Source: Escherichia coli (GTDB lineage: Bacteria; Pseudomonadota; Gammaproteobacteria; Enterobacterales; Enterobacteriaceae). Taken from it: a stretch of 598 nucleotides of DNA. Positions 1 through 598 of the stretch are shown here, one piece after another. The translations under genes were made by a program, and so were the position numbers. The notes under the pieces are model-generated. The model had not been told where the DNA came from. It saw only the letters and a program-made list of their open reading frames with translations, and made no database searches. The stretch lies in assembly GCF_003334255.1 (NCBI RefSeq), contig NZ_QOWU01000213.1; one strand, 5' to 3'. Position 1 is the stretch's first letter; the number at the start of each line of letters is the position of its first letter.

Positions 1-237
1 AAAAAAGGCGTTACGGACTTTCAGGGGAAGTAGTGGTCTGGTGACTGGAAATATGTACCGAAAAAAGAGGATTGTAACGACAGGCCGAACTATGAAATTC
101 AGGCCTTATTCACTGCCCCGCCAGTCCCGGTTACATCAGAAGAACTGGTTAAAGCTGTGCACTTTTATGAACAACTAAAACGCGAAAATCCACCAGCATC
201 CGGAAACCTGATTACAGATTCCCAGATAAGGCAATGA
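1..237 (+). pseudogene. 3' part of a protein-coding frame (frame 1) of unknown product, interrupted by an in-frame amber codon (TAG 31-33), ending at TGA 235-237
   Basis: Frame 1 is open from the window edge to 237 except for a single TAG at 31-33. It translates as KKGVTDFQGK*WSGDWKYVPKKEDCNDRPNYEIQALFTAPPVPVTSEELVKAVHFYEQLKRENPPASGNLITDSQIRQ*. The composition is balanced and protein-like, with about 31% G at codon position 1 and frequent CCG, CTG, AAA and GAA codons. There is no in-frame ATG between 34 and 237, and the only in-frame GTG (157-159) would give 26 aa. Frame 2 is also open from 2 to 175, but its translation has no Asp or Glu, is Arg/Lys-rich, and has only about 11% G at codon position 1, so it looks like an out-of-frame shadow. 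Whether the upstream gene simply ends at 33 or the whole stretch is a nonsense-disrupted gene cannot be settled from this window. Confidence 0.4.
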
Positions 238-307
238 GCTACCTGGCGCAGAACGGGCTGATAAGTATGGGGAATGTTTTACGATGAATATTTAGACTAA
301 AGAGTTT

Positions 308-322
308 GTAACGCTATGTAAG
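308..322 (+). promoter_or_regulatory. tandem direct repeat GTAAC-N5-GTAAG (10-bp periodicity), candidate response-regulator binding site
   Basis: Seen directly: GTAAC (308-312), spacer GCTAT, GTAAG (318-322), each half preceded by T. This resembles tandem half-sites of OmpR/PhoB-family regulators, for example the CpxR consensus GTAAA-N5-GTAAA, with 4 of 5 matches in each half. It lies about 85-100 bp upstream of the ATG at 408. It is a motif resemblance only and could arise by chance in AT-rich DNA. Confidence 0.2.
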
Positions 323-397
323 TGATTTTTTCTGGTTTAGATATTTATATGTCCGGCCAAACTGAGGTGTGTTTAAATGTAATTGCACATTGATTGT

Positions 398-403
398 AGG
401 AGG
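398..403 (+). promoter_or_regulatory. Shine-Dalgarno sequence (AGGAGG) for the downstream small ORF
   Basis: A perfect AGGAGG at 398-403 is followed by a 4-nt spacer (AATA) and ATG at 408-410. The in-frame GTG at 369 used by the supplied ORF track has only GAGG directly abutting it (364-367, 1-nt spacer), which is a poor geometry. Confidence 0.7.
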
Positions 404-407
404 AATA

Positions 408-587
408 ATGAAAAACGCATTGCAGTTTTTGTTTGTTGCGTTCTGGTTGTTCGTATCATGTATGCCCATCATCTTCACAGCAAGGTATATGGAAAAAGTT
501 GATGTTTTGATATTAATATTTGGATATATAAATGCCCTTTTTTTAGGGGTGTTCATGGCGGTCATGTGCATTGAATACTGGCGGTAA
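408..587 (+). CDS. small hydrophobic membrane protein, 59 aa, two predicted transmembrane helices, function unknown
   Basis: ATG 408 to TAA 585-587 encodes MKNALQFLFVAFWLFVSCMPIIFTARYMEKVDVLILIFGYINALFLGVFMAVMCIEYWR. There are two hydrophobic stretches (about residues 4-25 and 33-55) separated by a short charged loop RYMEKVD, with a short C-terminal EYWR. A strong SD sits upstream. GC is about 37% with rare codons (ATA x3, TTA, AGG, CGG, GGA). The supplied 72-aa ORF from GTG 369 is the same frame with an N-terminal extension that I consider unlikely. Confidence 0.7.
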   Translation: MKNALQFLFVAFWLFVSCMPIIFTARYMEKVDVLILIFGYINALFLGVFMAVMCIEYWR

Positions 588-598
588 ATACAGCGAAC

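Follow-up and report, generated by a model that had tools for sequence, protein, structure and literature searches.

The closest described relatives of the locus analysed here are the intact members of PHROG 660, the Ead/Ea22-like early proteins, and a pseudogene that is already annotated in Escherichia coli. Two intact members of PHROG 660 are VUD37832.1 of mEp460_4F5, a 155-aa protein that contains ...WRYRYVRKGVTNFQEKPWVGDWKYVPTKEDCNDRPNYEIQALF..., and a 171-aa protein (P0017), whose gene lies in the same neighbourhood as the locus (DUF977, DUF7167, a 58-aa gene, the gene itself, hok, DUF968, and Q). These members share with the window (the whole 598-nt stretch of E. coli DNA that was analysed, numbered from its first letter) the common core WRYRYVKKGVTDFQ..W.GDWKYVP.KEDCNDRPNYEIQALF...VKAV.FYEQ.K.ENPP. 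Unlike the window, they are uninterrupted: they carry a sense codon where the window has an in-frame amber codon (CCG in VUD37832.1), A6 or AGAAAA instead of a run of eight A, and a complete C-terminal module. Ead/Ea22-like early proteins (PF13935) occur in lambdoid and P22-like phages, and in some family members (P0068) an Ead/Ea22 module is fused N-terminal to the same core. The window allele, in contrast, lacks the Ead/Ea22 module, and its core is covered by no Pfam model. Such mosaic early genes are assumed here to be non-essential.

The third relative is the same DNA as the window, and its annotation was as follows.

E. coli MCJCHV-1, NZ_CP030111.1 2872149-2872465: RefSeq/PGAP pseudogene DPQ29_RS26450
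L001 (the MCJCHV-1 locus) 7921-8237, equal to window -79 to 237: PGAP/RefSeq pseudogene call, "hypothetical protein; frameshifted; internal stop"

Nothing of substance distinguishes DPQ29_RS26450 from the window, and for the window allele PGAP places the end at 237. Equivalent PGAP pseudogenes were found in the three further genomes inspected (CXV43_RS25330, H7R13_RS24330, and CU076_RS27730), and the call was made alike in genomes with six, seven, or eight A in the run (A6, A7, and A8). The feature is an ordinary pseudogene that was already known, being annotated as such by RefSeq/PGAP. Compared with the intact members of PHROG 660, window positions 1 to 287 very probably belong to a dead accessory gene of this family and cover its 3' four-fifths; the gene resides in a lambdoid prophage and carries three lesions. 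The homology, the shared neighbourhood, the lesions, and the population distribution were observed directly, and we infer that the allele gives no functional product.

The window was 100% identical to many E. coli chromosomes in a search of complete genomes; 1,823 of 5,426 complete genomes gave a match, with 592 records at 99% or above. On the MCJCHV-1 locus, window position 1 corresponds to L001 8001, and the setting is a lambdoid prophage with the following genes around the window.

L001, 5' of the window: recE-like gene (frameshifted), dicB, ydfC, ydfB, truncated LexA-family repressor gene, cro, ydaT, replication gene, DUF977, DUF7167, 58-aa gene
L001, 3' of the window: sok/hokD, DUF968, rusA, Q, two tRNAs, iraM, frameshifted DUF6645 gene, holin gene, partial ydfR
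L001 8677-8848: sok antisense RNA (Rfam RF01794, 106.7 bits), about 80 nt 3' of the window
L001 8846-9001: hokD

The dead gene is thus situated in the early-right (nin-like) region of the prophage, between the replication genes and hok/sok, and from this position the intact gene is most likely an accessory early gene. The suggestion of the initial annotation that the locus was a decaying accessory or prophage-like one agrees with this setting, in which several other pseudogenes are present. Neighbouring genes with internal stops were also observed elsewhere, namely the DUF7167 gene in strain 300709 and an upstream hypothetical gene in WP8-S17-ESBL-05 (L132 301-483 and L133 1-209); the decay of this part of the prophage therefore extends beyond a single gene. 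The Rfam scan revealed no RNA family inside the window, and sok was the only match above the gathering score. An isrK-like match (L001 9010-9091) remained below the threshold (27 bits, where the gathering score is 50) and lies beside a terminator-like hairpin at 9070-9087. Promoter and terminator scans gave nothing exceeding shuffled sequences. Among the places matched in the search with the window, 114 were on plasmids. A 52-mer centred on the amber codon had no plasmid match, so the plasmid copies either are a different allele or cover only a different portion of the window.

The reading of the window in the former coding frame and the lesions within it are listed below.

Window 1-30, plus strand: frame-1 remnant codons KKGVTDFQGK, approximately residues 27-36 of the intact protein
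Window 31-33, plus strand: in-frame amber codon TAG; the site is CCG, CAG, CTG/TTG, ATG, or TCG in intact homologues
Window 34-200, plus strand: frame-1 remnant of the conserved core, WSGDWKYVPKKEDCNDRPNYEIQALFTAPPVPVTSEELVKAVHFYEQLKRENPPAS, homologous to intact alleles
Window -1 to 6 (in-window part 1-6), equal to L001 7999-8006, plus strand: A8 homopolymer; intact alleles have six purines, A6 or AGAAAA
Window 2-178, plus strand: frame-2 open frame from an ATG at window -79, ending at TAA 176-178
Window 201-237, plus strand: out-of-frame tail GNLITDSQIRQ in frame 1, ending at TGA 235-237 and created by a 61-nt deletion
Window 201-287, plus strand: remnant of the native C-terminus, RKPDYRFPDKAMSYLAQNGLISMGNVLR, in frame 3, ending at TGA 285-287; homologous to ...AQPDCKLPEKAMDYLKRNGLISVEDVLR of the 171-aa allele

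Frame 1 on the plus strand consists of KKGVTDFQGK, TAG at 31-33, 67 sense codons at 34-234, and TGA at 235-237, which is the layout that had been described from the sequence alone. The accompanying statement that the stretch after the TAG has no ATG and no usable GTG or TTG was accurate for ATG and TTG, but one in-frame GTG is present at 157-159 and opens a 26-aa ORF; as no Shine-Dalgarno-like sequence precedes this GTG, "no usable start" is a fair description. The stretch had further been called coding-like on both sides of the TAG. Openness alone does not go beyond chance: 53% of mononucleotide shuffles of the window had 67 or more consecutive codons without a stop in some frame, and 4.9% of the shuffles of 1-237 had no more than one stop in a fixed frame of 78 codons. 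What does hold on both sides of the TAG is homology to intact phage proteins, and it is on homology, not on openness, that frame 1 is identified as the former coding frame. Finally, the frame had been described as broken by a single in-frame amber codon. The TAG is real, but it is not the sole lesion, since the A8 run in place of A6 and the 61-nt deletion also disrupt the gene.

A pattern scan of IMG/VR yielded 120 loci, which together with L001 to L009 gave 129 loci for analysis. Of these, 83 were intact at the amber site, 44 carried TAG, and two carried TGG. Six different codons occupied the site in the intact loci, namely CCG (43), CAG (21), TTG (7), ATG (6), CTG (5), and TCG (1), and the position is therefore a variable residue. 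The interpretation of the initial annotation, a nonsense mutation in a longer gene, is borne out by these sense codons and by the sequence that follows. The frame-1 translation 3' of the TAG was 80-100% identical to intact proteins from many phages and prophages, and the protein encoded by the 53 codons from window position 40 was 100% identical to intact alleles of 138-140 aa. Homologues thus do not all end at the position equivalent to 31-33; the intact alleles align downstream of it.

Within the 129 loci, the TAG was always found in the context AAG TAG TGG TCT and was absent from any other haplotype. The nearest intact haplotype has CAG, and a single C-to-T step from CAG would be the most parsimonious origin of the TAG, although TGG is also one step away. 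In the two loci with TGG, the haplotype is otherwise of the TAG type and the A8 frameshift is still present. A second in-frame TAG was identified in the PhiR42_1 type (L004), which also has a 4-nt deletion. This TAG (L004 3208-3210) lies in a 57-bp segment that is absent from the window, and intact alleles have CAG there (GGC AAC CAG ATT). Counting TAG 31-33, the gene lineage has thus undergone a CAG-to-TAG change twice. An origin of these changes at a hotspot of Dcm methylation (CCWGG) was considered and rejected, as neither TAG site is in a CCWGG context.

Two public proteins that are presented as intact (P0005 and P0014) have Gln at the amber position. P0005 was rejected as a CAG allele on an otherwise identical background, because its contig (L005 874-1233) carries TAG and does not translate to P0005. 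It appears to be a gene call made with a TAG=Gln code on a short contig, and by analogy P0014 may be an artefact of the same kind. The true CAG alleles were taken from the DNA survey, and P0005 was left out.

The product of the parent gene is a small modular protein of approximately 104-171 aa that belongs to PHROG 660. The reconstructed protein was 91% identical to intact 104-aa proteins and matched phrog_660 with an E-value of 8.5e-28; when it was searched against a large protein collection, 325 matches were obtained, including intact proteins of 104, 119, and 171 aa. A full HMMER scan of 1.84 billion representatives identified 443 proteins, which form a mosaic of about three modules, and these occur in recombination with different modules at the N- and C-terminal ends, Ead/Ea22 and DUF551 among them. 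By tblastn, 101 phage records contained the family; most were of Stx-converting or other lambdoid phages, and the annotation was always "hypothetical". No match to the family was detected in Pfam even at E <= 10, nor in NCBIfam or PADLOC; a sequence search of the PDB returned only spurious designed TIM barrels, and a literature search returned nothing on this gene. The AlphaFold2 model of the 171-aa allele had a mean pLDDT of 72, with a beta module at residues 20-62 (pLDDT of about 90) followed by helices. In this model the amber site corresponds to residue 37, which lies at a strand of the beta module, so the truncated product would be predicted to lack most of that module. Foldseek searches with the model gave nothing at E <= 0.001 in the PDB, and the BFVD matches were limited to uncharacterised phage proteins and a single Ead/Ea22-like one (TM <= 0.3).

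The native ATG, located 79 nt 5' of the window, shares the sequence ATGA with the stop codon of the gene before it. From this ATG the reading frame encodes MSEVNYQEGHETAGQAKTVAWRYRYV and then enters the run of eight A at window -1 to 6. Relative to the six purines of intact alleles, A8 is a +2 frameshift, which cuts the native ATG off from frame 1. An A6 tract would have expanded to A8, and ribosomes from the native ATG would then pass into frame 2, with an 85-aa chimera as the most that they could produce. The frame-2 ORF consists of 26 native residues followed by the Lys of the A run and out-of-frame sequence, and was called a gene in one phage record (ON470612). Judged from the reading frames, this chimera would be the product of the window allele when translation initiates at the native ATG.

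In the alignment, the 61-nt deletion lies at 200/201 with respect to the 171-aa allele (57 nt with respect to the PhiR42_1 type), and it leaves the native C-terminus in frame 3. The PGAP pseudogene of A6 and A7 genomes (422 and 366 nt) ends at the stop equivalent to window 285-287, in agreement with this mapping of the C-terminus. On these alignments, TGA 285-287 is taken as the true 3' end of the former gene, giving a footprint of 1-287 and not 1-237. A further difference is found at 186/187, where the 171-aa allele has 90 nt (30 codons) more, in frame. The 90-nt segment is present in alleles of 119-171 aa, and the short form is common to the window and to intact alleles of 104 and 140 aa, so the difference may be a module variant and not a lesion. 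Its flanks form the direct repeat GA(G/C)AATCC(G/A)CCAG (window 184-197, against L012), which suggests that a 30-codon module was lost or gained by repeat-mediated recombination.

The TAG allele is widespread and is not private to one strain. In the search with the 52-mer, every 28-base seed included the T of the TAG. The TAG haplotype was found in 1,159 of 5,426 complete E. coli genomes, in all cases on the chromosome and with approximately 925 exact matches, and it was also present in contigs of IMG/VR, ENA, and Logan. A sequencing or assembly error at this position, which the initial annotation had rated as less likely, is refuted by the exact 52-mer in about 925 independent assemblies and has practically no chance of being correct.

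The A run was polymorphic among carriers. Across 46 loci of the TAG-type haplotype, A8 was found in 24, A7 in 8, and A6 in 10, and the remaining 4 combined A6 with loss of a G. For complete genomes, the run was scored with a 64-mer and identity bands in an evenly spaced sample, as the low-complexity filter of BLAST would mask the A run in short queries; the sample of 40 genomes contained about 20 A8, 2 A7, and 17 A6 alleles, and three cases were verified. Further disabling lesions of the gene comprise A7 or A8 in place of A6, the deleted G, the 61-nt deletion, the second TAG of PhiR42_1, and an additional 1-nt deletion at one locus (L118). Because the TAG is common to the A6, A7, A8, and deleted-G alleles, the earliest event was most likely the nonsense mutation. 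TAG 31-33 would have arisen from a sense codon, most simply CAG, cutting the protein after 36 residues, inside the predicted beta-sheet module, and homopolymer slips would then have accumulated under relaxed selection. One stop shared by alleles with several differing secondary frameshifts would be the expected signature of selection lost after a nonsense mutation. The order is deduced from allele sharing; A runs are mutable, and the picture could be obscured by recombination among prophages.

Over the 53 codons that follow window position 40, the ratio of synonymous to nonsynonymous segregating sites was 5:5 in the TAG clade and 35:33 in intact alleles, numbers that have no power on relaxed selection. 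The protein sequence encoded after the TAG is without visible degeneration over these 53 codons. This would fit a young lesion or recombination with intact copies, and would also fit continued constraint. The records vB_EcoS-640R1 and 813R8 are named as phages but are prophages identified in genome sequences (bioRxiv 10.1101/2022.06.29.498070), and they are therefore no proof that a viable phage tolerates the lesion.

In addition, a small ORF was identified downstream of the dead gene.

Window 408-587, plus strand: 59-aa ORF MKNALQFLFVAFWLFVSCMPIIFTARYMEKVDVLILIFGYINALFLGVFMAVMCIEYWR, with a strong ribosome-binding site, Shine-Dalgarno sequence AGGAGG at 399-404, and two hydrophobic segments

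This ORF has no RefSeq annotation; in phage records it is the opposite strand that is annotated, under the label "hornerin" or hypothetical protein. It was intact in 65 of 67 loci; all eight variable sites were nonsynonymous and none was synonymous. No match to it was found in PHROG, NCBIfam, or PADLOC. From its sequence, the ORF may encode a small membrane protein adjoining hok/sok.

Expression through the lesions would call for amber readthrough or suppression at 31-33 and, in A8 alleles, also for slippage at the A run, either by the ribosome (-1) or during transcription. The zero frame of the A8 allele reads GTG AAA AAA AAG, which sets an A_AAA_AAG heptamer in the register of the dnaX-type -1 frameshift site, and a -1 slip there would lead into frame 1. 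This register exists only in A8 alleles, and TAG carriers have A6, A7, or A8, so that no single frameshift direction is conserved. Unlike the dnaX site, the window has neither a stimulatory hairpin nor a Shine-Dalgarno-like element: the sequence downstream of the A run had a minimum free energy of -12.9 kcal/mol (z = +0.76), 157 of 200 shuffles folded at least as well, and no GGAGG-like motif was visible 5' of the run. The shifted frame, moreover, stops at the TAG after ten codons, so two independent recoding events would be required. At the TAG itself, a supE-type suppressor would insert Gln, the residue given by CAG in the nearest intact alleles, and the window resembles phages that read TAG as Gln (genetic code 15) in having an in-frame TAG where its relatives have CAG; some gene callers accordingly gave Q, as in P0005. 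In contrast to those phages, the 16.6-kb prophage stretch L001 encodes no tRNA with a CUA anticodon (ARAGORN detected only tRNA-Met (CAT) and tRNA-Arg (TCT)), and the 24 neighbouring CDSs have no internal stops, in-frame TAG included, two of them ending in TAG as a normal stop. The TAG is confined to one haplotype, and diverged homologues carry six different sense codons. The base after TAG 31-33 is T, which would constitute a strong termination context according to published studies of termination context in E. coli. Recoding is consequently considered extremely unlikely, in line with the lower rank that readthrough and suppression had been given at the outset.

If the gene simply ended at TAG 31-33, or if the 85-aa frame-2 ORF were the real gene, the downstream openness of frame 1 would be due to chance. 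That openness is indeed not significant by itself, and the ATG of the frame-2 ORF is a good one, coupled to the gene before it; ON470612 lists this ORF as a CDS. A true end at 31-33 is, however, refuted by the downstream homology described above, the frame-2 sequence past the A run is restricted to carriers of a frameshift (A8 or G-deleted), and PGAP rejects the frame-2 ORF in favour of the pseudogene; we regard this reading as highly improbable.

Another reading holds that the A tract is a contingency (phase-variation) switch in a locus that is still selected, with slippage of the A run passing the TAG and +1 insertions restoring the C-terminal module. In accordance with this, the length of the A run is polymorphic (A6, A7, A8), and two independent natural alleles combine A8 with a +1 insertion, a T after window 36 in one and an A near window 87 in the other.

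L009 1501-1818: restored allele P0003, insertion equivalent to window 36/37, A8 background
L130 1001-1318: restored allele P0060, insertion at approximately window 87, A8 background

Their 105-aa ORFs pass the TAG in frame 2, return to frame 1, and regain the native C-terminal 60-70 residues, but 11 or 28 residues of the beta module are replaced by out-of-frame sequence. Such alleles are also rare: the first was found in 1 of 129 loci, and the second came from Logan runs SRR33768930 and SRR33769196, which have adjacent accessions and may be one study. Neutral change in a decaying gene is expected to add a +1 indel to an earlier +2 indel, and most carriers (A6, A7, and uncompensated A8) cannot make the protein in any frame. 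A contingency switch is thus very unlikely. The related proposal that the polymorphic A tract and the P0003/P0060 insertions reflect selected "frame-hopping" round the amber codon, reviving the C-terminal two-thirds of the protein, is a long shot. If it were true, the module would still matter to the prophage or its host, and a homopolymer could rescue a nonsense mutation.

The pseudogene reading, which we prefer, describes routine gene decay in a resident lambdoid prophage, of little importance in itself. The locus documents a case in which a nonsense mutation was followed by several independent homopolymer frameshifts, giving a likely order of decay. Public "intact" versions in which the TAG is read as Gln appear to be gene-caller artefacts and could mislead a BLASTX-style check by falsely suggesting a sense allele. 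The parent family is modular and abundant in Stx and other lambdoid phages.

Follow-up and report, generated by a model that had tools for sequence, protein, structure and literature searches.

The 17-codon open reading frame (ORF) at positions 234-287 of the window, the 598-nt stretch of Escherichia coli DNA analysed here, is in all likelihood (a probability of about 0.93) a non-functional relic and not a small gene. It represents the final 17 codons, left stranded, of a prophage gene of the phrog_660 family that has decayed. It is presumably not translated. The frame of this tail is still open because it was coding until recently and is only 27 codons long. The coordinates of the ORF, of the two remnants of the gene and of the lesions separating them are collected in Table 1.

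The ATG of the ORF (234-236) overlaps a TGA (235-237), and the ATGA tetramer, read from the window sequence, occupies positions 234-237. The AAGG at 228-231 is followed by a 2-nt spacer (CA) and then by the ATG. All of these coordinates, which had been reported in the initial annotation, were confirmed on the window, and the judgment that the AAGG is too close to the ATG to act as a Shine-Dalgarno (SD) sequence is borne out by the length of the spacer. The size of the ORF is statistically ordinary and is such as chance gives. In 2000 dinucleotide-preserving randomisations of the 598-nt window, plus-strand ATG-ORFs of at least 17 codons occur 3.3 times on average, compared to 3 observed, and 98.5% of the shuffles contain at least one. 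The same shuffles contain 4.3 ATGA tetramers on average, and the window has 5. A promoter and terminator scan detected no element near the ORF. An Rfam scan of the surroundings gave nothing over positions 234-287 and found the sok RNA alone, 390 nt downstream. No mention of the peptide was found in a full-text literature search.

Table 1. Features of the window and their positions (in nt, counted from the first base of the window).
Feature	Position	Strand	Description
Reported 17-codon ORF	234-287	+	MSYLAQNGLISMGNVLR, then stop TGA 285-287
Frame-1 remnant, N-terminal and middle part of the phrog_660 gene (pseudogene body)	1-203	+	ATG of the gene is situated 80 nt 5' of the window
Frame-3 remnant of the C-terminal module of the gene	204-287	+	KPDYRFPDKAMSYLAQNGLISMGNVLR, then stop; TGA 285-287 is the ancestral stop
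TAG nonsense codon in homologous frame 1	31-33	+	GAAGTAGTGG vs GAAGCCGTGG; CCG or CTG in intact relatives
Junction of the 90-nt in-frame deletion (vs the 171-aa form)	183-196	+	Pairwise and multiple alignments
Junction of the frameshifting deletion	about 200-206 (CGG 201-203)	+	Gap after position 200
TGA at which shifted frame 1 ends	235-237	+	TG of the ancestral Met codon plus the A that opens the following codon (A-ATG-AGC)
ATGA stop/start junction of the family itself	284-287	+	H19J orf588 starts at this ATG, overlapping the orf688 stop
Candidate 59-aa ORF	408-587	+	MKNALQFLFVAFWLFVSCMPIIF...EYWR; SD AGGAGG 398-403; two hydrophobic segments
85-aa ORF	314-571	-	Overlaps the 59-aa ORF of the plus strand

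Many E. coli chromosomes carry the window with 100% identity, and matches to it occur in 1823 of 5426 complete E. coli genomes. In E. coli strain MCJCHV-1 it is part of a lambdoid prophage. Cro/CI, YdaT and small genes of the replication region are located upstream, and hokD, a gene for a RusA-family nuclease and an antiterminator gene are located downstream. A complete hokD/sok type I toxin-antitoxin locus is positioned just 3' of the window (L001 8677-8848 and 8846-9001, equivalent to window positions 677-1001), and its sok RNA (window-equivalent 677-848) gives an Rfam match of 106.7 bits. The region from 80 nt upstream of the window to position 237 (L001 7921-8237) is annotated by RefSeq as a pseudogene, 'hypothetical protein; frameshifted; internal stop'. 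In strain Z226-5 (H47; NZ_CP159644.1) an IS1A insertion interrupts one copy of this stretch, which is further evidence that the segment tolerates disruption.

Some database records that match the window deserve comment. Positions 1-197 have an 85%-identical match in Actinobacillus phage vB_Apl-pPE4, the listed host of which is Actinobacillus pleuropneumoniae. This host is unexpected for an E. coli lambdoid module; a mosaic exchange could lie behind the match, or the record could be mislabelled or contaminated. In phages vB_EcoS-640R1 and vB_EcoS-813R8, the annotation under the match to positions 1-598 is 'hornerin', evidently a mis-transferred name.

Sensitive blastn comparison with phage genomes splits the window into mosaic pieces. 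Positions 203-287 give a 79% match to phage ArgO145 and several Stx phages, and positions 204-304 match phage H19J. The ArgO145 and H19J matches are the 3' ends of intact annotated genes, which terminate at a TGA aligned to that at 285-287. The ArgO145 protein (ARW58325.1, 114 aa) has the C-terminus ...KAKPDCKLPDKAMSYLERNGLISVEDILR, and that of H19J orf688 (CAB38711.1, 205 aa) reads ...KAKPDCKLPDRAMDYLLRNGLVSAEDVLR. Many intact prophage proteins of E. coli have the same tail at their C-terminus, and intact relatives of 171, 141, 114 and 205 aa all end in ...KPDCKLPEKAMDYLKRNGLISVEDVLR at this TGA. The homology starts 10 codons upstream of ATG 234, which is therefore an internal Met codon, namely the conserved Met of '...KAM(D/S)YL...', and the ORF comprises the last 17 codons of the ancestral gene. 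At the protein level, the 29-aa peptide of frame 3 aligns with positions 167-193 of the phrog_660 profile, the last 27 of its 193 positions, with an E-value of 6.4e-7. The intact relatives cover the profile through its end. An acidic ED pair is conserved in the intact tails and is replaced by GN in the relic.

The N-terminal and middle part of the gene precedes this tail in a different frame. Frame 1 of the window reads ...WSGDWKYVPKKEDCNDRPNYEIQALFTAPPVPVTSEELVKAVHFYEQLKRENPPASG and aligns colinearly with the intact protein (171 aa) of strain HS1496. As a 104-aa form, the frame-1 part aligns with positions 34-124 of phrog_660 (E=3.6e-31). Both remnants are thus similar to the profile and colinear with it, frame 1 corresponding to the N-terminal and middle part of the members WP_001289994.1 (E. 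coli, 171 aa), ARW58325.1 and CAB38711.1 and frame 3 to their end. The colinearity extends to the nucleotide level in the comparison with the intact genes of HS1496, ArgO145 and H19J. HS1496 carries its 171-aa gene, which ends in ...KAQPDCKLPEKAMDYLKRNGLISVEDVLR at the TGA aligned to 285-287, at this very locus: the flanking genes are shared, hokD follows downstream, and the gene occupies the same position upstream of hokD as the window copy does. Unlike the intact members, however, the window copy has lost 151 nt, has its two halves in different frames, contains a nonsense codon and is classified by RefSeq as a pseudogene; no single uninterrupted frame leads to the C-terminus of the family.

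The missing 151 nt are accounted for by two deletions. The 90-nt deletion lies between direct repeats AATCC(G/A)CCAG, of which a single copy remains at 187-196. An intact natural variant of 141 aa, P0035, carries the same 30-codon (90-nt) gap alone. The second gap is 61 nt long in comparison to the intact HS1496 gene and 57 nt long in comparison to the ATCC 8739-type copy, in which CGG is found on both sides. It took 20 codons of a conserved helix segment (ELTMWVKRLVSQLKKA). Because the total loss equals 1 modulo 3, the gene is read in frame 1 to the left of position ~203, whereas its tail is read in frame 3. Copies of the ATCC 8739 type combine the 90-nt gap with a 4-nt deletion and in-frame stops, and the window type corresponds to this type with the further 57 nt removed. 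In ATCC 8739 the RefSeq pseudogene runs to the ancestral TGA and so covers the small ORF. Near the window's left end, an A-run at positions -2 to 6 (L001 7999-8006) consists of six, seven or eight A among the copies, and the gene falls into length classes of 365, 366 and 367 nt. This run is a recurrent frameshift site in the pseudogene.

The probable course of events is as follows. The intact ancestral gene would have extended from the ATG 80 nt upstream of the window to the TGA at 285-287. Ninety nucleotides would then have been lost in frame between the two AATCCRCCAG repeats, giving the 141-aa form that is still intact elsewhere. The gene would next have been inactivated, and a further 57 nt would have been lost between the two CGG triplets. 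The shifted frame 1 would thereby have met its first stop at TGA 235-237, which by coincidence straddles the ancestral Met codon. Such a history has all the attributes of relic ORFs in decaying prophage pseudogenes: stepwise deletions at short direct repeats, frameshifts in homopolymer runs, nonsense mutations, and fragments of the old frame that are left open. There is no feature in which the window differs from this general pattern.

In phage operons, ATGA stop/start overlaps mediate translational coupling. A genuine example exists in this very family: at 284-287, the stop of H19J orf688 overlaps the start of orf588. In the window the ATG at 284 opens MNI and a stop alone, the downstream partner having been replaced relative to H19J. 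The overlap at 234-237 has the same 4-nt geometry, but it differs from true coupling junctions in that it is due to the deletion alone, is not reached by any translated upstream ORF in this sequence and is followed by an ORF that relatives do not maintain as an independent unit. Past the deletion junction, frame 1 continues as ...NLITDSQIRQ and then encounters its first TGA. The intact ArgO145 gene has the same tetramer in its interior, and there it plays no role. The coupling-like appearance of 234-237 is a by-product of the frameshifting deletion.

One alternative is a translationally coupled, functional 17-aa peptide, made by termination at TGA 235-237 and reinitiation at ATG 234. In its favour, the ATGA overlap does exist, every copy of the window type has the ORF open and an intact upstream ORF ends in ATGA in a few of them. 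It is very unlikely. The initial annotation had described TGA 235-237 as the stop of the upstream frame. The stop is indeed there, but it does not terminate an intact gene: frame 1 is interrupted by TAG 31-33, after which the next possible start codon is GTG 157. Moreover, in a genome that is 100% identical to the window, the A-run just before it has 8 A instead of 6. The frame of the gene's own ATG therefore enters the window as frame 2 and stops at TAA 176-178, 56 nt before ATG 234. To judge from these frames, a ribosome starting at the gene's own ATG should not reach TGA 235-237 in the window haplotype. The 2-nt distance of the AAGG, the loss of the conserved ED pair and the fact that the end of a larger protein accounts fully for the sequence also speak against a coupled peptide, as does the fate of the ORF in related copies. 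The latter was followed in 120 IMG/VR copies that share the 24-mer at window positions 291-314, which is downstream of the ORF, so that the state of the ORF played no part in the choice of copies. The IMG/VR numbers are counts of copies and not of independent events. The tail is of the intact type, within a full gene, in 30 of the 120 copies, and in 4 of these the Met codon has changed to Ile (ATA). The ATCC 8739-type decayed form accounts for 38 copies, 14 of which have ATA in place of ATG. All seven copies of another decayed type have a TAG inside the small ORF (MSYLA-stop-SG...). The remaining 45 copies are of the window type and the small ORF is open in every one of them, but this carries little weight because these copies are nearly identical to each other. 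The idea of a coupled small peptide thus founders on two observations: no translated upstream ORF reaches TGA 235-237, and among sister decayed copies the ATG is lost or a stop has appeared within the ORF. The only conceivable setting for termination-reinitiation would be a group of eight window-type copies (e.g. strain 23AR0303, WP_001529162.1), in which an uninterrupted 104-aa upstream ORF ends in ATGA. There, but not in the window haplotype, the arrangement of the frames would make the process physically possible. It could release the 17-aa tail as a separate, detached peptide, although we give this little credence. If it did occur, the deletion in strains of the 23AR0303 type would have turned one phage gene into a coupled gene in two pieces.

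The small ORF had also been considered as an upstream leader peptide, which would regulate the downstream 59-aa ORF at 408-587. It does precede, on the plus strand that both share, an ORF with the strong SD sequence AGGAGG. This reading is extremely unlikely, however. The stop of the small ORF and the next start are 120 nt apart, there is no terminator-like site within 287-408, and the stability predicted for the RNA fold of 205-420 does not exceed that of shuffled sequences (z = -0.36). The two ORFs are not conserved together either: the ORF at 408-587 is open in 23 of the 25 copies in which the small ORF is disrupted by loss of the ATG or by an internal stop. Besides, the downstream ORF is uncertain as a gene. 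The N-terminal part and the tail could in principle be rejoined by programmed ribosomal frameshifting, if ribosomes passed from frame 1 to frame 3 within about 204-235: the overlap of the homologous frames is ~30 nt, and '...ENPPASG-KPDYRFPDKAMSYL...' would be restored by a -1 shift. There is, however, no slippery heptamer of the X XXY YYZ type in 150-237, on which ground this candidate was rejected, and no stable structure downstream. The copy is also broken by TAG 31-33 and by an upstream +2 frameshift, and lacks the 20 codons of the helix segment, which leaves frameshifting with hardly any likelihood at all. The initial annotation preferred an ORF that arose purely by chance and has no history. 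ORFs of such length are expected by chance, and the view that the ORF is probably not a real small gene stands. Chance as its cause does not, because the frame is the inherited ancestral coding frame and the significant homology to the end of phrog_660 reaches upstream of the ATG. The homology refutes a chance origin, the probability of which is negligible, and the practical conclusion, the absence of function, is the same as for the relic.

The two ORFs that lie 3' of the relic overlap on opposite strands. The ORF at 408-587, a candidate membrane-protein gene, is not annotated by RefSeq in the records inspected, but is predicted by other pipelines with a length of 59 or 72 aa. It is found only in close E. 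coli and Shigella relatives and had no match in PHROG or NCBIfam scans. The frame is uninterrupted in 114 of the 118 copies sampled, but all nine of its polymorphic sites are nonsynonymous. Phage PhiR42_1 has a minus-strand CDS annotated in the region of the 85-aa ORF at 314-571, in which 6 polymorphisms are synonymous and 12 are nonsynonymous. The two annotations conflict, and judging by these substitutions neither is supported by constraint.

Pfam and NCBIfam scans of the intact 171-aa relative gave no significant domain and no match, respectively, and hence no function can be assigned to the ancestral gene. A sequence search of the PDB produced spurious matches alone, to designed helical proteins and, weakly, to a helicase loader. 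An AlphaFold2 model of an intact relative, calculated from a 19-sequence alignment, has a mean pLDDT of 50 and a pTM of 0.27 and is too poor for use. Some likeness exists to the ead/Ea22-like proteins of the lambdoid early region. Positions 139-196 of the window match Ea22 or ead/Ea22-like genes at 83-85%, some homologs carry Pfam domain PF13935, and the same modular shuffling of N-termini and C-termini is observed. The intact 171-aa relative differs from these proteins in having neither a significant Pfam domain nor an NCBIfam match. The phrog_660 family thus shares mosaic modules with ead/Ea22-like proteins, but it is not assigned to the Ea22 family proper.

Conservation of the frame 234-287 in homologous loci had been proposed as a check on the small ORF, and its absence as a refutation. 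The frame is in fact conserved in relatives, but solely as the C-terminus of a longer protein, and as a refutation criterion the lack of frame conservation would have been misleading. The result removes a candidate small gene and is of little biological weight; RefSeq already flags the pseudogene. Its lesson is one of method. A short ORF that begins at an ATGA right after the apparent end of a gene can be the out-of-frame tail of that same gene, and conservation of its frame in relatives supports a small ORF only where the homology does not continue upstream of the start codon.

What the first reader, a model, noticed from the sequence alone, without database searches (positions are those of the whole stretch)
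288..407. Sharp compositional shift: AT-rich intergenic region and small gene versus upstream gene
By direct count, GC is about 45% for 1-237, about 32% for 288-407 and about 37% for 408-587. The AT-rich block contains repeated TTTAGA (291-296, 336-341) and ATATTTA (288-294, 341-347) motifs and several TGTAA motifs. This is typical of horizontally acquired, xenogeneically silenced (H-NS-type) DNA in enteric-like genomes, or of a recombination junction.
Basis: seen in the sequence. Interest (0 to 1): 0.3.

Follow-up and report, generated by a model that had tools for sequence, protein, structure and literature searches.

The report
Prophage mosaic cassette with unannotated small gene
The AT-rich block is a swappable cassette in an E. 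coli lambda-like prophage that carries a real but unannotated 59-codon membrane-protein gene; this is ordinary phage mosaicism, and its low GC comes mostly from non-coding DNA followed by a very hydrophobic protein.

Summary
GC is 44.7% (1-237), 31.7% (288-407) and 36.7% (408-587), and every motif coordinate is right. The shift is only modestly significant. The repeated TTTAGA and ATATTTA motifs are what chance gives.

The window lies in the nin region of an E. coli lambdoid prophage, between the replication genes and hokD/Q.
- Bases 1-287 are the decayed 3' end of a phage gene of unknown function (phrog_660). In intact alleles its stop codon is at 285-287.
- Position 287/288 is an exact mosaic junction. 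A related prophage has the same upstream gene and the same hok/sok locus but a different insert.
- The cassette runs from 288 to about 629. It occurs in 1568 of 5426 complete E. coli genomes at 96.5% identity or more.
- It holds a 120-bp leader ending in AGGAGG and a 59-codon ORF (408-587).

The ORF is a real gene. A 41%-identical paralogue of the same length, without indels, occurs in 1045 genomes, also next to hok sequence (pN 0.34, pS 0.70).

The ORF's GC3 is host-like (0.51). Its low GC therefore reflects hydrophobic amino acids rather than foreign base composition.

H-NS silencing could not be tested. The protein's function is unknown; a small inner-membrane hairpin made from the early-right phage transcript is the best guess.

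The parts
1..287 (+). 3' part of a decayed nin-region phage gene of unknown function (phrog_660 family). It has an internal TAG at 31-33 and a deletion with frameshift near 203/204. The last segment (about 225-287) is back in the ancestral frame and ends at TGA 285-287.
   Evidence: PGAP marks it 'frameshifted; internal stop'. The intact 171-aa allele, L010 1013-1528, ends at the base equivalent to window 287. It hits phrog_660 at E 2e-74.
197..207 (.). Breakpoint and indel zone inside the upstream gene. Related alleles carry 57 bp or about 150 bp more here. The module to its left (1-197) occurs elsewhere with other 3' ends.
   Evidence: Partial matches end at 196/197 or start at 201-218. Alignment A1. 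mEp460 and phage-plasmid contexts.
287..288 (.). Left mosaic junction of the cassette, directly after the upstream gene's stop codon (GATGA|ATATTT here, GATGA|CCTGG in the alternative allele).
   Evidence: Alignments with L006.
288..407 (+). AT-rich non-coding leader of the cassette (31.7% GC), ending in the Shine-Dalgarno sequence AGGAGG at 398-403, four bases before the ATG. No consensus sigma-70 promoter and no stable or unusual RNA fold were found.
   Evidence: Promoter scan. RNA fold z-score +0.5. Rfam gives only chance-level hits. 13 of 120 sites vary among 18 haplotypes.
408..587 (+). ORF59: a 59-codon gene (ATG 408, TAA 585-587) for a very hydrophobic small protein with two predicted helices. 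It is not annotated in the RefSeq records examined.
   Evidence: ORF list. A 59-aa paralogue at 41% identity aligns without indels. pS 0.70 against pN 0.34, and codon-position identities of 0.58, 0.71 and 0.47. 6 of 180 sites vary, against 19 of 173 in the flanks, p 0.006. All 87 sampled copies are intact. AF2 gives helices 2-24 and 31-58 at pLDDT 72.
314..571 (-). Antisense 85-codon ORF, annotated 'hornerin' in two phage records. Judged spurious.
   Evidence: The same frame has 2 stops in the paralogue, and pS is about equal to pN. No family hit.
588..598 (+). Start of the cassette's 3' tail. The tail continues past the window to the right junction, at about window-equivalent 629/630 (L001 12629/12630). 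There the hok promoter and hok/sok locus begin.
   Evidence: Homology with L006 resumes at GGA(C/T)AAAAACGGTTTGCGGG. Rfam sok RF01794 matches L001 12677-12848 at 106.7 bits, and the hokD CDS is at 12846-13001.
332..361 (+). Left copy of an imperfect direct repeat of about 30 nt. Its partner lies at window-equivalent 603-636, beyond the window, so the two copies bracket ORF59.
   Evidence: family D1. Local alignment score 25 against a shuffle mean of 15.1 (sd 2.5); 0.5% of shuffles reach it. Absent from the paralogous locus.

Best explanation
The AT-rich block is a cassette of about 340 bp (window 288 to about 629) in the nin region of an E. coli lambdoid prophage. It sits between the stop codon of a decaying phage gene and the promoter of the hok/sok locus. 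Related prophages carry other DNA in this slot, so 287/288 is a true mosaic (recombination) junction.

The cassette consists of a non-coding leader with a strong ribosome-binding site and a genuine 59-codon gene. The gene encodes a small, very hydrophobic protein, most likely a two-helix inner-membrane hairpin.

The GC drop has two ordinary causes. One is the change from coding to non-coding DNA at the stop codon. The other is a protein rich in Phe, Ile, Leu, Met, Val and Tyr, whose codons are AT-rich at positions 1 and 2.

Inferred, not shown: the gene points the same way as the early-right operon (cro to Q), and no promoter or terminator was found around it. It is therefore probably transcribed as a delayed-early phage gene on induction. 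What the protein does in the membrane is unknown.
For: Location: an exact match in a prophage ordered int-xis-exo ... cro, replication genes, window, hokD, rusA, Q, lysis genes. The same DNA is in three phage records.

Junctions: L006 shares the upstream gene up to GATGA and shares the sequence from GGAYAAAAACGG onward. In between it carries a 27-codon ORF instead of the cassette.

Distribution: 1568 of 5426 genomes, all at 96.5% identity or more.

The gene is real:
- AGGAGG lies 4 nt before the ATG.
- A paralogue of identical length occurs in 1045 of 5426 genomes, also followed by hok sequence.
- pN/pS is 0.34/0.70, the alignment has no gaps, and codon position 3 is the least conserved.
- The ORF has 3.3% variable sites against 11% in its flanks.
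- A 1-nt insertion in L010 breaks the alternative 72-codon GTG start but leaves ATG 408 in frame.

Composition: the ORF's GC1/2/3 are 0.34/0.27/0.51 against 0.60/0.40/0.525 for host genes. Expected GC with host codon usage is 0.418; observed is 0.373.

Expression context: no promoter-like site on the + strand and no terminator between L001 11500 and 13070.
Against: There is no direct evidence of transcription or translation. PGAP never calls the gene.

Within the window-type clade all six ORF polymorphisms are non-synonymous, although conservative. Purifying selection is therefore shown only by the comparison between clades and by the lower site diversity.

The 80 viral loci were selected by a protein match, so the '87 of 87 intact' count is biased. 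Rare frameshifted alleles do exist (P0015, P0032, P0034 and P0036).

About 4.5 GC points of the ORF's deficit, and the leader's place at the low end of prophage intergenic regions, are not explained by amino-acid composition. A lower-GC source cannot be excluded.

Homology of the leader between the two clades is not statistically demonstrable.
Confidence: 0.8

Rival explanations
1. Xenogeneic island silenced by H-NS. On this reading the block came from a lower-GC donor. Its AT-richness recruits H-NS, which keeps ORF59 and any spurious promoters off in the lysogen.
For: At 31.7-36.7% GC the block is far below the host's roughly 51%. The paralogous Rac-remnant stretch is 33.6% GC over 1.2 kb. 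That H-NS prefers AT-rich, TpA-rich DNA is established knowledge. IS2 insertions fall inside the cassette in two strains, and H-NS-bound regions are reported as transposition hot spots (abstract of PMC11335895, seen).
Against: No binding data exist for this DNA. The ORF's GC3 is host-like and most of its deficit comes from amino-acid composition. The leader lies within the host intergenic range. A block of about 340 bp is short for a silenced island. The two clades differ by about dS 2 yet both reside in E. coli phages, so this is not a recent import.
Confidence: 0.3
2. Autonomous moron. On this reading the cassette is an independent transcription unit with its own, non-consensus promoter in the AT-rich leader. 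It is expressed in the lysogen and benefits the host, for example by excluding other phages.
For: It sits between features that are adjacent in a related prophage and has a different base composition, which are the classic marks of a moron. The ORF is intact in IS-ridden prophage remnants that have lost upstream phage genes (L005 and L007). The paralogue persists in a minimal Rac remnant in 1045 genomes. The neighbouring hokD is very highly expressed in an LF82 lysogen (PMC9928086).
Against: No sigma-70-like promoter was found upstream of either paralogue, and no terminator follows either. The gene is co-oriented with the early operon. Persistence in remnants may be hitch-hiking.
Confidence: 0.25
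3. ORF59 is not a gene. On this reading 288-629 is non-coding spacer or a regulatory leader of the hok/sok locus, and the ORF is a chance open frame in T-rich DNA.
For: PGAP never calls it. There is no Pfam, NCBIfam, PHROG or PADLOC match. All within-clade substitutions are non-synonymous. It always adjoins hok.
Against: The frame is the same length and free of gaps across 59% nucleotide identity. pS is more than twice pN. All five other frames show stops or pS no greater than about pN. A canonical SD is present. The fold has no RNA-structure signal. The Rfam sok model starts 90 nt after the ORF ends.
Confidence: 0.05
4. Variant of the protein model. On this reading ORF59 is a small lipoprotein, with its signal peptide cut before the invariant Cys18, in the manner of the phage lipoproteins Cor, Llp and Rz1. 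It would not be a two-pass hairpin.
For: S17-C18 is invariant in both clades. LF(A/V)SC and IVISC fit a PROSITE-style lipobox, with K/R at residues 2-3; the motif was checked by eye and the rule recalled from memory.
Against: The mature 42-residue part would still contain a 23-residue hydrophobic helix, which is unusual for a lipoprotein. No signal-peptide predictor could be run. AF2 simply gives two helices.
Confidence: 0.15

Closest known systems
Mosaic modules and morons of lambdoid phages (HK97/HK022 comparisons; 'The moron comes of age', PMC3594210)
   Same: An extra DNA segment lies exactly between a stop codon and the next functional unit. It is absent or replaced in a related phage, and its base composition differs from its neighbours. 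It carries a small accessory gene that is not needed for the phage cycle.
   Different: No promoter or terminator of its own could be found. The gene is co-oriented with the early operon, so it may be an ordinary nin-region gene rather than an autonomous unit.
nin region of phage lambda and P22 (ninA-ninI: short, dispensable ORFs between replication genes and Q)
   Same: Same genomic position and orientation. The ORFs are short and tightly packed, many have unknown function, and exchange between phages is heavy.
   Different: ORF59 matches no PHROG family, and so no nin protein family represented there. It is a membrane protein. It sits next to a hok/sok locus, which lambda lacks.
Small hydrophobic prophage and type I toxin proteins (Hok/Gef family; HokD is the next gene)
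   Same: Under 60 aa, very hydrophobic, prophage-borne, and adjacent to a hok locus in both clades.
   Different: Two predicted helices rather than one. No sequence similarity to Hok. No antisense RNA or mok-like leader was detected. Toxicity is untested.
H-NS-bound AT-rich horizontally acquired DNA in Enterobacteria
   Same: The GC is 14-19 points below the host average and the DNA lies inside a mobile element.
   Different: The block is short. Its AT-richness is largely explained by non-coding DNA plus amino-acid composition. No binding data exist.

Membership tests
Phage moron | Lies between two features that are adjacent in a related phage | tested here: met
   L006 has the same upstream gene and the same hok/sok locus, with only a 27-codon ORF between them.
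Phage moron | Base composition differs from the flanking phage genes | tested here: met
   35% GC for 288-598 against 48.3% for the prophage and 50.3% for neighbouring phage CDS. The ORF's GC3 is nevertheless host-like.
Phage moron | Own promoter and own terminator (an autonomous transcription unit expressed in the lysogen) | tested here: inconclusive
   The consensus scans find none upstream or downstream of either paralogue. Weak or non-sigma-70 promoters cannot be excluded, and no RNA data are available.
H-NS xenogeneically silenced DNA | AT content clearly above the host genome average | tested here: met
   31.7-36.7% GC against 50.8% for host CDS.
H-NS xenogeneically silenced DNA | H-NS occupancy, and derepression in an hns mutant | not testable with these tools
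   No ChIP or expression data are available for a carrier strain. The K-12 Rac right end and the K-12 Qin hokD region lack this DNA.
Type I toxin-antitoxin (Hok-like) toxin | Single-TM peptide with a cis-encoded antisense RNA and a structured leader | tested here: not met
   Two helices are predicted. No Rfam antitoxin or leader match falls in 288-629. The leader fold is no better than shuffles.
Class II holin / pinholin | Two TM segments, located in the lysis cassette upstream of the endolysin, with a charged C-terminal tail | tested here: not met
   The gene is in the nin region, 8 kb upstream of the annotated holin and lysozyme. The C-terminus is only EYWR. There is no PHROG holin hit.
Bacterial lipoprotein | Lipobox with an invariant Cys after a short, positively charged hydrophobic signal | tested here: inconclusive
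   The motif is present and Cys18 is invariant. No predictor or experiment was available, and a second hydrophobic helix follows.
Protein-coding gene (as opposed to a chance ORF) | The frame is conserved between diverged copies, with an excess of synonymous change | tested here: met
   59 codons in both copies, no gaps, pS 0.70 against pN 0.34. The other five frames fail this test.

The most novel reading that the evidence does not exclude
ORF59 and its paralogue would form a previously unrecognised family of small membrane proteins in E. coli and Shigella prophages, missing from RefSeq annotation and functionally tied to the adjacent hok/sok locus. It might modulate Hok action or membrane state during induction, or act in superinfection exclusion or abortive infection. 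It would be kept under selection even in minimal prophage remnants.
Probability: 0.12. Interest if true: 0.55.

Novelty: new member of a known kind. Interest (0 to 1): 0.28.

Why it matters
As a compositional signal this is a textbook case.

The case is also a caution. Low GC in a short ORF can come from hydrophobic amino acids alone, since GC3 here is host-like. It should not be read as proof of foreign origin or of H-NS silencing.

The modest practical point is an annotation gap. A conserved 59-codon gene is present in 29% of complete E. coli genomes, and its paralogue in 19%. In every RefSeq record examined neither is called, while two phage records annotate the wrong strand. Small prophage membrane proteins are a class in which exclusion, toxicity and lysis-timing functions keep turning up, so the family is a reasonable candidate for a small-protein screen.

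Tried and rejected
- Family and library searches with ORF59 and its paralogue found nothing. Libraries tried: NCBIfam, PHROGs, PADLOC and Pfam. A tblastn against 50,697 phage records gave only the three near-identical phages.
- Rfam at a permissive threshold finds nothing credible in the window. The sok model starts at window-equivalent 677.
- RNA folds of the leader and the tail are no better than shuffles, so an RNA-element reading was dropped.
- The promoter and terminator scans give no + strand promoter before either paralogue.
- I tested whether the leader is a degenerate copy of the 27-codon ORF of the alternative allele. The similarity is not significant; 93% of shuffles score as well.
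- I tested whether the leader is homologous between the two clades. This is also not significant. Only the ORF and the hok piece are demonstrably shared.
- The repeated TTTAGA and ATATTTA motifs are at chance level.
- The antisense 'hornerin' ORF is rejected.
- The K-12 Rac right end and Qin hokD region were fetched in the hope of using K-12 data sets. BLAST found neither paralogue at the Rac right end. At Qin, relE lies directly upstream of hokD; that locus was not BLAST-searched.
- LF82 transcriptome tables (PMC9928086) were checked for expression upstream of hokD. No gene is called there, so no value could be read.
- One call failed because I gave a pseudogene for translation.
- Not run: fold search (a two-helix hairpin would give meaningless matches) and the costly genome contigs and metagenome scans (three protein-database searches had already shown the family confined to E. 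coli and Shigella).

Full report
**1. The observation**

The window was read in full and the counts were repeated.
- GC is 44.7% for 1-237, 31.7% for 288-407 and 36.7% for 408-587.
- TTTAGA is at 291 and 336, ATATTTA at 288 and 341, and TGTAA at 307, 317 and 378 (plus 73).

Statistically the shift is real but modest.
- Fisher p is about 0.01 for left against right.
- The best change point is at 258-276, and 5.7% of permutations reach its likelihood ratio.
- The repeated 6-mers and 7-mers are no more frequent than in dinucleotide-preserving shuffles (38% and 47% of shuffles have as many).
- Three TGTAA exceed the shuffles (0.6% reach 3). That motif was picked after the fact and is not kept in the paralogous locus.

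**2. Where the window is**

It is identical to DNA in many E. coli chromosomes and 99.5% identical to two E. coli phage records.

In strain MCJCHV-1 (locus L001, window = 12001-12598) it lies in a lambdoid prophage next to potC. The gene order is integrase, excisionase, exonuclease, dicB, repressor, cro, replication genes, several small genes, the window, hokD, DUF968, rusA, Q antiterminator, tRNAs and the lysis genes. This is the nin region of the early-right operon, and every gene from cro to Q is on the window's + strand.

**3. Anatomy**

- Bases 1-287 are the 3' part of a gene that PGAP marks 'frameshifted; internal stop'.
  - The intact 171-aa allele (L010 1013-1528) ends with TGA at the position equivalent to window 285-287.
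  - It belongs to phrog_660, of unknown function.
  - The window copy has a TAG at 31-33 and a deletion with frameshift near 203/204.
- Bases 288-407 are non-coding and end in AGGAGG (398-403), four bases before an ATG.
- Bases 408-587 are a 59-codon ORF.
- After the window come about 40 more bases of cassette. Then come the hok promoter region and the hok/sok locus: Rfam sok at 106.7 bits over L001 12677-12848, and the hokD CDS at 12846-13001.

**4. The junction**

A related prophage (L006, strain G5) has the same upstream gene, aligned through its last codons and the stop (…TTTTA[C/A]GATGA). It also has the same sequence from GGA[C/T]AAAAACGGTTTGCGGG into hok/sok.

Between those points it has about 80 bp holding a 27-codon ORF that starts at the ATGA overlap. 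It does not have the roughly 340-bp AT-rich block.

So 287/288 is a mosaic junction to the base, and the right junction is at about window-equivalent 629/630.

A second breakpoint zone lies inside the upstream gene at about 197-207.
- Related alleles carry 57 bp or about 150 bp more there.
- The module to its left recurs at 84-90% identity in phage mEp460, in phage-plasmids and in other prophages, with different 3' ends.

Distribution:
- The cassette (query 260-598) is in 1568 of 5426 complete E. coli genomes, always at 96.5% identity or more. For the whole window, up to three places are found per genome.
- It occurs in intact-looking prophages and in IS-ridden Qin-like remnants.

**5. Is the small ORF a gene?**

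An exhaustive HMMER search of 1.84 billion representative proteins found, besides near-identical copies, a 59-residue protein at 41% identity aligned end to end (P0037/P0043).

Its DNA is in 1045 of 5426 E. coli genomes. It lies in a tiny Rac-prophage remnant beside ttcA. Like the window copy it is unannotated. It sits in low-GC DNA and is followed by a hok fragment (score 64 against a shuffle mean of 18).

Between the two copies:
- The reading frame has the same start, stop and length, with no gaps, at 59% nucleotide identity.
- Codon-position identities are 0.58, 0.71 and 0.47.
- pS is 0.70 against pN 0.34, a ratio of about 0.23 after correction.
- All other frames have stops in at least one copy. 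That includes the antisense 85-codon ORF that two phage records call 'hornerin', which has two stops in the paralogue.

Within the window-type clade:
- The ORF has 6 variable sites in 180, against 19 in 173 in the leader and tail (p 0.006).
- All six are conservative amino-acid changes and none is synonymous, so within-clade data alone do not show purifying selection.

Other points:
- All 87 sampled copies are intact. The sample was chosen by protein match, and rare frameshifted alleles exist.
- A 1-nt insertion upstream of the ATG in L010 breaks the 72-codon GTG-start version annotated in some GenBank records but leaves ATG 408 intact.

I conclude that ORF59 is a real gene starting at 408.

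**6. What explains the composition**

- The ORF's GC by codon position is 0.34/0.27/0.51. Host genes give 0.60/0.40/0.525 and neighbouring phage genes have a GC3 of 0.45.
- The third position is therefore host-like. The deficit lies in positions 1 and 2, that is, in the amino-acid composition (Phe, Ile, Leu, Met, Val, Tyr, Lys, Asn).
- Written in host codon usage the same protein would be 41.8% GC, against 37.3% observed.
- About two thirds of the 13.5-point gap to host coding DNA is thus accounted for without invoking a foreign source.
- The leader's 31.7% is at the low end of the prophage's intergenic gaps (mean 44%; 1 of 20 as low) but within the range of host intergenic DNA (3 of 11 at 32-33%).
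- The 'shift' is therefore mainly a stop codon followed by non-coding DNA and then a membrane-protein gene.

**7. How it probably works**

Shown:
- a cassette with exact junctions;
- a canonical ribosome-binding site;
- a conserved, very hydrophobic 59-residue product with two predicted helices (2-24 and 31-58; AF2 pLDDT 72; hydropathy);
- invariant residues W13, S17, C18, P20-I21-I22, T24, F38-G39, N42-A43-L44, E56, W58 and R59.

Inferred:
- No promoter-like site precedes either paralogue, and no terminator lies between L001 11500 and the hokD terminator at 13070.
- The gene is co-oriented with cro to Q.
- It is therefore most likely transcribed as part of the early-right transcript after induction.
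- A weak promoter of its own in the AT-rich leader cannot be excluded. That would make the cassette a true moron, expressed in the lysogen.

Still open:
- The product is most simply a hairpin in the inner membrane, with both ends in the cytoplasm. The paralogue's loop is net negative and its N-terminus is MRK.
- The invariant Ser17-Cys18 also fits a lipobox, so a small lipoprotein is an open alternative.
- The function (exclusion, toxicity, lysis timing, or an interplay with Hok) is unknown. No library of known families matches.

**8. H-NS**

The block is AT-rich enough to be a plausible H-NS target. IS2 has inserted into it in two strains. That fits a report that H-NS-bound DNA attracts transposition (PMC11335895, abstract seen).

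This is circumstantial. No occupancy or hns-mutant data could be reached. The K-12 Rac right end lacks this DNA by BLAST. In K-12 Qin, relE lies directly upstream of hokD, where the cassette sits in other prophages. The claim stays untested.

**9. Comparison with what is known, and verdict**

The arrangement is the classic mosaic architecture of lambdoid phages. The cassette meets two of the three moron criteria: it lies between features that are adjacent in a relative, and its composition is deviant. The third criterion, its own promoter and terminator, is not shown. It is not a Hok-like toxin, a holin or a known nin protein by the tests listed.

The finding is a correct observation of an ordinary phenomenon.

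The one mildly new item is the ORF59 family: two clades, confined to E. coli and Shigella prophages, widespread, and missing from RefSeq annotation.

Interest is about 0.28. It is a new member of a known kind.

Noticed in passing
window 408-587; L093 9130-9309: ORF59 and its 41%-identical paralogue are not annotated in any RefSeq (PGAP) record examined. They occur in 1568 and 1045 of 5426 complete E. coli genomes respectively. GenBank submitters call them 'hypothetical' or 'putative membrane protein', often with a 72-codon GTG start that is not conserved.
   Followed up: yes
window 314-571, minus strand: Phage records ON470612 and ON470619 annotate the antisense ORF as 'hornerin'. That frame has two stops in the paralogue and no family match, so the annotation is spurious.
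   Followed up: yes
L006 2935-3018: The alternative allele at the cassette site holds a 27-codon hydrophobic ORF (MTWSEAFTTVGIALAVALVVYSICRWG) that starts at the ATGA overlap with the upstream gene's stop. It has no PHROG match.
   Followed up: partly
L093 8113-9700 (strain CEA601S, beside ttcA): A minimal Rac-type prophage remnant. It consists of an integrase fragment, a DUF1627 fragment, 1.2 kb of unannotated 33.6% GC DNA with the ORF59 paralogue, and a 5'-truncated hok fragment. A frameshifted metal ABC permease, uspF and ompN follow.
   Followed up: partly
window 332-361 and L001 12603-12636: An imperfect direct repeat of about 30 nt (TGGTTTA..GATATTTA.T.TG.CCGG.CAAA) brackets ORF59; 0.5% of shuffles score as well. 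It is absent from the paralogous locus. It could be a trace of how the ORF-bearing segment arrived.
   Followed up: partly
window 293-298 (L005, strain 582); window 560/561 (L096, strain FJ_Ec_21): IS2 is inserted in the AT-rich leader in one strain, with 293-298 present on both sides. In another strain an IS2 fragment truncates the ORF. ISNCY and IS66 elements flank the cassette in Qin-like remnants.
   Followed up: partly
L001 13010-13091: A weak isrK-like Rfam match (27 bits, below the gathering score of 50) lies directly after hokD and ends in the only intrinsic terminator predicted in the region (13070-13087).
   Followed up: no
window 1-197: The N-terminal module of the upstream phrog_660 gene recurs at 84-90% identity in phage mEp460, in 60-90 kb phage-plasmids and in an O111:H8 prophage. 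There it is joined to different 3' ends and different neighbours (DUF551, an exonuclease, PrtN), so the gene is itself a mosaic.
   Followed up: partly
ORF59 residues 13-18 (window 444-461): Ser17-Cys18 is invariant, preceded by hydrophobic residues and by K/R at positions 2-3. This fits a lipobox pattern in both clades.
   Followed up: partly
L001 11993-12006 (around the window start): A run of eight A's lies at the point where the upstream gene's frame is first lost in this strain (L010 reads …YVKKDVTDF…). Homopolymer slippage probably started the gene's decay.
   Followed up: no
plasmid records NZ_CP069920.1 (Klebsiella oxytoca, 9.5 kb) and CP088536.1: The cassette appears at 98.6% identity on very small 'plasmid' records, one of them labelled Klebsiella. 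These may be prophage fragments or assembly artefacts rather than true plasmids.
   Followed up: no

Follow-up and report, generated by a model that had tools for sequence, protein, structure and literature searches.

A probable small helical-hairpin membrane protein encoded upstream of hok/sok in Escherichia coli prophages

The 598-nucleotide stretch of Escherichia coli DNA analysed here (the window) contains an open reading frame (ORF) for a 59-residue, very hydrophobic protein at positions 408-587 (plus strand, stop included; all features below lie on this strand unless noted). Our analysis indicates with high confidence that this ORF is a gene, that its product is a small membrane protein and that it belongs to an accessory cassette with hok/sok in lambdoid prophages. 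Its role is put forward more tentatively: the protein may exclude or abort infecting phages, or may tune membrane damage and lysis alongside Hok. The explanation as a whole, gene and supposed function combined, is one that we hold with modest confidence.

The ORF starts with ATG at 408 and ends with TAA at 585-587, and its product is MKNALQFLFVAFWLFVSCMPIIFTARYMEKVDVLILIFGYINALFLGVFMAVMCIEYWR. A Shine-Dalgarno sequence, AGGAGG, can be read off at 398-403, 4 nt before the ATG; some haplotypes carry A401G in this element. The protein has a GRAVY of 1.31. Kyte-Doolittle 15-residue means form two peaks, 2.42 at residues 8-22 and 2.44 at residues 41-55, separated by a loop, RYMEKVD, and AlphaFold2 predicts a helical hairpin with helices at residues 2-24 and 31-58 (mean pLDDT 72). 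Hydropathy and structure prediction concur with the two-helix membrane protein proposed in a preliminary description of this DNA, and the small size, the 8 Phe residues and the consensus AGGAGG that it had pointed out are all found in the sequence.

The GC content is 44.7% at positions 1-237, 37.1% at 238-407 (31% in 251-350) and 36.7% in the ORF. The preliminary description had taken this difference, together with rare codons, as a sign of horizontally acquired or accessory DNA. The rare codons are present (AGG, ATA three times, CGG, CCC, GGA and GGG), and the ORF and its leader are indeed lower in GC than the DNA before them. However, GC at the first, second and third codon positions of the ORF is 0.33/0.27/0.50, and its low GC is therefore largely a consequence of its Phe/Ile/Leu/Met-rich make-up and less of a foreign base composition. 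That the DNA is accessory and horizontally moving is borne out by its place in a lambdoid prophage, within a cassette with mosaic surroundings.

Evidence for a protein-coding function comes from a second lineage (lineage B, the window representing lineage A), which was first found by tblastn of plasmid records. The product of lineage B, MRKILMYLCISIWIVISCVPIILTSEYLTEASIMALMFGHANALCIGVFISIIYIECWR, has exactly the same length and is 40.7% identical across all 59 residues. DNA similarity between A and B is limited to the ORF and a downstream fragment of the hok coding sequence, which in lineage B is a 3' fragment of hok, and the 60 nt before the ORF are 25% identical in an ungapped comparison. 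Within the ORF, identity at codon positions 1/2/3 is 0.58/0.73/0.47 (chi-square p = 0.018). The Nei-Gojobori method gives a pN of 0.33 versus a pS of 0.72 (Fisher p = 8e-5), and dN/dS is ~0.2 (about 0.19), which is approximate because pS is near saturation. Considering both strands, the 59-aa frame is the only one open in both lineages. The same-length paralog, the codon-position pattern, a pN well below pS and the single shared open frame argue that the 59-aa ORF is, on balance, a genuine and constrained protein-coding gene, with the comparative evidence amounting to one deep comparison in a family of two lineages only. The preliminary description had called the protein uncharacterised and had named a lack of conservation as an argument against a functional gene, and a confident match to a housekeeping protein as the end of its novelty; the ORF is kept in the deeply diverged second lineage, and it matches no housekeeping family.

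The longest form of the reading frame, 72 aa from GTG 369, was dropped. An in-frame TAA precedes the ATG of the lineage B paralog by 18 nt, and the 59-aa start is thus the homologous one. An antisense ORF of 85 aa at 314-571 (minus strand), labelled 'hornerin' in two phage records and hypothetical protein in a third, was likewise rejected as a gene, since all antisense frames are interrupted by stops in the paralogous locus; it is a by-product of the T-rich coding strand.

Variation within the lineages was also considered. In lineage A the ORF is the least variable part of the cassette, with segregating sites at 6 of its 180 positions compared with 60 of the module's other 430 positions (Fisher p = 5e-5), and in lineage B there is one such site in the 180 positions of the ORF and eight in 301 positions outside it. 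All six lineage A substitutions are non-synonymous and conservative (V16A, M28I, V31I, I37M, Y40H and L44I); six changes in lineage A and one in lineage B are too few for a within-lineage dN/dS test. No indel was found in the ORF among 80 aligned viral-contig loci, and all seven sampled copies of lineage B are intact. Frameshifted and truncated alleles of the 59-aa ORF exist in the databases at low frequency. A run of seven T at 538-544 inside the ORF is the frameshift hotspot, from which the variants P0019, P0021, P0024 and P0025 (55 aa, ending ...FFRGVHGGHVH) originate.

The searches for relatives indicate a narrow family. phmmer against 1.84 billion protein representatives recovered only the two lineages (paralog E = 3.7e-9), and no third one emerged when both served as tblastn queries against phages and plasmids. 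No further relative was found in a profile search of 5.8 billion clusters or when 100,044 species genomes were scanned for the pattern in all six frames; the sole match of that scan was an E. coli-like contig in a metagenome-assembled genome labelled Collinsella. By these searches the family is confined to E. coli/Shigella-type sequences. Pfam (even at E <= 10), NCBIfam, PADLOC and PDB sequence profiles gave no relevant match to the protein, PHROGs gave nothing below E = 0.9, and the best Foldseek matches in the PDB were generic helical hairpins with E > 4. The preliminary description had been unable to assign the protein to a known family, and these searches agree with it. Models of known anti-phage defence and exclusion systems in PADLOC, Pfam and PHROG also lacked a match, and a full-text look in the literature for peptide strings and for ribosome profiling of carrier strains yielded nothing usable. 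From its sequence, the 59-aa protein appears to be a new and narrow family of a known general kind, the prophage-encoded small membrane proteins.

The gene is common in E. coli. Many E. coli chromosomes contain DNA identical to the window, and the ORF region of lineage A occurs in 1,568 of 5,426 complete genomes at an identity of at least 95%. Lineage B occurs in 1,045 of the 5,426 genomes, including Nissle 1917 and ST131 EC958, in a 2.3-kb decayed prophage remnant between ttcA and uspF in which the NCBI annotation pipeline (PGAP) marks an integrase fragment, a DUF1627 fragment and a frameshifted permease. In one lineage or the other, the gene is present in about one quarter to one third of the complete genomes; carriers include CFT073 for lineage A, as well as ST131 and Nissle 1917. 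The ORF is annotated in none of 60 sampled lineage A genomes in RefSeq/PGAP and in none of 40 sampled lineage B records in RefSeq; GenBank submitters have labelled it 'hypothetical protein' or 'putative membrane protein'.

The window stems from E. coli lambdoid prophages of the Qin/Rac-like type, in which it occupies the early-right (nin-like) region. In strain MCJCHV-1 the window lies inside a lambdoid prophage integrated beside potC. The left part of this prophage contains integrase, excisionase, exonuclease, dicB, ydfC, repressor, cro-like and ydaT-like genes and replication genes; these are followed by several small genes and then by the window, beyond which come hokD, a DUF968 gene, rusA, an antiterminator, tRNAs, the lysis cassette and terminase. 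The flanks, which the preliminary description had advised examining, contain prophage genes such as integrase, dicB, cro/cII-like, replication, rusA, Q and lysis genes. The 59-aa gene is present in three phage isolates; the inducible phages that carry it include vB_EcoS-640R1 and PhiR42_1.

What the preliminary description regarded as an upstream gene, positions 1-237, turned out to be a pseudogene. It is a decayed remnant of a PHROG 660 phage gene (function unknown), with an internal TAG at 31-33 and a frameshift, and PGAP lists it as 'frameshifted; internal stop'. Its frame-1 translation aligns with an intact 155-aa protein of mEp460 to about window position 196. The remnant marks the left edge of the cassette and lies outside the cassette itself. 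Between the remnant and the ORF is an AT-rich leader at 238-407, which is inherited together with the ORF (94-100% identity in the type-A loci that reach that far upstream). Downstream of the ORF, positions 588-598 are the start of an 89-nt spacer that leads, by Rfam and annotation, toward the hok promoter and hok/sok beyond the window. In the coordinates of locus L001, in which window position n is 15000+n, Rfam places sok (RF01794) at 15677-15848 with 106.7 bits (gathering score 59), 90 nt past the ORF stop; hokD is annotated at 15846-16001, and a terminator-like hairpin follows it.

Where type-A viral-contig loci extend far enough on each side, the leader is inherited as one block with the ORF, the 89-nt spacer and at least the hok leader, and every type-A locus that continues sufficiently downstream has the spacer and hok leader after the ORF. 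To the left and right of this block the DNA varies between loci in a mosaic manner. Because the block is co-inherited and the flanking DNA differs, the unit of leader, ORF and hok/sok behaves as an inserted accessory cassette. In a large type-A subgroup homology stops at the hok start codon, and PhiR42_1 shows the same break followed by transposase genes. The 59-aa gene always adjoins hok or a hok remnant. It persists where hok has been destroyed, as in lineage B and in the subgroup disrupted by insertion sequences, and LF82 and other strains have hok but not this gene. The data therefore do not support a strict functional partnership with Hok. In other prophages an unrelated hydrophobic ORF of 29/30 aa occupies the equivalent slot at hok loci. 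The paper on hokW-sokW of the prophage Sp5 makes no mention of an upstream gene.

Expression signals of the gene were sought in the leader. A position weight matrix scan found a candidate sigma-70 promoter, CTGATA-16 nt-TACGAT, at 258-285, which scores about like the adjacent hok promoter used as a control; the same scan also recovered the Sok promoter. A stricter consensus scan found no promoter in the leader. There is thus no convincing promoter of the gene's own, and 258-285 may be regarded as a moderate candidate. Since the gene is oriented with early-right transcription, it should at least be expressed on induction. In the LF82 prophage transcriptome HokD is a very strongly transcribed moron (PMC9928086); as the LF82 prophage does not have the 59-aa gene, we set this dataset aside as evidence of expression. 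A non-coding RNA as the explanation of the conserved DNA was rejected, because Rfam finds no RNA family inside the window and the fold of the leader (290-450) is not unusually structured compared with shuffles (z = +0.57).

Nineteen residues are invariant in ten aligned sequences: M1, L5, L8, W13, S17, C18, P20, I21, I22, T24, L36, F38, G39, N42, A43, L44, E56, W58 and R59. G39xxxA43xxxG47 forms a small-residue face in helix 2, in which G47 is nearly invariant. The charge distribution suggests an N-in/C-in topology with a periplasmic loop; in lineage B the N-terminus reads MRK and the loop is acidic.

These features lead us to the following model. The product would be an inner-membrane protein of 59 residues with two hydrophobic helices and a short loop, the termini probably being cytoplasmic and the loop periplasmic. 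Its gene would be the first in a cassette consisting of the AT-rich leader, the gene, the 89-nt spacer with the hok promoter, hok/sok and a terminator; in the early-right (nin-like) region of the Qin/Rac-like prophages this cassette has taken the place of a phage gene's 3' end. Transcription would proceed rightward, either starting at a weak promoter within the gene's leader or reaching the gene as read-through of the early-right operon once the prophage is induced, and the consensus Shine-Dalgarno sequence should give efficient translation. The protein might then act within the membrane through helix-helix contacts, using G39xxxA43xxxG47 in helix 2 and S17-C18-x-P20-I-I-x-T24 in helix 1. As a non-essential accessory factor it could serve either of the roles suggested at the outset. 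In Sp5, a prophage hok/sok has been shown to help lysis and the release of phage (PMC8621323), and a cassette with a role in lysis or at the membrane is plausible in this light.

The conserved motif in helix 1 can also be read as a lipobox, which concerns the mature form of the protein and is compatible with the cassette described above. In this alternative the protein would be a small lipoprotein: signal peptidase II would remove residues 1-17 as a signal peptide, a lipid would be attached to Cys18, and a mature peptide of 42 residues would be held in the inner membrane by its lipid and helix 2. The codons for the invariant Ser17-Cys18 lie at 456-461, and the preceding residues give F-V/A-S-C in lineage A and V-I-S-C in lineage B. 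The PROSITE pattern PS00013 and its positional rules (Cys18; K/R within the first seven residues) apply to both lineages, and composition-matched shuffles match at rates of 0.8% and 1.9%. Ser17, Cys18 and Pro20 are moreover invariant despite 41% identity between the lineages. However, false positives of PS00013 are known in membrane proteins, and the strict lipobox is found in lineage B only, with its canonical V-I-S-C, whereas lineage A has Phe at -3 and fails it. Mature lipoproteins usually start with polar residues, but the residues after Cys18 (MPIIFTA and VPIILTS) are hydrophobic and carry on the helix in the AlphaFold2 model. We consider lipidation unlikely, though worth serious attention, and retain the unprocessed two-helix hairpin as the preferred form.

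Of the candidate functions in the preliminary description (type I toxin, immunity or exclusion, pinholin-like, regulator), two, a classic type I toxin and a pinholin-like protein, fit the data poorly. As a type I toxin, the protein would be a membrane-damaging peptide with a cis-encoded antisense RNA, a second such pair beside hok/sok. It is small (59 aa, within the class of about 60 residues), very hydrophobic and prophage-borne, it adjoins a bona fide type I system, and disrupted alleles with T-run frameshifts or truncations are what a toxic gene might show. On the other hand, characterised E. coli type I toxins have one helix and this protein has two. The antisense strand gave only weak promoter candidates and no terminator, although the scan recovered the Sok promoter nearby, and no RNA family matches in the window. 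Type I toxin mRNAs typically differ from this one, whose leader shows no special fold and whose consensus Shine-Dalgarno sequence seems accessible. Finally, lineage B has stayed intact in every sampled copy without a recognisable partner. A second type I toxin is, on these grounds, quite improbable.

A holin-, pinholin- or antiholin-like protein that times lysis seems very unlikely. Two transmembrane helices, the conserved GxxxAxxxG face of helix 2, carriage by phages and the known contribution of the neighbouring type of hok/sok to phage lysis agree with it. However, the protein lacks a charged C-terminal tail, ending ...CIEYWR four residues past helix 2, and PHROG and Pfam holin profiles do not match it. 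The gene is about 8 kb upstream of the L001 lysis cassette, which itself has class II holin, lysozyme and spanin genes, and the lineage B remnant contains no lysis genes. The hairpin protein as an accessory membrane factor is our preferred reading.

The remaining alternative, a chance or decaying ORF within DNA conserved for regulation of the cassette, or for translation that affects transcription into hok, is hardly credible: an ATG ORF of at least 59 aa arises in 38% of first-order Markov randomisations of the window, PGAP leaves the ORF uncalled, the changes seen within lineages are without exception non-synonymous, the family has a narrow taxonomic range and truncated alleles exist, but only 0.54% of the same randomisations give such an ORF with GGAGG/AGGAG 3-14 nt upstream and 0.02% one that also has a GRAVY of at least 1, and a 41%-identical copy shares exact start, stop and length within unalignable surroundings, with identity highest at the second and lowest at the third codon position, pN below pS, no other frame open in both copies and conserved residues that form motifs.

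Small membrane proteins are systematically missed by annotation. The 59-aa gene adjoins a known membrane toxin system in a prophage region often rich in defence and toxin genes, and this location makes it an inexpensive and well-defined candidate for work on phage exclusion, on the control of lysis or on membrane stress. It is moderately interesting because it is common, because the sampled RefSeq records leave it unannotated and because it recurs beside hok/sok. A broader idea is that prophage hok/sok loci come with an exchangeable upstream gene for a small membrane protein (59 aa here, 29/30 aa elsewhere) that acts with or against Hok; we regard this as speculative and rather doubtful. If it were true, the partner might for example set the threshold for Hok-mediated killing, lysis or phage exclusion, and the 59-aa protein would have been kept by the host alone in phylogroup-B2-type strains after prophage decay. 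A functional link to hok would change the description of prophage hok/sok cassettes; otherwise the protein would be one more orphan small protein.

Among the known systems closest to the 59-aa protein, the Hok/Gef peptides (hokD of Qin; hokW-sokW of Sp5) share its setting. They too are small hydrophobic inner-membrane peptides from the same prophage cassette; in lineage A the 59-aa gene lies directly upstream of hok/sok, in lineage B directly upstream of a hok fragment. Hok/Gef peptides show no sequence similarity to the 59-aa protein, and they have one N-terminal helix and a periplasmic tail, whereas here two helices fill the protein. No mok-like overlapping frame, antisense RNA or fold-back leader was found for the 59-aa gene. 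Class II holins and pinholins such as S21 of phage 21 are encoded by phages, measure about 60-70 residues and have two transmembrane helices, the second of which bears a small-residue zipper. The 59-aa protein resembles them in these respects, but it has no charged tail or profile match and is encoded outside the lysis cassette.

T4 Imm is a small phage membrane protein with two transmembrane helices that blocks superinfection. The 59-aa protein resembles exclusion proteins of this type in size class, two-helix topology and the setting of an accessory, non-structural phage gene, but Pfam, PHROG and PADLOC models show no similarity to it. Entericidins and colicin lysis proteins have polar mature parts and no second transmembrane helix. 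They resemble the 59-aa protein as short precursors and in the lipobox-like motif at Cys18 kept in both lineages, but here the part after the Cys is hydrophobic and a second helix follows. Phage morons are accessory genes inserted between conserved phage genes (PMC9928086). The 59-aa gene has only a candidate for a promoter of its own (258-285), and it resembles a moron in belonging to a discrete cassette that has mosaic flanks, has displaced part of a phage gene and ends with a terminator downstream of hokD.

The stretch upstream of the 59-aa gene (window 1–237, plus strand), taken in the preliminary description for a gene, is a pseudogene, what is left of a phage gene assigned to PHROG 660, with an internal TAG at 31–33 and a frameshift. 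Compared with the intact 155-aa PHROG 660 protein of phage mEp460, it lacks the N-terminal part and the true C-terminus. A second haplogroup, which includes loci L045 and L059 and the phage isolate PhiR42_1, has 57 more bases at window 201–214, flanked on either side by a 14-nt direct repeat. This site within the pseudogene looks like a repeat-mediated deletion in the window's version or a duplication in that of the second haplogroup.

Within the 59-aa ORF, a run of seven T residues (window 538–544) is the site of frameshift alleles encoding a 55-aa product that ends in FFRGVHGGHVH. These alleles come mostly from short-read assemblies and may be real slippage variants or sequencing errors. The minus strand contains an 85-aa ORF (window 314–571). 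Two phage records, ON470612.1 and ON470619.1, label it ‘hornerin’, and a third, PV340562.1, lists it as a hypothetical protein. Since stop codons interrupt this frame at the paralogous locus, the ORF was rejected as a wrong-strand mis-annotation.

In lineage B, the Rac attachment region between ttcA and uspF holds a 2.3-kb remnant of a decayed prophage (L083 4950–7250 and L088 1600–3850), in which the paralog is the one notable reading frame that is still intact. Also present in the remnant are fragments of an integrase gene, of a DUF1627 gene and of the 3′ part of hok, together with a metal-transporter permease gene that carries a frameshift. The lineage A protein is encoded, at 95% identity, at 8758–8934 of NZ_CP069920.1, a 9.5-kb Klebsiella oxytoca ‘plasmid’ record. 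A scan of 100,044 species genomes gave a single match, an E. coli-like contig in a metagenome-assembled genome labelled Collinsella. Both records may reflect contamination or mis-binning.

Downstream of the window, the lambdoid prophage of strain MCJCHV-1 (L001) has an intact hok/sok locus (15677–16090). It comprises the hok promoter (TTGCGG-16-TAGAAT), hokD and a terminator, and the Sok promoter lies on the complementary strand. One large prophage subgroup loses homology at the hok start codon, and PhiR42_1 shows the same break, followed by transposase genes.

In hokD prophages without the 59-aa gene, the same slot directly 5′ of the hok promoter is filled by an unrelated, unannotated hydrophobic ORF of 29 or 30 aa, with the product M(V)LVLKCALAIAAVMAIYCLAVVLMDRLSD. 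It is found at L093 2818–2910 (minus strand), at about 540–640 in L094, L095 and L097, and also in L096. All five copies are intact, with 91–97% identity and several synonymous changes; one of these loci is without hok. AGGAGG precedes the ORF at short spacing in four of the five, and AGGGGG in L096. The region was found in 1,701–2,252 of 5,426 genomes. Homology between loci with the 59-aa gene and those with the 29/30-aa ORF starts at the hok −10 box.

Directly 3′ of hokD, L001 16010–16091 gave a weak match to isrK, an sRNA family of Salmonella Gifsy-1, scoring 27.2 bits where the gathering score is 50. The match overlaps the terminator hairpin, which probably drives it. Its position within the prophage, upstream of a Q-like antiterminator, is comparable to that of isrK.
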